Source: Syntrophaceae bacterium (GTDB lineage: Bacteria > Desulfobacterota > Syntrophia > Syntrophales > UBA4778). Taken from it: 53,597 bases of DNA. Made by a program: the position numbers and the translations under genes. The notes below the pieces were generated by a model. It was not told where the DNA came from and did no database searches. It saw nothing but the letters and a program-made list of their open reading frames with translations. The stretch lies in NCBI GenBank assembly GCA_039680225.1, contig JBDKTK010000417.1:1-53597 (forward strand). The letters run 5' to 3'. Position 1 is the first letter of the stretch; each line of letters begins with the position of its first letter. Shown here one piece after another: positions 1 through 53,597 of this stretch.

Positions 1-1070
1 GGATATGATCCGAGTATTTTTATAAAGGTGGTCACTTTTTCCATCTGCCGCAGGCAGTCGGCTGTTTTCCGGCCGTTCGCATGCCCTTCGAAATCCAGGA
101 AGAACAGGTATTCCCAGTTCCTCTCCCGCATCGGGTAGGATTCGATGCGAAGCAGGTTGAGCCCCTGCGCGACGAACGGCCCCAGGGCCCTGTGCAACGC
201 TCCCGGGACATGCGCCGATCCCATGAGGATGGATGTCTTGTCGCGGTCCGACTCCCCCGACACCCCTGTCCGGCCTTCCCCGATGACGACGAACCTGGTC
301 GTGTTCAGATGGTAATCCTCGATTTCTTCTGCGACGATTTTCAGGCCATATTGTTTCGCGGCAAGGCTGCTCGCAATGGCCGCGCTCCCCTTTTCAAGGG
401 CGGCTTTCCGGGCTGCCGCCGCGGTGCTCGCCGCCTCGAAAAGGGGTACACCCGGGAGGTTCATCTTCAGCCATTGCCGGCACTGGGCTATGGCCTGGGG
501 ATGCGAGTATATTTTTTCGACCTTCTTCAGGCCTTTGCGGGAGGAAATGAGGCAATGCGAAATCCTCAGGAACTTTTCCGCCCTGATCTGGAGAGGCGTC
601 GTAATAAGGCGGTCAAGGGTGGCCTTCACCGAACCTTCAAGGGAGTTTTCGACCGGGACTATTCCCATCCGTGACTGTTTGCGCTCCACGGCGTCGAACA
701 CCTCCGATATCGATCCCTGCGGAACGAGCCTGATGCAGTTGCCAAAATGAGACAGAGCGGCCAGGTGGGAATACGACCCTTCGGGGCCGAGGAAAGCGAC
801 CGACATTTCCTCCTGGAGGGCCCGCGATGAAGAGAATATCTCGTTGTAAATCCCGCCGAGGGAACTGTCCGGAAGCGGCCCTTTGTTCATTTCGCGAACG
901 GATTTCAGGACCCTGCTTTCCTGGGACGGGTCATAGATGCTCAACCGGCGGGACCTCTTCCATTCGCCGATTTTAACGGACAGCGCGGCGCGGTCGTTGA
1001 GGGCCCGGACGATCTCCCGGTCTTTCTTCGCCAGGTCTTCCCTGAGTTTTTTGAGTTTGTCGCCCTTCAC
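1..1070 (-). CDS. pheA: bifunctional chorismate mutase / prephenate dehydratase (P-protein); 3' end runs off the window
   Basis: Not in the ORF track because there is no stop inside the window. Hand translation of the reverse strand from GTG at 1070 gives [38 protein letters not shown] (chorismate mutase helix). It continues VAFLGPEGSYSHLAA, GIVPVENSLEGSV, YSHPQAIAQC, NTTRFVVIG and LNLLRIESYP (prephenate dehydratase plus ACT motifs). The start forms a GTGA overlap with the aroB stop. Confidence 0.85.
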   Translation of the reverse strand, partial: MKGDKLKKLREDLAKKDREIVRALNDRAALSVKIGEWKRSRRLSIYDPSQESRVLKSVREMNKGPLPDSSLGGIYNEIFSSSRALQEEMSVAFLGPEGSYSHLAALSHFGNCIRLVPQGSISEVFDAVERKQSRMGIVPVENSLEGSVKATLDRLITTPLQIRAEKFLRISHCLISSRKGLKKVEKIYSHPQAIAQCRQWLKMNLPGVPLFEAASTAAAARKAALEKGSAAIASSLAAKQYGLKIVAEEIEDYHLNTTRFVVIGEGRTGVSGESDRDKTSILMGSAHVPGALHRALGPFVAQGLNLLRIESYPMRERNWEYLFFLDFEGHANGRKTADCLRQMEKVTTFIKILGSY

Positions 1071-2161
1071 GCTCGCAGCTCCCTGATCACGTCTTTTAAA
1101 ACATCATCCGGAACGCTCCCGTTCATGAACGGCATGCCCAGTTTTTTCAGCAGGACGAAGCGGACCGAATCGCCTTCTTTTTTCTTGTCGCTCTGGAGGC
1201 GCGACAGGATGCCGTCCGTTCCGATGTTCCCGGGGATGCAACAGGGCAGCCCCAGTGACGCGGCGAGGTTTTCGACCCGCAGCTTGTCTTTCTCCTGCAG
1301 GTAGCCCATCCGCTCCGAGATCTTCACGGCGCCGAGGATTCCCAGCACGACGGCCCTGCCGTGCGAAACGGAATAGCCCGATTCCGCCTCGATTGCATGG
1401 CCCATCGTGTGCCCGAAATTGAGGATGCGGCGGATCCCTTTTTCCGTTTCGTCTATTTCCACTATGGCCTTTTTTATCCCGCAGCACTTGGCGACAATCC
1501 TCTCCAGGAGGGCTTCGTCGCCGTTCCTTACGGCCTCGGGCCTCTTCTCCAGTTCGTCAAGGATGAACGGGTCGTCTATGATCCCGTATTTGATTATCTC
1601 GGCCAGGCCGTTGTTCAGTTCTTCCGGCGGCAGCGTCTTGAGGAATCCGATATTGATGAAGATCGCTTTCGGCTGGGAAAATGTCCCGAGCAGGTTCTTG
1701 CCGCACGGAAGGTCGATGCCGGTCTTGCCGCCGATGCTGCTGTCCACCTGGGCTATGAGGGTTGTCGGGACCTGGACATAAGGTATTCCCCGCATGAAAA
1801 TGGATGCGATGAAGCCCGCGATGTCACCCACAACGCCGCCCCCGAGCGCAATGATGCCCGATTGCCGGTCGGCCCCTTTCTCCATGAGTTCGCCGGAGAG
1901 ATGCATTACGGTGTCGATCGTCTTTGACCTCTCTCCGGCCGGGATCACCAGCTGCTCGGCCTTGAGCCCCGCTTCGAGCAATGCCGCCCGGACGCTTTCT
2001 CCGTGGATCCCGGCGACATTGGAATCGGTTATTACGAAGAGCCTGTTCGCCCAGTTCTTTTTGGCGATCACCAGCCCTATCCTGTCCAAAATATTCTTTC
2101 CAATGTATATTTCGTGGGACTTCACGGTCCTTTTGTCGAGATTGATCTTGATCCTGTTCAT
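1067..2161 (-). CDS. aroB: 3-dehydroquinate synthase
   Basis: 364-aa ORF with the glycine-rich nucleotide loop [12 protein letters not shown] and the metal-binding motif [11 protein letters not shown]. It has 4-nt overlaps with both neighbours, consistent with an operon. Confidence 0.9.
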
Positions 2162-3177
2162 TGTACGCTCCCTCTCATCACAACTGTAAGCCTGCCGATC
2201 TCCTCCATGAGCTGGTAATATTTTTCCGGCTTGAGCGACTGCAGGCCGTCCGAAACGGCCTTCTCCGGCTCGGGATGGACTTCCACCAGCAGACCGTCGG
2301 CGCCCACGGCAACCGCCGCCCGCGACAGGGGCAGCACGTATTTCCAGTGCCCGGCCGCATGGCTGGGGTCCACGATTACCGGCAGATGCGTCAGTTCCTT
2401 CAGCACCGGCACGGCGCTTATATCAAGCGTGTTGCGGGTGGCCGTCTCGAAAGTCCTGATCCCCCGCTCGCAAAGGATCACATTCTCATTTCCGGCCGAA
2501 AGGATGTACTCGGCAGACATGAGAAGCTCGTCAATCGTGGTCATCAGGCCCCTTTTCAGGAGGACAGGCTTATGGGCCAGGCCGACCCGTTTGAGGAGAG
2601 CAAAATTCTGGACGTTGCGCGCGCCGATCTGGAGGATATCGGCGTACTCCTCGATCATGTCCACGTCCGTCGTGTTCATCACTTCGGTGACAACGGGCAT
2701 GCCGGTCCAGTCATGCACTTTTTTCAGGAGCTTGAGCCCCTCCTCTTCCATCCCCTGGAAGCTGTACGGAGATGTCCGGGGCTTGAACGCGCCCCCGCGC
2801 ATGATCTGCGCCCCGCCCTTCCTGACGATATAGGCGCTCTCCATGAGCTGCTCTTCGCTTTCAATTGAGCAGGGGCCAGCCATGACCACGAAATTCGGCC
2901 CCCCGATCTCGACATCCCCGACTTTGACGACCGTCACCGCATCGCGGTACTCGCGGCTTGCCAGTTTGTACGGCTTGAGGATCGGCATGGTCTTCTCCAC
3001 CCCGGCCAGGTGCTCGGCGCTCTTGAGCTCGTTTTTGCCCCGTTCGTCGCCGACCGCCCCGATGATGGTCCTCTCGATGCCCCGCGAGGGGTGGGCCTTG
3101 TAGCCGACTGATTCAATCCAGCTGATCACGTTCTGAATCTCCGGTTCCGTTGCGTTCCTTTTCATAACTATTATCAT
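2158..3177 (-). CDS. aroF: 3-deoxy-7-phosphoheptulonate (DAHP) synthase, type I-beta, with N-terminal ferredoxin-like regulatory domain
   Basis: Tracked ORF is 2158..3264. I place the start at ATG 3177 ([17 protein letters not shown]), which follows the SD GGAGGTG at 3181-3187. KDO8P/DAHP synthase-type motifs [27 protein letters not shown] and VIVDPSH are present. The upstream 29 codons cover terminator hairpins and are unlikely to be coding. Confidence 0.85.
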
Positions 3178-3189
3178 TTCCACCTCCAG

Positions 3190-3269
3190 AAAAAAGGGCC
3201 ATGGAGGTTTCGCCCCCCATGGCCCCGAAAACAAAAAAGCCATGGGCAGCTTCAATCTACCCATGGCTT
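3190..3269 (-). terminator. tandem intrinsic-terminator hairpins forming the attenuator of the aro operon
   Basis: On the minus strand, AAGCCATGGG-N13-CCCATGGCTT is followed by TTTTGTTTT. Next, GGGCCATGGGGG-GCGAAA-CCTCCATGGCCC (12 bp including one G-U pair) is followed by TTTTTT. This second hairpin ends 2 nt before the aroF SD. Arms of the two hairpins are mutually complementary (CCCATGGC / GCCATGGG). Confidence 0.6.
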
Positions 3270-3289
3270 ATTTTTTTATTTAGTGCTTC

Positions 3290-3379
3290 TTAATTCCCCT
3301 TAAGCGATGGGCAGACCTGTGCGGTAAAATAATAATAGCTAAACCAGAAGCTGAAAAATTTTACCGTCATGCTGCGCAT
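3290..3379 (-). CDS. aromatic amino-acid leader peptide (29 aa), MRSMTVKFFSFWFSYYYFTAQVCPSLKGN
   Basis: Hand-translated small ORF not present in the track. Nine of 11 consecutive codons are Phe (5), Trp (1) or Tyr (3). It lies directly upstream of the terminator hairpins and the aroF-aroB-pheA operon. The SD is only weak (AAGGGA, 12 nt upstream). Confidence 0.55.
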   Translation of the reverse strand: MRSMTVKFFSFWFSYYYFTAQVCPSLKGN

Positions 3380-3473
3380 CTAATTACTTTGTCCCTTTTA
3401 TTCGGTTCCTTTAAATATCGGATCAGGTGCAAAAAGAGCACAAAAAGCGTTTCGTTGTCAAGGAAATTATTTT

Positions 3474-4388
3474 TCAGTATATCCCGAGGAGCCTCAGCAA
3501 CCCCCTTCTGTTCTCCTCAGGCTTCCTTATTGCGCTCCAGGAAACCGTCTTGCCGGAGTCTTTCCTGATCGTCCCTGTGATGCTGTCTTCATTGACAATT
3601 CCTTCGAAGTGCAGCTCGGTCCTGCTGTTGCCCGTGTTGAAGGTGATCCCCTCCCCTTTGATCCTGCCTTTTTTAATGCCCTTCTTCTCCTGCCCGGATT
3701 TGATTTTACCGGAGAACCTCTGGTAGCTCTGGGTCAGTTCCATCGTGAAAATCTCGGGGCCGTTGCCCAGGTCGGCCTCCCAATGCCATATTCCGTCAAC
3801 ACGCGCCGGTATCACCCAGAGGTAAAGATTGCGCCAGTCCACCCGGGCGCTCTTGTCCGGCACCCACTCTCCCATCGTATGGCAGTGGGACACGACCCTC
3901 GTGCCCGGCCTCAATTCATTGAGGAGCTTGGGCCGGAGCTTGATATTCACGTCCGGGTACAGGAAGAGCATGACAACTGTCGCCTTGCTCAGGTCGGAGT
4001 CGAACAGGTTTTGCTCGTAAAAAGTCACTCTGCCCGAAAGGCCTTCCTTGAGGGCGTTTTCCCTGCTCTCCTTGATGCGCCGGGGGTCGAGGTCGATCCC
4101 GACGGCGCGGCACCCGGCTATCCGGGCGGCAGCCAGCACGATCCGGCCGTCGCCGCAGCCGAGATCGTACACAATATCATTCTTTGTGACCCCGGCCATC
4201 CTGATCATCTCCTCCACGACCTCGGTGGGGGTCGGTTCATAAGGCACATCGAGCCCGGGCCTGGCGGCTTTTGCGTATTGCATTACATAAACCTCGCCGG
4301 AATTATCGAAGGAAAATGCATTTCCCGCAAGCGTTATAATCAGGGCGGACGCAAATATAAAGCATTCCTGTTTCCATTTCATCTTCAA
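3474..4388 (-). CDS. class I SAM-dependent methyltransferase with N-terminal signal/anchor sequence and extra C-terminal domain
   Basis: 304 aa with a hydrophobic N-terminus (CFIFASALIITLAGNAFS). SAM motif I is VYDLGCGDGRIV, preceded by VPYEPTP. It is a paralog of the next gene. Confidence 0.75.
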   Translation of the reverse strand: MKMKWKQECFIFASALIITLAGNAFSFDNSGEVYVMQYAKAARPGLDVPYEPTPTEVVEEMIRMAGVTKNDIVYDLGCGDGRIVLAAARIAGCRAVGIDLDPRRIKESRENALKEGLSGRVTFYEQNLFDSDLSKATVVMLFLYPDVNIKLRPKLLNELRPGTRVVSHCHTMGEWVPDKSARVDWRNLYLWVIPARVDGIWHWEADLGNGPEIFTMELTQSYQRFSGKIKSGQEKKGIKKGRIKGEGITFNTGNSRTELHFEGIVNEDSITGTIRKDSGKTVSWSAIRKPEENRRGLLRLLGIY

Positions 4389-4430
4389 TCCCCGCCATGC
4401 GATTGCAGGAGCGCATACGCCCCTGCGACT

Positions 4431-5369
4431 TTATTTCAGCACCCTCAGTGTTTTCCGGATCTTATTGCCCGACCCCTCCAGGGGCTTGACAGACGAAGGC
4501 TCGCGCCTGGCCCGCCACGTCCCCCTGATCTCCCTGTCTTCAGGAGATGCAAAGGCGCCTTCCAGTACATTTCCCTTTGCCTTCCCGGTGAAGATAACCG
4601 CGATCGTGCCCCTGTCCGTCTTGCGGTCCACGGTGAAGCGCAGGTCGTCCCCGTTGAGCCTCACATTGCTGATGAGCGTGCGGCCGCTCTCCGCTGACAG
4701 GTCGCCGCCGACGACCTGGTAGCCCTGCTCGATCCTCAGTATCCGGCGAGTTGTGTTGTCTTTCTCCCGCATGGTGAAATTCCATGTGCCGCCGATATTG
4801 GCCGGCACCACCCAGAAATAGATGGAATGGCGCGCATCAAGATGGCGGGCCGTGTCCGGCAGCCAGTCGCCCATGCTGTAATTGTGGGATATGATCCTGG
4901 ACCCCGGCTTCATTTCGTTCAAAATGCGCGGCCGGAGTTTAACGTTGATTTCGGGCAGCAGGTAAAGGGCGAGGACCGTGGCCTCGGAAAAATCCACCTT
5001 GAACAGGTCCTGCTGGACAAATGTGACCTTCCCTTCGACATCGGCCTTTTTGGCATTGCTGCGGCACTCCGCTATCCGCTCCGGGTCTATGTCCACGCCG
5101 ACCCCCCGCGCCCCCGTTTTTTTGCAGGCGTCGATCACTATCCGGCCGTCGCCGCAGCCAAGGTCGTAAACGACATCATTTTCACCTATCCCGGCCATCC
5201 TGATCATCTCCGAGACAATATTGTCGGGAGTCGGGACGTACGGGACGTCGAGCCGCTCCGGCACCGTGTCTTCCAGGATCAGCGAGAACGAATGAGATGC
5301 CCCAATGAAACCGGCGAAACTGAAAAAAAGGAACAGGGCGATAACGGCCTTGAGAACTTGTCTTGTCAT
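4431..5369 (-). CDS. class I SAM-dependent methyltransferase, paralog of 3474..4388
   Basis: Tracked ORF 4431..5762 has an Arg/Pro-rich, implausible N-terminus that overlaps the permease gene. I place the start at ATG 5369 (MTRQVLKAVIALFLFFSFAGFIGA), with a GGAGAA SD. Motifs VPYVPTP and VYDLGCGDGRIV are present. By eye, about 60% identity to the neighbour over the catalytic domain. Confidence 0.75.
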   Translation of the reverse strand: MTRQVLKAVIALFLFFSFAGFIGASHSFSLILEDTVPERLDVPYVPTPDNIVSEMIRMAGIGENDVVYDLGCGDGRIVIDACKKTGARGVGVDIDPERIAECRSNAKKADVEGKVTFVQQDLFKVDFSEATVLALYLLPEINVKLRPRILNEMKPGSRIISHNYSMGDWLPDTARHLDARHSIYFWVVPANIGGTWNFTMREKDNTTRRILRIEQGYQVVGGDLSAESGRTLISNVRLNGDDLRFTVDRKTDRGTIAVIFTGKAKGNVLEGAFASPEDREIRGTWRARREPSSVKPLEGSGNKIRKTLRVLK

Positions 5370-5371
5370 GA

Positions 5372-6718
5372 CTATTTCTCCTTGCCTGAATATTCTTTGC
5401 TTATGCCGTTGCGAATAAATAAAAGGGGCACACCCGCGGCGAGGACTCCGATGCCGACCAGCGCGCCTTTGCCTGTATACGCGAGGCTCGACTGCAGCAT
5501 GTAAAGGCAAACAGCACAGAATAAAACGGGAGTCGCGGGATAGAGCGGAACGCTGAACGGCCGGGGGACGGACGGCTCCCTGATCCGCAGGACAATCACG
5601 GAAATCCCGACCAGGAGGAAGAAAAACCAGAAAACGGGCGCGGTGTATTCCACCATGGCCTCGAACCCGCTCCTGGCGCCGGTCCCGAGCACAACCAGCA
5701 GAAACGCGATCACGCCCTGCACGAGCATGGCGTTGATAGGGGTGCCGCACCTGTGGTGCCATTTGCCCATGTAACTGAAGATCTTGAAATCGGTGCCGAG
5801 GGCGTAATTGGTCCGGGCGCCGGTTATCATTGTCCCGTTCATTGTTGAGAGCACCGCAAGTATGACAATGACGCTGAGCAGCAGGGAGCCGCCTTCGCCC
5901 AGCCCCTTGCGCATGAGGTCCGCAGCGACCGCCTCGGAGCCGGACATCCCGGGTATCCCCAGTCCCCTGAGGAACACGAAATTAACGAGTACATAAACAG
6001 CGGTTATTATGCCGAGGCTGATGACAAGGACGCGGGACATGCTGGAGCCCCGGACCTCCGCAGAAAGGTATGCAGCTTCATTCCAGCCTCCATAAGTCAG
6101 CAGCACGAAAATCATTGCCTTGCCGAGGCCCGAGCCGTTGAGGACCGAAAAGCCGGCATATGCCATAGCGGCGGATGATCCGGATGATATGGAAGGGCAA
6201 TTAAGGCCGACAAGAAAAACGGCGCCCAGACCCAGCAGGATGCCGATGGTCAGGCCGTTCTGGAGCCAGCTTCCCTGGCGGATGCCCGCCGCGTTGATGA
6301 TCGTGAGCAGGACAACGGTTGAGCCGGCATAAATCGAGACCGAATACTGCCCCAGGCTCATTATGCCTGAAGCATAATCGCCGATCAGGAAGGCGAGCAT
6401 TGCCAGCGACCCCGTCTGGATCACGGTCATCCTTGCCCAGGCGAACAGGAAGGCCGGGGTCTGTCCGTAGGCGCGGGTCAGGTAATGATAGTCGCCCCCG
6501 GCGTTCGGGAATGTCGAGGTGAGCTCCGCATAGCAAAGCGCCCCGACGAGAGATATTGCCCCTCCGGCGAGCCAGACGAGCAGGACGGCCGCTTCGCTTC
6601 CCGCATTCGCCGCCACAATTGAGGGGGTCCTGAAGATTCCGGCCCCGATCACCACGCCCACTATTATGAAAATTGCGTCAAGCGGGGAAAGAGTCTTGCC
6701 GGGAGCTGCATTCTGCAT
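5372..6718 (-). CDS. APC-superfamily amino acid permease
   Basis: 448 aa with about 12 hydrophobic segments. The N-terminal motif IIVGVVIGAGIF...AGGAISLVGALCYAEL is typical of APC transporters. Confidence 0.8.
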   Translation of the reverse strand: MQNAAPGKTLSPLDAIFIIVGVVIGAGIFRTPSIVAANAGSEAAVLLVWLAGGAISLVGALCYAELTSTFPNAGGDYHYLTRAYGQTPAFLFAWARMTVIQTGSLAMLAFLIGDYASGIMSLGQYSVSIYAGSTVVLLTIINAAGIRQGSWLQNGLTIGILLGLGAVFLVGLNCPSISSGSSAAMAYAGFSVLNGSGLGKAMIFVLLTYGGWNEAAYLSAEVRGSSMSRVLVISLGIITAVYVLVNFVFLRGLGIPGMSGSEAVAADLMRKGLGEGGSLLLSVIVILAVLSTMNGTMITGARTNYALGTDFKIFSYMGKWHHRCGTPINAMLVQGVIAFLLVVLGTGARSGFEAMVEYTAPVFWFFFLLVGISVIVLRIREPSVPRPFSVPLYPATPVLFCAVCLYMLQSSLAYTGKGALVGIGVLAAGVPLLFIRNGISKEYSGKEK

Positions 6719-6895
6719 ACATCCTCCTGAATCTGTTTTGACTCGGGCGGATTCGGGATGAGGCCGAAATTGCAGGCGGGATCAGAAGGGAAAATATCAG
6801 TTCATATAAAATTAGTATTGCCAGCCGGGCAAAGTCAAGGCAAAGTCAAGGAAGAGCACGGCTGTTGAAGGTCGCATCCAAATCCAGGAAGAACA

Positions 6896-7573
6896 ATGAC
6901 CTCGAAGGACGCCTATCGGAGTATCGCCCGCTTTTTCCCGGCGCTGGATTTCATCCTGGACGCCTTCCTCCGGAGCGCCAGGGACGACCTGATCGCCTTT
7001 CTCAAAAGAGAGGATCTTCATAAGGTGCTGGACCTGGGCTGCGGGACGGGGGGCCTCTCGAGGATACTGGCGGACCGGGGATTCTCTCCCGTCTGCCTGG
7101 ATGTATCGGAAGCCATGCTGGAAAGGGCGGAAAGGAACTCATGCAGGCCGCCGCAATTTTCCGTTGTCCATTCAAAGGGGGGGAGCCTGCCCTTCGGCGC
7201 CGAATTCGATGCGTCCGTAATGAGGTTCGTGCTGCACGAGATGTCCCCCGCCGTGAGAGAGGCGACGCTCGGGGAACTGCGCCGGGTGGTCCGGCCGGGC
7301 GGTTTTATGATCTTCATTGATTTCATCCGTCCGGATAATGACTCTTTTTATCCCCGGCTCGGCGCTTCCCTCATACGCTTCATAGAATCGCGGATGACCA
7401 GGGTCCATGCCCCTCACTATGAAAACTTTTCGGACCTCATGGCGCAAGGCGGCGCTCTCAAATGGCTCGAAACCAGGTGCGGAAAAGCCCATATGCTCAG
7501 GACTTACTTCGGCGCCAATATAGGGCTTATCGGTATCAGGCTGACCGGGCGGCCGGGGCCTGGCCATGCCTGA
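6896..7573 (+). CDS. class I SAM-dependent methyltransferase (UbiE/Methyltransf_11-like)
   Basis: 225 aa with motif I VLDLGCGTGG and post-I LDVSEAML. Its end overlaps the next gene's start by 8 nt. Confidence 0.75.
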   Translation: MTSKDAYRSIARFFPALDFILDAFLRSARDDLIAFLKREDLHKVLDLGCGTGGLSRILADRGFSPVCLDVSEAMLERAERNSCRPPQFSVVHSKGGSLPFGAEFDASVMRFVLHEMSPAVREATLGELRRVVRPGGFMIFIDFIRPDNDSFYPRLGASLIRFIESRMTRVHAPHYENFSDLMAQGGALKWLETRCGKAHMLRTYFGANIGLIGIRLTGRPGPGHA

Positions 7574-8474
7574 AACTTTTTCATTCCGGATCTCCCCGGT
7601 CCCGCCCTTCCGGCTGGACCTGACGTGCTGGGCGTTGCGCCGGAGCCGGGAGAACTCTGTGGACGTATGGGACGGAACCTCTTATAACCGGCTTCTCACC
7701 GTGGGTGGTACAATTGCGGAAGTCACAGCCGTGCAGTCAGGCCCTCCGGAAAGGCCGGTTCTCAAAATCACGGTTTCCGGCCCGGACGGCTCACGTGAAA
7801 TGAGGCGCAATATAGAATCCCGGATCAGGATGATGCTCGGGACGGACATTGACTTGACCGGATTCTACCGCATCGCCGGCCGGCACAGGCGGCTCAAGCA
7901 GATGGCGGCTGAATTTGCCGGGCTGAAGCCCCCCCGCTTCGCATCTATTTATGAAGCGGTCGTGAACGGGATTTGCTTTCAACAGCTTTCCCTGGCCGCC
8001 GGTACGGCCCTCCTCAACCGCCTTACGTCTTTCGGCCCCGCACATAACAGCCGGCGCGCTTTCCCGAGGCCCGCCGACCTGGCGGAGGTTGAACCGGGCG
8101 AACTGAAGTCCCTCGGCTTCAGCACGAACAAGGCAATCGCCCTCACTGCGTTATCCCGGGCCATAATTCATGAAGGGCTGGATCTTGAGTCGCTCGTTTC
8201 CCGTCCGGATGAAGAAGTGACGGAAATCCTCGATGCGGTCCGGGGCGTGGGCCCCTGGACCGCGCAATATGTGCTGCTGCGCGGCATGGGGCGGCTTTCG
8301 GTGTTTCCCGGCAAGGACGTGGGCGCGAGCCGCAATCTTAACAGGTATTTCGGTTTTGCCGCGCCGCTCGACTTCGCAGGGGTTCAAAATTACCTTTCAA
8401 GGTTCCACCCGTACGAAGGCCTGATATATTTTCACCTCCTGCTGAAGAATCTCACTGAGCGGGGGGTGATATGA
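7566..8474 (+). CDS. DNA-3-methyladenine glycosylase II family protein (AlkA-like, HhH-GPD)
   Basis: 302 aa with the HhH-GPD signature GVGPWTAQYVLLRGMGRLSVFPGKDVG. Both ends overlap the neighbouring genes. Confidence 0.8.
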   Translation: MPETFSFRISPVPPFRLDLTCWALRRSRENSVDVWDGTSYNRLLTVGGTIAEVTAVQSGPPERPVLKITVSGPDGSREMRRNIESRIRMMLGTDIDLTGFYRIAGRHRRLKQMAAEFAGLKPPRFASIYEAVVNGICFQQLSLAAGTALLNRLTSFGPAHNSRRAFPRPADLAEVEPGELKSLGFSTNKAIALTALSRAIIHEGLDLESLVSRPDEEVTEILDAVRGVGPWTAQYVLLRGMGRLSVFPGKDVGASRNLNRYFGFAAPLDFAGVQNYLSRFHPYEGLIYFHLLLKNLTERGVI

Positions 8475-9016
8475 AAGAGAAAGGGCTGATATTCACGATC
8501 GGCCATTCCACGATGCCGCTGGACAAATTCATGTCCATCCTGAAGGACAACTCGATTGAGCTCGTGGCGGATGTGCGGACCCTGCCGCATTCCCGCCATA
8601 ACCCGCAGTTCAATATCGAAACGCTCCCGGCAGAGCTGGCCGGAGCGGGGATCGGGTACGCTCACCTGGCCGCCCTCGGAGGGCTGCGCCATACCCGGCC
8701 GGATTCGCCCAACAAAGGATGGGTGAACGCCTCTTTCCGGGGGTTCGCCGACTACATGCAGACGCAGGAATTTGAGAAGGGGCTTAAGGAACTGATTAAA
8801 ACTGCGCGGTCGAGGCGGACGGCGGTCATGTGCGCCGAAGCGCTCCCCTGGCGGTGCCACCGGTCGCTCATTGCAGATGCGCTGACCGTCAGGGGCTGGC
8901 GCGTGGAGCATCTCACCGGGACAGGCAAGCCCTACCCGCACCAGGTAACGAAAATGGCCCGGGTGGAAGGCCTGAATATCACCTATCCCCCCAACAGTAA
9001 TCCCGGGCCCAAATAG
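8471..9016 (+). CDS. DUF488 domain-containing protein
   Basis: 181 aa with FTIGHS, DVRTLPHSRHNPQF and CAEALPWRCHRSLIAD, which match my memory of DUF488. ATGA overlap with the upstream gene. Confidence 0.7.
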   Translation: MKEKGLIFTIGHSTMPLDKFMSILKDNSIELVADVRTLPHSRHNPQFNIETLPAELAGAGIGYAHLAALGGLRHTRPDSPNKGWVNASFRGFADYMQTQEFEKGLKELIKTARSRRTAVMCAEALPWRCHRSLIADALTVRGWRVEHLTGTGKPYPHQVTKMARVEGLNITYPPNSNPGPK

Positions 9017-9095
9017 AATTTTTCTATTCCGCCGAAATGTTATATAAATCGGGATGGTAAAACCAATCAGCGTGTCCTTAAAAGGAGGGAACAGC

Positions 9096-9575
9096 ATGCA
9101 GGTCCTGATCCTTTATTATTCCAGAACGGGCAACACCAAAAAGCTCGCCGAGGAGATCGGAAAAGGCGTGGTCCAGGTAGACGGCGTCAAATGCGTCCTG
9201 AAGTCGACAGATGAAGTCACGAAAGAGGATTTCCTGGCCTCCGGCGGGATCATTGTGGGCTCGCCGGTGTATTTCGGCAGCATGGCGGCGGGTCTGAAGG
9301 ATGTGCTCGACAAGCATGTCGGCATCCGCAAGAAAATGGAGAACAAGGTCGGGGCGGCTTTCGCCACATCTGCCGACCCCTCGGGCGGGAAAGACACGAC
9401 GATAATATCCATAATCCAAGCCCTGCTCATCTACGGGATGATCATCATCGGCGACCCCATTGACGCAACGGGCCATTACGGCGTTTCCTGCCTGGGCGCC
9501 CCCGACCATCAGGCCGCGCTCAATGCCGCAAAGCTGGGCAGGAGGGTGGCCGAGCTCGTTAAAAAACTGCAGTGA
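9096..9575 (+). CDS. flavodoxin-like NAD(P)H-dependent oxidoreductase (WrbA-like)
   Basis: Start placed at ATG 9096, after the SD AAAGGAGGG. MQVLILYYSRTGNTKKLAE is the flavodoxin FMN loop. The tracked ORF begins 42 nt earlier without an SD. Confidence 0.75.
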   Translation: MQVLILYYSRTGNTKKLAEEIGKGVVQVDGVKCVLKSTDEVTKEDFLASGGIIVGSPVYFGSMAAGLKDVLDKHVGIRKKMENKVGAAFATSADPSGGKDTTIISIIQALLIYGMIIIGDPIDATGHYGVSCLGAPDHQAALNAAKLGRRVAELVKKLQ

Positions 9576-9583
9576 GGTCTCCC

Positions 9584-9907
9584 ATGGAAGAAGATGTCAT
9601 CCAGGTGTTCACGACCACGGAAAAGAAGGAGGATGCCGAACGGATCGCGAAATCCCTTATCGACGCCAAGCTTGCGGCCTGCGTCCAGATAATGGGGCCG
9701 ATCGAGAGCACTTACCGGTGGAAGGGAAAGATCGAAAAAACCGCCGAATGGTTCTGCTTCATCAAGAGCACGCAGAAACTGTACCCGGACCTGGAGAGCG
9801 CCATCAAGAAAGAACACCCTTACGAAGTCCCGGAGATCATCGCGGTCCCCGTTTCCGGCGGCAGCGCCGATTATCTCAAATGGCTCAAGGGCCAGGTAAA
9901 AAAGTAG
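9584..9907 (+). CDS. cutA: divalent-cation tolerance protein CutA
   Basis: CutA1 signature: LAACVQI...STYRWKGKIE...EHPYEVPEIIAVPV. I prefer ATG 9584 (GAGG SD). GTG 9572 (GTGA overlap) is the alternative start. Confidence 0.85.
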   Translation: MEEDVIQVFTTTEKKEDAERIAKSLIDAKLAACVQIMGPIESTYRWKGKIEKTAEWFCFIKSTQKLYPDLESAIKKEHPYEVPEIIAVPVSGGSADYLKWLKGQVKK

Positions 9908-9917
9908 GTGGCATGGA

Positions 9918-11153
9918 ATGAAAATCGAAGAGCTGCACGTCTCCAATTTCAAGACCTTTGAAAACCTGGACCTGACGGACCTCAACAATTTCAGCGTTTT
10001 GATCGGGGCCAATTCCTCGGGCAAGTCCAATTTCATCCAGATATTCCGGTTCCTGAAAGACATCTCCCGCAGCGGGCTGCGCAACGCGGTCTCCCTCCAG
10101 GGCGGGATCGAATACCTGAAAAATACGAGGCTGGGCCCGAAAGAGATATCGATCAAGCTGGTGTACGATCCCGGGCTCGAGGTGACGAGAAAAAAGGGCG
10201 CGCTGAAGATCCGGTACCGGAAGTTTACGTACGGCTTTGATCTCGAGCTGACCGCCAGGGGACGAGGCTACAGGATCAAGCGGGACTGCCTGGAAAAAGA
10301 GATGGAGTTCCCGGCACAGGGCAATGCCGGCAAATCACGGAAGCTCCTGACGGGCAGAAGCATCCTTTGCAGCAGCGGCGGAAAAATCACCTACGAGCTT
10401 GACGTCCCCCGCGGTGTGAAGCTCAAAGCCGATGATGTGATCCCGCCCTTTCTCAAGGAGGAGAGTCTTCCCCCGGACAGCCTGCTTCTGGAGAGTTCGT
10501 TCTTTTCCTTCTTCCATCGTTTTGAGAGATTCTTTGACAAGATCGCCATTTATGATTTTGATCCCAAGCTGCCGAAACGGTCGGTCACGACGAGGGCAAA
10601 AGTAGAGCTCGAGGAGAACGGCAGCAACCTTGCAATAGTCCTGAAAGACATCCTGGAAGACCCGGACCGCAAGAGGAAGTTCTCCAACCTGCTGCGCGAC
10701 CTGCTGCCGTTTTTTGAAGACCTGGAAGTGGAAAACATCACCGATAAGTCCCTGATCATGAAATTGCGCGAGCTTTATAACGGCAACCGGTACATGCCGG
10801 CCCCGTTCATTTCCGACGGCACCATAAACATGATCAACATGATCGTGGCCCTGTATTTCGAGGATAAATCGCTTGTGATAATGGAGGAGCCCGAACGCAG
10901 CATCCACCCGGCTCTCATTTCCCGGATGATTGAGATGATGAAGGACGCTTCCTGCAGGAAACAGATAATTTTGACGACCCACAACCCGGAGATAGTCAGG
11001 GCCGCCGGCCCCCGCAACATCTACCTGGTCTCCCGCGACCGGACGGGTTTTTCGACCGTGAGCCGCCCCTACGAGAAGGAGGAAATAAGGGCATTTCTCG
11101 AAAACGACATAAAAATAGAGGACCTTTACACCAAGGACCTGCTGGGAATCTGA
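9918..11153 (+). CDS. ABC/SMC-type AAA family ATPase (AAA_15/AAA_21-like; OLD / AriA / AbiL-ATPase-like)
   Basis: 411 aa. Walker A is LIGANSSGKSN at the extreme N-terminus, followed by a long helical insert. ABC-signature-like FISDGT, Walker B SLVIMEEPERSIHP and H-loop LTTHNPE are present. Confidence 0.75.
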   Translation: MKIEELHVSNFKTFENLDLTDLNNFSVLIGANSSGKSNFIQIFRFLKDISRSGLRNAVSLQGGIEYLKNTRLGPKEISIKLVYDPGLEVTRKKGALKIRYRKFTYGFDLELTARGRGYRIKRDCLEKEMEFPAQGNAGKSRKLLTGRSILCSSGGKITYELDVPRGVKLKADDVIPPFLKEESLPPDSLLLESSFFSFFHRFERFFDKIAIYDFDPKLPKRSVTTRAKVELEENGSNLAIVLKDILEDPDRKRKFSNLLRDLLPFFEDLEVENITDKSLIMKLRELYNGNRYMPAPFISDGTINMINMIVALYFEDKSLVIMEEPERSIHPALISRMIEMMKDASCRKQIILTTHNPEIVRAAGPRNIYLVSRDRTGFSTVSRPYEKEEIRAFLENDIKIEDLYTKDLLGI

Positions 11154-11179
11154 AGAAACGCTCCCTGCTGTTCGTCTGG

Positions 11180-11725
11180 GTGGAAGGCGGAAGCGACGCC
11201 AGGTTTTTTGATTCAGTCCTGAAACCCCTGCTCGTGAGAAAATACGACCGGGTCGTGATCCGGACGTATGCCAGCATGAAGAGGGACAAGTTTTCCGCCC
11301 TGCTGTATGCGATCAGGGCAATGGGAGCGGATTATCTCGTGATAGCCGATTACGACTGCTCGCCCTGCGTCACGTCCAAGAAGGAATGGCTTAACCAGCA
11401 CATCAAGGGGCTGGATCAGGGGCGGACCAGGATAGTGATCGAAGAGATCGAAAGCTGGTACGCCGCGGGGCTCGATGAGCAGGGGATTGCAAAATTCGGC
11501 ATGCCGGTCTTGGCCGCTATGGCCGGGACGGACAGGATGACGAAGGAGCAGTTCAACGACATGGTCCCGGCAAAGTATGACTCACGGATTGATTTCATGA
11601 TGGAGGTCCTCAAGGTCTATTCTCTGGAGACGGCCCGGAGAAAGAACAGGTCCTTTGAATATTTCCTGAGGAAACAGGGCCTGGTTGCAGACATGGTTGA
11701 ACCGCGGACTGCGAGCGCTGTTTAA
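11180..11725 (+). CDS. stand-alone Toprim-like protein (DUF4276/DUF4435-like), partner of the ATPase; true start probably upstream (CTG 11150)
   Basis: Candidate Toprim motifs are VEGGSDARFF (catalytic Glu), IADYDCS (DxD) and EEIESWY (resembles the EAW motif I recall for DUF4276). The first canonical start (GTG 11180) would remove the beta-strand SLLFVW that precedes the Glu. Confidence 0.6.
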   Translation: MEGGSDARFFDSVLKPLLVRKYDRVVIRTYASMKRDKFSALLYAIRAMGADYLVIADYDCSPCVTSKKEWLNQHIKGLDQGRTRIVIEEIESWYAAGLDEQGIAKFGMPVLAAMAGTDRMTKEQFNDMVPAKYDSRIDFMMEVLKVYSLETARRKNRSFEYFLRKQGLVADMVEPRTASAV

Positions 11726-11751
11726 ATTCATAACACGACATCGAGCTTTTG

Positions 11752-11777
11752 CAGGGGCGTATGGCCATACGCCCCTG
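11752..11777 (+). terminator. perfect GC-rich hairpin after the Toprim-like gene
   Basis: CAGGGGCGTATGG/CCATACGCCCCTG, a 13-bp perfect inverted repeat 27 nt after the stop. There is no clear U-run. Confidence 0.4.
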
Positions 11778-11819
11778 TTGCTGAAGAAACAAAAAATTCA
11801 TCCTGAACGGAGCCGGGCA

Positions 11820-13391
11820 ATGAAAATAGCCAGCGTAATTGAAATGAGGACCATGGACCGGGAGGCTGTCGAGCAGTTCGGCATTTCCGAACAGCTCCTG
11901 ATGGAAAACGCCGGAATGGCGGCATGCACGGTGATATCGCGGGAGTTCGGCGTCCGGGGAAAAAGGTTCATAATCTTCTGCGGCATGGGCAATAACGGCG
12001 GGGACGGGTTCGTCGCGGCCCGCAAACTCCACTCCATGGGAGGCCGGGTAAAAGTCTTCATCCTCGGCGATCCGAAAAAATACTCCGGAGCTGCAAAGGT
12101 CAATTATAAAATGGCGTCCCTTCTCGCAATGGAAATGAAATCGATAAATTCAGCCGACGGCCTCCGGGAAGCAATCGACGGATGCGATGCAATTGTCGAC
12201 GCGATTTTCGGGACCGGGCTGACGAGGGAAATAGAAGGGTACATCGGCCGGGTGATCGACCTGATCAACTCTTCGGGGAAGGCCGTCTTCAGTCTCGATA
12301 TCCCGTCGGGGATAAACGGCGATACCGGTGAGGCGATGGGGAAGGCGGTGCGGGCCGACTTCACCGTGACGTTCGGGCTTCCGAAGACCGGGAACATCCT
12401 CTACCCGGGATTTGCCAATTGCGGCAACCTGAGCTTATCGCATATCTCTTTCCCGCCATCCCTTTACGGCAACTCGGAACTGAAAGTGGAAATCAATGTC
12501 CCCGTTGCCATTCCCGAGCGGAAGCCGGACGGATACAAGAAAACATTCGGCGAAGTGCTCTTCATAGCCGGGGCTGCCGGATACATCGGCGCGCCCTACT
12601 TTTCCTCTTATTCTTTCCTGAAAGCGGGAGGCGGATATTCCCGCCTTGCCGCCCCCGCGTCTGTCGCCCCGCTGATTGCGGCCAAGGGCAGCGAGATAGT
12701 GCTCCACCCGCAGAAAGAGACCGGCAAGGGTTCCCTGGCTTACTCGAATAAAAACGAACTGCTGTCCCTGGCAAACAGGATGGACTTGGTGGTCATCGGG
12801 CCGGGGCTGTCTCTCGACGAAGAGGCCCAGCGCCTGGCGCGCGAGCTGATCGCGGAAATCGCTGTCCCGGTGCTTATTGACGGCGACGGCATAACTGCGG
12901 TGAGCGCGAAGACCGAACTGCTGCGCGGCAGGAAAGACCGGACAATCATCACTCCCCACATGGGCGAGATGGCGCGGCTTGCGGGGCTCAGCGTCGCTGA
13001 AATTGGAAAAAAGCAGGTCGAGGTCCTGCAATGCACGGCGAGGCAGCTCAACGCGGTGATCGTCCTGAAGGGCGCGCATTCCCTTATCGGGTACCCCGAC
13101 GGCAGCGTTTTCATGAACATGAGCGGCAATGCAGGGATGGCGAAGGCCGGGACGGGAGACGTCCTCAACGGCATTATCGCGGCCATGCACGGGCTGGGCC
13201 TTCCCGTTCCCGAGGCGGCGCGCATGGGGGTGTTTGTGCACGGCCTGGCCGGCGACGTCGCCGCGCAGGAAACCGGCGAGGACGGGATCTCCGCGCAGGA
13301 CCTTTTGAGCAGCCTTCCCGAGGCCGTGACCATCGCCCGCGAAATGGAATACGGGGATTTCGTGGAAGCTTACGGCATCGAGGAGATTTAA
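11820..13391 (+). CDS. nnr: bifunctional NAD(P)H-hydrate epimerase / ADP-dependent NAD(P)H-hydrate dehydratase
   Basis: Start placed at ATG 11820 (MKIASVIEMRTMDREA). The YjeF-N motif is CGMGNNGGDGFVAAR. The C-terminal carbohydrate-kinase motif is GNAGMAKAGTGDVL. The tracked ORF starts 135 nt earlier, inside the hairpin. Confidence 0.85.
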   Translation: MKIASVIEMRTMDREAVEQFGISEQLLMENAGMAACTVISREFGVRGKRFIIFCGMGNNGGDGFVAARKLHSMGGRVKVFILGDPKKYSGAAKVNYKMASLLAMEMKSINSADGLREAIDGCDAIVDAIFGTGLTREIEGYIGRVIDLINSSGKAVFSLDIPSGINGDTGEAMGKAVRADFTVTFGLPKTGNILYPGFANCGNLSLSHISFPPSLYGNSELKVEINVPVAIPERKPDGYKKTFGEVLFIAGAAGYIGAPYFSSYSFLKAGGGYSRLAAPASVAPLIAAKGSEIVLHPQKETGKGSLAYSNKNELLSLANRMDLVVIGPGLSLDEEAQRLARELIAEIAVPVLIDGDGITAVSAKTELLRGRKDRTIITPHMGEMARLAGLSVAEIGKKQVEVLQCTARQLNAVIVLKGAHSLIGYPDGSVFMNMSGNAGMAKAGTGDVLNGIIAAMHGLGLPVPEAARMGVFVHGLAGDVAAQETGEDGISAQDLLSSLPEAVTIAREMEYGDFVEAYGIEEI

Positions 13392-13397
13392 AACCGA

Positions 13398-14396
13398 ATG
13401 AAAATAAAAGAACTGGGGGAGTTCAGGTTCATTGACCGCGTCAAGCAGGGATGCGTCGTGCGCCCGGGAGGGGTCATCAAGGCCATTGACGACGATTGCT
13501 GTGTCTTCAGGACCCCCGAAAAAAAAGTAAACCTGCTCACCACCGATATGCTGGTCGAAAACATTCATTTCATCCGGGACGCGATTCCCGCATTCACGCT
13601 GGGCAGGAAATCGCTGGCGGTGAATATTTCCGATATCGCCGCGATGGGCGGAGTGCCCGGGGAAGCGGTCATATCGCTGGCCATCCCGGAGACGGTCGAA
13701 GTCGATTACCTCGATAAATTCTATGAAGGCATGAGGTCGATGTGCGGGGAGTTCATGGTCAACATACTCGGCGGGGACACCACTTCATCGCCGCAGCACC
13801 TGGCAATCAATATCGCGCTCACCGGCTGGGCCGCCGAGGACGAGGTGCTTTATCGCGACGGCGCCAGGCCGGGGGATATCGTTTTCCTGACCGGTCATGT
13901 CGGCTCGTCTGCGGCGGGGCTCGATATCGTGCTTACGAAAAGGGAGTTCGCGGGGAAACAGGAACTGCTGGATGCGCATTACGACCCGCGCCCCCAGGTG
14001 AAAGAGGGCCGGATTATTTCCGGCCTGAAGGCGGCACACTCGCTGATTGACGTGTCCGACGGCATTGCTTCGGACCTGGGCCATATCTGCCGGCAATCCG
14101 GGGCCGGCGCGGTCCTGGATTGGAGCGATATCCCTGTAACGGAAACGTTCCGGAAGTATTGCGCTCAATTCCAGGAAGACCCCGAGAGGCTGGCGCTGCA
14201 CGTGGGCGAGGACTATGTATTGCTGGGCACCCATCCGGCTGAGAAGGCTGTAATCCTGAAGGAAGCGCTGCTCTCCAAGGGGTGCCGGTACTTTCCCATC
14301 GGGAGAATTGTTGAAGGGTACGGCATAAAACTGCAGATGCCGGACGGCGCGATCAAACCGATCCCCGACCGCGGTTACGACCACTTCCGGAAATGA
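13398..14396 (+). CDS. thiL: thiamine-monophosphate kinase
   Basis: 332 aa with a PurM/AIR-synthase-like fold. LGEFRFIDR, LTTDMLVENIHF, NISDIAAMGG and LGGDTTSS are typical ThiL motifs. Confidence 0.85.
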   Translation: MKIKELGEFRFIDRVKQGCVVRPGGVIKAIDDDCCVFRTPEKKVNLLTTDMLVENIHFIRDAIPAFTLGRKSLAVNISDIAAMGGVPGEAVISLAIPETVEVDYLDKFYEGMRSMCGEFMVNILGGDTTSSPQHLAINIALTGWAAEDEVLYRDGARPGDIVFLTGHVGSSAAGLDIVLTKREFAGKQELLDAHYDPRPQVKEGRIISGLKAAHSLIDVSDGIASDLGHICRQSGAGAVLDWSDIPVTETFRKYCAQFQEDPERLALHVGEDYVLLGTHPAEKAVILKEALLSKGCRYFPIGRIVEGYGIKLQMPDGAIKPIPDRGYDHFRK

Positions 14397-14427
14397 CCGG
14401 CGCCTCAATGAGGGAATTCAAGCGGCC

Positions 14428-14468
14428 AAAAAAAATAACACGGACTTGGCGGTGTCCGTGTTATTTTG
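14428..14468. terminator. bidirectional rho-independent terminator between thiL and the small-peptide genes
   Basis: AATAACACGGAC-ttggcggt-GTCCGTGTTATT, a 12-bp stem flanked by an A-run on the left and a T-run on the right. Confidence 0.7.
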
Positions 14469-14537
14469 AGGGAGGTATGGCGCAGGAACTTTATTCCCGC
14501 AGTGCATTGCTGCACGGTGAATCTACATAAAAGGTTA

Positions 14538-14627
14538 TTACTCGAACGGTGTTGCCATCGGGTCAACCCATTTCACCCAGGTATATTTCGCTTTAGCTGT
14601 TTTTTGGGTCTTTTCGGTCTTTTTCAT
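14538..14627 (-). CDS. small Lys-rich peptide a (29 aa), MKKTEKTQKTAKAKYTWVKWVDPMATPFE
   Basis: Hand-translated and not in the track. SD GGAGGA lies 7 nt upstream of the ATG. It is paralogous to peptide b at both the nucleotide and protein level. Confidence 0.6.
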   Translation of the reverse strand: MKKTEKTQKTAKAKYTWVKWVDPMATPFE

Positions 14628-14658
14628 TTTAAATCCTCCTTCATGAATCTGAAATCAT

Positions 14659-14751
14659 CTATTCAATCGGGGTTGCCATCGGGTCGAAATCAGCCAGCTT
14701 TATCCACTCGTATTTCTCTTTGGTCTCTTTGGTCTTCTCGGTCTTTTTCAT
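14659..14751 (-). CDS. small Lys-rich peptide b (30 aa), MKKTEKTKETKEKYEWIKLADFDPMATPIE
   Basis: Hand-translated, with SD AAAGGGGA upstream. It shares MKKTEKT at the start and DPMATP(F/I)E at the end with peptide a. Confidence 0.6.
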   Translation of the reverse strand: MKKTEKTKETKEKYEWIKLADFDPMATPIE

Positions 14752-14780
14752 TTCGGATCCCCTTTCTTAAAGATTTCGTT

Positions 14781-14879
14781 TTACGGCCTGAAAGGATAGC
14801 AGGTGGGGTCTACCCAGAGTCCTCCGACCTTGCGCGCCCTTTCTCTTGACCCTTTTTTGTTTCTGATGTCCTTTTTCAT
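14781..14879 (-). CDS. small basic peptide c (32 aa), MKKDIRNKKGSRERARKVGGLWVDPTCYPFRP
   Basis: Internal ATG of tracked ORF 14781..14981, preceded by the SD GGGGAGG. It shares the MKK start and the W-V-D-P motif with peptide a. Confidence 0.5.
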   Translation of the reverse strand: MKKDIRNKKGSRERARKVGGLWVDPTCYPFRP

Positions 14880-15197
14880 CCTTCTTACCTCCCCTTGGGG
14901 AGTGTCGGTTCTTTTTTCGCGATTAAAATATACTTCGCGCCCTGCCTGGACAATCGGAGTTCTTCCGAAAAAATAGTTCAATAAAGAAATAAATTTCTTA
15001 GGAGGGGCAATAAAGCCCTGATCGGTGTTTGTCCTATTGTTTTTCTCAGGGATTTCTATAAAATCTTGAAAGCCGCGGCACGGCGGGCGGGATTGCCGGA
15101 ATGCAGCAGAAAAAAATCCTTTGTACTCCGGAGGATTTCAATTGACACGGCATTGAGTTAAATATATTCATCTCCCTGAAAATATTGGAGAAAACAA

Positions 15198-17432
15198 GTG
15201 GACAAAAGAAAATCCAAAATAGAGCTGATCAATGAACTGGCCGAACTGAGGGGCCAGATCCAGGAACTCAAGAAATCAGAAACAGACAGCCTCTTCGAAG
15301 AGGGCCTTTACAAATATCTCGAGAGCAGTTCGAAGGCGGGAATTTACGTTTTGCAGGACGCGAAGTTTCAGTTCGTCAACCACCACGCCGCCAGGTACTG
15401 GGGCTATAACCGGGACGAGCTGATCGGTATGGAATCGATGAGCATTGTCCACCCCGAGGACCGGCTCAAGGTGCGGGAAAACGCGATCAGGATGCTCAAA
15501 GGGAAACGGACATCCCCTTACGAGTTTCGCACCGTGGCGAAAAACGGTGACATCAGATGGCTGACGGAAACAGTCACCCCCATTCATTTCCGGGGCAGGA
15601 GGGCGGTCCTCGGCAATTCAATGGACATAACCCAGCAAATCAAGTCCCGCAACAAGCTTGCGGAACTCGAGGCGCTCGAAGCTTCTATACTCGAAGCCAT
15701 ACCTCATGCCGTAATAGGGCTTCGGAACAGGCGCATAATCTTTGCCAACGACGGCGTCCAGGCGGTCTTCGGCTGGAAAGCAAGGGACCTCATCGGCAAG
15801 AGCACGCGTGTGCTGTACCCGACGGAGGAGGGCTTCGAGGAAATAGCAAAGATGCTCTATTCCACGCTTGAGCGCCAGCGCACTTTCAGCGCCGAATTCA
15901 CATGCAGCCGCAAGGACGGGACCGAAATAAACTGCATGATCAGCGCGTCCCGTATCGGGGAAAGCCTGCAGGACAAGAACATAGTCATCACTTACGAGGA
16001 CATCACAGACCGCCAGCGCGCCGAAGAAGCTTACAAGATGATGGCGGACAGTTCGCAGGCCGGCGTTTACGTGGTTCAGAACGACGTCTTCCAGTTCGTT
16101 AACCACAATGCCGCCCGGTATGCGGGCTACAGCTCCCAGGAGCTTGCCGGGACGAATTCCATGGGCCTCGTCCATCCTGATGATCTGAAGATGGTGCGAA
16201 AAAACGCTATGGCCATGCTGAAAGGCAAGCGCATGGCGCCCTACGAGTTCCGGATAATCACCAAGGACGGCCGCATCCGCTGGATAATGGAGACGGTCAC
16301 CTTCATCCCCTACCGGGGAGCGCGGGCGGTCCTCGGCAATTCGATGGACATCACGGAGCAGTTCGAAGCCCGCAACAAGCTTGCGGAACTTGAAGAGCTT
16401 GAGGCCTCCATTCTCGAAGCAATACCGCACGCGGTAATCGGGCTCAGGGACAGGACAATCATTTTCGCCAACGACGGAGTCCAGGCTGTCTTCGGATGGA
16501 AAGCCGAAGACCTTATCGGCAGGAGCACTCGGCTCTTCTACCCTTCAGACCGGGAGTATGACGAGATAGCAAAGCAGCTTTACTCGACGCTCGAGAAACA
16601 GCGCACCTTCAGCACGGAATTTGTCTGCAGGCGCAAGGATGGCAGCAATATCGAAGTCATGATCAACGCCTCGCGAATCGGGGAAAAACTGAAGGAGCGC
16701 GGGATAGTCATCACCTACCAGGACATCACGGAGCGCAACAAGGCCAAGAACGAGCTGCAGCGGTCCCGGGAGCAGTTGCGCAACCTCTCGGCCCACCTTG
16801 AATCCGCCCGGGAGCAGGAAAGGACCAGGATTGCCCGGGAGCTCCACGATGAGCTGGGACAACTCCTCACCGCGCTCAACACAGATGTGATTCTCCTGAA
16901 CAGGGACATCCCGGAAGAGCAGAAATCGCTTCGGGAGAAGACCGCTTCATTGTCGAATCTCATCGATATGACAATGAAGACGTGCAAGCGGATTTACATG
17001 GACCTGCGGCCCGGCATGCTGGACCACCTGGGGCTTGCAGTCGCCGTCAGCTGGCTTTCGGATGAATTCCAGAAACGGACCGGCATCGCCTGCAAGGTGT
17101 CAATCGACCCTGAGGACATGGTGGTCGACCCGGACCTTTCCACCGCAATCTTCCGCATCTGCCAGGAGACCCTTACGAACGTGCAGCGCCACGCGGAAGC
17201 CACGCGTGTGAAGATTGATATGAAAGCAAAAGATGATCATATTGAACTGAGTGTCAGAGACAATGGAAAAGGCATTACGCAGGAGCAGCTGACCAAGCCC
17301 AACTCGTTCGGCCTGCTCGGCATACAGGAACGGGCGTTGCACTGGGGAGGAGAGGTTAAGATAACCGGCAAGGAAGGTAAGGGGACGTTGATCAAGGTCC
17401 GGATGCCGCTGGCGAAAGGAGCAGTTGTATGA
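15198..17432 (+). CDS. cytoplasmic multi-PAS sensor histidine kinase (HisKA_3 / NarX-DegS type)
   Basis: 744 aa with a GTG start after GGAGAA and no transmembrane segment. It has four PAS-like modules. The HisKA_3 H-box is RIARELHDELGQ, and the HATPase_c motifs are DNGKGI and GLLGIQERA. Confidence 0.85.
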   Translation: MDKRKSKIELINELAELRGQIQELKKSETDSLFEEGLYKYLESSSKAGIYVLQDAKFQFVNHHAARYWGYNRDELIGMESMSIVHPEDRLKVRENAIRMLKGKRTSPYEFRTVAKNGDIRWLTETVTPIHFRGRRAVLGNSMDITQQIKSRNKLAELEALEASILEAIPHAVIGLRNRRIIFANDGVQAVFGWKARDLIGKSTRVLYPTEEGFEEIAKMLYSTLERQRTFSAEFTCSRKDGTEINCMISASRIGESLQDKNIVITYEDITDRQRAEEAYKMMADSSQAGVYVVQNDVFQFVNHNAARYAGYSSQELAGTNSMGLVHPDDLKMVRKNAMAMLKGKRMAPYEFRIITKDGRIRWIMETVTFIPYRGARAVLGNSMDITEQFEARNKLAELEELEASILEAIPHAVIGLRDRTIIFANDGVQAVFGWKAEDLIGRSTRLFYPSDREYDEIAKQLYSTLEKQRTFSTEFVCRRKDGSNIEVMINASRIGEKLKERGIVITYQDITERNKAKNELQRSREQLRNLSAHLESAREQERTRIARELHDELGQLLTALNTDVILLNRDIPEEQKSLREKTASLSNLIDMTMKTCKRIYMDLRPGMLDHLGLAVAVSWLSDEFQKRTGIACKVSIDPEDMVVDPDLSTAIFRICQETLTNVQRHAEATRVKIDMKAKDDHIELSVRDNGKGITQEQLTKPNSFGLLGIQERALHWGGEVKITGKEGKGTLIKVRMPLAKGAVV
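15336..16781 (+). repeat. internal tandem duplication (2 x 723 bp = 2 x 241 aa, each a double-PAS unit) inside the kinase gene
   Basis: AGIYVLQDAKFQFVNHHAARYWGY...NKLAELEALEASILEAIPHAVIGLRNRRIIFANDGVQAVFGWKA is repeated. The second copy reads AGVYVVQNDVFQFVNHNAARYAGY...NKLAELEELEASILEAIPHAVIGLRDRTIIFANDGVQAVFGWKA. The period measured from the sequence is 723 nt. Confidence 0.85.
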
Positions 17433-18067
17433 AAAAAGTCAGAATCCTGATTGCGGATGATCACCCGATAGTCAGGGAGGGTTACAAGAAGATTCTCATG
17501 GACATGCCCGACTTGGTTGTTTCCGATGAGGCCGGCAACGGGCAGGAGGTGCTTAACCTTGTCCGGAAGAAGGATTATGACCTCATCCTCCTGGACATCT
17601 CGATGCCCGGGCGCAATGGGCTGGAGATACTCAAGGACCTGAAAGAGGAAAAACCCAAACTGCCGGTCATGATCCTCAGCATCTATCCCGAAGAGCAGTA
17701 TGCCGTCAGGGCGTTCAGGGCGGGCGCTTCGGGTTACCTTACCAAGGCGAGCGCTCCGACCGAGCTGATATCCGCTATCCGGAAGATCTCCCAGGGCGGC
17801 AGGTACATCAGCTCCTCCATGGCGGAAAAGCTCACATATTATTTTGATGCCGATACATTGAAGCCGCCCCATGAAAACCTCTCCGACCGGGAGTACCAGG
17901 TAATGCTGATGATTGCTTCGGGTAAAACTGTCAAGGAGATAGGTGAGGAGTTATTCCTCAGCGTCAAGACAATCAGCACATACAGGACCCACATCCTGGA
18001 AAAGATGAAGCTGAAAAACAACGCGGAAATCACCCTCTACGCTATCCAGAATAAGCTCGTTGGCTGA
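17429..18067 (+). CDS. LuxR/NarL-family response regulator (REC + HTH_LuxR)
   Basis: 212 aa with RILIADDHPIVREG, the phospho-acceptor context LILLDISMPG, and the C-terminal LSDREYQVMLMIASGKTVKEIGEELFLSVKTISTYR. ATGA overlap with the kinase stop. Confidence 0.9.
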   Translation: MKKVRILIADDHPIVREGYKKILMDMPDLVVSDEAGNGQEVLNLVRKKDYDLILLDISMPGRNGLEILKDLKEEKPKLPVMILSIYPEEQYAVRAFRAGASGYLTKASAPTELISAIRKISQGGRYISSSMAEKLTYYFDADTLKPPHENLSDREYQVMLMIASGKTVKEIGEELFLSVKTISTYRTHILEKMKLKNNAEITLYAIQNKLVG

Positions 18068-18082
18068 TTTTTGTTCTTTTGC

Positions 18083-18113
18083 AGGGGCGGCCGGCCGGTC
18101 GCCCTTTCTTTTT
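18083..18113 (+). terminator. rho-independent terminator after the response regulator
   Basis: The hairpin GGGGCGGCC-GGCC-GGTCGCCC is followed by TTTCTTTTT. Confidence 0.6.
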
Positions 18114-18281
18114 AATATTATTCCCGGCTCATAGGAGAAACACCGATGCCGGGGACAAATCCAGTCCTAAAAGGATAAACTTTCCGTCTTAACCGCAATT
18201 CGGACGCTCGCCGATTTTCTCCTGAAGCAGCCTGCAATAGATTGTACTCGAAAAAAGAAAAGGCCCGCAGGAGGAGCCAAA

Positions 18282-18392
18282 ATGCTGAAAGCGAGAATCG
18301 GACACAGAACAGAATTCAATCCCAAGATGGATGAAATTTTAGGACTGAAGAAAGACAGGATCTGGAACGATCCTACGAGCCGCGCTCGTTAA
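18282..18392 (+). CDS. small ORF d (36 aa), MLKARIGHRTEFNPKMDEILGLKKDRIWNDPTSRAR
   Basis: Hand-translated, with a strong SD GGAGGAG 7 nt upstream. It contains I-W-N-D-P-T-S, which resembles L-W-V-D-P-T-C of peptide c. Confidence 0.4.
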   Translation: MLKARIGHRTEFNPKMDEILGLKKDRIWNDPTSRAR

Positions 18393-18559
18393 AGTCTTTT
18401 TTCTATATAGAGAGCCGATTTCAGTAGGTCCTCGGTCGGAGCTCTCCGATAGATTACGGAGGGCAATCCTTTTTCACCTGTGGCGGGGCTTCAAAACCCC
18501 GCCATCGGCTCCCTCCTCAAGACAAGGCGGGCTGAAAATAAAACAGGGAGGTGATAAGA

Positions 18560-18661
18560 ATGGCCAAGTTAAGGAGCAAAACCAATAAACCAGGGATCAA
18601 GGAACTGGACGAGATTAAAAGAGAGACTATCGCCTGCATCATCGGCAATGAAGTCCCCTGA
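18560..18661 (+). CDS. small ORF (33 aa), MAKLRSKTNKPGIKELDEIKRETIACIIGNEVP
   Basis: Hand-translated, with SD GGGAGGTG 8 nt upstream. It is followed by a hairpin (AGCCCC...GGGGCT) plus a T-run at about 18683-18720, and preceded by a structured leader. Confidence 0.4.
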   Translation: MAKLRSKTNKPGIKELDEIKRETIACIIGNEVP

Positions 18662-18977
18662 ACAGAATGCCGCTTTAAAAAGTGAGCCCCTGGCCCTTGC
18701 GGGCGGGGGCTTTTGTTTTATGCCTTTCCTCCTCTATTGTCGTTTCAAGCAGTTCTTCCGATATCCTGTCTTTTTTTCTCTTGAATTTCGGGAACCAGAC
18801 CCGCGTAAAAAATCTCTCCAGAAACTTCCTCCACAATACCGTCATGGCCCTTGCCTTTCGAAACAGCAAAAATTTTTGAATATTGTTTCTGAAAAAAACG
18901 GGTAATCGTAGCCGCAGGAGACTCTCTCGGCAATATAGTCATATTGAGGGGTTTTTAGACAAAAAAACCCTCAATAC

Positions 18978-19241
18978 TTATCTGCCAAGCCGTGCGTTCC
19001 TGTAATAAAGCAGGACGTCCGTGAGCACCAGGGCTCCGTTGAGCGCATAGAGGTAAATGACATAATCGAAATTATAGAAAATCTTGTGAAATACGCCGGC
19101 GACGTAACCTGTCAGGACGACATAAAGAAAGGCCACGCTCTTCCCGGCATTGGATTTCGATTTATAAGAGCGATAAATCGAAAAAGGCCAGGCGGCCCCG
19201 AAGCAGACAAGCATAATTATTTCGAAGATACTGAACGACAT
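18978..19241 (-). CDS. PQ-loop / SemiSWEET-like small membrane protein
   Basis: 87 aa with three hydrophobic helices. AAWPFSIYRSYKSKSNAGKSVAF aligns by eye with the APQ..K....R...G.S motif of bacterial SemiSWEETs. A hairpin follows the stop at 18944-18975. Confidence 0.5.
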   Translation of the reverse strand: MSFSIFEIIMLVCFGAAWPFSIYRSYKSKSNAGKSVAFLYVVLTGYVAGVFHKIFYNFDYVIYLYALNGALVLTDVLLYYRNARLGR

Positions 19242-19298
19242 GGGGCGGCAATATAAAAAATAATTTGCCTTCTGTCAAAACGAGATTTTCCCGCCCGC

Positions 19299-21896
19299 TT
19301 AGAGCTTGGCTCCCCTGAGCCTGAGCGCGTTGGCGATGACCGAAACGGAACTGAAGCTCATTGCCGCCGCGGCGATCATCGGGCTGAGCAGCAGACCCGT
19401 AAAGGGATAAAGTATTCCCGCGGCAACCGGGATGCCGAGCGCATTGTACACGAACGCAAAGAAGAGGTTCTGCCTGATGTTGCGCATGGTGGCCCGGGAA
19501 AGCTTTATGGACCGTACAATACCGACGAGGTCCCCTTTGACCAGGGTCACGCCCGCGCTTGCCATCGCGACGTCCGTGCCCGTTCCCATCGCGATTCCGA
19601 CGTGGGCCTGGGCGAGCGCCGGCGCATCGTTTATTCCATCCCCCGCCATGGCCACGGTGCGGCCCTCGGCCTGCAATCGTTTTACCTCTTCGGCTTTCCG
19701 GTCGGGGAGCACTTCCGCCGTGAAGTCGTCGATGCCGAGTCTCGCCGCCACGGACCTGGCTGTCGTCGAACTGTCGCCCGTGATCATGACGACCTTCACA
19801 CCCTCCTCATGGAGCTGCCGGATGGCGTCAGGGGTGGATTCCTTTATGGGGTCGGATACGCCGAGGAGGCCGGCGGGCCTGCCGTCGACAGCGAGAAACA
19901 TGACCGTTCTGCCCTGCTGCCGCATTTCCTCGGCTTTTACCGCCGCTGCCCCGAAATCCATCCCGAGCGAATCCAGCAGGGATTTATTGCCGAGGGCTGC
20001 CGGGCGCCCCTCGACTTTGCCTGCCACCCCTTTTCCGGTGATGGACTGGAAAGATTCGGTTTCTGCCGGCATTATGTCCTTTTCCGCTGCTCCGCCCGCA
20101 ATGGCTGATGCAAGGGGGTGCTCGCTCCCCAGCTCCAGGCTCGCAGCGTAAAAGAGAACAGACTGCTCATCAAATCCCTGTAAAGGCACGATATCGGTCA
20201 GCCTGGGCTTTCCCACCGTCAGTGTGCCGGTCTTGTCGATTACGAGCGTGTCGACCTTCTGCATTATTTCTATCGCTTCGGCGTTTTTGAAAAGGACTCC
20301 CGCCGTCGCGCCTTTCCCCGCGGCGACCATTATTGACATGGGAGTTGCAAGGCCCAAGGCGCAAGGGCAGGCAATTATAAGGACTGCAACAGCATTGATA
20401 ATCGCGTACGCCATCCGGGGCTCCGGTCCCAGAAGGGCCCAGGCAATAAATGTAATCACTGCAGCCGCAAGGACCCCTTGCACGAAATACGCGGCGACAA
20501 TGTCCACCATGCGCTGGATGGGCGCGCGACTCCTCTGGGCTTCGGCAACCATCTGGACGATGCGCGCCAGCAGCGTTTCGGAGCCGATTTTTTCGGCCCG
20601 CATCACGATGGAACCCGTCCCGTTGACCGTCGCCCCGATAACCTTGTCGCCTGGTGCTTTGGCTGCCGGAATCGGTTCGCCTGTCACCATGGATTCGTCC
20701 ACCGAACTGGAACCTTCGATCACTGTCCCGTCCACGGGGATCTTTTCTCCGGGCCTGATCCTTAATTTATCGCCATGGGTGACATCAGAAAGGGGGATAT
20801 CGTTTTCCGTGCCGTCCTGGTTTATGCGCCGGGCAGTATTGGGGGCCAGACCCAGGAGGGCCCTGATTGCCGCCCCCGCCCGCCCCCTGGCCCGCAATTC
20901 AAGGACCTGGCCGAAGAGGACCAGCGTGGTAATGACGGCAGCTGCCTCGAAATACGTTCCGACTTCCCCGTCCATTCCGCGGAAAGAGGGAGGGAAAAGG
21001 AAAGGGAAGAAGACCGAGATGACACTGTAGAGATAAGAAACGCTTACCCCGATGCCGATCAGGGTGAACATATTAAGGCTGCGGTTCAGGATGGATTCCC
21101 AGCCCCTCGCCAGAAGCGGCCATCCGCCCCAGAGGACGACAGGAGTGGCCAGGACGAGCTCGGCCCATTTCAGGGTTTTTACCGAAATGAAATTCTCCAG
21201 GTGCAGGCCCGGGATAAGGTCCCTCATCGCGACCAGGACAAGGGGGATCGACAGAATCGCCGAAATCCGGAACCGGCGCGTCATGTCCACAAGCTCGGGG
21301 TTCTCCTCTTCGAGCATAATGGTGCGCGGCTCAAGGGCCATGCCGCATATCGGGCAGCTCCCCGGCTCGTCCCGGATTATCTCCGGGTGCATGGGACAGG
21401 TCCACTCTGTCCTGATCTGCGGTCCGGCCGGAAGCATTGGCTCCAGGGCCATACCGCATTCGGGGCAGGAGCCCGGACCGGTCTTCTGCACTTCGGGATG
21501 CATCGGGCAGGTATAGATGCGTTCATCTTTCCCGGTGGCCTTCGGCTCGGGTTTCTTTTCCAGGTACTTATCCGGTTCCTTCCGGAAGCGTTCGAGGCAG
21601 CGAGGGTTACAGAAATAATATATCGTGCCCTTGTATTCGTATCTCAGGGCGTCCGGCGTAATCTCCACGTCCATCCCGCAGACAGGGTCTTTGGCCGTTT
21701 TGACAGCCGGTTTATCTTTAGCAAGGTATTTCTCGGGGTCCTCCCGGAAGCGTTCCAGGCACCTCTGACAGCAGAAATAATACGTTTTCCCGTGGTAATC
21801 GTAATGCGGCGCGCCGGGTGTCATTTTCACCGACATCCCGCAGACTGGATCCCTGGCGCTCTTGAAGCTGTCCTTGAAGATATTCTCTTTATCCAT
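19299..21896 (-). CDS. copA: heavy-metal (copper-type) translocating P1B-type ATPase with 2x YHS/TRASH and 2x YTCPMHP-type N-terminal metal-binding repeats
   Basis: Start placed at ATG 21896 (MDKENIF). Motifs present are DPVCGM...YYFC..RCLERF (twice), (Y/W)TCPMHPE...GSCP.CGMALEP (twice), the transmembrane CPC motif ([11 protein letters not shown]), DKTGTLT and [10 protein letters not shown]. Confidence 0.9.
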
Positions 21897-22043
21897 AATT
21901 TGTCCGTTTTCCTTATAAGTTAAGCATAATAAGAGGGTTTGCAAGGACAATTACAGGAGGAAACAGGCCAAATGAATAAAAAACTGGCACATTTGTGAAT
22001 TAGAGTTATTATGCTGATCGGACTAAAAATAGAGGAGGCAGAT

Positions 22044-22841
22044 ATGACCAACCAGGAACTCAATAAGAAAATAGAGCAGTATATCCGTCCCCTTACATTT
22101 CCAGTAGCAATCAGGATTTCCTCCGGAAAAGACATCCCGGAAGGCTTTCGCCGTCCGACCGCCCTCCTGGGACACCGGATAAACATCTGCCAGGGCGTGA
22201 ACATGGCCCGCAGGTACGGGTGGAACCTCGGTTTTGTCCATGAGGACATGGCCTGCCCGCTGTCGATACCGATTTTCGGGTTCTGCGACGACCCGGATTT
22301 CGTAACGAGGGGAGAAATAATATATCCGGACTTCACCTGCTCCCTCGAAGCGGCGCAGAAAACACAGGCCATGCAGCCGAAGGCGCCTGTCGGCTCGATC
22401 GGGAGCATTCTTGTCGCGCCCTTGAGCAGGTCCGATTTTGAGCCCGACCTGGTGCTCGTGTACGGCAGCCCCGCCCAGGTCGTCAGGCTTGTGCAGGGCG
22501 CTTTATATAAGGAAGGCGGAGCCATTGAATCCCGTTTTTCGGGAAGGTGCGCCTGTGCCCAGGAATTCATCAATCCTTATCTCAGCGGAAAATGCAACGT
22601 GATTATCCCGGCACAGGGCGAAAGGCTCTTTGCCATGACCGCTGATGACGAACTGGTCTTTTCCATTCCGCGCGGGCAATTGGAAAACGTCATTGAAGGG
22701 GTTGAGGTGACTCACAAGCGGGGGGTATCGAGGATGCCGACCCCGTTCTTCGGGTTAAGGATGGAGCCGGAGTTCCCCAAGCGGTACCAGGAACTGGCGG
22801 AATTCTGCGGGATAGAGAAGAAGTCCCTTCCCGAAAAATAG
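22044..22841 (+). CDS. DUF169 domain-containing protein
   Basis: Start placed at ATG 22044, after the SD AGGAGG. The pattern of conserved Cys/Gly residues and PDLVLVYGSPAQVVRLVQ fits my memory of DUF169 (COG2043). Confidence 0.65.
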   Translation: MTNQELNKKIEQYIRPLTFPVAIRISSGKDIPEGFRRPTALLGHRINICQGVNMARRYGWNLGFVHEDMACPLSIPIFGFCDDPDFVTRGEIIYPDFTCSLEAAQKTQAMQPKAPVGSIGSILVAPLSRSDFEPDLVLVYGSPAQVVRLVQGALYKEGGAIESRFSGRCACAQEFINPYLSGKCNVIIPAQGERLFAMTADDELVFSIPRGQLENVIEGVEVTHKRGVSRMPTPFFGLRMEPEFPKRYQELAEFCGIEKKSLPEK

Positions 22842-22887
22842 CCGGCCTGTTTCATGGTGAGACTTTAAGAATTACGGCCGAACGAAG

Positions 22888-24291
22888 ATGGACATTTTAT
22901 ACCGGATAAGAAAAATAAAGGAGGCCCTGAACGCTTACGCTGTATGGCGGGACATGAGGGCCCGTGAGAGTTGGAGCCGGGAGCAGTTGTTGGCTTACCA
23001 GCAAAGGAAACTCGACGCCCTGGTCCGGCATGCCGTGGATAGATCGCCCTTTTACAAGGAATTTTATAAAGGGCTGGACCTGAATGGCAGCCAAATAGAC
23101 ATTAAGAGCCTCCCCATACTGACGAAAAAATCGGTAATGGATAACTTCGACCGGTTTGTCACGGACCGCAAGGTTACGCTTTCATCAGTTTACAGCCACA
23201 TGGACCAGCTCAATGCCGACCAGTATTACCGGGGCAGGTACAGGGTCCTTACGACAGCCGGCAGCAGCGGCCTGAAAGGGGTCTTCATTTATAACCGCCT
23301 GGCCTGGAGCACGATTTTAGCGGCAGTGATGCGGGCCGGCACCTTTATGGGTGTTTCGCCGTACAGGCGGATGCGCATCGGTTCCATCGGCAGCTCAAGC
23401 CCGCTGAACCTGAGCTACAGGCGGGCCCTGGGCATGGATTTCGGCCTCCACAAAGTCCAACGCCTGCTCGTGACATCTCCCCTTGAGCAGCTTGTTGCAG
23501 ACATGAACGGATTTCAGCCGCAGTATATCCATGCGTATCCGTCAATCGCCACCCTCCTTGCCGAAGAGCAGCTCGAGGGGAAGCTCAAAATCAAGCCCGA
23601 ATACCTGCTTACCGGAGGGGAACTGGTCACGGAGGCGATGAGGAGTGTTATTCGCCGGGCCTGGGGCATCAGGCCGTTCCAGTCCTATAGCGCAACCGAA
23701 GGCTTGCTGTCCGTTGAGTGCGACCACCACCGGGGCATTCACCTTTTTGACGACTTATGCATTGTCGAGGTCGTCGATGACGAAAACCGCCCTGTCCCCG
23801 ACGGCGTACCGGGGCGGAAAATACTGTTGACCAATCTCTTCCAGTTCCGGGAGCCCCTTATCCGTTATGAAATATCGGACAGGATCTGCATCGACCCGGA
23901 ACCCTGCAGCTGCGGCCGGCCTTTTCGCCTCATCAGCGCCATTATCGGCCGCAATGACGATATCTTTTACCTGGAGGGGACCTCCGGCGAGCCTGCCCCC
24001 GTGCACCCCCTTAATTTTCATTCTGTCCTGGCGCCTTTAACGAATATTGAAGAGTACCAGGTCGTCCTGGGCGATGAGAGCATCATCATTCTGGTCGTTC
24101 CCAAAGGCGGTTGGAATGCGGCCGCAAGCGACAATGTCACGGCGGGGATAAGGAATATGCTTATGGGGTTGAACATAAAGCCCCCCCGGGTCCTGGTGAA
24201 GACTGTAGACAGAATGGAGCGGGACGACAGGCATATGGGGAAGATGGTGATTATTTCGCAGGAGTTGGAAGGCAGGACGTTTGGATCATGA
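22888..24291 (+). CDS. phenylacetate-CoA ligase family / coenzyme F390 synthetase-like adenylate-forming enzyme
   Basis: 467 aa. The N-terminal WSREQLLAYQQRKLDALVRHAVDRSPFYKEFY and the P-loop-like TTAGSSGLKG are typical of the PaaK/CapK/F390-synthetase clade. Confidence 0.65.
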   Translation: MDILYRIRKIKEALNAYAVWRDMRARESWSREQLLAYQQRKLDALVRHAVDRSPFYKEFYKGLDLNGSQIDIKSLPILTKKSVMDNFDRFVTDRKVTLSSVYSHMDQLNADQYYRGRYRVLTTAGSSGLKGVFIYNRLAWSTILAAVMRAGTFMGVSPYRRMRIGSIGSSSPLNLSYRRALGMDFGLHKVQRLLVTSPLEQLVADMNGFQPQYIHAYPSIATLLAEEQLEGKLKIKPEYLLTGGELVTEAMRSVIRRAWGIRPFQSYSATEGLLSVECDHHRGIHLFDDLCIVEVVDDENRPVPDGVPGRKILLTNLFQFREPLIRYEISDRICIDPEPCSCGRPFRLISAIIGRNDDIFYLEGTSGEPAPVHPLNFHSVLAPLTNIEEYQVVLGDESIIILVVPKGGWNAAASDNVTAGIRNMLMGLNIKPPRVLVKTVDRMERDDRHMGKMVIISQELEGRTFGS

Positions 24292-24303
24292 TAGTTTGTC
24301 TCT

Positions 24304-24615
24304 TTACTTGCTTTCCTTTTTCTTTCTCTTGAGCTCGGCTTTGAGTTCCTTTTTCCGCATTTTGCTTTCCTCCTTCGATATTGCCGGCCCGGCGGAAGGG
24401 GCCGCTGCCGGTTCCTGTTTTTTCCCGTCTCCTCCCTGGTTCACCTGTTCGGGTGGCTGTTCGGGTCCGGCCGCGCGAGGGGGTTTCTTTCCGAAGCGGA
24501 CCATGATGTATTTCGCGAAAGATTTTCCGAACTGCCCGATGAACCCGGCGACCAGAACGATTATCACCCAGAACAAGACTTTATAAAAATCAACCTGGCT
24601 CAGGTCAGGTGTCAT
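24304..24615 (-). CDS. hypothetical small membrane-anchored protein with Pro/Gln- and Lys-rich tail
   Basis: 103 aa with one N-terminal transmembrane helix (VLFWVIIVLVAGFIGQF), followed by low-complexity sequence. Confidence 0.45.
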   Translation of the reverse strand: MTPDLSQVDFYKVLFWVIIVLVAGFIGQFGKSFAKYIMVRFGKKPPRAAGPEQPPEQVNQGGDGKKQEPAAAPSAGPAISKEESKMRKKELKAELKRKKKESK

Positions 24616-24621
24616 GGGCTT

Positions 24622-25116
24622 TCATTTCTTTAAGAAGGCTTCCTCGATTATATCCGCAATCGAGCTGTAATCATTCAAATCCAGGTACGGGACGCCGTAA
24701 TCGACCGGCCTGTCACCGGCAAGCGCGATCAGGCCGTCGCCGGGCTTGCAGAGCAGTTCCTGCTTGAGCTCGCTGCGGAACACTTCAATCTTGGGGAAGG
24801 GATTGCCTTTATACCCCTCGGTTAAAATTATGTCCGCATCCTTTATGTATCTCTCGCTCAGCTCGGCAATGCCGTACTCCCTGTCAGGCTCTTCAAAGAC
24901 TGTTATCAGACCGGGCGAAGACAGCACTACGGTCCGCGCGCCGGCTGCACGATGCCGCCAGCTGTCCTTTCCCGGCTTGTCCACATCAAAGCCGTGGAGG
25001 TTGTGCTTGATCGTGGCAACCCGGTACCCCCTTTTCTTCAGTTCGGGGATGAGCCCTTCTATTAATGTCGTCTTGCCGGTATTCGAGCGGCCCACTATTG
25101 ACAGGATCGGTATCAT
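24622..25116 (-). CDS. mobB: molybdopterin-guanine dinucleotide biosynthesis protein B
   Basis: Start placed at ATG 25116 (MIPILSIVGRSNTGKTTLIE, P-loop), with an ATGA overlap on the upstream gene's stop. The tracked 364-aa ORF has an Arg-rich spurious N-terminus that overlaps the DUF364 gene. Confidence 0.85.
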   Translation of the reverse strand: MIPILSIVGRSNTGKTTLIEGLIPELKKRGYRVATIKHNLHGFDVDKPGKDSWRHRAAGARTVVLSSPGLITVFEEPDREYGIAELSERYIKDADIILTEGYKGNPFPKIEVFRSELKQELLCKPGDGLIALAGDRPVDYGVPYLDLNDYSSIADIIEEAFLKK

Positions 25117-25880
25117 CGGGTTTCTCCGGGAGCAAGAAGCAGGTTGATAAATTTCAGATAAGGCCGCATTGCCGGAGTGCCCCCCGCCTCCGAAACAATC
25201 CGCATGACCTGATCGGGGTCTTTCACAATGGAGCCTCCGAGGTGGTTCACCCGGGTGTCCCGGAAAGCTTCCGGGCACAGCGGCGTAGAGGGTCCGAGTA
25301 CCGCAACGTGCCTCGCCTCGCCGAGATGTTCCAGCACGCTTTCGATTGTGCCGTTCAGGATTGTGGTCGCGGTAATTATGGCGACGCTGCAATCCTTGAG
25401 GCATATCTGCTGCTCTGCCGGGTCCAGTATGCCGCCCCGGGACGACTCTTTTTCGAGGATCGAAAGCGACGCCCCGGTCCGTTCCACCCGGGCCACAAGC
25501 GGGGGGAAGCGCCCGACCATGCAGACACGGTCTTCCGCCCTGATATGCATCAGCTCGATAGCGTCCTGCTCGGACAACTCGAAATTCCTGTTCAGGACGG
25601 CATTGGCGCAGGCCAGGCCGAGTGCCCGTTCCAGCGGATTGGCCCCCCTGCCAAGCAAAACAATCAGGTCCGATAATTCTCTGCCGGCAAATCCGGATTG
25701 TGCAAGCGCCCGGCAATCATGTCCTGTAACATTTGGCATCACGGCCGCGATTCCCATTGCGCCGCTTTCCGTCCTGACAGCGAGATAGCACAAACCGATC
25801 CTGACTTCCCGGACGGTTTCCGATTGGGCCGCTTGTAAAGCAAAATAGCAGATCCTCTCCGCAATAGAACCGGAAAGCAT
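25113..25880 (-). CDS. DUF4213/DUF364 domain-containing protein (putative metal/cofactor-chelating Rossmann-like protein)
   Basis: 255 aa with VRIGLCYLAVRTESGAMGIA, LGLACANAVL, VCMVGRFPPL and VAIITATTILNGT, which resemble DUF364 family members. Confidence 0.6.
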   Translation of the reverse strand: MLSGSIAERICYFALQAAQSETVREVRIGLCYLAVRTESGAMGIAAVMPNVTGHDCRALAQSGFAGRELSDLIVLLGRGANPLERALGLACANAVLNRNFELSEQDAIELMHIRAEDRVCMVGRFPPLVARVERTGASLSILEKESSRGGILDPAEQQICLKDCSVAIITATTILNGTIESVLEHLGEARHVAVLGPSTPLCPEAFRDTRVNHLGGSIVKDPDQVMRIVSEAGGTPAMRPYLKFINLLLAPGETR

Positions 25881-25957
25881 ATAAGTCTCCTTTGCAGTTT
25901 AAGTTTTATCTGAAAAACTCCGGGATATGCAATCCAAAAGACGGCCTGTATATTACC

Positions 25958-25986
25958 TTGACTGGATTTTGAGAGGTTCCTATACT
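25958..25986 (+). promoter_or_regulatory. sigma70-type promoter candidate for the thioredoxin-like/peroxiredoxin pair
   Basis: TTGACT, a 17-nt spacer, then TATACT, located 34 nt upstream of ATG 26020. Confidence 0.4.
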
Positions 25987-26019
25987 TCTTACGTGATTAT
26001 TTAAAAAAAGGAGGACGGG

Positions 26020-26583
26020 ATGAAAAAAAATATTTTTTTGCTCGCGTTTTTCCTGGCTGCACTTTCAGTTTCTGCGTTTGCAGCCCAACCGCCTGTGAAG
26101 GGGGGGACCCTGCCCGACTTTACGCTCAGTACGAAAAACAGTGCGGAAAGGGGTTACCTGGGAGTCGGATCAGGCCCTTTCAGGATTTCCAATATCAAAT
26201 CCAGCCTGGTGGTAATAGAGGTCTACAGCATGTACTGCCCGTACTGCCAGAAAGAGGCGCCCAACATGAACCAGCTTTATAACAAAATTGAAAGCGATCC
26301 CGCCCTGAAAGGCCGCATTAAAATAATCGGGATCGGCGCCGGAAATTCGCAGCTGGAAGTCGACACGTACAGGCAAAGGTACAAGGTGCCTTTCCCCCTG
26401 TTCCCCGACAAGGAATACGAGGTCCACGACCTCCTGGGACAGCCCCGGACGCCTTTCTTCATTGTCGTCAAGCTGCAGCCGGGAGGAAAGGAGAAGGTTG
26501 TTTCAACCCAGCTGGGAGCTTATGACAGCCCCGACCAGTTCCTTGATACAGTGCTCAGGCCGGCCCTGAAGGAGGGAAAATGA
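26020..26583 (+). CDS. exported thioredoxin-fold protein (TlpA/redoxin-like, CxxC)
   Basis: 187 aa with the signal peptide MKKNIFLLAFFLAALSVSAFA and the CPYC active site in YSMYCPYCQKEAP. Confidence 0.75.
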   Translation: MKKNIFLLAFFLAALSVSAFAAQPPVKGGTLPDFTLSTKNSAERGYLGVGSGPFRISNIKSSLVVIEVYSMYCPYCQKEAPNMNQLYNKIESDPALKGRIKIIGIGAGNSQLEVDTYRQRYKVPFPLFPDKEYEVHDLLGQPRTPFFIVVKLQPGGKEKVVSTQLGAYDSPDQFLDTVLRPALKEGK

Positions 26584-27164
26584 AGAGGATACTCGCTTTA
26601 ACCCTGATGATGATTTTCTTTGCCGGGACGGCCTTCGCCCGTTCGGAGGCGTTCCATGAAGACATTTACAACCCGGGCCAGCTCAAACCGCGCGACAGCG
26701 TGCTGAAGGTGAAGGTCGGGGACATGGCCCCTGATTTCACCCTGCCCTCTATTAAAGGTGAAAAGGTTTCGCTGAAGGATTTCCGCGGCAAGAAAAACGT
26801 CGTCCTCTCTTTTGTACCCGCCGCCTGGACCCCGGTCTGCTCGGACCAGTGGCCCGGGTACAATATAATCAAAGACATGTTCGACAGCCATGATGCCGTC
26901 CTGCTCGGGATAACCGTGGACAACATCCCCACCCTGTTCGCGTGGACGAACCAGATGGGGAAACTCTGGTTTCCCGTCCTTTCGGATTTCTGTCCCCACG
27001 GCAGGGTTGCCTCCGCTTACGGAGTGCTCAGGTCGGACTGCGCTTCCGAAAGAGCGCTGTTCGTGATCGATAAAAGGGGAGTCATCCGTTATATAGACGT
27101 GCACGACATCAACAAGAGGCCGCCCCTGGAGAATCTGGTTGAGGAACTGAAAAAACTCAAATAA
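26580..27164 (+). CDS. exported peroxiredoxin (AhpC/TSA family)
   Basis: 194 aa with the signal peptide MKRILALTLMMIFFAGTAFA. The peroxidatic Cys motif is FVPAAWTPVCS. ATGA overlap with the upstream gene. Confidence 0.8.
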   Translation: MKRILALTLMMIFFAGTAFARSEAFHEDIYNPGQLKPRDSVLKVKVGDMAPDFTLPSIKGEKVSLKDFRGKKNVVLSFVPAAWTPVCSDQWPGYNIIKDMFDSHDAVLLGITVDNIPTLFAWTNQMGKLWFPVLSDFCPHGRVASAYGVLRSDCASERALFVIDKRGVIRYIDVHDINKRPPLENLVEELKKLK

Positions 27165-27513
27165 CCGCCTCTTCCCGGACATCGAATTAAAAACCCCGCT
27201 GTACGGGCATTATTCCCGCCAAAAACAATCTTCAGAGGTTATGTCAAATATGACATAACCTCAGTAATTTCATATACTTACCAGGAAAAACTCCTTGACA
27301 TGTATATGAAATGAAAATAAAAATGCACATTCGCGAGAAGAGTGATCTTTCTTTTATCAGTATCTTCCTAACGTCTCCGATCCGTCTGTTCTAAGGATAC
27401 ATCTATGAACCGGCGGACATTGGGTGGGGCATGGAAACGTCCCCGCCTCCCGTGTTCGGAAAGGAGAAACCCCGGGAAGCTCTTTGATCTACATATTTTG
27501 AAAGGAGACGTGT

Positions 27514-30500
27514 ATGGATGTCAGCAGAAGAGGTTTCTTCAAGATCTCCGGCGCGGCGCTGGCGGCAAGCGGGATAGGCATCGGCCTTACCCCCGACACG
27601 GCCAAGGCCCAGCCGTTTAAGATCAAATACACCAAAGAGACCACGACGGTCTGCCCCTACTGCTCGGTCGGATGCGGAATCATTGTCTCTACCCGCAACG
27701 GCAAAGTAGTCAATACCGAGGGAGATCCCGATCACCCGATCAACAGGGGAGCTTTGTGCAGCAAAGGCGGCTCCATTTACCAGATGGCGGTCAACCCTGC
27801 CCGCCTTACCAAGCCATTGTACCGCGCCCCAAACGCCGCGGAATGGCAGGAGGTTACCTGGGAATGGGCTCTGGACAAGATTGCCAGAAATATTAAAACC
27901 AGCAGGGACAAGAGCTTTAAATTTAAAAACGCCAAGGGCGAGGTTGTCAACCGCACGGAGGGTATCGCTTCATGCGGCAGCGCCGCCATGGATAATGAAG
28001 AATGCTATATTTATCAAAAATTCCTGAGGGGGTTGGGCCTGGTGTATATCGAACACCAAGCCCGTATCTGACACAGCGCAACTGTAGCGGCTCTGGCAGA
28101 GTCGTTCGGACGCGGCGCGATGACCAATCACTGGATAGATTTTCGGAACAGTGATGTAATTTTAATCATGGGATGCAACCCCGCATCCAACCATCCTATT
28201 TCCTTCAAATGGATAACAAAAGCAGTTGAAAACGGGGCCACACTGGTCACGGTTGACCCGAGGTTCACTCAATCAGCTGCAAAATCGCACGTTTATGCAC
28301 CGCTTCGCTCAGGCACTGACATTGCTTTCCTGGGCGGCATGATCAAATATATACTCGACAACAAGCTTTACCATGAGGAATACGTCCTGAATTATACGAA
28401 CGCTTCATTCCTGGTAAACCCCGCTTTCAAGCTCCCGGGAGACAACAAGGGCGTATTCTCAGGCCTTGAGGGATCAAAATACGACAAGGCGACCTGGTCT
28501 TATCAGACAGACGGCGCGGGTGTCATCAAGAAAGACAAGACGCTTAAAGACCCCAATTGTGTTTTCCAGCTCCTGATGAAGCATTACTCACGTTATACTC
28601 CGGAGCTGGTAATGCGCATAACGGGGACCCCGACGGAGAAACTGATCGAGGTTTACAAAACATACGCCAAGACCGGTGTCCCGGGAAAGGCGGGCAATAT
28701 CCTTTACGCGATGGGCTGGACCCAGCATACCGTAGGAGTCCAGAATATCCGCGCGATGTGCATCGTCCAGGAACTCCTCGGCAATATGGGAATCGCGGGC
28801 GGCGGCGTTCAGGCGCTCAGGGGCGAATCAAACGTCCAGGGCTCCACTGACTACGGCCTCCTGTTCCACATCCTGCCGGGCTACCTGGCGACTCCTGCGG
28901 CTTCCCTGACCTCGTTGAAAGTCTATAACGAGAAGCAGACTCCGCAAACGAAAGAGAAGAACAGTCTCAACTGGTGGAAAAACAAGCCGAAGTACGTGGC
29001 CAGCTATCTGCGGGCGGTTTACGGCCCCAATGTCCCGCTCGAAGAGGCGTATTCTTATTTCCCCAAGATAGACGACGGGGCGAATTACTCCTGGCTGACC
29101 CTGTTCGACGTCATGTACAAAGAGCAATTCACCGGATTCTTCGCCTGGGGCATGAACCCGGCGGCGAGCGGCGCCCATTCCAACAAGGTGCGCCAGGCGC
29201 TCACGAAGCTGGACTGGATGGTGAATGTGAACCTGTTTGACAATGAAACAGGCTCCTTCTGGAGAGGCCCGGGCATGGACCCCTCCAAAATTAAAACGGA
29301 AGTTTTCATGCTCCCCTGCGCTTCCTCGGTTGAAAAGGAAGGCAGCATCTCCAACAGCGGCCGCTGGATGCAGTGGAGATACAAAGCCGTTGAGCCTCCC
29401 GGAGAAGCACTGGGAGACGGAGAAATAATTTCTGAGCTCTATTACAAGGTCAGGGAGCTTTATGAAAAGGAAGGCGGGCCCTTTAAAGAGGCGTATACAA
29501 AGATGACCTGGAATTACGGGCCAAAAGACCTTACCGGAAACCTCAAGCACCTTGATGCCAACTATATTGCAAAAGAAATCAACGGGTTCTTCCTTGAGGA
29601 CAAAAAAGTGGAAGTCCCGAACAAGAAGGGCGAATTCAGGGAATTCAAGAAAGGCGACCCGGTCCCCGCGTTCGCATTCCTTCAGGATGACGGTTCCACC
29701 TCATCGGGCTGCTGGATTTACTGCGGCTCTTATCCCGGAGTAAACAACGCGGCAAGGAGAGGCACGAAAGACCCGACAGGCCTGGGCCTCTACCCCGAAT
29801 GGACCTGGTCCTGGCCGGTCAACCGCAGGATCATTTACAACGGCGCCTCCGTTGACACCAATGGAGTCCCCTGGGACAAAAAGCGCCCGGTGATCGTATG
29901 GAACGGCACAGCCTGGACCGGAGACGTTCCGGACGGTGTGGGCGATCCCGGAGCGGGAAGGCCGCCGTTCATTATGAAGCCGGACGGAGTCGCCAGTCTT
30001 TACGGACCCGGCCTGGCGGACGGTCCTTTCCCCGAGCATTACGAGCCTCTCGAATGCCCGGTGGAGAAGAACCTGATGTCCGACCAGAAGGTCAACCCGG
30101 TAATCAAGCGCTTCGACAAGCCCGGAGTGGGCACGGAGCTCGACCTGGTGGCCAGCTGCGATCCCAAATTCCCGTTCATCTGTTCAACATACAGGGTGAG
30201 CGAGCACTGGCAGACGGGCGTCCTGACAAGATGGCTGCCCTGGCTGGCGGAAATGCAGCCCAGCATGTTCGTTGAGATAGGGACGGAACTGGCAAAGGAG
30301 AAAGGGATAAAGAACGGGGAGAAAGTGACTGTCAAGTCGGCGCGCGGAGAGGTTGACTGCATTGCCATAGTTACCCCGAGGCTTAAGCCCTTTAACATAG
30401 ACGGAAACACGGTCCACATGGTCGGAGTGCCCTGGCATTTCGGCTGGGTCACAACCGCGACCCGCAAATACGGGCCGAATGATAAAAAACCCGAGGTGTT

Positions 30501-30612
30501 CACATTTGGCGATTCCGCGAATCTCCTTACTCCCAGCGCGGGAGACCCGAACACCCACATACCGGAGAGCAAGTCCTTCATGGTAAATGTTGTGAAAAAG
30601 GGGGTGAGTTGA
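27514..30612 (+). CDS. fdnG: formate dehydrogenase catalytic (alpha) subunit, molybdo/tungstopterin, selenocysteine-containing, Tat-exported
   Basis: Tracked ORFs 27514..28071 and 28120..30612 are in the same frame and are joined by TGA 28069-28071. The context IEHQARI-U-HSATVAALAESFGRGAMTNHW matches the FdnG/FdhA Sec site. The twin-arginine signal is MDVSRRGFFKISGAALA, and the N-terminal 4Fe-4S motif is CPYCSVGCG. Confidence 0.9.
28069..28071 (+). other. in-frame UGA decoded as selenocysteine
   Basis: The reading frame continues for 2.5 kb of conserved FDH sequence after the TGA. The flanking residues are those of known Sec-FDHs. Confidence 0.85.
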
Positions 30613-30613
30613 G

Positions 30614-31411
30614 ATGCCCGAAAAAATTAAACTTTACGATGATTCCAAGTGTACGGGCTGCAGGGGCTGCCAGTTGTCATGCAAGCAGTGGAACAGCTTG
30701 AAGGCCAGGCAGACGGAGAATGTGGGAACTTACCAGAACCCCCCCAACCTGCAACCGAATACATATATGATAATCAGGTTCCAGGATTATGAAGATGAGA
30801 AGGGCAATGTAAAATGGATCTTCCGCAAGGAAGCCTGCATGCATTGCACAGATGCCGCCTGCGTGACTGCCTGTCCCACCGGGGCCCTGCACTACGTCAA
30901 GGAGTTCGGGACCGTCGGCCTGGACAAGGAAAAATGCATTGGTTGTAAATACTGCACCTCCGCATGTCCCTTTGAGGTGCCGAAGCATGACCCTTATACT
31001 GATAAGGCAAGCAAATGCGACATGTGCGAGAGCCGTCTCCAGAACGGCCTTGAACCGGCCTGCGTAAAGGCGTGCCCGACCGGGGCCCTGAAGTTCGGCG
31101 ACAAGGAAGACATGCTCAAAATAGCGGCGGGCAGGGTAAAGCAGCTCGGCGGTACGGCTAACATTTACGGCGACAAGTATCTCGGCGGGACTCACCTGGT
31201 CTACATACTCCAGGAGAAACCCGCAGTTTATGCGGCGCTCAAACAGAACCCCTCTTTCCCGATCACGGTTATGGCCTGGAAAGACTGGCTCAAACCCCTT
31301 GCCCTCCTGGCCGGCGGCGGTGTTATCGGCGGGGCGTTCCTCCATTATATCCTCCACGGGCCGAAGCTCCCCGACGAGCCTGGTTCCCACAAAGCGGAAG
31401 GGGGTGAATAG
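30614..31411 (+). CDS. fdnH: formate dehydrogenase iron-sulfur (beta) subunit with C-terminal membrane anchor
   Basis: 265 aa with multiple CxxCxxCxxxCP ferredoxin motifs (CTGCRGCQLSC, CMHCTDAACVTACP, CIGCKYCTSACP, CDMCESR...CVKACP) and a hydrophobic C-terminal helix. Confidence 0.85.
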   Translation: MPEKIKLYDDSKCTGCRGCQLSCKQWNSLKARQTENVGTYQNPPNLQPNTYMIIRFQDYEDEKGNVKWIFRKEACMHCTDAACVTACPTGALHYVKEFGTVGLDKEKCIGCKYCTSACPFEVPKHDPYTDKASKCDMCESRLQNGLEPACVKACPTGALKFGDKEDMLKIAAGRVKQLGGTANIYGDKYLGGTHLVYILQEKPAVYAALKQNPSFPITVMAWKDWLKPLALLAGGGVIGGAFLHYILHGPKLPDEPGSHKAEGGE

Positions 31412-31413
31412 CA

Positions 31414-32079
31414 ATGAGAAAAGGACTGATCAAAGCGACAGACGGATACGAGAGGATCATTCACTGGATGCTCGCCCTCTCGTGCATTTTCCTGTTCATC
31501 ACGGGGCTGGGACTCATGTTCCGCTCCTTCAATTTCATCGGCGAAATAATGGGCGGCATGCATGCCCTCAAGTATTTCCATAATTTCACGGGGCTCATTT
31601 TTGGTGTTTCCGTTTTCCTGGCCATCCGCATGTGGTGGAAGGAAGCCGGGGTCCTCTCAATGCCGGAAGACCTCGAATGGATGATGTGCGCCGGCGGATA
31701 CCTGTGGCATGTGGATAAAGTGCCCGAGGTCGGTAAATATAATCCCGGCCAGAAGGCCTTTTTTCTGGCGGTAGCGGGATGCGGCGTCCTGATGCTGGTA
31801 ACGGGGCTGTTCATGTGGTTCCCGACAAGTTTCCCGACCTGGTTCGTGAGGCTTATGTATCCCCTTCATGCGCTCGGGTTTGTAACGCTCTTTGCGTTTT
31901 TCTTCGTTCACCTGTACCTGGGGACAATCGGTTCTCCCGGCTCCCTGCCGGCGATGATCACCGGCTGGGTTACCAGGGAATGGGCCAAGAAACAGCATGC
32001 CAAGTGGCTGCATGAGATGGAAGAATCCGGAAAGCTGGAAGTGTTCGGAGAGGAGAAGTCGTCCGGACAAGGCCATTAA
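31414..32079 (+). CDS. fdnI: formate dehydrogenase cytochrome b (gamma) subunit
   Basis: 221 aa with four transmembrane helices carrying conserved His residues (RIIHWM, HNFTG, HALGF, FFVHLY). Confidence 0.8.
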   Translation: MRKGLIKATDGYERIIHWMLALSCIFLFITGLGLMFRSFNFIGEIMGGMHALKYFHNFTGLIFGVSVFLAIRMWWKEAGVLSMPEDLEWMMCAGGYLWHVDKVPEVGKYNPGQKAFFLAVAGCGVLMLVTGLFMWFPTSFPTWFVRLMYPLHALGFVTLFAFFFVHLYLGTIGSPGSLPAMITGWVTREWAKKQHAKWLHEMEESGKLEVFGEEKSSGQGH

Positions 32080-32102
32080 CAGATAATTAATAATATAATC
32101 AG

Positions 32103-32137
32103 AAGGCCTGCTTCGAAAGGAGCAGGCCTTTTTTTGT
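32103..32137 (+). terminator. rho-independent terminator of the fdn operon
   Basis: AAGGCCTGCT-tcgaaagg-AGCAGGCCTT followed by TTTTTTGTTT. Confidence 0.8.
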
Positions 32138-32147
32138 TTGTTAATCT

Positions 32148-32176
32148 TTGGCAAAACCCGGATTACCTGCTAATAT
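32148..32176 (+). promoter_or_regulatory. sigma70-type promoter candidate for the Met-rich protein / cupredoxin pair
   Basis: TTGGCA, a 17-nt spacer, then TAATAT, located 29 nt upstream of ATG 32205. Confidence 0.4.
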
Positions 32177-32204
32177 CGACTGTAATTGCAAGGAGGAATA
32201 TCTA

Positions 32205-32648
32205 ATGAAAAAGATCCTTTGGGGGACATTATTGATGGTATTTTTGTGTTCCGGTGTTTTTGCTCAAGGGACTCCCTGTGCAAACATGTCCGCAGGACAG
32301 CAGATACCCGGGCAAGAAAGTCAGCAGGGCGCTGCAGGCGGCATGATGATGAAAGGTGACATGATGCAGATGTGTGCGCCCATGATGAAACAGATGATGG
32401 GGCAGGCAATCATGACGCGCGACATGATGCAGCTCATGAAAGAGGTTATCCAGGTTGAACAGAAAATAATCAAAGGGTTAAGCGCCAGGGAAAGTAAAGA
32501 GGTGCTGGCAGATCTCGATCAGAAGCTGCAAAGGCTCGACCGGATGATGGATGATATGAGGACGGGTATGATGCAGGGGCCGCCGCTCCCTGCTTCCCCA
32601 CAGGGGCCGGGCGCTCCGCAGCAGGCGCCTTCAGGTCATGTGCATTGA
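32205..32648 (+). CDS. exported methionine-rich protein (putative Cu(I)/Ag(I)-binding)
   Basis: Start placed at ATG 32205, after the SD AAGGAGG, with the signal peptide MKKILWGTLLMVFLCSGVFA. The mature part is dominated by MxxM/MM motifs (GGMMMKGDMMQMCAPMMKQMMGQAIMTRDMMQLM), and the C-terminus is GHVH. Confidence 0.6.
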   Translation: MKKILWGTLLMVFLCSGVFAQGTPCANMSAGQQIPGQESQQGAAGGMMMKGDMMQMCAPMMKQMMGQAIMTRDMMQLMKEVIQVEQKIIKGLSARESKEVLADLDQKLQRLDRMMDDMRTGMMQGPPLPASPQGPGAPQQAPSGHVH

Positions 32649-32673
32649 TTTTATCCTGAAAAGGAGGTGCAGA

Positions 32674-33087
32674 ATGAAAAGGTTTTCGTGTCCTGCTTTC
32701 ATAATTTTGTTTTTGTTACTTCCTTTTACTTTCCTGCATGCGGCGGATAAGCAATTCGTCGTGAATATCGGGCCGGACGGCATTCAGAAATTCGAAATTG
32801 TAGGCGGGTCATATTTTTTCAAGCCGGACCACGTTGCAGTGAAGGCCCATATTCCCGTCGAGATCAGCATCCGCAAAGAGGGGGGGCTTATTCCCCATGA
32901 TTTCGTGCTTAATGCCCCCGAGGCCGGCATGGATTTCCGGGTGGATTTGTCATCGGAGCCGAGAATAATTCGCTTCACCCCGACCAAACCGGGAAAATAT
33001 GAATTCCGATGTGATAAAAAATCGCCCTTTTCTTCCGAGACCCATGCAGATAAAGGAATGAAGGGTATTTTGGAAGTCGTGCCTTAG
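32674..33087 (+). CDS. exported cupredoxin-like domain protein
   Basis: Start placed at ATG 32674, after the SD AAAGGAGG, with a signal peptide. Candidate copper ligands are H (IPHDF) and the C...H...M context (FRCDKK...THADKGMKGILEV). Confidence 0.6.
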   Translation: MKRFSCPAFIILFLLLPFTFLHAADKQFVVNIGPDGIQKFEIVGGSYFFKPDHVAVKAHIPVEISIRKEGGLIPHDFVLNAPEAGMDFRVDLSSEPRIIRFTPTKPGKYEFRCDKKSPFSSETHADKGMKGILEVVP

Positions 33088-33096
33088 GATTCAGAA

Positions 33097-34269
33097 TTGA
33101 AGAAGGTCATCATTAAGAAAAGTTCTGCGGCGAAACTCGCTTCATATTTCCCCTGGGTGTACGACAATGAAATCCTGGAAGTGTCTTCGGATGGGTTGAA
33201 AGCGGGTGATATTGTTGAGATATTTACAAAGAAAGGCGCTTTCCTGGGGACGGGCTATTACAATCCGCAGAGCGTCATTTCCGTGCGGGTCCTTTCTTTT
33301 CAAAGAGAGGAAATCGACAGGCAATTCTTTGTTGAAAAAATCCGTAAAGCTTTCGAAGCGCGGAGGGACATCCTTAAAATTACCGATGCATTCCGGGTTG
33401 TCTATTCCGAAGCAGACGGCCTGCCCGGTCTTATTGCTGATTTCTATAATGGTTTCCTTGTTATTCAAATAAATACGGCCGGAATGGAACAAAGACGGGA
33501 GATGATAATAGATGCCTTCCGCCAAGTCATTGATTTAAAAGGGATATACGAGAAATCAGATTCCCGTTCGCGGGAAAAAGAGGGACTTGGGACGGAGGAG
33601 CAGCTGATCTCCGGCGAGGTCCCTGCCAGGGTAAATATCCGGGAAAACGGAATAAGCTTCCTGGTCGAGATCAAGGGAAGCCAGAAGACGGGCTTTTACC
33701 TCGACCAGCGGCGCAACCGCTGCATCACGGCCGCGCGGATCGGGAAAGATATGCAGGTATTTGATATTTTTTCCAATACGGGGGCCTTTGGAATATATGC
33801 CGCTAAACAAGGCGCCCGGGTCAAAGCGGTTGATGTCTCCCTGCCGGCGCTCGATATTGCCCTGGAAAATGCCCTGCTCAACGATGTGCAGATAGAAACC
33901 GTCAGATCCGATGCTTTTGATTTCCTTGATGATGCCGTTAACAGGGGATCAAGGGCCGATGCAGTCATCCTCGACCCTCCGCCTTTCAGCAGATCGCGGG
34001 GCGCCCGGCAGGGGGCAATCAGCGGACTCAAACACCTTGTCCTCCAGGGTCTGCGCGTCCTGAACGAAGGCGGCCTGCTCGCTGTTTTTTCCTGCTCCCA
34101 CCATGTCTCAGTAAACGATCTCATGGCACTGTCGCTGGAAGCGGCGCAGGACACCAGGTCCAGGCTGGAAGTAACAGACTTTCTGTTCCAGGACGTGGAC
34201 CATCCATATATTATCAATATCCCTCAATCTCTTTACCTCAAGGGTTTACTTTTCAGAAAACATCATTAG
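33097..34269 (+). CDS. rlmI: class I SAM-dependent rRNA (cytosine-C5) methyltransferase, RlmI-like (PUA + MTase)
   Basis: 390 aa with a TTG start. It has an N-terminal PUA-like region, GLPGLIADFY, QKTGFYLDQR, the SAM motif VFDIFSNTGAFG and DAVILDPPPF. Confidence 0.75.
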   Translation: MKKVIIKKSSAAKLASYFPWVYDNEILEVSSDGLKAGDIVEIFTKKGAFLGTGYYNPQSVISVRVLSFQREEIDRQFFVEKIRKAFEARRDILKITDAFRVVYSEADGLPGLIADFYNGFLVIQINTAGMEQRREMIIDAFRQVIDLKGIYEKSDSRSREKEGLGTEEQLISGEVPARVNIRENGISFLVEIKGSQKTGFYLDQRRNRCITAARIGKDMQVFDIFSNTGAFGIYAAKQGARVKAVDVSLPALDIALENALLNDVQIETVRSDAFDFLDDAVNRGSRADAVILDPPPFSRSRGARQGAISGLKHLVLQGLRVLNEGGLLAVFSCSHHVSVNDLMALSLEAAQDTRSRLEVTDFLFQDVDHPYIINIPQSLYLKGLLFRKHH

Positions 34270-34372
34270 ATTACAGGAAACCTCGGGAAAATTGCTGTTG
34301 TATTTTGCCCGAAATGGCGATATTCTCGCCGCGGAAAAAAAGAAATTAAGGATCTGGAGGGTCAAATAAGTT

Positions 34373-35827
34373 ATGGAAAAGAGTAGCAAAAAGACTTTTT
34401 TCAAGTTCTGGTTCGTCTTTTTTATCGGACTTCTAATTGTCTCTGCTGCCGGAATCCTTCACTTCTCGTTCGCTGCTAAATCTGCGTCTAAAGTTCCCCC
34501 GGTAACCACGGTCAGCGCCAAGGAAATTGTTTCAGTTCCAGCATTATCCTTTGCAGATCTCGTGGAGAAAATAAAGCCCGCCGTAGTTAACATCAGCACC
34601 ACAAAAGTAATAAAGACCGGAGGACGGGGACAGGGGTCTCCTTTTGGCGATGACTTTTTTGACCGGTTTTTCGGCGGGGATGACTTCATGAAGAGATTTT
34701 TTGGAGACACTCCCCGGGAATTCAAGCAGAGGAGCCTCGGGTCCGGTTTCATCATCACCAAGGACGGGTATATCTTTACAAACAACCATGTTGTTGAAAA
34801 GGCTGACAAAATCAAGGTGCGCCTTTCCAACGGAAAAGAATACGATGCCAAGGTAATAGGGAAGGATGCCAAAATTGACATTGCCCTGATAAAGATTAAC
34901 GCGTCCAATAACCTCCCGGTGGCCGACCTCGGCGATTCCGACAAGCTGAGGGTGGGCGACTGGGTCCTGGCGATCGGCAATCCTTTCGGCCTTGAGCAGA
35001 CCGTTACCCAGGGAATAGTGAGCGCCAAGGGCCGCGTGATCGGCTCCGGTCCGTATGACAATTTCATCCAGACGGATGCGTCGATCAACCCGGGCAACAG
35101 CGGGGGGCCTCTTTTCAACCTGGAGGGCAGGGTTATCGGAATAAATACTGCGATAGTCGCCCACGGGCAGGGGATCGGCTTTGCCATACCGGTCAACATG
35201 GCCAAAGACATCCTCAATGACCTGAAATCGAAAGGTAAAGTGACCCGGGGCTGGCTGGGCATTTCGGTCCAGGACATTACAGAAGATTTAGCCTCGAAAA
35301 TGGGGATAAAAGAAAGGGAGGGGGCCCTGGTTGCCGATGTGGTCGCCGGGGATCCCGCGGAAAAGGCGGGGCTTCGGACGGGCGATATCATTACTGATAT
35401 CGACGGCAAAAAAATTCACGACACTCACGAACTGCTCCGGATAGTTGCCGGGGTACCTGTGGGAAAATCCGTGACTATCAAAGCCATGCGCGACGGGAAA
35501 GTTCAGAATTTCAATGTTACAGTGGGCGAGCGAAAAGACCAGGAAGTCGCGGTTAAGGAGAAAGCGGGAGAGTATTTCGGGATGACTGTCCAGGATATTA
35601 CTCCTGAGCTGGCCGAACGCCTGGGTTTGAATAAGCGGTCCGGGGTCATCGTTACATCAGTTCAGGAAGGGAGCCCGGCCGATGACGCCGGCATAAAGCC
35701 GAAGGACGTCATACTGCAGGTGAACAAGGTCAATATCAAATCCATGAGGGATTTCCAGCGCGAAATTGGCAAAGGATCAAGGGACGGAGTGCTGCTGCTC
35801 GTGAAAAGCGGCGGGGTTTCCCATTAA
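34373..35827 (+). CDS. degP: Do/DegP/HtrA-family periplasmic serine endoprotease with two PDZ domains
   Basis: 484 aa with an N-terminal anchor. The catalytic triad context is TNNHVV, DIALIK and GNSGGPL, followed by two PDZ regions. Confidence 0.9.
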   Translation: MEKSSKKTFFKFWFVFFIGLLIVSAAGILHFSFAAKSASKVPPVTTVSAKEIVSVPALSFADLVEKIKPAVVNISTTKVIKTGGRGQGSPFGDDFFDRFFGGDDFMKRFFGDTPREFKQRSLGSGFIITKDGYIFTNNHVVEKADKIKVRLSNGKEYDAKVIGKDAKIDIALIKINASNNLPVADLGDSDKLRVGDWVLAIGNPFGLEQTVTQGIVSAKGRVIGSGPYDNFIQTDASINPGNSGGPLFNLEGRVIGINTAIVAHGQGIGFAIPVNMAKDILNDLKSKGKVTRGWLGISVQDITEDLASKMGIKEREGALVADVVAGDPAEKAGLRTGDIITDIDGKKIHDTHELLRIVAGVPVGKSVTIKAMRDGKVQNFNVTVGERKDQEVAVKEKAGEYFGMTVQDITPELAERLGLNKRSGVIVTSVQEGSPADDAGIKPKDVILQVNKVNIKSMRDFQREIGKGSRDGVLLLVKSGGVSH

Positions 35828-35852
35828 GTCGTCATTCAGAAATAAATGAACC

Positions 35853-35884
35853 GGGGCGGGCCCAAACGGCCCGCCCTTTTTGTT
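35853..35884 (+). terminator. rho-independent terminator after degP
   Basis: GGGCGGGCC-caaac-GGCCCGCCC followed by TTTTTGTTT. Confidence 0.8.
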
Positions 35885-35885
35885 T

Positions 35886-36569
35886 ATGAATAAAACCGGG
35901 AAAGCAGAAAAGCGGGCAACTTCTCAAACAAGGCTGGTCCGGAATATTTACACCATCCTGAACCGGCATTATGGTGACTTGAAGTGGTGGCCCGGGGAAA
36001 CGCCTTTTGAAGTGATCGTGGGCGCCATTCTCACCCAGAACACGAGCTGGGACAATGTCTCAAAAGCCATAAAAAATCTCAAGGCGGCGGTCATGCTCTG
36101 CCCGGTGAAGCTGAATTCTGCCGGGCAGGCCGAAGTCGCCGGGCTGATCAGGCCGGCGGGCTACTATAATGTAAAAGCGGGGAGACTGAGGAATTTTCTC
36201 CTCTTTCTGTTCGGGGAGTTTGGAGGGGATATCGATTCCATGTTTTCCCTGGAAGCCGTGAAACTGCGGGAAAAGCTGCTGGGCATCAACGGCATCGGGG
36301 AAGAGACGGCTGACAGCATCCTGCTTTATGCGGGAGCGATGCCTGTTTTCGTTGTGGATGCATATACGAAGAGAATCATGTCAAGGCATGGGATCATTGA
36401 AGGCGACCCCGGTTATCCGGAGGTCCAGAAATTGATAACGGCCAATATACCCAAAGACGTAAAGCTTTATAACCAATACCATGCCCTTATAGTCCAGACA
36501 GGCAAGGATTTCTGCCGGAAAAAGCCACTGTGTGGACAGTGCCCGCTAAGGGGGCTCGGCCATGCATGA
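35886..36569 (+). CDS. endonuclease III-related HhH-GPD protein with C-terminal 4Fe-4S cluster loop
   Basis: WWPGETPFEVIVGAILTQNTSW, INGIGEETADSILLY and CRKKPLCGQCPL. ATG 35886 is preferred because the tracked TTG 35880 lies inside the terminator T-run. Confidence 0.75.
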   Translation: MNKTGKAEKRATSQTRLVRNIYTILNRHYGDLKWWPGETPFEVIVGAILTQNTSWDNVSKAIKNLKAAVMLCPVKLNSAGQAEVAGLIRPAGYYNVKAGRLRNFLLFLFGEFGGDIDSMFSLEAVKLREKLLGINGIGEETADSILLYAGAMPVFVVDAYTKRIMSRHGIIEGDPGYPEVQKLITANIPKDVKLYNQYHALIVQTGKDFCRKKPLCGQCPLRGLGHA

Positions 36570-37614
36570 ATACACCGGGGTCATCCATTTCCACTCGGAA
36601 TACTCAAATGACGGCAGGGCTCCCATCCCTGCAATAATCGAAGCGGCCCGGGAAAACAAAATCGACATACTGATGTTGACGGACCATGAAAACCTGGATG
36701 TGCGCTCCTCGGGACAGGAAGGCTGGCACGGCAACGTACTGCTGATTTCCGGGGAGGAGATCTGCCCCTCCCAGTTCAATCATTACCTGGCATTCGGCGC
36801 GCGCGAGCCCTTGAGCCGTTATTTTTCAGAACAGACCGGGCCGCAAACGGTTATAGACCGGGTCCGGGATGAGGGGGGGATCGGCATAATAGCCCATCCC
36901 GACCATGAGGGGACCGAATTGTTTCACGTGAAACAATATGCCTGGAAGCATTGGCCGGTTTCCGGGTTCACGGGCATGGGTATCTGGGATTTCATGACGG
37001 ACTGGCAGTCGTCCCTGAGCGGTTACGCAAAGGGCATGGCCAGCTACTTTTTCCCCGCATTTTTCCTGCGGGGGCCCCGGAAGGAAACGCTCGAGCGCTG
37101 GGACGAACTCAATCAGACTGCCAGGGTCGCGGGAGTAGGGGAACTGGACAATCATGACACCCCCTATAAATTCATGGGAAAGATCTGGAGCGTGTTTCCC
37201 TTCAGAAAGGCTTTCCGGTTCATAAGGAGCCATTTCATCCTGGAGAGTCCCCTGCAGCATGACAAAGACGCCGATATCGCGTCTGTTTACGAGGCTTTGA
37301 GGAATGGCAGGATCTTCGTCAGCCTCGATTATTTCGGGCAGGCCCGCGGATTCCTGTTCATTGTCCTCCAGGACGGCAGGGAGCTTCACCTCGGCGACGA
37401 TCAGGCCTTTACAGGTAATGCTCACGCCCGGGTCAGGACACCCGGCCCCGGCAGGATACGCCTGCTCAGGGACGGCAGCCCGGTCGCGGAGGTTACAGGA
37501 GAGTCCCTGGAACTGGAGCTGCGGGAAAAAGGCGTTTACAGGGTGGAAGTTTACAACAGGGCATACGGCTGCTACAGGCCCTGGATCTTTTCCAACACCA
37601 TTTATTTGCGGTGA
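36562..37614 (+). CDS. PHP-domain (CehA/McbA-like) metallohydrolase
   Basis: 350 aa with the N-terminal GVIHFHSEYSNDG and LMLTDHEN histidinol-phosphatase-type motifs. It overlaps the upstream gene by 8 nt. Confidence 0.65.
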   Translation: MHEYTGVIHFHSEYSNDGRAPIPAIIEAARENKIDILMLTDHENLDVRSSGQEGWHGNVLLISGEEICPSQFNHYLAFGAREPLSRYFSEQTGPQTVIDRVRDEGGIGIIAHPDHEGTELFHVKQYAWKHWPVSGFTGMGIWDFMTDWQSSLSGYAKGMASYFFPAFFLRGPRKETLERWDELNQTARVAGVGELDNHDTPYKFMGKIWSVFPFRKAFRFIRSHFILESPLQHDKDADIASVYEALRNGRIFVSLDYFGQARGFLFIVLQDGRELHLGDDQAFTGNAHARVRTPGPGRIRLLRDGSPVAEVTGESLELELREKGVYRVEVYNRAYGCYRPWIFSNTIYLR

Positions 37615-37640
37615 TTTCAGTCCGCAGAGTCTTGGGGTGT

Positions 37641-38423
37641 TTATTTGATATCTATTTCGAAAAGGGCAGGCCAGTTCTTTCCGGTGACGAACAGGCGGCC
37701 TGTTTTTGTGTCGTAAGCTATTCCGTTGAGGGCATCCGCCTTCTCAGATTTTATCTTGGCCCGAAGGCGGCTCAGATCGATCCACTCTTTTACCTGTCCC
37801 GACTCAGGGGAAATGCATGCTATGTAATCGCTTCCCAGGACATTGGCGAAGATGCGCCCTTTAACGAATTCGAGCTCGTTTATAAGGAAAACCGGCTTCT
37901 TGCCGTCCCGGACCCTGATTTTCTTCAAAACCGCGTAATTTCCCGGGTCCATGAACATCAGGGTATCCGTGCCGTCGCTCATGATAAGGCGCCTGCCGTC
38001 CGTGGTGAGCCCCCAGCCCTCGGTGTCGTAGGAAAAGGAATCGAGCTGACGGAAGCTCCGCAGGTCGTAAACGAAACCCACGCCGGAACGCCACGTGAGC
38101 TGATAGATCCTGCGGCCCAGGATTGCTATGCCCTCGCCGAAATAACATCCCGGGAGGTCCTTCTTCTTCAAGACCCGCCCCGTTTTCAATTCCACTTTGC
38201 GCAACGAGGAGGAACCGTTTAGTCCCGTTCCCTCGTACAAATATCCCTCATGGTAAACAAGTCCCTGGGTGAAAGCTGCGGAATCATGGGGGAATTCATG
38301 GACGATGCTGCAGGAGCGGACCGGCGCAAAGAACGGCCCGGCGCTTAATCCGGCGGCCGGGCAGGCTGAACTTACGAAGGCCAGGAAAAATAAGAACAGA
38401 CCGATGCGGCGGGCTGGTTTCAT
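37641..38423 (-). CDS. glutaminyl-peptide cyclotransferase (beta-propeller, plant/bacterial type), exported
   Basis: Start placed at ATG 38423 (MKPARRIGLFLFFLAFVSSA), with an ATGA overlap on the lpd stop. FTQGLVYHEGYLYEGTGLNGSSSLRKV and GEGIAILGRRIYQLTW are typical. Confidence 0.8.
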   Translation of the reverse strand: MKPARRIGLFLFFLAFVSSACPAAGLSAGPFFAPVRSCSIVHEFPHDSAAFTQGLVYHEGYLYEGTGLNGSSSLRKVELKTGRVLKKKDLPGCYFGEGIAILGRRIYQLTWRSGVGFVYDLRSFRQLDSFSYDTEGWGLTTDGRRLIMSDGTDTLMFMDPGNYAVLKKIRVRDGKKPVFLINELEFVKGRIFANVLGSDYIACISPESGQVKEWIDLSRLRAKIKSEKADALNGIAYDTKTGRLFVTGKNWPALFEIDIK

Positions 38424-39769
38424 AAAGGATTGATCATCTCGCTTAATGTGGGGTGGGCGATGATCCACTTTTTGAACTCCGCTTTTCCCAGCCCGTTTGC
38501 GACGGCGAGCCCCAGCGGGGCTATCATTTCCGCCGCGTCGGCCCCGGCCAGGGTGGCTCCGACCAGCCGGTCTTCTCCGAAGAGGAGTTTGCCGAAGCCG
38601 TTGGCTTTCAGCTCGATCCTGGCATACGTGTTGGCGGCGTATTCAAAAGAGATCCGCTCCAGACCGGGATACAGCGATTTTGCCTCAGACTCGATAAGCC
38701 CGACCCGGGCTATGTTGGGCGCTGTATAACAGACATAAGGCAAGGCGATATCCTGGTACTTGACGGAACCATCTCCGAAGAGTCTGTGCGCCAGGGCTTT
38801 TCCCTGCCGGGCGGCCCTGTGGGCGAGGAGGGCCCCTCCGGTCACATCGCCCACAGCGTAAATTCCGGCAATATTGGTCATCATCGCCGCATCAACAGTG
38901 ATCGCTTTTTTGTTGTGCGCTATCCCGATCAAATCAAGCTCTTCCGTGTTCAATGCCGCTTTTCTGCCTGTACAGATCAGCGCATAAGCACTCGTAATTT
39001 CCATTGTTTCATCGGAACGAAAGATTTTCAGCCTGACTGAATCCCGACCGGGCGCGATATTTTCAACCCGGGAAGAGCAATAGATGTCCACGCCGGATTT
39101 CCTTAACTCTTTATCCAGAAAAGCGGAAGCCTCAGGCTCCTCGCACGGCAAAATCCGGTCCATGAATTCGATTATCGACACTTTGGCCCCGAGCTGCGAG
39201 AGAAAGGTTGCGAACTCCAGCCCAATCACGCCTCCGCCGATGATGGCAACCGAAGCGGGCAATTCCTGCAGGTCAAGGAATCCATCCGAATTCAGCATGC
39301 GCCCGGAAATTTCCCAGCCTGCCGGTATCTGGGGCTTCCCCCCCCAGGCGATCAGTATATTCCGGGCTTCTATCCTCTCAACCGATTTCTCCGATGTTAT
39401 TTCCACCTGTCCCGCGGATACGATGCGGGCCAATCCCTGTCTCATTTCCGCACCTGAATCTTCCAGGGATTTCCGGACCCCCAGCACGGCAGTCCTGACT
39501 ATTTGATTCTGGTGGCGTTTCATCGCGGAAAAATCGAAAGACCCGGTTGCGGAGATCCCCAGGCGCTTGAGCTTTCCGAGTTCAGCAAAGCTCCGGCTGC
39601 AGGCCAGCAGGGCCTTGGTCGGCACGCAGCCGCAGTTGGTGCAGGTCCCGCCCCAGCCATTCTTTTCGACTATTAATACGCGCGCCCCGAGCTGCGCGGA
39701 TGAAACGGCCGCAGCGTGGCCGCCCGGCCCCGAGCCGATTACTGCAAGATCGTACGCCTTCGCGCTCAC
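38420..39769 (-). CDS. lpdA: dihydrolipoyl dehydrogenase
   Basis: YDLAVIGSGPGG (FAD), the redox-active GGTCTNCGCVPTK, VAIIGGGVIGLE (NAD) and the C-terminal HPTLSE. I prefer GTG 39769, which is preceded by the SD AAGGGAG. The tracked ATG 39829 adds 20 residues and has no SD. Confidence 0.9.
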   Translation of the reverse strand: MSAKAYDLAVIGSGPGGHAAAVSSAQLGARVLIVEKNGWGGTCTNCGCVPTKALLACSRSFAELGKLKRLGISATGSFDFSAMKRHQNQIVRTAVLGVRKSLEDSGAEMRQGLARIVSAGQVEITSEKSVERIEARNILIAWGGKPQIPAGWEISGRMLNSDGFLDLQELPASVAIIGGGVIGLEFATFLSQLGAKVSIIEFMDRILPCEEPEASAFLDKELRKSGVDIYCSSRVENIAPGRDSVRLKIFRSDETMEITSAYALICTGRKAALNTEELDLIGIAHNKKAITVDAAMMTNIAGIYAVGDVTGGALLAHRAARQGKALAHRLFGDGSVKYQDIALPYVCYTAPNIARVGLIESEAKSLYPGLERISFEYAANTYARIELKANGFGKLLFGEDRLVGATLAGADAAEMIAPLGLAVANGLGKAEFKKWIIAHPTLSEMINPL

Positions 39770-39950
39770 TTTATGCTCCCTTTGTGAAAAAGATAAGCCC
39801 CTCTGTTCACTGAATGAAGAGACATTCAACTAATATCATAGAGAGGCGGTGTTTTCTAATCCTTAACCTTTGTATTTGCGCGGTTTTTTTACTTGACCGG
39901 CAACGGGTTTTCCTATTCTAATTGGCTGCGTCCAGGCGCAAGGAGGACCA

Positions 39951-41297
39951 ATGAGCGCAAAAAAAAATCACGATCACGTATTTTACAGGAACCCCAATAA
40001 ATACTACCCCACTGTGGACCGGGGCGAAGGCGTATACATTTATGACACCGATGGGAAGCAGTACCTGGACGGGTCAGGTGGGGCAGCCGTTGTGCTGATC
40101 GGCCACGGGATAAAGGAGATCAGGCAGGCCATGCTGGAGCAGGCCGAGAGAATCTCTTTTACGCACGGCACACATTTCACAAGCGAGCCCGCCATGAAGC
40201 TGGCCGACAAGCTTACTGCCATGGCGCCGTCCCGTTTGAACCGGGTTTACTTCGTCTCCGGGGGCTCGGAGGCGGTTGAGACGGCGGTTAAGATGGCCAG
40301 GCAATACCAGGTGGACCGCGGCGCCGGCACGAAATTCAAGGTTATATCGCGCTGGACCAGCTATCACGGCAATACGCTCGGCGCCCTTGCGTTGAGCGGC
40401 CATACAGGGCGGCGCAAATACCATCAGCCTTTGCTGAAACATACGCCGCACATCGCTCCGGCATACTGTTATCGGTGTCCTTTCGGGTCGGAACCAGATA
40501 AATGCTGCCTTGAATGCGCGGAAGACCTGGAGAAAACAATCCTGTACGAGGGCCCGGATTCCGTTTCGGCCTTTATTGCCGAGCCGGTCGTGGGCGCCAC
40601 TGCCGGCGCGCTTGTCCCGCCGCCCGGATATTTCCCGCGGATCAGGGAGATATGCGATAAATACGATGTGCTCCTGATCTCGGATGAGGTGATGACCGGC
40701 CTGGGCAGGACGGGAAAGAATTTCGCCATTGACCACTGGAGCGAGCCCGATATGATCGTCTGCGCCAAGGGCCTGGGGAGCGGCTATACCCCCCTGTATT
40801 GCGTGATTTCGGACGAAAAGATCCATTCTTCAATCCAGGCCGGTACGGGGAATTTTATCCACGGCTTCACATACGGCCAAAACCCGCAGTCGTGTGCCGT
40901 GGGCCTTGCCGTCCTGAATTATATTGAAAAAAACAATCTCATATCCAGGTCAGTCCGGCTCGGGTCATATCTGCTCGACAGGCTCAAATCTCTGCTGCAG
41001 CACCCTGTAGTCGGCGACGTGCGCGGATTGGGGTTGTTCTCCGGGGTGGAATTCGTCAGAGACAGGAAAACGAAAGAACCATTCGATCCGAAAATGAAAG
41101 TCAACGCGCTCATCGCCGGCCGCGCCTTCGAGATGGGCCTTGTCACTTATCCGGGAAGTGGAGGGGCAGACGGAATCCGTGGAGACCACATCCTGATTGC
41201 GCCTCCTTTCATCATTACCGAGGACCAGATCGATTTTCTGGTATCGACGCTGGATGCGGCAATCGGGGAGATCACGAGGGAACACAATCTGGCCTGA
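39951..41297 (+). CDS. class-III (omega/beta) pyridoxal-phosphate aminotransferase
   Basis: 448 aa with GGSEAVETAVKMAR, LLISDEVMTGLGRTG and the PLP lysine context IVCAKGLGSGY. SD AAGGAGG upstream. Confidence 0.8.
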   Translation: MSAKKNHDHVFYRNPNKYYPTVDRGEGVYIYDTDGKQYLDGSGGAAVVLIGHGIKEIRQAMLEQAERISFTHGTHFTSEPAMKLADKLTAMAPSRLNRVYFVSGGSEAVETAVKMARQYQVDRGAGTKFKVISRWTSYHGNTLGALALSGHTGRRKYHQPLLKHTPHIAPAYCYRCPFGSEPDKCCLECAEDLEKTILYEGPDSVSAFIAEPVVGATAGALVPPPGYFPRIREICDKYDVLLISDEVMTGLGRTGKNFAIDHWSEPDMIVCAKGLGSGYTPLYCVISDEKIHSSIQAGTGNFIHGFTYGQNPQSCAVGLAVLNYIEKNNLISRSVRLGSYLLDRLKSLLQHPVVGDVRGLGLFSGVEFVRDRKTKEPFDPKMKVNALIAGRAFEMGLVTYPGSGGADGIRGDHILIAPPFIITEDQIDFLVSTLDAAIGEITREHNLA

Positions 41298-41315
41298 TCC
41301 GGGAACTGGAGGATA

Positions 41316-42164
41316 ATGGACAGGGTAATTATCACCGCGGCAATTACGGGCAGCCGTATAAACAGGCAGACGGCGCCCAATATCCCCATAACTCCGGACG
41401 AGATAGCCCGGTCCGCCATAGAGTGCTGGGAGGCGGGCGCCTCGATCGTGCACATCCATGTCCGCGACCCGCAAACAGGCCTGGGGACACAGGACCCGGG
41501 CCTGTTCCGCCAAGTGGTCGAGAAGCTCAGGAGAGAAACAGACCTGATCCTGAGCCTTACTACGAGCGGTATCCCGGGAATGAACCTTCCCGTGGAGGAA
41601 AGGTTGGGCCCCCTGTCATTGCATCCCGAACTTGCCTCTTTCGACGCGGGCACCATAAACCTGGGGGGGAAAGCCTTTATAAACACCCCCGAGTTCCTGG
41701 ACCGGGCGGCGGAAATGATGAATATCCAGGGAGTAAAGCCGGAAATAGAGATATTTGATTCAGGCATGATTGTCACATCGCTGAGGATGCTTGATGAGGG
41801 GAAACTGGAAGCGCCCCTTCATTTCCAGTTCGTGCTCGGCACTCCCTGGGGCGCTCCGGCCACTCCGAAATCGCTGCTGCATCTGCTCGAGCATATTCCC
41901 CCGAAATCGACCTGGTCTGTGATAGGCATCGGAAAAGGGCATTTGCCGATGGCGATGATGGGGCTGATCATGGGAGGCCACATCCGGGTCGGGATGGAGG
42001 ACAATATTTATTACGATCACGGAGTCCTTGCCAGGAATAACGCCCAGTTCGTCAGACGGATCGTCCGGATTGCCCGGGAATACGGACGCGAGCCGGCAAG
42101 CACTTCAGAAGCCCGGGAGATCCTCGGCCTGAAAGAGTGCGGTTTTTATAACATTTTTATTTAA
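41316..42164 (+). CDS. beta-keto acid cleavage enzyme family protein (BKACE/DUF849; 3-keto-5-aminohexanoate cleavage enzyme-like)
   Basis: 282 aa with the N-terminal VIITAAITGS...PITPDEIA....WEAGASIVHIHVRD, characteristic of DUF849/Kce. Confidence 0.75.
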   Translation: MDRVIITAAITGSRINRQTAPNIPITPDEIARSAIECWEAGASIVHIHVRDPQTGLGTQDPGLFRQVVEKLRRETDLILSLTTSGIPGMNLPVEERLGPLSLHPELASFDAGTINLGGKAFINTPEFLDRAAEMMNIQGVKPEIEIFDSGMIVTSLRMLDEGKLEAPLHFQFVLGTPWGAPATPKSLLHLLEHIPPKSTWSVIGIGKGHLPMAMMGLIMGGHIRVGMEDNIYYDHGVLARNNAQFVRRIVRIAREYGREPASTSEAREILGLKECGFYNIFI

Positions 42165-43008
42165 ATGAGACGATATGGGCAGCCCTGTACGAGCTTCGTA
42201 CGAGCGGCCCCGATTCCACCTTCCTGAAGCCGATAGAGAGGGCAGCTTCTTTCAAAAGCTGGAATTCTTCCGGGCTGTAATATTTTTCAACGGGCCAGTG
42301 GCTGGAAGTGGGCTGCTGGTACTGGCCGATTGTAATTATCCGGCAACCTGCAGCCGAAAGTTTTTTCAATAATTCAATTATATCTTCCCAGTCCTCTCCA
42401 AGCCCGACCATAAATCCAGATTTCGTAACAATTCCGGATACTTGCACTTTACCTAGAATATTCAAAGAAAGATCGAATCCGCCCTCCGGCCGGATTGCGC
42501 GGTAAAGCCTTGCCACAACTTCGATGTTGTGATTGATAACGTCCGGCCCGGCAGCGATTATCTTTTTCAAAGCCTGGACGTCCCCGTGAAAATCGGGGAT
42601 GAGCACTTCAATCCGGCACCCCGGGATCTCCCTTCTGAGCGCGGCCACAGTTTCCGAAAAGATTTCCGCGCCGCCGTCGGGCAGGTCGTCCCTGGTCACC
42701 GATGTGACCACAATGTATTTGAGTCCCAGTTCTCCGGCTGCATCTGCCACTCGCTGCGGTTCGCCGGGATCAACCCTGCCGGGACGGCCATGGCGGACGT
42801 TGCAGTAAAGGCAGTTGCGGGTGCAGGTATCGCCGAGGATCATGAAGGTTGCAGTCTTCGCCTGGAAGCACTCCGCCATGTTGGGGCAGCGCGCCTCCTT
42901 GCAGACCGTGTTGAGCCCGCGCCTGTCGAGGATTTCCCGGACTGAATAGAATTCGGGGCTGGACGGTATTTTAACCTTTAGCCAATCCGGCTTGCGTATC
43001 TTCGGCAT
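42157..43008 (-). CDS. lipA: lipoyl synthase
   Basis: 283 aa with PDWLKVK, the auxiliary cluster CKEARCPNMAEC and the radical-SAM motif CTRNCLYCNV. Confidence 0.9.
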   Translation of the reverse strand: MPKIRKPDWLKVKIPSSPEFYSVREILDRRGLNTVCKEARCPNMAECFQAKTATFMILGDTCTRNCLYCNVRHGRPGRVDPGEPQRVADAAGELGLKYIVVTSVTRDDLPDGGAEIFSETVAALRREIPGCRIEVLIPDFHGDVQALKKIIAAGPDVINHNIEVVARLYRAIRPEGGFDLSLNILGKVQVSGIVTKSGFMVGLGEDWEDIIELLKKLSAAGCRIITIGQYQQPTSSHWPVEKYYSPEEFQLLKEAALSIGFRKVESGPLVRSSYRAAHIVSFK

Positions 43009-43015
43009 ACGGGAA

Positions 43016-44833
43016 CTAAAAATAGTACCAGATGGACCGGTAATCGCTTATGTTCTCCCCATCCGCCGCCAGGCGCTCGAGATAATCGTAAATTGAAGTG
43101 TCTGTGTAAAGATAGTCAAGGGAGGTTACAAGCCTCACCTCCCAGGAATAGAACCTGTACACCCGGCGGCCGTCCGGCAGTATCATTATGACTTCGTGGT
43201 CCTGCCAGGCGCGCAGGTGGGATTTTCCCAGCCGCGGCACATTGAAGACCGGCTCGTCCGTGCGGACAAGGCCCGGCTGGAGCCGCGCCTCCTCGCGTCT
43301 CTCCTGCTCTATCCGGGCGATCGGTACGCGGAAGTCAATTGTTTCCTCTTTGCCTTTTGTGCTGAAGGCGTAATACGGGTCAACGCCGCAAAGCTTCAGG
43401 GTCCTCCTGAGCAGCGCGGTCTCAAATCTCCTGCTGTTATAATACGTGAAGACCTGCTGGTTATATACGTTGATGCCCATTTTTTTTATGCTTTTTATGG
43501 CATCCAGCGCTTCCGGCGTCATCTCCGCTGCATGCTCAAAGTGGGTGACAATTGCAATTTCCCTTTTGCCCCACTGGTGATACTTGGAGAGGATGAAGAG
43601 GAACTCGGGATTGATGCGGAAAGGAAGCGTCACAGGGACCCTGGTCCCGATCCGGATCCTCTCGACGTGATCAATGCCCGAAATTTCACCAAGCAGCCAG
43701 TCAAGGTAATTGTTGTCGAGCGTCAGCGGATCGCCGCCGGTCACCAGCACTTCGCTGATGTTCTCGTTTCCCCTGATCCAGTCAATGGCTTCGCTCACTT
43801 TGGAGCGGGGAAGCTGCACTTCTTCGTCAATTCCCTTGATCTCCCAGTTTCTCTGGCAATACACGCAAATCTGGGGACAGGAATTGAAAGGTTTCAAAAT
43901 CAGGATCTCCGGATAGCGGCGGGTTATCCCGTCGATGGGGCTCGTTGATTTTTCGCCCATGAAATCCATGTCGATATCTTTTTGCCGGTTCTCTGCCACC
44001 GACCGGCAATAATTGGCGCTCGGCAGGACCTGGGCCCTTATCTGCCTGTCGTGGTCGTTCCTGCCAGATTTGTTGAACAGGGCCAGGTAATACGGGGTGA
44101 TCTGAAATGGAATGCGGTTTTGCTCGGCGGCCTCAAGGCCTTCCATTTCATCCGGTTCGAGCGTGACCAGGGACCGCAGGGTCTCGTGGTCGCGGATGAG
44201 ATGTTTCATGTGCCACATGTAATCGGCCCAGTCCGTTTCATTAGCCTTGAAATACTTCAATATGTCTTTCTTCAGGCTGTTCCTCTGCTTTATAAGGCTG
44301 CGGTCCAGGCCCGTGCGGTACCTCCTGAAATGCCGTCTGATCAATGCGGCAAGGTCATCGAGCTGGGCAGAGCGGATTTTCCCGGCTTCCCTGCCCTCAG
44401 CCGGATGGATGACGTGTTCCCGCGAGTGTTTCCCTGTCTTTCCGGTTATGCCTCTGAAAAGGGCGATATACTCGCACAGGAAGGACTTGGTAACTTTATC
44501 CAGGGCGCCTTCGACATCTTTGGCCAGGTCGGAAAGGCATTCAAGGGGAGATGCCTTGGTCAGGTACTCGTTTTCAGTCCTCATGGTGTTCGAAAGGACC
44601 CGGATGCATTCCTTGGCGTTGCGCTTCTCGACAATATTGAGGTTCACAAAATAAGTGTCGGATTTCATGTTGTACAAGTCGCGCTCCAGCCGGTTGAGGT
44701 AATCGAAAATCATGAACCGCGATTCTTCTACATGCCTGGAGTTCGCAAGGATTTTCCTGATATGCGGTTCGGCCTGCCAGAGCCTTGCGACCAGGTCTTT
44801 TTTCGACAAATTTAATATGCTTTCAATTCCCAT
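43016..44833 (-). CDS. KamA-family (lysine 2,3-aminomutase-like) radical SAM protein with ~200-aa N-terminal extension
   Basis: 605 aa with the KamA N-motif WADYMWHMKHLI...PFQITPYYLALF and the radical-SAM cluster CPQICVYCQRNW. VTGGDPL is also present, together with a long, helical-looking N-terminal region that canonical members lack. Confidence 0.75.
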   Translation of the reverse strand: MGIESILNLSKKDLVARLWQAEPHIRKILANSRHVEESRFMIFDYLNRLERDLYNMKSDTYFVNLNIVEKRNAKECIRVLSNTMRTENEYLTKASPLECLSDLAKDVEGALDKVTKSFLCEYIALFRGITGKTGKHSREHVIHPAEGREAGKIRSAQLDDLAALIRRHFRRYRTGLDRSLIKQRNSLKKDILKYFKANETDWADYMWHMKHLIRDHETLRSLVTLEPDEMEGLEAAEQNRIPFQITPYYLALFNKSGRNDHDRQIRAQVLPSANYCRSVAENRQKDIDMDFMGEKSTSPIDGITRRYPEILILKPFNSCPQICVYCQRNWEIKGIDEEVQLPRSKVSEAIDWIRGNENISEVLVTGGDPLTLDNNYLDWLLGEISGIDHVERIRIGTRVPVTLPFRINPEFLFILSKYHQWGKREIAIVTHFEHAAEMTPEALDAIKSIKKMGINVYNQQVFTYYNSRRFETALLRRTLKLCGVDPYYAFSTKGKEETIDFRVPIARIEQERREEARLQPGLVRTDEPVFNVPRLGKSHLRAWQDHEVIMILPDGRRVYRFYSWEVRLVTSLDYLYTDTSIYDYLERLAADGENISDYRSIWYYF

Positions 44834-44836
44834 AAT

Positions 44837-46279
44837 CTATTTGCATCCCCAGCAGACATCAGGTTCGCGGGCAGCCTTGACTTCATCGAGCCTTTTGACA
44901 GGAGTTGTCAGCGGGGCCGATTTAAGCAGGTCGGGATTGCTGCGCGCTTCTCCGGCTATTTTAATCATTGTATCGCAAAATGCATCAAGCGTCTCTCTGC
45001 TCTCTGTCTCGTTAGGCTCAATCATTATGGCTTCCGGGACAATCAGAGGGAAATAGATTGTCGGCGGGTGGTAACCGTAATCAAGCAGCCGCTTGGCGAC
45101 GTCCGATGTGTGCACTCCGCTTTCGCGGACCTGCCGGTTCCCCGTAAAGACGCATTCATGCATGCAGGTCCTGTTATATGCAAGATCGTAAAAAGGTTCA
45201 AGCCGCGCCTTAATGTAATTGGCATTGAGGACGGCCGCCTCGCTTACTTTCCGCAACCCTTCGGCCCCGAGCGACCTTATATAAGCGTACGCTTTCACCA
45301 TCACGTTGAAGTTGCCGTAAAAGGCGCGGACGCGGCCGATGCTGTCCGGATAATCGCACTCCCACCTATAGACTCCGTCCCGGCAGGTTATCCGGGGCGC
45401 CGGCAGATAAGGGATGAGTTTGCCGGAGACGCCCACCGGCCCGCTCCCCGGGCCGCCGCAGCCGTGCGGTGTTGAGAAAGTTTTATGGAGGTTGAGTTGG
45501 ATAACATCGAACCCCAGGTCGCCGGGTCGCGTGATACCCAGGAAAGCATTGGCGTTTGCCCCGTCGCAGTACAAGAGCCCGCCGCTGCCGTGCACAATTG
45601 CGGCAACCTCTTCTATGTTCCTTTCGAAAAGCCCCAGGGTGTTGGGGTTGGTCAGCATGAGACCCGCCGTGTCCTCGTTCATCTGTTGCCGGAGGTCCGC
45701 GATGTCAACGCCGCCTTCCTTGTTGGACCGGACGGTCACGGTCTGGAATCCGCACAGGGCTCCCGATGCCGGGTTTGTCCCATGCGCTGCATCAGGGATT
45801 AATATCCTGGTCCGTTTCCGGCCGAGCTTTTCGAAATGCCTTTTGATCATCATAACGCCCGTCAGCTCGCCATGGGCGCCCGCCGCCGGCTGGAGCGTGA
45901 AATCCGCCATGCCGAATATTTCAGAAAGGCATTGCCTCAGTTCATACATGAGCTGCATGCTGCCCTGGGCAAAAACATCCGGGGCGAGAGGGTGCAGCGA
46001 CGTGAAGCCCGCCAGCCCGGCAACTTCCTCGTTGAGTTTGGGATTGTATTTCATCGTGCAGGAGCCGAGCGGATAAAAGCCCACATCCACACCGAAATTA
46101 CGCCTCGACAGGGCAATGTAATGCCGCACCAGGTCGATTTCGGCGACTTCGGGCAGGTCTACATCCTCTCTCAACAGGTCCGGTCCTATTACAGATTCCA
46201 CGGGCACGAGAGGGACATCCGGTTCGGGTATGCTCGTCGCGCTCCTTCCGGTCCTGCTCTTCTCAAAAATAAGCTCCAT
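44837..46279 (-). CDS. gcvPB: glycine dehydrogenase (aminomethyl-transferring) subunit 2
   Basis: 480 aa with [12 protein letters not shown] and the PLP-lysine context [16 protein letters not shown] (here [16 protein letters not shown]). Confidence 0.9.
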
Positions 46280-46287
46280 TTCCCCTC

Positions 46288-46635
46288 CTATTTACCGCCG
46301 CGTTCGGAAGTCTGTATTTTATTCAGGGTATTGCCCTTAAAGGTCAGGATATAAACGTAGTCGCCGTAGCCCCTGTCGTAATACCATTTTTTACCTTTGG
46401 CGCTGGATTGTTCGTAACTCTCCTCGGTTTTTGTCCTGCTTTTTTTGCTTTTCTTCTGAGAACTCTTCGCCCCGGCGGATTCGGTGCGGGTTGGCTTGCC
46501 GCACATTTTTTTCACGGTATCGGAAGTGTCGCCGACCTTCACGATTTCAGCGCCGCACCTGAACACCTCTGTTGAGTATGCGTTTATCGGACAAAGAAGC
46601 AAAACAAAGGCAAATAAAAGAAAAATCCTCGCCAT
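46288..46635 (-). CDS. DUF2845-like small exported protein
   Basis: 115 aa with a signal peptide, [24 protein letters not shown] and WYYDRG...[11 protein letters not shown], matching my memory of DUF2845. The middle region is Lys/Ser-rich. Confidence 0.55.
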
Positions 46636-46637
46636 GA

Positions 46638-47966
46638 TTATCCTTTCATGATTGAGATGACCCGGTCCATATCCTGCCGGGAAAGCATTTCAGTTGCGCA
46701 AAAGAGAAGCGAGTCGCCCAGTTCGGGATAATCTTCCCCGACCTCGAGGCCGCCGATTATCCCCTCTTCGGCCAGTTTCCGGTTCACGCTCGCGATGTCG
46801 GGACAGCGCATTGCAAATTCGTTGTAAACAGGTCCGGAAAAGACCGGCTCCCAGCCCTTGAGGCCGGCGAGCCCTTTTTTTAGGTACTGGGCCTTCTGGA
46901 AGTTCAGTTCCGCGAGCTTTTTCAGATTTTTCCCGAGGCTGACCAGGTATACGGCCGCGGCGAGGGCGCATAATGCCTCGTTCGAGCAGATATTGGAAGT
47001 CGCCCTTTCCCGGCGGATGTGCTGCTCCCGCGTCTGGAGCGTCAGGACGAACCCCCTTTTCCCCTCTTTGTCCACCGTGGCCCCGGCAAGCCGCCCGGGG
47101 ATCTTCCGCAGGAACTTGCTGGTGCTTGCGAAAATGCCCAGGTACGGGCCGCCGTAGTTGAGTGGGTTGCCGAAACTCTGTCCCTCTCCCGCCACGAAGT
47201 CGGCGCCCAGTTCCCCGGCCGGTTTGAGCAGTCCCAAAGACCCCGCTTCGGTGAACCCGGCCACGAGGAGCGCTCCGCTCTCGTGAACGACTCGACTTAT
47301 GGCTCCCATATCCTCAATCACGCCGAAGAAGTTCGGGCTCTGCACCAGGACAGCGGCTGTCTGTTTATCAAGATTGCCGCGAAGCGCTTCCATATCGGCC
47401 CTGCCTGAATCGAGGTAGGGTATTTCGATCAGTTCATAACCGTTGGCCCAGCAATACGTTTTGACCACCTTCCTGTATTCGGGGTGGACATTCCGGGCAA
47501 TGATAACCCTGTTGCGGTTGAGCGTCTTTGCCGCGAGCACCGCAGCCTCCGCCATCGCCGACGAGCCGTCGTACATCGAGGCGTTCGCGACCTGCATGCC
47601 CGTGAGCTTCGCTATCATCGTCTGGTATTCGTATATTGCCTGCAGGATGCCCTGGCTGATTTCAGCCTGGTAAGGGGTATAAGCGGTGTAAAATTCCGAG
47701 CGCGACAGGATATGTCCCACGACCGCCGGGATGTAATGGTTGTATGCTCCGGCGCCGCGCAGGGTCATTTTCGGCAATATGTTCCGGGACGCAAGAGAAT
47801 CCATCAGCTGATAGGTTTCCTGCTCCGAGAGGGCCCGGGGCAATCTCAACATTTCCCCTATCCTGAACTTTTCCGGTATGTCGGAGAACAGCTCTTTGAT
47901 AGAGCCGATACCGACGGTTGCCATCATTTGCTTCAGGTCATCCGGGGTATGGGGCACATAATTCAT
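46638..47966 (-). CDS. gcvPA: glycine dehydrogenase (aminomethyl-transferring) subunit 1
   Basis: 442 aa with GAGAYNHYIP, FYTAYTPYQAEISQG and ANASMYDGSSA. Confidence 0.9.
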   Translation of the reverse strand: MNYVPHTPDDLKQMMATVGIGSIKELFSDIPEKFRIGEMLRLPRALSEQETYQLMDSLASRNILPKMTLRGAGAYNHYIPAVVGHILSRSEFYTAYTPYQAEISQGILQAIYEYQTMIAKLTGMQVANASMYDGSSAMAEAAVLAAKTLNRNRVIIARNVHPEYRKVVKTYCWANGYELIEIPYLDSGRADMEALRGNLDKQTAAVLVQSPNFFGVIEDMGAISRVVHESGALLVAGFTEAGSLGLLKPAGELGADFVAGEGQSFGNPLNYGGPYLGIFASTSKFLRKIPGRLAGATVDKEGKRGFVLTLQTREQHIRRERATSNICSNEALCALAAAVYLVSLGKNLKKLAELNFQKAQYLKKGLAGLKGWEPVFSGPVYNEFAMRCPDIASVNRKLAEEGIIGGLEVGEDYPELGDSLLFCATEMLSRQDMDRVISIMKG

Positions 47967-47972
47967 GAATTG

Positions 47973-48377
47973 TCATTCTCCCTGTTTTTTTTCCTTAATG
48001 AAAGCGCCGTATCCTTCCGCGTCCATGAGGCCTGCAAGTTGAGACGGATCATCCATTTTCATCTTGACTATCCACCCTTCGCCGAAAGCGTCCTGGTTGA
48101 TGAGTTCCGGGTGCGACTCAAGCCCGGCGTTGACTTCCAGCACCTCTCCGCTCACCGGTGAATACACGTCGGAAACCGACTTTACCGATTCAACCACGGC
48201 GACAGGCTGCATCTGTTTCACGTTTTTCCCCAAGGGGGGAAGCTCCACAAACACTATATCCGTAAGCAGTTCCTGGGCGTGATCGGTGATGCCGATGGTT
48301 GCCGTTCCATCTGAGTTGTCCAGGGCCCATTCGTGCTCGGTTGAATATCTCCTGTCGGTAGGGTTGGGTTTTGCCAT
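47973..48377 (-). CDS. gcvH: glycine cleavage system protein H
   Basis: 134 aa with YSTEHEW and the lipoyl-lysine context VESVKSVSDVYSPVSG. Confidence 0.9.
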   Translation of the reverse strand: MAKPNPTDRRYSTEHEWALDNSDGTATIGITDHAQELLTDIVFVELPPLGKNVKQMQPVAVVESVKSVSDVYSPVSGEVLEVNAGLESHPELINQDAFGEGWIVKMKMDDPSQLAGLMDAEGYGAFIKEKKQGE

Positions 48378-48404
48378 TATCTTCTCCTCTCCAGTGTGAA
48401 GTCT

Positions 48405-49499
48405 TTATTTTGCTCTTTTGTAAAAAGGCAGCGGGACCACTCTTGCGCGGACTGTGTTTTCCCTGATGCGGATGAATATATCCGTTCCGGGTTCCAGGTA
48501 TTTTATCGGGACGAAGCCCATTCCCACGGCCTTGTTCAAAGTCGGGGTCATGCTTCCCGAAGTAACTATTCCAATCTCGTTTCCGTCCTCGACTATTTTA
48601 TAGCCATGACGGGCAATGCCCCTGTCCACCATTTCGAAACCGATGAGCTTTTTTGCAAGCCCCGCATCTTTTTGTCTTTTCAGGGCATCACGGCCGACGA
48701 AATCCTTCTCCAGACTGGGCACCCATGAATAGGCGACCTCAAGGGGCGTTATCGATTCGTCCATCTCATTCCCATAAAGCATCAGGCCGGCTTCCAGCCT
48801 CAGGGTGTCCCGGGCGCCCAGACCGACCGGCTTCAGTCCGGCAGGCCCTCCCTCGTCCAGGATAACGTCCCAGAATTTCTCCGCGAGGGAGCTGTCCATG
48901 TAGATCTCGAAGCCGTCTTCCCCTGTGTAGCCGCTGCGGGAAATCAGCGCAGGGGATCCCGCGAGTTCGGTTTCCAGGAAACTGTAATATTTTATGTCGT
49001 CGAGGTTGCATTTCACGATGCGCTGCAGGATGGGTTGGGCTGCAGGCCCCTGCAGGTCCAGTTTGCCCGTCTTTTCCGATATATCTTCCACCGAGACGTT
49101 TGCGATCCCCAGGGCGCCTTTGTTTTCCAGGATCCACTTGAAATCCTTTTCCCTGGTAACGGCATTCGTTACAACCATGAAACGCTCATCGGAAAACTTG
49201 TAAATTGTCAGGTCGTCGAGTATCCCGCCTTCCGGAGTGGTCATGACGCTTAATCTCATTTTCCCGGTTTTCTGGGGTGCAAGGTCTCGGCTCATGACTT
49301 TCTGCAGCAGGTCGAACGAGTCCGGGCCCGCAACCATGATCTCTCCCATGTGGCAGATATCGAACAGGCCTGCCGCCCGGCGTGTGGCGCGATGCTCCTC
49401 GATCACGCCTGCATACTGCACCGGCATTTCCCAACCCCCGAACTCGATCATTCGGGCGCCGGCAGATAAATGTTTATTGTACAGGGGAGTTCTCTTCAT
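48405..49499 (-). CDS. gcvT: glycine cleavage system aminomethyltransferase
   Basis: 364 aa with KRTPLY..H...GA.M..FGGWEMPVQY and GLFDICHMGE. Confidence 0.9.
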   Translation of the reverse strand: MKRTPLYNKHLSAGARMIEFGGWEMPVQYAGVIEEHRATRRAAGLFDICHMGEIMVAGPDSFDLLQKVMSRDLAPQKTGKMRLSVMTTPEGGILDDLTIYKFSDERFMVVTNAVTREKDFKWILENKGALGIANVSVEDISEKTGKLDLQGPAAQPILQRIVKCNLDDIKYYSFLETELAGSPALISRSGYTGEDGFEIYMDSSLAEKFWDVILDEGGPAGLKPVGLGARDTLRLEAGLMLYGNEMDESITPLEVAYSWVPSLEKDFVGRDALKRQKDAGLAKKLIGFEMVDRGIARHGYKIVEDGNEIGIVTSGSMTPTLNKAVGMGFVPIKYLEPGTDIFIRIRENTVRARVVPLPFYKRAK

Positions 49500-49561
49500 A
49501 TAACCTCTCTCGGTCGAAAATCCGGCCCTCAGTTTTTGGGGATTCAGAAACCCCGGTCCAA

Positions 49562-49888
49562 TTATCCGGTCTTAAAATTGTAATAAAGAAAATATATTGT
49601 AATCAGGATAGCGATGGCCGCCGACAAAAATACATTTCTGCTCACAGAAACCGGTCCAAGTATAAGTTTTTTACAATTTGGGCAATAACAAAAACGGGAT
49701 TCGATCGAAGCGCCGCAAACGGGACAGGCATGTCCGGCCCTTGCCGCATGTCTTTCGATCCCCTTTTTTAATTCCTGCTGGATATCGTACCGCCATTCAC
49801 AATCGGGGGTGGGGCATTTGCCTTTGGCGGGCATGTGGTCCGTCCACATGAATTCCTTCAAGCAATCGGGACAATTAATTTTGAGCAT
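49562..49888 (-). CDS. zinc-ribbon protein with C-terminal transmembrane helix
   Basis: Cys-pair motifs: CPDC...CPTPDC and CPVC...CPNC. The C-terminal helix is VFLSAAIAILITIYFLYY. I prefer ATG 49888 (SD AGGTGAG) to the tracked GTG 49915. Confidence 0.5.
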   Translation of the reverse strand: MLKINCPDCLKEFMWTDHMPAKGKCPTPDCEWRYDIQQELKKGIERHAARAGHACPVCGASIESRFCYCPNCKKLILGPVSVSRNVFLSAAIAILITIYFLYYNFKTG

Positions 49889-49973
49889 TAATTTCTCACC
49901 TGAGGCAAAGCTCACATTGAGTACTATAGGAAATTAAATAATTCAAGAGAGTATTGGAAGAAAAACCGAAATG

Positions 49974-50666
49974 CTAAATGGCCTTGCGCCAGGACAATCT
50001 CTGCTCTATCCAGCGCGAGAGGCTTGTAAATGCAAAGCACAGGATGAAATAGATGATTGCAATAAATGCGAATATCTCGGCGGGGTAAATCATAGTCCGG
50101 TTATTAACCTGTGTCGCCACATGGGTGAGTTCGGAGACCCCCACGATGAATGCCAGTGAATTATCCTTTATAAGGGAGACAAACTGGTTCACGAAAGAAG
50201 GGATCATATTGCGCAGTCCCTGGGGCAGCACGATGAAGATCATTGCCTGCCATGGCGCCAGCCCCGTGGAAAGCCCGGCCTCGGTCTGCCCTCGCGGGAT
50301 CCCCTCGATTCCCGCCGTCACTATTTGGGACATGTAAGAAGAGGTAAAAACAGTGAGCGCCGCGATAACCGTCCAACTCTCGGGAGTGGGCCTTTTCATA
50401 ATCCAGGGAATGAGGAAATACATCCAGAAGATGACCATCAGCAGGGGGATTCCCCTGATAGCATTCACCACAGCCAGGGTCGGGTACTTGATAAATTTGT
50501 TATTGGACAGGCAAAGCAGCCCCATAATAAGGCCGCCGAAAAACGACAGGATGCATGATACAAGTGCAAGATAAAAGGTCAGGGCCAGTCCGCCCAGGGG
50601 CCCGTTGGGGTACCTGCCGACCATGAAATGCGCTATGTTATCCCAAATTACCTGAAAGCTTTCCAT
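49974..50666 (-). CDS. amino acid ABC transporter permease (HisM/GlnP type)
   Basis: 230 aa, polytopic, with the EAA-loop context GQTEAGLSTGLAPWQAMIFIVLPQ. Confidence 0.85.
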   Translation of the reverse strand: MESFQVIWDNIAHFMVGRYPNGPLGGLALTFYLALVSCILSFFGGLIMGLLCLSNNKFIKYPTLAVVNAIRGIPLLMVIFWMYFLIPWIMKRPTPESWTVIAALTVFTSSYMSQIVTAGIEGIPRGQTEAGLSTGLAPWQAMIFIVLPQGLRNMIPSFVNQFVSLIKDNSLAFIVGVSELTHVATQVNNRTMIYPAEIFAFIAIIYFILCFAFTSLSRWIEQRLSWRKAI

Positions 50667-50667
50667 G

Positions 50668-51375
50668 TCAGCGCATTCCTATCGGGTTCAGAATTTTCTT
50701 GCTGTACAGGGTGACAAGCCCGGTAATCACCAGGGAAATGACCAGATATACAAGCGTTGCTGCCGTAAAAGCCTCAAATCCCTTGAACGTGTAACTCTCC
50801 ACCTGTCTGGCCTGATAGGTAAGCTCCGCGACGCCGATTGTCATCGCCAGCGAGGAGTTTTTCGCCAGGTTCAAAAACTGGTTGATCAGGGGCGGAATTG
50901 TGATCCGGACGGCCTGGGGGAGGATTATATACTGCATCGAACGCACGTAAGAAAAACCCGAACTGCGGGCCGCCTCCATCTGCTCTTTAGGTATGGAACG
51001 CACGCCCGAGCGGATGTCTTCCGCAATGAAGGCCGAGGTGTATATGGTCAGGGCAATTACGGCAGAGATGAACTCAAAGTTTCTTTCATTCATCCAGTCC
51101 TGCACGGCCATGGGCAGGACCTGGTAAGACCCGAAGTACCAGAAAAAAATCTGTACCAGCAGGGGCGTGTTGCGGAAGAATTCAAGGTAGCCGTGGGCAA
51201 ACCATCTGACCGGCCCTAACTGGCTCATCCTCATGACCGCAATCAGCAGGCCCAGTATAAACGAGAGCGCAATCGAAACAGCCGAAAGCTCGAGTGTTAT
51301 CTTCAGGCCGGATACCAGCCATTCAAAATACTGGCCGGAGGTGATGATTGCCCAGTCAAACTTGTAATTGAACAT
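50668..51375 (-). CDS. amino acid ABC transporter permease
   Basis: 235 aa with the EAA loop EQMEAARSSGFSYVRSMQYIILPQA. Confidence 0.85.
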   Translation of the reverse strand: MFNYKFDWAIITSGQYFEWLVSGLKITLELSAVSIALSFILGLLIAVMRMSQLGPVRWFAHGYLEFFRNTPLLVQIFFWYFGSYQVLPMAVQDWMNERNFEFISAVIALTIYTSAFIAEDIRSGVRSIPKEQMEAARSSGFSYVRSMQYIILPQAVRITIPPLINQFLNLAKNSSLAMTIGVAELTYQARQVESYTFKGFEAFTAATLVYLVISLVITGLVTLYSKKILNPIGMR

Positions 51376-51432
51376 AAACCTGCAAAAAGATTCCCCCTGG
51401 TCGGAAGACCAGGGGGAACATGTTCTTATTAA

Positions 51433-52251
51433 TTATTGTTTAGGGGAAATCTTAAAGCTGCCTCTTGCCATTGGAGTCTGGGATTTGGGGCCAAACCACT
51501 TGTTGTGGATTTTCCTGGCCTCGCCGTTTTTCTCCATTTCGAGCAGGGTGTCATTCACGAACTTCACGAATTTGGGGCTGCCCTTGGCAATTCCGAGTCC
51601 GTAGGGTTCATCGGAAATGGCGAAACTTGTGATCTCGTACTTTTTCTTGTCGGGGGCTTTTCCGAGGAGCTGCGCCAGGATGGACTCATCGGTCGTAATC
51701 GCGAAAACCTTGTTCTGCTGAAGGGCAAGGAATGCCTGGGGATAATCGTCATAAGAAATTACGGTCGACTTGGGCAGGGCCTTGGAAGCGTTCTGCTCGG
51801 AGGTCGATCCCTTTGCGGTGCCGATTCTCTTCCCGTTCAGGTCGGCCAGGCTCTTCACTGTCCCCTTCTTGACAATGAATTTCTGTCCGGTCATGAAATA
51901 TGCATAGCTGAAATCGATCTGTTTCGCCCGTTCCGCGTTCTTCGTCATTGTCGCGGCTATGATGTCGATATTGCCGGCGATGAGCTGGGGCATTCTCGAA
52001 GCTGACGTCACGGGTTTGAGCTCCAGTTTAACGCCCATTTTTTTGGCAATGGCCTTGAGGAAATCGACATCGTAACCGACTATTTCCCTGGTCTTCTCAT
52101 CGATATAGCCGAAGCCGGGTGTCGAGTCTTTGACTCCACCGATCAAAGAGCCCCTTTGTTTGATGGTATCATAGACATCCGCCGCCATGGCCGTCCCGAT
52201 AAGCCCGAATACCATAACCAGAACTGACAGAATAGCAACACTTCTTCTCAT
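51433..52251 (-). CDS. amino acid ABC transporter substrate-binding protein (family 3)
   Basis: 272 aa with a signal peptide. GYDVDFLKAIAKKMG and IDIIAATMTKNAERAKQIDFS are typical of polar amino-acid binding proteins. Confidence 0.85.
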   Translation of the reverse strand: MRRSVAILSVLVMVFGLIGTAMAADVYDTIKQRGSLIGGVKDSTPGFGYIDEKTREIVGYDVDFLKAIAKKMGVKLELKPVTSASRMPQLIAGNIDIIAATMTKNAERAKQIDFSYAYFMTGQKFIVKKGTVKSLADLNGKRIGTAKGSTSEQNASKALPKSTVISYDDYPQAFLALQQNKVFAITTDESILAQLLGKAPDKKKYEITSFAISDEPYGLGIAKGSPKFVKFVNDTLLEMEKNGEARKIHNKWFGPKSQTPMARGSFKISPKQ

Positions 52252-52273
52252 TCCAATTACCTCCTTTTGGATT

Positions 52274-53008
52274 TTAATGCATAGGTGACAAAATCTCTTT
52301 TAAGAACTGCTGGGCCCTTTCATGTTGAGGGTTCCGGAAGAATTCCTCCGGCTTTGCTTCTTCAAGGATGACCCCGTAATCAATAAAGCATACCCGGTCG
52401 GCTACCTCCCGGGCGAAGCCCATTTCGTGCGTCACTACGATCAATGTCATACCCGTGCCCGCAAGGCCCTGCATGACCAGAAGGACCTCACCGATCATTT
52501 CCGGGTCCAGCGCCGATGTGGGTTCGTCAAAAAGCATGATTTTGGGCTTCATGGCCAGGGCCCTGGCAATGGCGACCCGCTGCTGCTGGCCGCCGGAGAG
52601 CTGGGCGGGATAGGCATCTCTTTTTTCGGCCAGGCCGACCCGGGTGAGGAGTGCCATCGCCTGCTCTTCCGCATCCTTTTTGGAGATCTTTCTGACTTTG
52701 ACCGGGGCAAGGGTTATATTGTTAATGACCGAAAGGTGAGGGTAAAGATTGAATTGCTGGAAGACAAATCCAATTTCCGCTCTCAGCTTCGTGATGTCGG
52801 TTTTGGGGTCTGTTATATCGTGTCCGTCTACAATCAACCGGCCTTTGTCAATCGGCTCCAGCTTGTTTATCGTCCTGATGAGCGTTGATTTCCCCGACCC
52901 GGACGGCCCGCAGACGACCACCACTTCGCCCTGTTTGACCTGGAGATCAACACCGTTGAGCACATGCAGCTTTTTAAACCACTTGTGCACGCCTTCAAAT
53001 TTGATCAT
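52274..53008 (-). CDS. amino acid ABC transporter ATP-binding protein (GlnQ-like)
   Basis: Start placed at ATG 53008 ([11 protein letters not shown]). Walker A is GPSGSGKST, the signature is [15 protein letters not shown], and Walker B is [11 protein letters not shown]. Confidence 0.9.
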
Positions 53009-53416
53009 CTTAAAACCTCGAAAAAGACGCAATATCTTCGCGTGCGCGCTTAAGGATTAAACTGTCTAATATCTGAGAGTTCAAAAATCAAGGTTTTTAT
53101 TTCATTGCGGATTAAGCGAATCAATATAGGAGTTGATATTGCCGGATCTGGATCGAAACATAAGCACTCCGCAAGCAACAATTTGAATTACATATTCCAT
53201 TCAATATGTTGAACGTTTCATTAACGAAACCTTCCCTGAAGAGCCCTGCAGGAACCGCCTGGATCAAACTAAAACTGATATAATGGTGTATGATTTCGGT
53301 AGCTTACACGGAGAATGCCAATTTCCTCCGACTCTGGCATGATCTTTTCATATTAAGAGTGCAAAAGAGAAAACAAACCAGCCGGAATAAAAATAAAAAA
53401 TTGGAGGAAACAAAAA

Positions 53417-53597
53417 ATGAAAAAGACATTAGCCAGCCTGCTTCTCTCGGTTTTCGTAGTCCTGACCACGGCCACCTTCGGATTCGCGGAATACGCCGCG
53501 GCCGGCGCGAGCAACTTCCCCTACTTCCAGCTCGGGGCCCTTGTGGTGGGCGGCCTCATAATTATCAGCCTCAAGCAGAAATACGACAAGATCTACT
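53417..53597 (+). CDS. hypothetical exported/membrane protein, 5' fragment (runs off window)
   Basis: ATG 53417 follows the SD TGGAGGA. The sequence is MKKTLASLLLSVFVVLTTATFGFA, followed by a second hydrophobic stretch. It is not in the track because there is no stop. Confidence 0.4.
   Translation, partial: MKKTLASLLLSVFVVLTTATFGFAEYAAAGASNFPYFQLGALVVGGLIIISLKQKYDKIY

Follow-up and report, generated by a model that had tools for sequence, protein, structure and literature searches.

The stretch of DNA analyzed here (the window) is a contig of 53,597 nucleotides from an uncultured Syntrophaceae bacterium (JBDKTK010000417.1), which begins with an operon for aromatic synthesis read from the minus strand. 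Its first gene, aroF (2158..3177, with the ATG at 3177), encodes a DAHP synthase of the Thermotoga/Bacillus type (NF006421, 512 bits for a cut-off of 335). It is preceded by the Shine-Dalgarno sequence GGAGGUG (3181..3187), and an AGGAGG-like motif is found at the same place in the aligned relatives. The second gene is aroB (1067..2161), encoding 3-dehydroquinate synthase (TIGR01357, 379 bits for a cut-off of 305), whose start overlaps the stop codon of aroF. It is followed by pheA (1..1070), a chorismate mutase / prephenate dehydratase with CM_2, PDT, and ACT domains, whose start codon, a GTG at 1070, shares bases with the stop of aroB and whose 3' end lies outside the window. This is the gene content that the original prediction, made from the letters of the window, had assigned to the controlled operon. 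In one relative (L045), the operon goes on with aroD, a type I dehydroquinase.

Between aroF and a TTGACA -35 box lies the open reading frame that had been proposed to encode a leader peptide (3290..3379, minus strand). It has 29 codons plus a stop and reads MRSMTVKFFSFWFSYYYFTAQVCPSLKGN. Its codons 8 to 18 (3326..3358, minus strand; UUU UUC AGC UUC UGG UUU AGC UAU UAU UAU UUU) encode FFSFWFSYYYF, i.e., nine of 11 residues are aromatic: five Phe, one Trp, and three Tyr. Chance is excluded as the source of this run: when the 296-nt intergenic region was shuffled 5000 times with its dinucleotides preserved, none of the shuffles had an ATG-initiated frame with more than seven aromatic residues in an 11-codon window, for nine observed.

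We delimited six RNA segments in the leader, all on the minus strand. Segment 1 (3372..3380, GAUGCGCAG) covers the start codon of the leader and, in the minimum free energy (MFE) structure, is paired with segment 2. Segment 2 (3303..3315, UCUGCCCAUCGCU), which codes for VCPS, is the predicted antiterminator strand and a near copy of segment 4. Such a copy at the end of the leader frame had been anticipated as an 11-nt stretch (3312-3302); the copy exists, but it spans 13 nt, from 3315 to 3303. Terminator 1 (3237..3269) pairs segment 3 (3269-3256) with segment 4 (3249-3237) and has its U-run at 3238-3228, while terminator 2 (3195..3226) pairs segment 5 (3226-3214) with segment 6 (3207-3195) and has its U-run at 3195-3190. 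A terminator scan of the minus strand agrees with the proposal of two hairpins, each with a U-run and the second just before the aroF Shine-Dalgarno sequence. It describes the first as 13 pairs, 7 of them G-C, around a loop of 7 nt and followed by UUUUUUGUUUU, which corrects the stem of 10 bp and the loop of 13 nt given earlier. The second has 13 pairs, 9 of them G-C, a loop of 6 nt, and the tail UUUUUU. The fold of the 231-nt leader has an energy of -82.7 kcal/mol (z = -5.5), a value equalled by none of 200 shuffles.

Counted from the first base of the final aromatic codon, the distance to segment 2 is 13 nt in the window (10 nt as the median across loci). The stop codon follows segment 2 by 10 nt, and 21 nt separate it from segment 3. 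Judged from the sequence, this geometry fits classical ribosome-mediated attenuation. Segments 2 and 3 pair at 12 of 13 positions, and the single mismatch, C against C, is unpaired in all 78 aligned sequences. The self-complementary core of the arms also raised the question of a CCATGG repeat spread over the genome or of a REP-like element. We rejected this candidate, as GCCATGG is not enriched outside the leader: there are 20 sites in the 53.6-kb window, four of them inside 70 nt of leader. Within the window, the segment 2 motif is confined to the leader, the matches at 51.1 kb sitting inside a permease gene.

Among related Syntrophales genomes, 77 loci have enough sequence ahead of aroF, and every one of them shows this layout; they come from Syntrophaceae and Smithellaceae metagenome-assembled genomes (MAGs) with AroF proteins 75-94% identical. 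The search for AroF homologues gave only proteins at least 77% identical and does not settle the phylogenetic limits of the element. Among the matches listed from a metagenome search that used the RNA pattern and nothing else, 88 of 120 contigs have aroF downstream, and in total we found at least 178 loci with this scaffold. The gene upstream of the leader varies among loci, and the linkage of leader and aroF is constant.

A homologous leader frame is present in 78 of the 78 aligned loci, with an in-frame start codon at the conserved column in 70 of them. The frame is kept despite spacers of 57, 60, 63, 66, 69, or 72 nt. No locus has a stop codon in frame 0, for 63 and 43 of the 78 in the other two frames, and the mean number of aromatic codons per leader is 7.6 in frame 0 and 2.8-3.0 in the others. 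The average leader has 2.8 Phe, 3.8 Tyr, and 1.2 Trp. These residues swap for one another among leaders and synonymous codons vary, both codons being in use for Tyr (TAT 235, TAC 63) and Phe (TTT 178, TTC 41). A natural in-frame variant with 3 additional nt, seen in metatranscriptome contigs and also in locus L001, amounts to one extra Tyr codon. In three loci (L052, L059, and L077), a +1 frameshift alters the amino acids of segment 2 and the nucleotides are retained. The conservation of the peptide is limited to its aromatic character and to the parts that double as RNA segments. The leader Shine-Dalgarno sequence is modest (-5.4 versus -3.0 kcal/mol) and weak in the window; the leader frame is, we infer, translated. 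The leader of the window and those of three relatives gave no family match in NCBIfam and Pfam at E <= 10.

In the predicted chain, the pairings 1:2, 3:4, and 5:6 would form the termination set, and 2:3 and 4:5 the read-through set. Across the 78 sequences, helix 1:2 is paired in 84.6% of the cells of the alignment, with four pairs changed on both sides. The corresponding values are 94.6% for the helix of terminator 1, with compensatory changes at five pairs, and 97.9% for that of terminator 2, with compensatory changes at seven. The level of covariation observed in the two terminators was matched by none of 500 shuffles, and RNAalifold independently predicts both hairpins. The alignment of the regions upstream of the aroF orthologues thus reveals the mini-ORF rich in Phe, Trp, and Tyr and the compensatory changes in the hairpin arms that the original prediction had looked to relatives for. 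With the mini-ORF and both hairpins conserved, the comparison supports the interpretation as an attenuator.

The two alternative pairings had also been proposed at the outset, and they are retained in the relatives: 2:3 can form in 87.3% of the cells and 4:5 in 98%, compared with 28-42% when the partner is slid. Only two pairs of these helices covary on both sides, which is no better than in shuffles; covariation is almost absent there because the segments are nearly invariant. The complementarity of segments 4 and 5 is partly a by-product of the CCAUGG core. Even in loci where terminator 2 lacks this core, the 4:5 duplex has an energy of -16 to -17.5 kcal/mol. Mean duplex energies are -11.1 kcal/mol for 1:2, -17.9 for 2:3, -20.9 for 3:4, -19.5 for 4:5, and -21.8 for 5:6. 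For comparison, non-adjacent segments pair at -4 to -13 kcal/mol and shuffles at -6 to -9 (-5.8 for 1:2 and -8.8 for 2:3).

In the window itself, the energies are -19.3 kcal/mol for 2:3, -22.0 for terminator 1, -27.5 for terminator 2, and -19.1 for 4:5. With segment 2 free, equilibrium folding gives -56.7 kcal/mol for the two terminators together, -46.2 for 2:3 with terminator 2, and -41.8 for 2:3 with 4:5. Equilibrium folding always favors the terminators, and we therefore rejected it as a guide to the stalled state. The picture changes when RNA synthesis is taken in its order: the RNA present before segment 4 emerges folds into 2:3, and the window without segment 6 has 2:3 plus 4:5 as its global MFE structure, at -41.8 kcal/mol. 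In the energy comparison suggested with the original prediction, the chain of alternative pairings is the best fold until segment 6 is made, and the terminators win at equilibrium. Hence, read-through must rest on a kinetic trap, i.e., on the order of synthesis. The same is true of trpL of Escherichia coli, in which the stability of the terminator exceeds that of the antiterminator and the decision is kinetic.

The TTGACA box of the window (3456..3461, minus strand) is a candidate -35 element located 82 nt from the leader ATG. The candidate -10 box on the same strand, CTCTTT (3438-3433), follows TGTG and is poor, and an alternative pair consists of TTGTGC (3443-3438) and GATATT (3419-3414), also on the minus strand. 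All 78 aligned loci have TTGAC[AT] at most 110 nt upstream of the leader ATG, usually at 55-63 nt and with a -10 box resembling TATATA or TATAAG at a spacing of 17 nt. Hence, all 78 loci share a predicted promoter situated after the upstream gene and before the leader. The metatranscriptome contigs of a Syntrophus MAG start 9-22 nt ahead of the leader ATG, and the region further upstream is covered by no contig. A start downstream of the leader frame had been named as an observation that would speak against an attenuator, and the RNA contigs of this relative start about 20 nt upstream of the ATG instead. In the organism of the window, RNA contigs run unbroken from the upstream gene past the predicted -35 box into the leader. 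The metatranscriptomes, which are available as assembled contigs only, contain the leader, which is therefore transcribed, and leave the hairpins uncovered, possibly through a mere break in the assembly. In one relative (L016), the depth of leader and aroF was 4.5 and 2.8 in one case and 4.6 and 2.3 in another, differences too slight to serve as evidence, from assembled contigs that cannot show 3' ends.

The scaffold also occurs with other codon runs in front of other genes. In at least 13 loci, leaders with WWW(W) precede an outer-membrane protein of family PF13557; such leaders have on average 3.5 Trp, 0.5 Phe, and 0.2 Tyr among the matches listed. In at least two further loci, leaders with a run of Phe (seven Phe per leader) precede PaaK, a phenylacetate-CoA ligase. 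One chassis carrying Trp-only or Phe-only leaders according to the downstream gene is strong support for codon-specific sensing. The Trp leaders presumably control a channel of the Phenol_MetA_deg family for the uptake of Trp, indole, or an aromatic precursor, and the Phe leaders presumably control PaaK for the reductive synthesis of Phe from phenylacetate. These sister elements, the position of segment 1 at the start codon, and the conserved promoter are observations that go beyond the original prediction.

We conclude that the element is very probably a ribosome-mediated leader-peptide attenuator of aroF-aroB-pheA(-aroD). The full explanation, to which we give a probability of roughly 80%, is that it senses the charging of tRNA-Phe, tRNA-Tyr, and tRNA-Trp, with both terminators gated by the chain of pairings. 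We infer the following course of events, including the stalling of the ribosome, the termination at each hairpin, and the 4:5 step. Transcription would start at the promoter directly in front of the leader. With an ample supply of aromatic amino acids, the ribosome would pass segment 2 and reach the stop codon, so that 3:4 would pair and RNA polymerase would halt at the first U-run; polymerases escaping terminator 1 would then run into 5:6 with its own U-run. In the wake of the ribosome, or without translation, 1:2 would form and withhold segment 2 from segment 3. Under a shortage of Phe, Tyr, or Trp, the ribosome would stall on the aromatic codons and leave segment 2 free to capture segment 3 as it emerges. 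Segment 4, thus freed, would capture segment 5 before segment 6 is synthesized, neither terminator would form, and the operon would be transcribed. Most likely, transcription of the operon would be confined to conditions of aromatic amino-acid shortage. This is classical attenuation in a new form, with no new principle.

Within this scheme, we consider the pairing 4:5 the probable, though far from certain, means by which terminator 2 is canceled. The explanation that survives best besides ours departs at this point. It holds that the ribosome controls terminator 1 only, that terminator 2 is a constitutive and partly leaky back-up stop or a stabilizing hairpin lowering the output, and that 4:5 is a side effect of the CCAUGG cores. 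The lack of double-sided covariation in 4:5 is consistent with it, as is the greater stability of terminator 2 (-27.5 kcal/mol) over 4:5 (-19.1 kcal/mol) once segment 6 is out. In four loci of the Trp type (L086, L107, L165, and L171), 4:5 does no better than shuffles, and there are exceptions to the tandem arrangement: L063 has one terminator only, L041 has a degenerate U-run at terminator 1, and loci of the Syntrophus type have a poor tail at terminator 2, UUACUUAUUU. However, the second terminator is kept in 171 of 178 scaffold loci among the matches listed. It is strong and lies directly before the Shine-Dalgarno sequence, leaving no place for a promoter in between, such that a constitutive terminator 2 would choke the operon. 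The 4:5 pairing beats 3:5, 4:6, and shuffles by 5-8 kcal/mol in all three classes of terminator 2 cores, including 29 loci in which terminator 2 has lost CCAUGG/CCGUGG, and in the consensus it spans nearly the whole 5' arm of terminator 2, leaving no toehold. We thus regard control of terminator 1 only as unlikely, though it is the main competitor of gating of both terminators.

It is much less probable that the product of the mini-ORF is a small hydrophobic protein with a function of its own or that the mini-ORF is untranslated, that the hairpins are terminators of the upstream methyltransferase gene or belong to a small RNA, and that aroF is regulated separately. The modest Shine-Dalgarno sequence of the leader and the RNA contigs of the window organism, continuous from the upstream gene, would be in line with such a reading. 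Yet the promoter conserved between upstream gene and leader (78 of 78 loci) and the conserved linkage of leader and aroF in the face of a non-conserved upstream gene argue against it, as does the gap between terminator 2 and aroF, which has no space for a promoter. The peptide itself is poorly conserved and matches no Pfam or NCBIfam family, the frameshift variant retains the RNA and not the peptide, and the leader composition changes with the downstream gene. Antitermination by a trans-acting factor instead of a translating ribosome, whether a protein that binds RNA, like TRAP, or the uncharged tRNA sensed by T-boxes, is the least probable of all: aromatic operons of Firmicutes are regulated by T-boxes and TRAP, and the repeated CCAUGG cores are imaginable as protein-binding sites, but there is no match to a T-box at E <= 10 in positions 2900-3800 of the window or to another Rfam family at its gathering score, and the constraint on reading frame and the codon-specific leaders play no role in such mechanisms.

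Returning to the attenuator with both terminators gated, the sister elements invite a generalization that we make tentatively, at slightly less than even odds. The six-segment "domino" chassis with its two serial terminators may be a programmable amino-acid sensor of Syntrophales and related anaerobes, in which only the codon run is exchanged and a single stalled ribosome cancels both terminators by a relay of 2:3 and then 4:5. If true, the off state would be tighter and the response steeper under this relay of strand capture than with a single terminator.

Searches of Rfam gave no T-box match in positions 2900-3800 of the window at E <= 10 and no family at its gathering score in seven related loci. 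The scores for Phe_leader (RF01859; 22.3 bits for a gathering score of 55), His_leader (RF00514; 27.6 for 49), and the trpB motif (RF04312; 22.4 for 59) stayed below these thresholds, and we rejected the three matches as terminator look-alikes since their alignments cover little beyond the terminator hairpin. In the literature on leader peptides of Syntrophus and deltaproteobacteria, aroF attenuators, and tandem terminators, we did not find the element described, although Lopatovskaya et al. 2010 may list attenuators of delta-proteobacteria; in Rodionov et al. 2004, on regulons of delta-proteobacteria, neither attenuators nor leader peptides nor aromatic genes are mentioned. With no entry in Rfam, Pfam, or NCBIfam, the element is therefore invisible to annotation. 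The result is a concrete and widespread predicted cis-regulator, with at least 178 loci. To our knowledge, gene regulation in the syntrophic, mostly uncultured Thermodesulfobacteriota is almost unknown. One chassis combined in nature with several codon runs and regulons amounts to a swap experiment and is, as such, unusually direct comparative evidence for codon-specific sensing by the ribosome. It also flags the putatively Trp-controlled outer-membrane channel and Phe-controlled PaaK as likely participants in the aromatic amino-acid economy of anaerobic digesters and sediments. For RNA engineers, one sensor gating two serial terminators by a relay of pairings would be a compact design for a low-leak switch.

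One of the closest parallels is hisL of E. coli and Salmonella, for which Johnston et al. reportedly set out in 1980 a six-segment model with A:B, C:D, and E:F against B:C and D:E. Both have a leader frame with a regulatory codon run and six segments whose neighbor pairings alternate between termination and read-through, the position of the ribosome being relayed to a terminator (for the general mechanism, see PMC3896937). In hisL, however, the terminator is the last hairpin E:F only and a single amino acid is regulatory, whereas here the middle hairpin 3:4 is also a full terminator, giving two serial stops, the codon run mixes Phe, Tyr, and Trp, and segment 1 includes the start codon. The two have no similarity in sequence or model, the His_leader match being on the terminator only. 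With pheL-pheA and trpL-trpEDCBA of E. coli, the element shares the proposed stalling of the ribosome at aromatic codons, an intrinsic terminator, and genes of aromatic biosynthesis. These have one amino acid and one terminator each, in contrast to the mixed aromatics and two terminators found here in Thermodesulfobacteriota, in an operon that opens with the common-pathway DAHP synthase and dehydroquinate synthase.

The view that a leader mixing aromatic residues is unusual next to pheL and trpL has to be tempered, since the aroR leader upstream of aroF in Corynebacterium glutamicum carries Phe-Tyr-Phe (Neshat et al. 2014, as summarized in PMC11802643), with a reported response to Phe and none to Tyr in the same summary. 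It resembles our element in having more than one kind of aromatic residue and an attenuated operon starting with DAHP synthase, a functional likeness drawn from the description in PMC11802643 and not from the aroR sequence. Unlike our element, aroR is actinobacterial and has three aromatic residues rather than 6-9, and PMC11802643, a review, mentions no tandem terminators. Two conditional stops in series within one leader also bring to mind tandem riboswitches and T-boxes. There, serial conditional stops sharpen or combine the response. Tandem attenuators in one leader are likewise reported for Salmonella mgtCBR (PMC3641672). All of these use two sensors, either aptamers or short ORFs, whereas here a single leader ORF appears to gate both terminators.

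The element lies on the minus strand, as do all the window coordinates that follow. It precedes an operon of aroF (DAHP synthase, ATG at 3177; NF006421, 512 bits), aroB (TIGR01357, 379 bits; its start overlaps the aroF stop) and pheA (CM_2 + PDT + ACT; its GTG overlaps the aroB stop), which extends past the window edge. In one relative, aroD is the next gene of the operon. A TTGACA box read from the sequence (3461-3456) is followed by a leader ORF of 29 codons (MRSMTVKFFSFWFSYYYFTAQVCPSLKGN, 3379-3290). The original prediction described this ORF as having 9 aromatic residues within 11 codons, and we found it so: none of 5000 dinucleotide-shuffled versions of the 296-nt intergenic region has an ATG ORF with such a 9/11 run (shuffle maximum 7). 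The two hairpins predicted downstream, each with a U-run, are also there, with 13 bp each: terminator 1 (T1, 3269-3237; loop of 7, then UUUUUUGUUUU) and terminator 2 (T2, 3226-3195; loop of 6, then UUUUUU). GGAGGUG (3187-3181) stands ahead of aroF. The fold of the 231-nt leader has a z of -5.5. One might take the hairpins for copies of a genomic repeat, as GCCATGG occurs four times in 70 nt of this region, but this is ruled out because elsewhere in the window the motif is no commoner than background. We call segments 3 and 4 the arms of T1, and segments 5 and 6 those of T2. Segment 1 (GAUGCGCAG, 3380-3372; AUGGACAGA in most loci) is at the start codon and segment 2 (UCUGCCCAUCGCU, 3315-3303) at the end of the ORF.

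The same-strand gene upstream of the leader is a methyltransferase, unrelated to the aromatic pathway. The ORFs at 3474-4388, 4431-5762 and 5372-6718 comprise two paralogous methyltransferases adjoining an amino-acid transporter. Both paralogs resemble archaeal protein-lysine N-methyltransferase (NF041081); at 139 and 135 bits, they stay under the model's cut-off of 200. The last two listed ORFs share 390 nt, so one of their starts is probably wrong.

To assess the distribution of the element, we scanned one genome per species for AroF and obtained 80 loci (75-94% identical AroF) from Syntrophaceae, Smithellaceae, "Syntrophales" MAGs, or MAGs labelled Deltaproteobacteria or Thermodesulfobacteriota. 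Leaving out three loci truncated by contig ends, the same element, mini-ORF and hairpins included, is upstream of aroF in 77 of 77, with compensatory changes in both terminators, which upholds the conservation among relatives on which the original prediction hinged. A separate scan of metagenome contigs with the RNA pattern alone (segment 2 ... segment 3 ... segment 4) gave at least 120 loci, and aroF is directly downstream in 88 of 120 among the matches listed. Six further matches within coding DNA were discarded as chance. Two terminators are present in 171 of 178 scaffold loci among the matches listed. Variants include a single terminator before aroF (L063, 2782-3000) and a degenerate T1 U-run (GGTTTAAAGAG) with an intact T2 (L041, 2753-3002). 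Eight loci (L012, L013, L019, L023, L060, L064, also L083 and L088) have an extra 100-220 nt between T2 and the aroF SD. This stretch is G+C-rich and conserved across the first four (e.g., about 2868-2990 in L012), matches no Rfam family at gathering score, and may represent either a mobile insert or one more regulatory RNA.

At the level of sequence, the conserved trait of the ORF is the "aromatic codon" and not the peptide, because the frame is kept while residues and synonymous codons vary. In 70 of the 78 aligned sequences the start codon is at a shared alignment column, in frame with the ORF end; three more loci have an ATG one codon further 5', also in frame. The spacer lengths across leaders (57, 60, 63, 66, 69, and 72 nt) are all multiples of three. 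From the start codon up to segment 2, all 78 loci are free of stops in frame 0, which averages 7.6 aromatic codons; in the other two frames, 63 and 43 loci carry a stop, and aromatic codons average 2.8-3.0. F, Y, and W swap freely between species (means of 2.8, 3.8, and 1.2 in the 78 leaders), both synonymous codons of Phe and of Tyr are in use, and Trp is present in 70 leaders. A natural strain variant in metatranscriptome run X26 and the related locus L001 both have 3 nt inserted in frame relative to the window (at 3327), which brings the YYY run to four Tyr codons. Hence, the regulatory run is of polymorphic length in the population. The ends of the ORF seem to act as RNA segments. Conservation at the N-terminus (MDR/MGR/MNR; window MRS) and at the C-terminus (VCPSLRR) is one of nucleotides and extends to third codon positions, and each stretch is complementary to the other. 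In three loci (L052, L059, L077), a +1 insertion alters the C-terminal amino acids and leaves the nucleotides UCUGCCC... intact.

We then compared at least 178 loci with this scaffold. Among the matches listed, 154 have aroF downstream (leader means F 3.1, Y 3.7, W 1.3), and nine others, with mixed Phe/Tyr/Trp leaders, are on contigs that end before any downstream gene. Thirteen metagenome loci among them (L086, L098, L104, L107, L121, L123, L137, L150, L165, L171, L179, L184, and L188) have Trp-type leaders (W 3.5, F 0.5, Y 0.2; e.g., MAGQARIHSIGWWWAGSSSRVCPS) with a WWW or WWWW run and a stop codon immediately 3' of segment 2. They precede a secreted PF13557 (Phenol_MetA_deg) outer-membrane protein (270 bits), then an M23 peptidase; in L165 the element is at about 6255-6331 and the gene at 5258-6178, both minus. 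A Trp run before this gene suggests a putative Trp-controlled uptake channel. The remaining two among the matches listed have Phe-type leaders (F 7, Y 0; e.g., MTGFFRFDFIGFTGGFFFRKSAHGRAG) and phenylacetate-CoA ligase (PaaK; TIGR02155, 643.5 bits for a cut-off of 646.3). In L093 (8 Phe, no Tyr) the element is at 5626-5725 and PaaK at 5832-7028, on the plus strand; in L143 (6 Phe, no Tyr; element and genes 2005-2994 and 625-1926 minus) the order is a TPR protein, PaaK, and an ACT-domain protein. This type may control by Phe the salvage of phenylacetate into Phe. The three leader types share segment 2, T1, T2, and the register of their codon run; only codon identity differs, tracking the downstream gene. 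To our knowledge, the translating ribosome is the only reader sensitive to codon identity. Within this comparison of sequences, the sister elements make the strongest argument that a ribosome would read the leader codons.

The pairing statistics come from the 78-sequence alignment, with 500 shuffles for the termination set (1:2, 3:4, 5:6) and slid controls for 2:3 and 4:5. In the termination set, 92.8% of cells are paired and 16 pairs have changed on both sides, values reached by 0/500 shuffles. T1 is paired in 94.6% of cells (5 compensatory pairs), T2 in 97.9% (7 compensatory pairs), and helix 1:2 in 84.6%; RNAalifold without a hint predicts exactly T1 and T2. The alternative pairings proposed originally are conserved too. 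Segment 2, the near copy of the hairpin 1 3' arm, pairs with segment 3 at 12 of 13 positions (87.3% of cells; the 13th is a mismatch in 78/78), and the 3' arm of hairpin 1 with the 5' arm of hairpin 2 (helix 4:5) in 97.7%, for 28-42% in slid controls. Double-sided covariation is nearly absent from 2:3 and 4:5 in this alignment, as expected from strands that must fit two partners, so that these helices are supported by conserved pairing and not by covariation. Mean duplex energies are -11.1 (1:2), -17.9 (2:3), -20.9 (3:4), -19.5 (4:5), and -21.8 (5:6) kcal/mol, against -4 to -13 for non-neighbour segments and -6 to -9 for shuffles. Hence, the complementarity is directional along the chain and is more than a shared CCAUGG palindrome. 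In 29 loci whose T2 lacks CCAUGG/CCGUGG, mean 4:5 is still -16.1, where 3:5 and 4:6 reach about -9.5; this strength of 4:5 is not seen in four Trp-type loci.

The last aromatic codon (UUU, 3328-3326) begins 13 nt 5' of segment 2 (median of 10 nt in relatives). Since a ribosome unwinds mRNA to about 11 nt past the first P-site base, one awaiting an aromatic aminoacyl-tRNA would reach just short of segment 2, leaving it free. The stop codon (3292-3290) is 10 nt 3' of segment 2 and 21 nt 5' of segment 3; a terminating ribosome would sit on the 3' part of segment 2, leaving hairpin 1 unhindered. RNA made before segment 4 emerges folds as 2:3 (-16.8 kcal/mol). With segment 4 out, T1 is the minimum (-28.4 kcal/mol, A/U extension included); with segment 6 still missing, the global minimum is 2:3 + 4:5 (-41.8 kcal/mol). 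Once the whole leader is out, T1+T2 (-56.7) beats 2:3+T2 (-46.2 kcal/mol), and read-through therefore needs a kinetic trap, as in the classical trp attenuator. The first-made partner would keep its strand while the polymerase briefly sits at each U-run. The incoming terminator strand would presumably find no toehold, because segment 3 is fully covered by segment 2, and segment 5 (13 nt) is covered over 10-11 nt by segment 4. We give a probability of about 0.9 to the element being a ribosome-mediated attenuator that responds to aromatic amino-acid supply. Opening of the second terminator by the 4:5 relay is somewhat favoured, and attenuator and relay taken together are a likely account.

Two features of the window leader stand beside this scheme. 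An A-rich tract just 5' of T1 (3280-3270) pairs with the U-run (3238-3228) in the MFE, taking T1 from -22.0 to -28.4 kcal/mol; it has the look of a bidirectional terminator, without a convergent gene. In the window and L001 only, CCUCCA (5' part of segment 6, 3207-3202) is complementary to UGGAGG of the aroF SD region (3188-3183). Segment 6 could there mask the SD when T2 is open; the complementarity is absent in other relatives.

In 78/78 loci, TTGAC[AT] is found no more than 110 nt 5' of the leader ATG, mostly at 55-63 nt; a TATATA/TATAAG -10 box, spaced by 17 nt, often accompanies it. The window promoter, whose start site is tentative, has a perfect -35 but a poor -10, and a longer spacing to the ATG (82 nt). 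Metatranscriptome contigs of the window organism cover the leader (3286-3485) and aroF (up to 3049) with a gap over the hairpins, and run on into the upstream gene. In L016, a Syntrophus MAG (leader ATG at 2790, -35 at 2720), contigs from four runs start at 2768, 2769, 2781, and 2832, and none was seen further upstream. Two stop at 2954-2958, just beyond the first U-run, and two enter aroF. Such contigs agree with a leader that is transcribed from its own promoter and partly read through, although assembled contigs prove neither.

Functionally, the element would be a case of classical attenuation, a principle fifty years old whose general mechanism is described in PMC3896937. The six-segment model for hisL, reportedly from Johnston et al. 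in 1980, sets A:B, C:D, and E:F against B:C and D:E. Our element resembles this enterobacterial relay, but its middle hairpin is a terminator, which is not the case in hisL. The Rfam scan of the window element gave no model at threshold and the leader-peptide HMM search no match; on sequence features it would be a leader-peptide attenuator belonging to no curated family. We found no description of it in the literature on Syntrophus and other former delta-proteobacteria, of which our coverage is incomplete, in line with the original prediction. The attenuator reading made there is supported and extended. New, and readily testable, are the element's architecture, its modular family, and the genes flagged by it in a lineage that is ecologically important and poorly understood. 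The mixed aromatic leader had been called unusual. This needs qualifying, as a mixed leader before aroF is known: in Corynebacterium glutamicum, the aroR leader (Neshat et al. 2014, cited in PMC11802643) contains Phe-Tyr-Phe. We count the element as a new form of attenuator because it has two terminators in series under one leader, a codon run mixing three amino acids, and a chassis reused for at least three regulons.

What the first reader, a model, noticed from the sequence alone, without database searches (positions are those of the whole stretch)
9918..11725. Two-gene ABC-type ATPase plus stand-alone Toprim-like module (OLD/PARIS/AbiL-like) embedded between housekeeping genes: candidate defence system
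Gene 1 (411 aa) has an N-terminal Walker A (GANSSGKSN) and a long helical insertion. It also has FISDGT, Walker B LVIMEEPERSIHP and H-loop TTHNPE. This is the SMC/ABC-like ATPase architecture of OLD, AriA, PtuA and AbiL-type ATPases.

Gene 2 (about 181-191 aa) carries what look like Toprim catalytic elements: VEGGSD (Glu), ADYD (DxD) and a C-terminal EEIESW motif. This resembles DUF4276/DUF4435-type nuclease partners.

The pair sits between cutA and nnr/thiL, with no mobile-element genes and apparently native GC content. ATPase-plus-Toprim pairs are known anti-phage modules (OLD, Gabija GajA, PARIS AriAB). This short-Toprim variant may be a distinct or uncharacterised subtype.
Basis: partly seen in the sequence, partly recalled or inferred. 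Interest (0 to 1): 0.7.

Follow-up and report, generated by a model that had tools for sequence, protein, structure and literature searches.

The report
ATPase plus Toprim nuclease gene pair
Two overlapping genes encode an ATP-driven regulator and a small metal-dependent nuclease of a type known from anti-phage systems, but here the pair has been inherited like a core gene between housekeeping genes, so it is a known kind of module behaving unusually.

Summary
Gene 1 (9918-11153, 411 aa) is an OLD-family ABC ATPase with all catalytic motifs conserved. Gene 2 is a stand-alone OLD-like Toprim nuclease related to DUF4276. Its true extent is 11150-11725 (191 aa). It starts at a conserved CTG that overlaps the ATPase stop codon (CTGA), not at the GTG at 11180.

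The pair matches an existing PADLOC candidate type, HEC-01: strongly for the ATPase (3e-53), weakly for the Toprim (8e-7). It is therefore a divergent member of a known kind, not a new subtype.

The defence reading is only partly supported. Every structural relative is an anti-phage effector, and one HEC-01 representative has been reported to protect E. coli. But this subfamily behaves like a core gene:
- It occupies the same cutA|nnr slot in 12 Syntrophales-type loci, down to about 50% identity.
- Its divergence tracks Nnr (r about 0.94).
- Its dN/dS (0.07-0.18) and GC3 match the flanks.
- No copies were found in plasmids, phages or viral contigs.
- It has a second fixed housekeeping slot in about 35 Methanoregulaceae species.

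Most likely it is a chromosomally fixed, ATP-gated Toprim nuclease used for surveillance. A domesticated cellular role cannot be excluded.

The parts
9918..11153 (+). Gene 1: OLD-family ABC (SMC/Rad50-like) ATPase, 411 aa. Walker A is at residues 30-37, Q61, signature SDG at 299-301, Walker B/D-loop LVIMEEPE at 319-326 and H355. A beta-rich insert covers about residues 77-162 and a short helical insert about 235-298.
   Evidence: Pfam AAA_21 1.6e-29, AAA_15 4e-22, SMC_N 3e-11. PADLOC HEC-01A 3.2e-53. Invariant motifs in 30 homologues. AF2 model pLDDT 74.9. Foldseek top hits are Ts OLD, retron Eco8, GajA and PtuA, all probability 1.0.
11150..11725 (+). Gene 2: stand-alone OLD-like Toprim nuclease (DUF4276-related) with a C-terminal helical domain, 191 aa. 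The putative two-metal site is E12, D16, D67(xD69), E99xE101, plus invariant K78/K132.
   Evidence: Alignment of 29 homologues. AF2 model pLDDT 89.8 with b-a-b-a-b-a-b plus helices. The top 5 PDB matches are OLD C-terminal regions 6njv/6njx/6nk8/6njw. DUF4276 is hit by 21/29 members and OLD-like_TOPRIM by 7/29. PADLOC HEC-01B 8e-7. The OLD catalytic residue list is from PMC6755086.
11150..11153 (+). CTGA junction: the CTG start of gene 2 overlaps the TGA stop of gene 1. Termination-reinitiation coupling is inferred.
   Evidence: The same position is ATG, GTG or TTG in almost all other loci and CTG only in the window, L001, L003/L012, L006 and L013. The V of VEG is GTC or GTA in L003 and L006, so it cannot be the start there. 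The 42 N-terminal codons have dN/dS 0.06-0.26.
9906..9911 (+). Shine-Dalgarno-like AGGTGG, 6 nt before the gene 1 ATG and overlapping the cutA stop codon. cutA and gene 1 are only 10 nt apart.
   Evidence: Read directly from the sequence. Tight packing flavodoxin-like/cutA/ATPase/Toprim. In L010 all four genes cutA-ATPase-Toprim-nnr abut or overlap.

Best explanation
The pair is a two-component, ATP-regulated nuclease module of the OLD / HEC-01 class.

What the evidence shows:
- Gene 1 is an ABC ATPase with a complete ATP-binding and hydrolysis motif set.
- Gene 2 is a small Toprim nuclease whose conserved acidic residues match, in order and spacing, the two-metal site of OLD nucleases.
- The two genes are always adjacent. 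Here they are translationally coupled through a CTGA overlap.
- In this Syntrophales lineage the module has been inherited vertically, under purifying selection, in one fixed chromosomal slot inside a housekeeping gene string.

What is inferred, by analogy with PARIS, OLD and Gabija:
- The ATPase oligomer binds and restrains, or positions, the Toprim subunit.
- A trigger such as a foreign protein or an abnormal nucleic-acid structure, together with ATP binding or hydrolysis, releases or activates the nuclease.
- The nuclease then cuts DNA or tRNA by two-metal catalysis and halts the invader or the infected cell.
- The weak CTG start keeps the potentially toxic nuclease sub-stoichiometric to its ATPase.

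I consider a conflict (anti-phage or anti-mobile-element) role the most likely biological function, exercised here by a long-fixed, constitutively co-transcribed 'core' copy rather than a mobile island gene.
For: - Family and structure: AAA_21/AAA_15. HEC-01A 3e-53, plus PDC-M07A, AbiLi, AriA and mad3 hits. All closest solved relatives of the ATPase, by sequence (PtuA, GajA, retron Ec83 ATPase, AriA, Ts OLD) and by fold (Ts OLD, retron Eco8, GajA, PtuA), are defence proteins.
- Toprim: confident model, whose top five PDB matches are OLD nuclease C-terminal regions. The family hits DUF4276, OLD-like_TOPRIM and DUF4435 and HEC-01B, mad4 and AriB.
- Catalytic set: E12, D16, D67, E99 and E101 are conserved, matching Bp OLD E400, E404, D455, T506 and E508 (PMC6755086).
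- Pairing: the ATPase lies upstream of the Toprim gene in all 80 species-level loci, directly adjacent in nearly all.
- Function retained: dN/dS is 0.07-0.12 for the ATPase and 0.09-0.18 for the Toprim.
- Experimental precedent: one HEC-01 representative protected E. coli B against at least one of T4, T5 and T7 (PMC12881386). mad3 and mad4 deletions reduce MADS defence (bioRxiv 10.1101/2023.03.30.534895).
- Other contexts: a distant family member sits next to a methylase-Mrr fusion, and one is bracketed by direct repeats. The family is spread patchily over many bacterial and archaeal phyla, which implies horizontal transfer.
Against: - Context does not look like defence. The pair has the same cutA|nnr slot in 12 Syntrophales-type loci. 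Its identity matrices are congruent with Nnr and CutA (r 0.83-0.94). dS and GC3 equal those of the flanks.
- It has a second fixed slot, between TspO and a flavodiiron gene, in about 35 Methanoregulaceae species.
- In 35 other loci no defence or mobility family recurs in more than 2-3 of 114 neighbours.
- Additional examples lie between Elp3/GatDE and between SurA/NicO.
- There are no homologues of the Toprim in 72,556 plasmids, 50,697 phages or 2.9 M viral contigs.
- The HEC-01 representative tested by Payne et al. gave no protection.
- The Toprim is below Pfam's DUF4276 threshold (19.2 against 30.2 bits). The ATPase is far below NCBIfam's MAD3 cut-off (105 against 420).
- No trigger, substrate or complex has been shown for any member of this subfamily.
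Confidence: 0.55

Rival explanations
1. Domesticated housekeeping module. An OLD-like ATPase-Toprim pair was recruited for a cellular task such as DNA-end or nick processing, repair, or RNA/tRNA maturation or quality control (compare RecF-RecR, Rad50-Mre11 and RNase M5). It is now a core gene of certain anaerobic lineages and not an immune system.
For: - Vertical inheritance with the flanks down to about 50% identity, with congruent matrices.
- Purifying selection equal to cutA, nnr and thiL, and native GC3.
- Operon-like packing with housekeeping genes.
- An independent fixed slot in about 35 Methanoregulaceae species.
- Absence from phage, plasmid and viral collections.
- Neighbours overwhelmingly metabolic.
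- Within the close clade the pair appears as frequent as Nnr: 15, 15 and 12 clusters, many on the same contigs.
- SMC, Rad50 and RecN heads are also strong structural matches.
Against: - Only 8 Syntrophales-type species genomes appear among the best 80 of 408 hits, and 65/65 other Nnr relatives at 39-63% identity lack the pair. It is therefore not universal or essential at order level.
- The distribution across phyla and both domains is patchy, at 40-55% identity, which points to horizontal spread.
- The nearest relatives by every measure are defence proteins, ranking ahead of repair ATPases.
- Some copies are next to restriction-type genes or bracketed by repeats.
Confidence: 0.27
2. Selfish addiction (toxin-antitoxin-like) cassette. 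The Toprim is a toxin restrained by the ATPase (AriA is deposited as 'AriA antitoxin'). The pair persists because losing it kills the cell, without benefiting the host.
For: - AAA_21 is described in Pfam as 'putative AbiEii toxin, type IV TA system'.
- PDB entries name AriA an antitoxin.
- The nuclease gene follows its regulator, is translationally coupled to it and has a weak start, which suggests dosage control.
- The compact two-gene cassette is inserted at many unrelated sites.
Against: - Addiction modules are normally variable, multi-copy and mobilome-associated. This pair is single-copy in a fixed slot, co-diverges with the genome over long times and is absent from plasmids and phages.
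- Purifying selection on both genes is as strong as on the housekeeping neighbours.
Confidence: 0.12
3. Decaying relic. Gene 2 has lost its start codon and the pair is on its way to becoming a pseudogene.
For: - There is no ATG, GTG or TTG at the ancestral start position in the window's clade.
- Gene callers truncated the protein to 149-150 aa in L003 and L006.
- ATPase matches are partial or split in a few loci such as L013, L039 and L040.
Against: - The CTG is conserved in five genomes whose Toprim identity goes down to 64%.
- The 42 codons upstream of the first ATG have dN/dS 0.06-0.26, with synonymous changes.
- The full-length reading frames are intact, with dN/dS about 0.1.
Confidence: 0.03

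Closest known systems
HEC-01 (Hma-embedded candidate 01; PADLOC-DB v2; Payne et al., bioRxiv 10.1101/2024.01.29.577857)
   Same: It has the same two-gene architecture: an ABC ATPase followed by a stand-alone Toprim protein with an OLD-like metal site. The ATPase matches HEC-01A models at up to 3e-53 over nearly full length. The Toprim and its relatives always best-hit HEC-01B models.
   Different: - Toprim matches are weak (8e-7 for the window protein, 1e-5 to 5e-11 for relatives) and mostly cover only the N-terminal half of the model.
- The founding HEC-01 genes were found embedded in Hma systems. This subfamily sits in housekeeping slots and is vertically inherited.
- Reported activity of HEC-01 is mixed: none in Payne et al., some protection in the cold-seep study.
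Class 1/2 OLD family nucleases (P2 Old, Ts OLD 6P74, Bp/Xcc OLD 6NK8/6NJV)
   Same: These are the best structural matches for both proteins. They share the ABC ATPase plus Toprim plus helical domain logic. The residue pattern E-x3-[DE] ... DxD ... [TE]xE ... K is the same.
   Different: OLD is a single polypeptide, whereas here the two domains are separate, translationally coupled genes. Sequence identity is only 12-16%. There is no UvrD-like helicase neighbour as in class 2/Gabija.
PARIS (AriA ABC ATPase + AriB DUF4435 Toprim; PMC11464382)
   Same: It is a two-gene ATPase + stand-alone Toprim system. AriA models hit gene 1 (1.3e-26; PDB AriA 2.5e-6). It offers a mechanistic template in which the ATPase scaffold sequesters the nuclease until triggered.
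   Different: AriB is a 35 kDa DUF4435 protein. Gene 2 is 21 kDa and DUF4276-like, and only 5/29 relatives show weak DUF4435 hits. PARIS is typically carried by P4-like satellites and phages, whereas this family is absent from viral and plasmid collections.
Mad3/Mad4 of the methylation-associated defence system MADS (bioRxiv 10.1101/2023.03.30.534895; DUF4276 = Mad4 per PMC12065111)
   Same: It is an AAA-type ATPase + DUF4276 pair. The mad3 model hits gene 1 (6.7e-25 PADLOC; NCBIfam MAD3 4.7e-30). mad4 hits some Toprim relatives (up to 2e-7).
   Different: The NCBIfam score is 105 bits against a 420-bit cut-off. None of mad1, mad2 or mad5-8 is nearby. Mad3/4 are accessory parts of an eight-gene system, whereas this pair stands alone.
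AbiL (AbiLi ATPase + AbiLii RloB-type Toprim) and Menshen NsnB/NsnC variants
   Same: The AbiLi model hits gene 1 (1.8e-30) and NsnB hits it at 2.5e-22. RloB and DUF4276 are both Toprim-superfamily effectors paired with ABC ATPases (PMC12065111).
   Different: Gene 2 shows no RloB hit in Pfam at E<=1. There is no third Menshen component nearby.

Membership tests
HEC-01 (PADLOC candidate) | ATPase component matches HEC-01A profile over most of its length | tested here: met
   PDLC04176 3.2e-53, residues 1-374 against model 1-335/371. Seven further HEC-01A models score at 1e-28 to 4e-48.
HEC-01 (PADLOC candidate) | Toprim component matches HEC-01B profile | tested here: inconclusive
   The best hit is always HEC-01B, but it is weak: 8e-7, residues 9-119 against model 8-114/204 for the 191-aa protein, and 1e-5 to 5e-11 for relatives. 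PADLOC's own thresholds could not be applied here.
HEC-01 (PADLOC candidate) | Two adjacent co-oriented genes, ATPase then Toprim | tested here: met
   The genes overlap by 4 nt in the window. The same order is seen in 80/80 loci.
HEC-01 (PADLOC candidate) | Embedding in Hma or other modification-based defence systems (the basis of discovery, not required for each member) | tested here: not met
   The flanks are cutA and nnr. Only one distant relative (L011) lies next to a methylase-Mrr gene.
HEC-01 (PADLOC candidate) | Anti-phage activity | not testable with these tools
   Literature only: negative and positive for a different representative.
Toprim fold / OLD-like Toprim nucleases | b-a-b-a-b-a-b core with Glu after strand 1 and DxD after strand 3 | tested here: met
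   Model strands 6-11, 34-39, 61-67 and 93-96. E12 and D67 are invariant and D69 is D or N. The top five Foldseek hits are OLD Toprim regions, probability 0.97-1.0.
Toprim fold / OLD-like Toprim nucleases | Second-metal ligands (E404, T506, E508 in Bp OLD) and catalytic Lys from the helical domain | tested here: inconclusive
   D16, E99 and E101 are conserved at the corresponding spacing, and K78 and K132 are invariant. No residue-level structural superposition could be made with the tools available.
OLD family (class 1/2) | ATPase and Toprim in one polypeptide | tested here: not met
   There are two ORFs in different frames separated by a stop codon. No slippery sequence is present at the junction.
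Gabija | GajA fusion protein plus adjacent UvrD-like helicase GajB | tested here: not met
   No helicase gene is adjacent in the window or in the syntenic loci.
PARIS | AriB-type DUF4435 Toprim partner (about 35 kDa) | tested here: not met
   The window protein has no DUF4435 hit. Only 5/29 relatives hit weakly, with a best E of 1.3e-3. The protein is 191 aa.
MADS (Mad3/Mad4) | Mad3 equivalog score and presence of mandatory mad6-8 | tested here: not met
   NF047739 scores 105.1 bits against a cut-off of 420. The neighbours are housekeeping genes.
Pfam DUF4276 (PF14103) | Score at or above the gathering threshold of 30.2 bits | tested here: not met
   19.2 bits, E 0.0016 for the 191-aa protein. 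21/29 relatives hit at E<0.01, best 8.6e-6. It is a related but separate subfamily. The profile search found 1,383 representatives in all.
Pfam AAA_21 / AAA_15 (OLD-type ABC ATPases) | Score above gathering threshold; Walker A, Q-loop, signature, Walker B and H-loop present | tested here: met
   104.4 bits against 27, and 79.7 against 32.1. The motifs are invariant in 30 homologues.

The most novel reading that the evidence does not exclude
A defence-derived OLD-like ATPase-Toprim module has been exapted into a core, vertically inherited cellular function, or is an unusually long-lived 'core immunity' gene. This happened in two unrelated anaerobic lineages from similar anoxic habitats: a Syntrophales clade and Methanoregulaceae. 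In the window's clade, expression of the nuclease is deliberately throttled by a conserved non-canonical CTG reinitiation start.
Probability: 0.25. Interest if true: 0.6.

Novelty: new member of a known kind. Interest (0 to 1): 0.36.

Why it matters
If the homology-based reading is right, this adds a divergent subfamily to the ABC-ATPase/Toprim group of anti-phage systems. The subfamily has about 1,400 representatives at 50% identity and is poorly captured by current Pfam, NCBIfam and PADLOC models.

It would also be a counter-example to the rule that such systems are mobile, island-associated and short-lived. Here a module of this kind has stayed in one chromosomal slot and co-diverged with housekeeping genes.

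That matters in two ways. Methods that find defence genes by context would miss it. And it bears on how, and whether, immune nucleases become domesticated.

The conserved CTG start overlapping the upstream stop codon is a concrete, testable case of dosage control by translational coupling. It is also a practical annotation problem, because gene callers truncate or misplace this gene.

Tried and rejected
- GTG 11180 as the start of gene 2. Rejected because the codon is GTC or GTA in L003 and L006, and the upstream codons are conserved with synonymous changes.
- A programmed -1 frameshift fusing the ATPase and Toprim into an OLD-like single protein. Rejected because there is no slippery heptamer at GGGAATCTGA, the junction sequence differs in L006 and L007, and most family members have an ordinary ATG there.
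- Nnr-anchored metagenome scan for presence/absence within the lineage. It returned only Nnr relatives at 39-63% identity from lineages with a different gene order. It shows the linkage is lineage-specific but does not give a within-clade loss rate.
- Sequence-profile search of gene 2 against the PDB. Nothing was significant. Only the fold comparison found OLD.
- Viral structure library. There was no significant match. An RloB-like phage protein at rank 4 (E 0.066, TM 0.43) is suggestive only.
- Plasmid, phage and viral-contig searches for the Toprim found nothing. The ATPase had only 25-30% identity hits on plasmids.
- Promoter and terminator scan of 8.9-12.1 kb found nothing above the shuffled expectation.
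- Flanking repeats around the window's pair were only chance-length matches.
- Co-orientation with neighbours in sporadic loci (19/28 upstream, 19/29 downstream) is unremarkable.
Full report
**1. What is in the sequence**

Two co-oriented ORFs lie on the + strand. Gene 1 (9918-11153, 411 aa) follows cutA (9572-9907) after only 10 nt. An AGGTGG Shine-Dalgarno-like motif overlaps the cutA stop.

In an alignment of 30 homologues, the Walker A residues (G30, N32, G35, K36, S37), Q61, the signature SDG (299-301), the Walker B/D-loop EEPE (323-326) and H355 are invariant. Pfam gives AAA_21 (1.6e-29), AAA_15 (4e-22) and SMC_N (3e-11).

Gene 2 was listed mechanically as 11180-11725 (GTG, 181 aa). Its reading frame stays open upstream and encodes LKKRSLLFVWVEGGSD.

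**2. The true start of gene 2**

Distant homologues all begin M-x-x-R-x-LFIWVEGG, with a start codon 8-11 codons before VEG. In the window, L001, L003/L012, L006 and L013 that position is CTG, and it overlaps the ATPase stop (CTGA). In L007 it is TTG (TTGA).

The GTG at 11180 cannot be the conserved start, because the same codon is GTC in L003 and GTA in L006. The first 11 codons differ between these genomes mainly by synonymous or conservative changes. The 42 codons that precede the first in-frame ATG have dN/dS 0.06-0.26, so they are translated.

I therefore place gene 2 at 11150-11725 (191 aa). I infer initiation at CTG by termination-reinitiation coupling. A -1 frameshift fusion was considered and rejected, because there is no slippery site and the junction is not conserved.

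**3. What the proteins are**

*Gene 2.* It gives a confident AlphaFold model (pLDDT 89.8) with a b-a-b-a-b-a-b core followed by helices. Its five best PDB matches are all C-terminal Toprim + helical regions of class 2 OLD nucleases (probability 0.97-1.0, TM up to 0.52). Ts OLD also appears further down the list.

Sequence evidence agrees but is weak:
- DUF4276 scores 19.2 bits, below Pfam's 30.2-bit threshold.
- Individually, 21 of 29 relatives hit DUF4276, 7 hit OLD-like_TOPRIM and 5 hit DUF4435.

The conserved residues are E12, D16, D67(-x-D/N69), E99-x-E101 and the invariant K78 and K132. They correspond in order and spacing to Bp OLD E400, E404, D455xD457, T506xE508 and K562, the two-metal site defined in PMC6755086. 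This mapping is by motif. I could not superpose coordinates.

*Gene 1.* Its model (pLDDT 74.9) matches Ts OLD, retron Eco8, GajA and PtuA best, then SMC and Rad50 heads. By sequence, its nearest solved relatives are PtuA, GajA, the retron Ec83 ATPase, AriA and Ts OLD.

**4. Comparison with known systems**

PADLOC models place the ATPase in HEC-01A (3.2e-53, near full length). Lower hits go to PDC-M07A, AbiLi, AriA, mad3 and NsnB. The Toprim and six relatives always best-hit HEC-01B, but weakly (8e-7 for the window protein; 1e-5 to 5e-11 for relatives), followed by mad4 and AriB.

HEC-01 is described as an ABC ATPase + TOPRIM candidate found embedded in Hma systems. It gave no protection in the original test (bioRxiv 10.1101/2024.01.29.577857). 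A cold-seep HEC-01 representative did protect E. coli B against at least one of T4, T5 and T7 (PMC12881386). DUF4276 has been assigned to the Toprim superfamily, and Mad4 of MADS is a DUF4276 protein (PMC12065111).

NCBIfam's MAD3 model scores only 105 bits against a 420-bit cut-off. No other mad genes, helicase or DUF4435 partner is present. The pair is therefore not MADS, Gabija, PARIS or a fused OLD.

It is best filed as a divergent member of the HEC-01 kind. An exhaustive profile search finds a discrete family:
- 1,383 representatives at E<=1e-3 and 666 at E<=1e-30, out of 1.84 billion proteins.
- Nearly all of the 150 best hits are stand-alone proteins of about 170-200 aa.

**5. Genomic behaviour: the unexpected part**

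*Fixed slot in the host lineage.* The host is a Syntrophaceae/Syntrophales-type bacterium, judged from the record titles. In every close and moderately distant relative the order cutA-ATPase-Toprim-nnr is kept (L001, L003, L006, L007, L009, L010, L012-L019). In L010 the four genes abut or overlap.

Identity to the window falls in step for all four proteins:

| Locus | CutA | ATPase | Toprim | Nnr |
|---|---|---|---|---|
| L001 | 91 | 89 | 85 | 81 |
| L007 (Nnr from L008) | 69 | 68 | 59 | 69 |
| L009 | 56 | 53 | 51 | 61 |

Across 12 loci the pairwise identity matrices show the same subclades. They correlate at r = 0.94 (ATPase-Nnr), 0.94 (Toprim-Nnr) and 0.92 (ATPase-Toprim).

*Selection and composition.* dN/dS is 0.07-0.12 for the ATPase and 0.09-0.18 for the Toprim, against 0.04-0.13 for cutA, nnr and thiL, with similar dS. 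GC3 is 0.74-0.75, against 0.70-0.78 for the neighbours. There are no flanking repeats.

*Frequency in the close clade.* Nnr clusters (12 at >=75% identity) are no more numerous than ATPase or Toprim clusters (15 each), and many lie on the same contigs. The pair therefore looks fixed there.

*A second fixed slot.* About 35 Methanoregulaceae species keep the pair between a TspO gene and a flavodiiron-type gene, amid POR, TrkH and NifH-like genes.

*Other lineages.* In 35 further loci from many phyla the neighbours are heterogeneous and mostly metabolic. No family recurs in more than 2-3 of 114 neighbours. The only defence-type recurrences are two ResIII/DEAD helicases and two or three extra ABC ATPases. 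Individual examples lie between Elp3 and GatD/E, or between SurA and NicO.

*Mobilome.* The Toprim has no relative in 72,556 plasmids, 50,697 phage genomes or 2.9 million viral contigs.

**6. Signs of mobility and conflict**

- The family is scattered over bacteria and archaea at only 40-55% identity.
- Only eight Syntrophales-type species carry it among the best 80 of 408 genome hits.
- 65 of 65 informative Nnr relatives at 39-63% identity have neither cutA nor the pair upstream.
- One distant member sits beside a methylase-Mrr fusion.
- One Dehalococcoidia copy is bracketed by 300-600 bp direct repeats.

**7. Interpretation**

The molecular identity is secure: an ATP-binding ABC regulator plus a two-metal Toprim nuclease, always paired and translationally coupled. 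I put this at about 0.9.

The mechanism is inferred from PARIS, OLD and Gabija. The ATPase oligomer restrains or positions the nuclease until a trigger and ATP turnover activate cleavage of DNA or tRNA. The weak CTG start would keep the nuclease below the level of its partner.

The biological role is less certain:
- Homology says defence, and I rate that about 0.55, taken as a long-fixed 'core' copy.
- Context says core gene. A domesticated cellular role is about 0.27.
- A selfish addiction cassette is about 0.12.
- A decaying relic is excluded by the selection data (about 0.03).

**8. Verdict**

- Right on the protein families.
- Wrong that this is an uncharacterised subtype, since the HEC-01 and Mad3/4-like architecture is already catalogued.

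Novelty: a new, divergent member of a known kind. Its evolutionary stability and its conserved non-canonical start are of moderate interest.

Noticed in passing
window 11751-11778: A perfect 12-bp-stem hairpin (CAGGGGCGTATG GCCA TACGCCCCTG-type palindrome) lies in the 94-nt gap between gene 2 and nnr. It is unique in the window and has no T-run. It is not conserved in L001, L003 or L007, but L006 has a similar GGGGCGTAT..ATACGCCC element plus further palindromes. It may be a REP-like element or a weak attenuator.
   Followed up: partly
window 11685-13391: The mechanical nnr ORF starts at TTG 11685 (568 aa) and overlaps the end of gene 2. Relatives are 523-524 aa, so the real start is almost certainly the ATG at 11820.
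   Followed up: yes
L033:8033-11239: In a Dehalococcoidia MAG the ATPase-Toprim cassette is bracketed by direct repeats (8033-8332 and 10647-10946 at 95%; 8415-8625 and 11029-11239 at about 80%). Each repeat carries a 93-aa YgiT-type zinc-finger ORF. This may be a footprint of cassette insertion or duplication.
   Followed up: partly
L031, L035-L091 (Methanoregulaceae loci), e.g. L052:2239-15870: About 35 Methanoregulaceae species keep the pair in one slot, between a TspO/MBR gene and a flavodiiron-type (ODP + flavodoxin) gene, with POR alpha/beta, TrkH, NifH-like and nitrogenase-like oxidoreductase genes around it. This is a second, independent case of long-term fixation. Both carrier groups (Syntrophales-type bacteria and Methanoregulaceae methanogens) come from anoxic environments, which may have allowed horizontal transfer between them.
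   Followed up: partly
L011:6970-10555: A distant family member (41% identity) lies directly downstream of a 563-aa N6_N4_Mtase + Mrr_cat fusion gene. This was the only clear restriction-type neighbour seen.
   Followed up: no
L013, L039, L040, L046, L075, L080: ATPase matches are partial or split, and in L039 they are separated from the Toprim gene by about 1.3 kb. This is either pseudogenisation or insertion in some genomes, or indel errors in long-read MAGs. It was not resolved.
   Followed up: no
L067:10978-12207; L048 and L051: One MAG has a second paralogous ATPase gene just after the pair. One Thermoplasmata MAG (DQIQ01) carries two separate copies of the pair on different contigs.
   Followed up: no
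window 14500-15500 and 18000-19500: Two stretches have markedly lower GC (0.46-0.49) than the window average of 0.55. The first precedes the PAS histidine-kinase gene. They were not examined.
   Followed up: no
L003:10001-10453, L006:4566-5015 (public gene calls): Public gene callers truncate this Toprim gene to 149-150 aa, starting at an internal ATG, or to 181-183 aa, because of the non-canonical CTG start. Database entries for this clade therefore lack the catalytic Glu or the first strand.
   Followed up: yes

Follow-up and report, generated by a model that had tools for sequence, protein, structure and literature searches.

A lineage-restricted family of WxDP micro-proteins in Syntrophales, encoded in one clade beside a PAS two-component system

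On the minus strand of a 53,597-nucleotide stretch of Syntrophaceae DNA (the window), three tandem open reading frames, a, b, and c, specify peptides of about 30 residues, raising the question of whether they are genes and, if so, whether they encode RiPP precursors or small proteins that act as such. A sequence-only reading had reported three minus-strand ORFs, each preceded by a Shine-Dalgarno sequence (SD), and coordinates, peptides, and SDs were all confirmed as written (Table 1). Genes a and b have been called independently as genes on five near-identical public contigs. In the mechanical ORF list, c is longer and begins with a TTG at 14981. The view that a and b are paralogous at the DNA level was borne out by a codon-by-codon comparison. 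The c-b-a peptides have masses of 3.5–3.8 kDa. All three had been described as possessing a highly basic N-terminal half; peptides a and c are basic (pI 9.8 and 10.6), but b is not, with a pI of 6.2 and a net charge of approximately 0. An AF2 model of c, at moderate confidence (pLDDT 68.5), displays a short helix and a beta-hairpin around the GG. The strong terminator proposed to close the set was likewise recovered: the hairpin and U-run fold at z = -5.3 (-41.5 kcal/mol for the 126-nt 3' region, 14415-14540); a simple terminator scan did not pick up this hairpin. Based on the single conserved promoter, spacers of 29–31 nt with an SD in each, and one terminator, we judged c-b-a to be a predicted single transcription unit.

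Table 1. Features of the c-b-a locus and of the neighbouring two-component system and gene d.
Feature	Position	Strand	Description	Basis
Intrinsic terminator	14427..14467	-	Hairpin and U-run; predicted to close the c-b-a transcript; also 3' of convergent thiL	Sequence and folding
Gene a	14538..14627	-	29 aa, MKKTEKTQKTAKAKYTWVKWVDPMATPFE; WxDP family, a subtype; last in the operon	
SD of a	14640-14634	-	AGGAGGA	
Gene b	14659..14751	-	30 aa, MKKTEKTKETKEKYEWIKLADFDPMATPIE; paralog of a; 2-residue insertion ahead of D-P	
SD of b	14765-14758	-	AAAGGGGA	
Gene c	14781..14879	-	32 aa, MKKDIRNKKGSRERARKVGGLWVDPTCYPFRP; main (GG-[IL]-W-x-D-P) subtype; first in the operon; start codon ATG 14879, stop 14781	
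SD of c	14894-14888	-	GGGGAGG	
c-b-a promoter	14916..15036	-	Shared two-site design; site 1 palindrome 15036-15022 (TAGGACAAACACCGA)	
Putative start region	~14918	-	Conserved CGAAAAAAG; putative transcription start region	Sequence
Putative -10	14930-14925	-	-10-like TATTTT	Sequence
c-b-a promoter, site 2	14968-14954	-	Palindrome TCGGAAGAACTCCGA; abuts -35-like TTGTCC at 14953-14948	
Sensor histidine kinase	15198..17432	+	Four PAS, HisKA_3, HATPase_c; divergent from c-b-a	Pfam, NCBIfam
Response regulator	17429..18067	+	REC and GerE/LuxR HTH (NarL/UvrY/FixJ type)	Pfam, NCBIfam
Gene d promoter	18132..18214	+	Site 1 18132-18146 (TAGGAGAAACACCGA); site 2 18200-18214 (TCGGACGCTCGCCGA)	
Gene d	18282..18392	+	36 aa, MLKARIGHRTEFNPKMDEILGLKKDRIWNDPTSRAR; second undescribed family, R-[IV]-E-F-N-P-Q	E = 9e-17 against the EFNPQ profile

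Comparative data support the proposal that these are translated and selected orphan small-protein genes. With a profile built exclusively from homologues outside the clade of the window, c (E = 3e-13), a (7e-5), b (0.16), and a further gene, d (0.48), were the top four among 1643 six-frame segments of the window. Purifying selection was evident in the minus frame (dN/dS 0.02–0.2), with values of 0.024 for a against its L018 orthologue, 0.20 for c against its orthologues in L018 and L024, 0.09 for a versus b, and 0.14 for 10 orthologues of another family subtype; nucleotide differences fall mostly at third codon positions. The strain-level contigs L001-L005 are >99% identical to the window and carry no evolutionary information. 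The nearest relative, L018, carries c and a but no b; b-type orthologues are P0002, P0037, P0040, P0045, and P0064. About 100 ORFs of the family have a strong SD ahead of them. We give next to no credence to the opposite reading, that the ORFs arose by chance within a non-coding RNA or that the plus-strand ORF 14466-14849 is the true gene: the antisense frame is open in the window and in L018 and the peptides are shorter than usual annotation thresholds, but the plus frame has a dN/dS of 1.36 over the stretch of gene a and a stop that the nearest relative does not share, its openness is a by-product of AAA/AAG/GAA codons, Rfam gives no match, and the amino-acid motif is kept across about 80 clusters despite synonymous turnover. 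The comparative data effectively refute it. The sequence-only reading had named conservation of this plus-strand ORF as a test of its own claim, and the claim withstood it.

A search of a 5.8-billion-protein collection, using a profile seeded with longer mis-called homologues, assigned the peptides to a family, WxDP, of about 80 clusters (86 in that collection) of 25–50 aa, all of them unnamed or 'hypothetical'; a representative library of 1.8 billion proteins yielded 7 representative clusters. Following a variable, Lys/Arg/Glu-rich N-terminal half, members share the core W-x-D-P-[MT]-[CSA]-x-P, in which D-P is invariant, the Trp and the second Pro are near-invariant, Met is replaceable by T or L, and Cys by S or A. 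The W-x-D-P-type core that had been recognized in the three peptides is family-wide, but the accompanying Y-x-W-x-K triad (Y-x-W-[VI]-K) occurs in no subtypes other than a and b. The core lies at variable distance from the C-terminus; C-terminal fusions (P0083, P0065), in-frame tandem fusions (P0008, P0044, P0070), and one fusion to a Zn-finger-like domain of intracellular type occur among the homologues. Together with GRAVY values of -1.05 to -1.25 for a to d and no hydrophobic or transmembrane stretch upon inspection of a to d and the family sequences listed, the latter fusion suggests that the peptides are cytoplasmic, non-membrane proteins. The usual layout is an array of 2–5 paralogs, each with its own SD, and the multiplied paralogs first seen at this locus are a true family trait; genomes contain up to about 12 paralogs over several arrays (L039, L040, L046).

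The family is found only in Syntrophales. A scan of 185,579 species genomes with a hand-built, degenerate, DNA-level motif pattern gave 50 hits, 39 of which correspond to small ORFs of MAGs labelled Syntrophales, Syntrophaceae, Syntrophus or 'delta proteobacterium'; the other 11 fall within large ORFs from unrelated taxa and are attributed to chance. No significant match to the family was obtained in Pfam, NCBIfam, PHROGs, PADLOC, PDB sequences or Rfam. A hit of one subtype to TIGR04447 (cyanobactin PatC) scored 17 bits against a cut-off of 30, involved the K/E-rich N-terminus, and was rejected as compositional. Literature searches for small proteins of the taxon and for the motif turned up nothing relevant. 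This is an undescribed small-protein family in the sense that it is explained by no family or system described so far, and the claim of novelty is limited to that point.

Nearly all arrays are preceded by the same promoter design, consisting of two palindromes of approximately CATMGGA-N5-CCGATG located 67–70 bp apart. In both the c and the d promoter the palindromes, 15–17 bp in length, are spaced by 68 bp. A relaxed pattern at 67–70 bp spacing occurred 25 times in 418 kb of loci; 22 of these pairs were positioned no more than 450 bp upstream of an array, and the remaining three preceded family genes that the regex had missed. Upstream of family genes, the two-site design is represented by 24 distinct promoters (enrichment p = 3e-23), although these promoters are paralogous and their similarity is, therefore, partly inherited and not all independently selected. 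Within the 53.6-kb window, perfect TCGG-N7-CCGA occurs three times, two of them in the c and d promoters with a partner 68 bp off. Every two-palindrome promoter observed drives small ORFs only. A sigma-54 promoter following site 2 was rejected, as the GG/GC spacing is 1–2 nt off and sigma-70-like -35/-10 elements fit better.

The c-b-a and d units flank the genes of a sensor histidine kinase and a response regulator. No membrane domain was found in the kinase by Pfam and no hydrophobic stretch by eye. Kinase orthologues (67–94% identity) adjoin arrays in L018, L024, L029, L038, and L057, and regulator orthologues (75–99% identity) do so in the same five loci and in L058; the orthologous pair occurs in two arrangements around the arrays, either divergent upstream or directly downstream. 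The conserved promoter design and the conserved adjacency of the NarL-type regulator may reflect control by a response regulator, and this regulator is the most likely candidate to bind the palindromes. However, only about 7 of 39 loci have it next to the array, and these all belong to one clade; another transcription factor could therefore own the palindromes. The DosR/DevR dormancy regulon similarly comprises a NarL-family regulator, PAS/GAF kinases, and promoters in which at least two palindromic boxes are phased. The Syntrophales locus resembles it in its NarL-family regulator, in a PAS kinase with no evident membrane domain, and in two palindromic boxes set a constant distance apart, of which the proximal one overlaps the -35, but differs in box sequence and in a regulon that, as far as seen, consists of micro-protein genes only.

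Gene d, already called in public data, carries a W-N-D-P tail in addition to its EFNPQ motif and has orthologues P0047, P0049, P0055, P0057, and P0067. The presence of both motifs in d hints that WxDP and EFNPQ peptides may form heterodimers. EFNPQ genes are usually the first cistron of these operons. About 1 kb past d, the window contains a gene for a copper P-type ATPase.

Weighing these data, we lean towards the explanation that a, b, and c are hydrophilic cytoplasmic WxDP micro-proteins and the output of a two-component system acting through the two-palindrome promoter. The palindromes would be operators of a dimeric HTH activator, most likely the NarL-type regulator encoded between c-b-a and d, and the four-PAS kinase would phosphorylate this regulator on an intracellular signal, possibly redox or metabolic. 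A regulated two-palindrome promoter next to a regulator and kinase would make the micro-proteins the output of the pathway. Too small and polar for enzymes or membrane proteins, they would most likely act by binding: the Trp/Asp-Pro/Pro module may dock on a conserved Syntrophales target, while the charged N-terminal tail may tune solubility and electrostatics. The fallback of the sequence-only reading, that of small regulatory or stress proteins of the cytoplasm, is a better fit than its first choice and gains strength from the shared promoter and the two-component linkage.

That first choice, RiPP/cyclophane precursors, was not supported, as no modifying enzyme, RRE protein, peptidase, transporter or exporter recurs beside the arrays across about 40 loci, which represent about 32 species-level genomes. 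Neighbouring genes are wholly different from clade to clade, and no maturase or protease is recurrent among them. The earlier remark that no maturase, protease or exporter is adjacent was confirmed in the neighbourhood of the window; Pfam annotation showed no adjacent maturase around the genes in the window or around seven diverse homologues, and there was no recurrent enzyme family by all-against-all ORF clustering of about 43 loci, and no leader peptidase or exporter (C39 ABC, S8/S9) within +/-10 kb in the window. The sole C39-like gene lies 7 kb from the array in one locus (L006) and is not recurrent. As the neighbourhoods spanned 8–20 kb, the peptides could still be precursors of a RiPP, a cofactor or a signal peptide whose maturase, protease or exporter is unlinked, with W-x-D-P-M-C-x-P as a PqqA/MftA-like modified core. 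Such a role would agree with short peptides in multiple precursor-like copies and a near-invariant C-terminal motif with Trp, Cys/Ser, and Pro, with radical SAM genes 5–7 kb off in two loci (L008, L012), and with two-component control, as peptide-signal loci are commonly under dedicated two-component regulation. We nevertheless consider it improbable. The aromatic-x-(Lys/Arg/Asn) cyclophane motif is not conserved family-wide, the conserved residues being W, D-P, and P; Cys is swapped for Ser/Ala, Y-x-W-x-K is subtype-specific, the distance from motif to C-terminus varies with C-terminal fusions tolerated, and the two-palindrome promoters seen drive nothing but small ORFs. The variable N-terminal half and nearly invariant C-terminal motif are the opposite of a typical leader-plus-core layout. 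A double-glycine leader (K-V-G-G / I-W) was also rejected: a and b are without GG, and there is neither a hydrophobic/acidic leader consensus nor a linked C39.

To our knowledge, PqqA, MftA, and XyeA/GrrA/FxsA precursors are always found beside a radical SAM enzyme and an RRE partner. WxDP peptides are similar to these in their length of 20–45 aa, polar N-terminal part, conserved aromatic/Cys/Pro C-terminal motif, and sometimes multiple copies, but are without linked radical SAM/RRE genes, have no family-wide aromatic-x-basic triad, and vary in post-motif length. Leaderless bacteriocins (aureocin A70, garvicin KS, enterocin L50) form amphipathic or hydrophobic helices and have adjacent ABC transporter or immunity genes. 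Like these, c-b-a specifies tandem Lys/Trp peptides of about 30 aa with their own RBS and no leader; however, b is not cationic, WxDP peptides are strongly hydrophilic (GRAVY approximately -1.1), and no transporter or immunity gene is nearby. Taken together, the peptides would not be RiPP precursors in any cluster sense.

MgrB, PmrD, and SafA are small 'connector' proteins induced by two-component systems. Like them, the WxDP peptides are very small proteins beside, and apparently controlled by, a kinase-regulator pair, and are predicted to act by binding and not by catalysis. The peptides might be feedback connectors that, once induced by the regulator, bind the PAS kinase or the regulator and damp or re-tune it, as MgrB does for PhoQ. 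The linkage to an orthologous kinase-regulator pair in two arrangements and the single operator design ahead of both flanking peptide units are consistent with this role, and the four PAS domains may offer peptide docking sites. Yet, about 32 of 39 loci are without such a two-component system within 4–8 kb, and up to about 12 paralogs per genome exceed what a feedback loop needs. In addition, MgrB and SafA are membrane-anchored whereas WxDP peptides are soluble and form arrays of 2–5, with most copies unlinked to a two-component system, and no homology to MgrB, PmrD, SafA or MzrA was detected with Pfam/NCBIfam at E up to 10. Feedback by WxDP peptides, therefore, has a small probability in our view.

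A similarly small share of our belief goes to bulk, stoichiometric stress protection by hydrophilin-like proteins, nucleic-acid or polyanion binders, or Met/Cys-based redox or metal buffers. The peptides are very hydrophilic, mostly basic, and multi-copy, their strong SDs suggest high expression, a cold-shock protein gene is located beside one array (L011), and in the window the copper P-type ATPase gene lies past d. In contrast, an eight-residue motif with invariant D-P and near-invariant Trp and second Pro argues for a specific interface, b is not basic, and both Met and Cys are replaceable. The replaceability of both residues also led us to reject metal binding by a Met-Cys pair. Further roles were discarded: a leader peptide, attenuation uORF or ribosome-arrest peptide, as the terminator directly follows a and the next gene, thiL, is convergent, leaving no downstream gene; a type I toxin or small membrane protein, as no hydrophobic stretch was seen in the family sequences listed and GRAVY is low for a to d; and SSB-tail or clamp-binding mimicry, the likeness being superficial only.

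Returning to the favoured reading of WxDP peptides as two-component output, a bolder version appears possible to us, but is rather doubtful: WxDP and the co-transcribed EFNPQ peptides would constitute a new class of micro-protein effectors, forming a dedicated regulon of many paralogs that is the sole output of a PAS two-component system without evident membrane domain; the Trp/Asp-Pro/Pro module would dock on a core component of syntrophic energy metabolism or on the translation machinery. More radically, unlinked enzymes may turn them into a new cofactor or signal derived from peptides. Syntrophales (Syntrophus, Smithella, and relatives) are key degraders of fatty acids, aromatics, and alkanes in methanogenic systems, and are hard to grow and poorly annotated. 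For this order, two conserved micro-protein families are gained, most of whose members are overlooked in routine annotation or tagged 'hypothetical', and a family of 25–45 aa was validated by sequence alone through dN/dS, taxonomic restriction, and shared promoter architecture. The promoter code, CATMGGA-N5-CCGATG and ATTCRGA-N6-CCGATT at 67–70 bp, can be searched genome-wide to define the regulon and, combined with the candidate sensor-regulator pair and the two families, makes a signalling response specific to this lineage open to testing. Should the ribosome or a central enzyme complex prove to be what the peptides bind, they would represent new regulators of syntrophic physiology.

The minus strand of the window carries three small genes in the order c-b-a, separated by spacers of 29 and 31 nt and each preceded at proper distance from its ATG by a Shine-Dalgarno (SD) sequence (AGGAGGA, AAAGGGGA or GGGGAGG). 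For the 126-nt 3' region after gene a, the folding energy was -41.5 kcal/mol (z = -5.3). The sequence-only reading, which described three tandem genes for Lys-rich peptides, was accurate overall, except that b is not basic (pI 6.2) and that the Y-x-W-x-K triad is not family-wide.

Features of the window around the small genes
Feature	Coordinates	Strand	Description
Divergent intergenic region	6753-6767		third perfect TCGG-N7-CCGA, between amino-acid permease and methyltransferase genes
thiL	13398-14396	plus	convergent with c-b-a, neighbour on terminator side
Terminator	14467-14427	minus	long perfect hairpin and U-run, 3' of gene a, read from the sequence
Antisense ORF	14466-14849	plus	127 codons; covers a, b and part of c
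Gene a	14627->14538	minus	MKKTEKTQKTAKAKYTWVKWVDPMATPFE
Gene b	14751->14659	minus	MKKTEKTKETKEKYEWIKLADFDPMATPIE
Gene c	14879->14781	minus	MKKDIRNKKGSRERARKVGGLWVDPTCYPFRP
Upstream region of c	14880-15197		homologous to that of d
PAS histidine kinase	15198-17432	plus	divergent from c-b-a; four PAS, HisKA_3, HATPase_c (Pfam)
Response regulator	17429-18067	plus	divergent from c-b-a; REC and GerE/LuxR, NarL/UvrY/FixJ type
Gene d	18282-18392	plus	MLKARIGHRTEFNPKMDEILGLKKDRIWNDPTSRAR, 36 aa; just downstream of response regulator
Dyad	18436-18449		TCGG-N6-CCGA
Small ORF	18560-18661	plus	MAKLRSKTNKPGIKELDEIKRETIACIIGNEVP, 33 aa, with SD; hairpin terminator after; called as gene in public data
Membrane protein	18978-19241	minus	87 aa, no assigned family; beside P1B ATPase, ~1 kb beyond d
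Copper-type P1B ATPase	19299-21950	minus	two N-terminal YHS/TRASH-like domains and HMBD domain

The minus frame of a, b and c is under selection. By the NG86 method, dN/dS between the window and L018, the nearest distinct relative (a Syntrophaceae MAG), was 0.024 for a and 0.20 for c; values of 0.14 and 0.09 were obtained for ten orthologues of another subtype and for the paralogs a and b. Third codon positions hold most differences (pairwise sums per codon position of 60, 138 and 275 in the ten-orthologue subtype). As L018 carries c and a with no b, we regard b as a recent duplicate of a. For the antisense ORF, dN/dS was 1.36 over the a region only, and its stop is not kept in L018. It is an annotation trap, a by-product of sense codons rich in AAA, AAG and GAA (Lys/Glu), which keep it open.

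Curated protein and RNA families gave no match for a, b or c. A profile of all three recovered seven clusters from 1.84 billion representative proteins, among them peptides of 37-39 aa containing KAYKVGGIWVDPMCFPF, and a second search of a 5.8-billion protein collection yielded 86 clusters (~63 at E < 1e-3), nearly all of 25-50 aa, all unnamed or 'hypothetical', and with only Syntrophus, Syntrophaceae and Syntrophales as attached organism names. The common core is W-x-D-P-[MT]-[CSA]-x-P, in which D-P never varies and W and the second P almost never do, behind a charged, variable N-terminal half; we use WxDP as a working name. When a profile built solely from clades other than the window's own was run against 1643 six-frame window segments, the top four were c (E 3e-13), a (7e-5), b (0.16) and d (0.48).

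A degenerate DNA pattern encoding G-G-[ILM]-W-x-D-P-[MT]-x-[FY]-P was run over 185,579 species, each represented by one genome. Small ORFs with an SD accounted for 39 of the 50 hits, in ~32 MAGs whose taxon label is Syntrophales, Syntrophaceae, Syntrophus, Syntrophobacterales or 'delta proteobacterium'. The other 11 lay within ORFs of 73-717 codons in unrelated taxa; by our own estimate from the information content of the pattern, ~17 chance hits were expected. Three of the 11 (L015, L020 and L034, from Saprospiraceae, Rhodobacteraceae and Psychroflexus) share a conserved segment, LIRTxLLxxYGG[IV]WxDPT[TVC][YF]P, within proteins of 180-290 aa, a likeness to the peptide core that is probably coincidental. 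Several arrays occur per genome: the complete chromosome OY764159.1 has three of two genes (L037, L042, L050) and MFD04716.bin.3.457 three of 3-4 genes (L039, L040, L046). The family ORFs listed total ~100, almost all with an SD, and the order of paralogs in arrays is conserved (e.g. ERVWEDPLLNPRQ / KKYWTDPMSFP / RRGGIWYDPMCFP / KKFWADPMCYP). In three gene calls from metagenome contigs (P0008, P0044, P0070) two copies share one ORF of 73-81 aa with no intervening stop, so that either tandem genes are sometimes fused or these ORFs are mis-called.

The upstream regions of c and d share a two-palindrome promoter. Site 1 (TAGGACAAACACCGA for c, TAGGAGAAACACCGA for d) is followed at exactly 68 bp by site 2 (TCGGAAGAACTCCGA and TCGGACGCTCGCCGA), which abuts a -35-like TTG; a -10-like box, a conserved CGAAAAAAG and the SD follow in both. 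Perfect TCGG-N7-CCGA occurs three times in the whole window, twice in these promoters, each time with a one-mismatch partner 68 bp off; the third dyad has no partner at that distance. Among 418 kb of Syntrophales loci, a relaxed pattern with 67-70 bp spacing found 22 pairs within the 28 kb lying <=450 bp upstream of arrays and 3 elsewhere (binomial p = 3e-23). Those three also precede family genes, missed by the regular expression: P0065 (L008), a d-type gene (L018) and P0083 (L045). The consensus of 24 distinct promoters is CAT[AC]GGAcaaAc.CC[GT]ATG for site 1 and ATTC[AG]GA-N6-CCGATTg for site 2. Two dyad operators at fixed spacing, the proximal one overlapping the -35, are the classic promoter layout for a dimeric HTH activator, and we infer that a protein of this kind activates the two-palindrome promoter.

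Pfam reported no membrane domain in the neighbouring kinase (domain search only), and the response regulator scores below every equivalog cut-off. An orthologous pair adjoins family arrays in six other loci (67-94% identity for the kinase, 75-99% for the regulator), in a window-like arrangement in L018 and L024 and with the array directly downstream of the regulator, the position of d, in L029, L038, L057 and L058; most arrays are without this neighbour. Because the linkage persists in two arrangements and the operators are present, the NarL-type regulator is the leading candidate for binding the palindromes, and would activate the adjacent small-protein promoters.

In some loci ~240-310 nt separate the operators from the first WxDP gene, and the gap holds another small cistron, whose conserved motif is R-[IV]-E-F-N-P-Q-x-x-[IV]-L-G. 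This EFNPQ family comprises 38 clusters, all unnamed or 'hypothetical', and is usually the first cistron in WxDP operons. Gene d matches its profile (E 9e-17) and has, in addition, a C-terminal W-N-D-P motif, a hint of joint action by the two kinds of peptide. The 18560-18661 ORF may be a third associated micro-protein; a small ORF after the array in L048 (6357-6446), ending in CLVNGEVP, is weakly similar to it.

The suggestion that the peptides resemble RiPP precursors was not borne out at any cluster-level comparison made. When the surroundings of the small genes in the window and of seven diverse homologues were annotated with Pfam, no gene was common to them (among those present: ThiL; tRNA-edit/TauE; a branched-chain ABC importer and acyl-CoA ligase; MoeA and hydrogenase; PFOR and CspA; old yellow enzyme and STAS; BcrAD), and clustering of all ORFs >= 80 aa from ~43 loci revealed no recurrent enzyme, peptidase or transporter. 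The neighbours that do recur are the PAS/kinase/regulator proteins and, in eight loci, a membrane protein of 91 aa that Pfam does not match (L006 9408-9995; L010 4668-5222; also L033, L039, L040, L048, L049, L056), found near arrays of differing subtypes and often transcribed divergently; at the two of these loci annotated with Pfam (L006, L010), an AtpI-like (PF09527) gene adjoins it. RiPP precursors could in principle rely on unlinked modifying enzymes, but no linked maturase was found at family loci. In one Syntrophales MAG, P0083 (159 aa; L045 ~3100-3600, minus; two-palindrome promoter upstream) has a WxDP peptide N-terminal to a Cys-rich region that resembles a B-box/RING zinc finger by sub-threshold Pfam hits. 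With GRAVY values of -1.05 to -1.25 the peptides are strongly hydrophilic, and reading their sequences revealed no signal or membrane segment. These properties, the differing neighbours without a recurrent enzyme, peptidase or transporter, the P0083 continuation and the in-frame two-copy fusions argue for intracellular peptides that are not exported or processed.

An AF2 model of c (46-sequence alignment; mean pLDDT 68.5) has a short helix at residues 7-12; residues 16-18 and 21-23 form a beta-hairpin about a G-G turn, which presents the Trp, and the D-P...P segment comes after it. The model gives at most a hint of a mini-fold or docking module. The WxDP peptides would be cytoplasmic and act by binding. 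Judged from these comparisons, a, b and c belong to a genuine, undescribed and lineage-restricted family of micro-proteins, for which a promoter code of its own and a candidate pair of sensor and regulator were identified.
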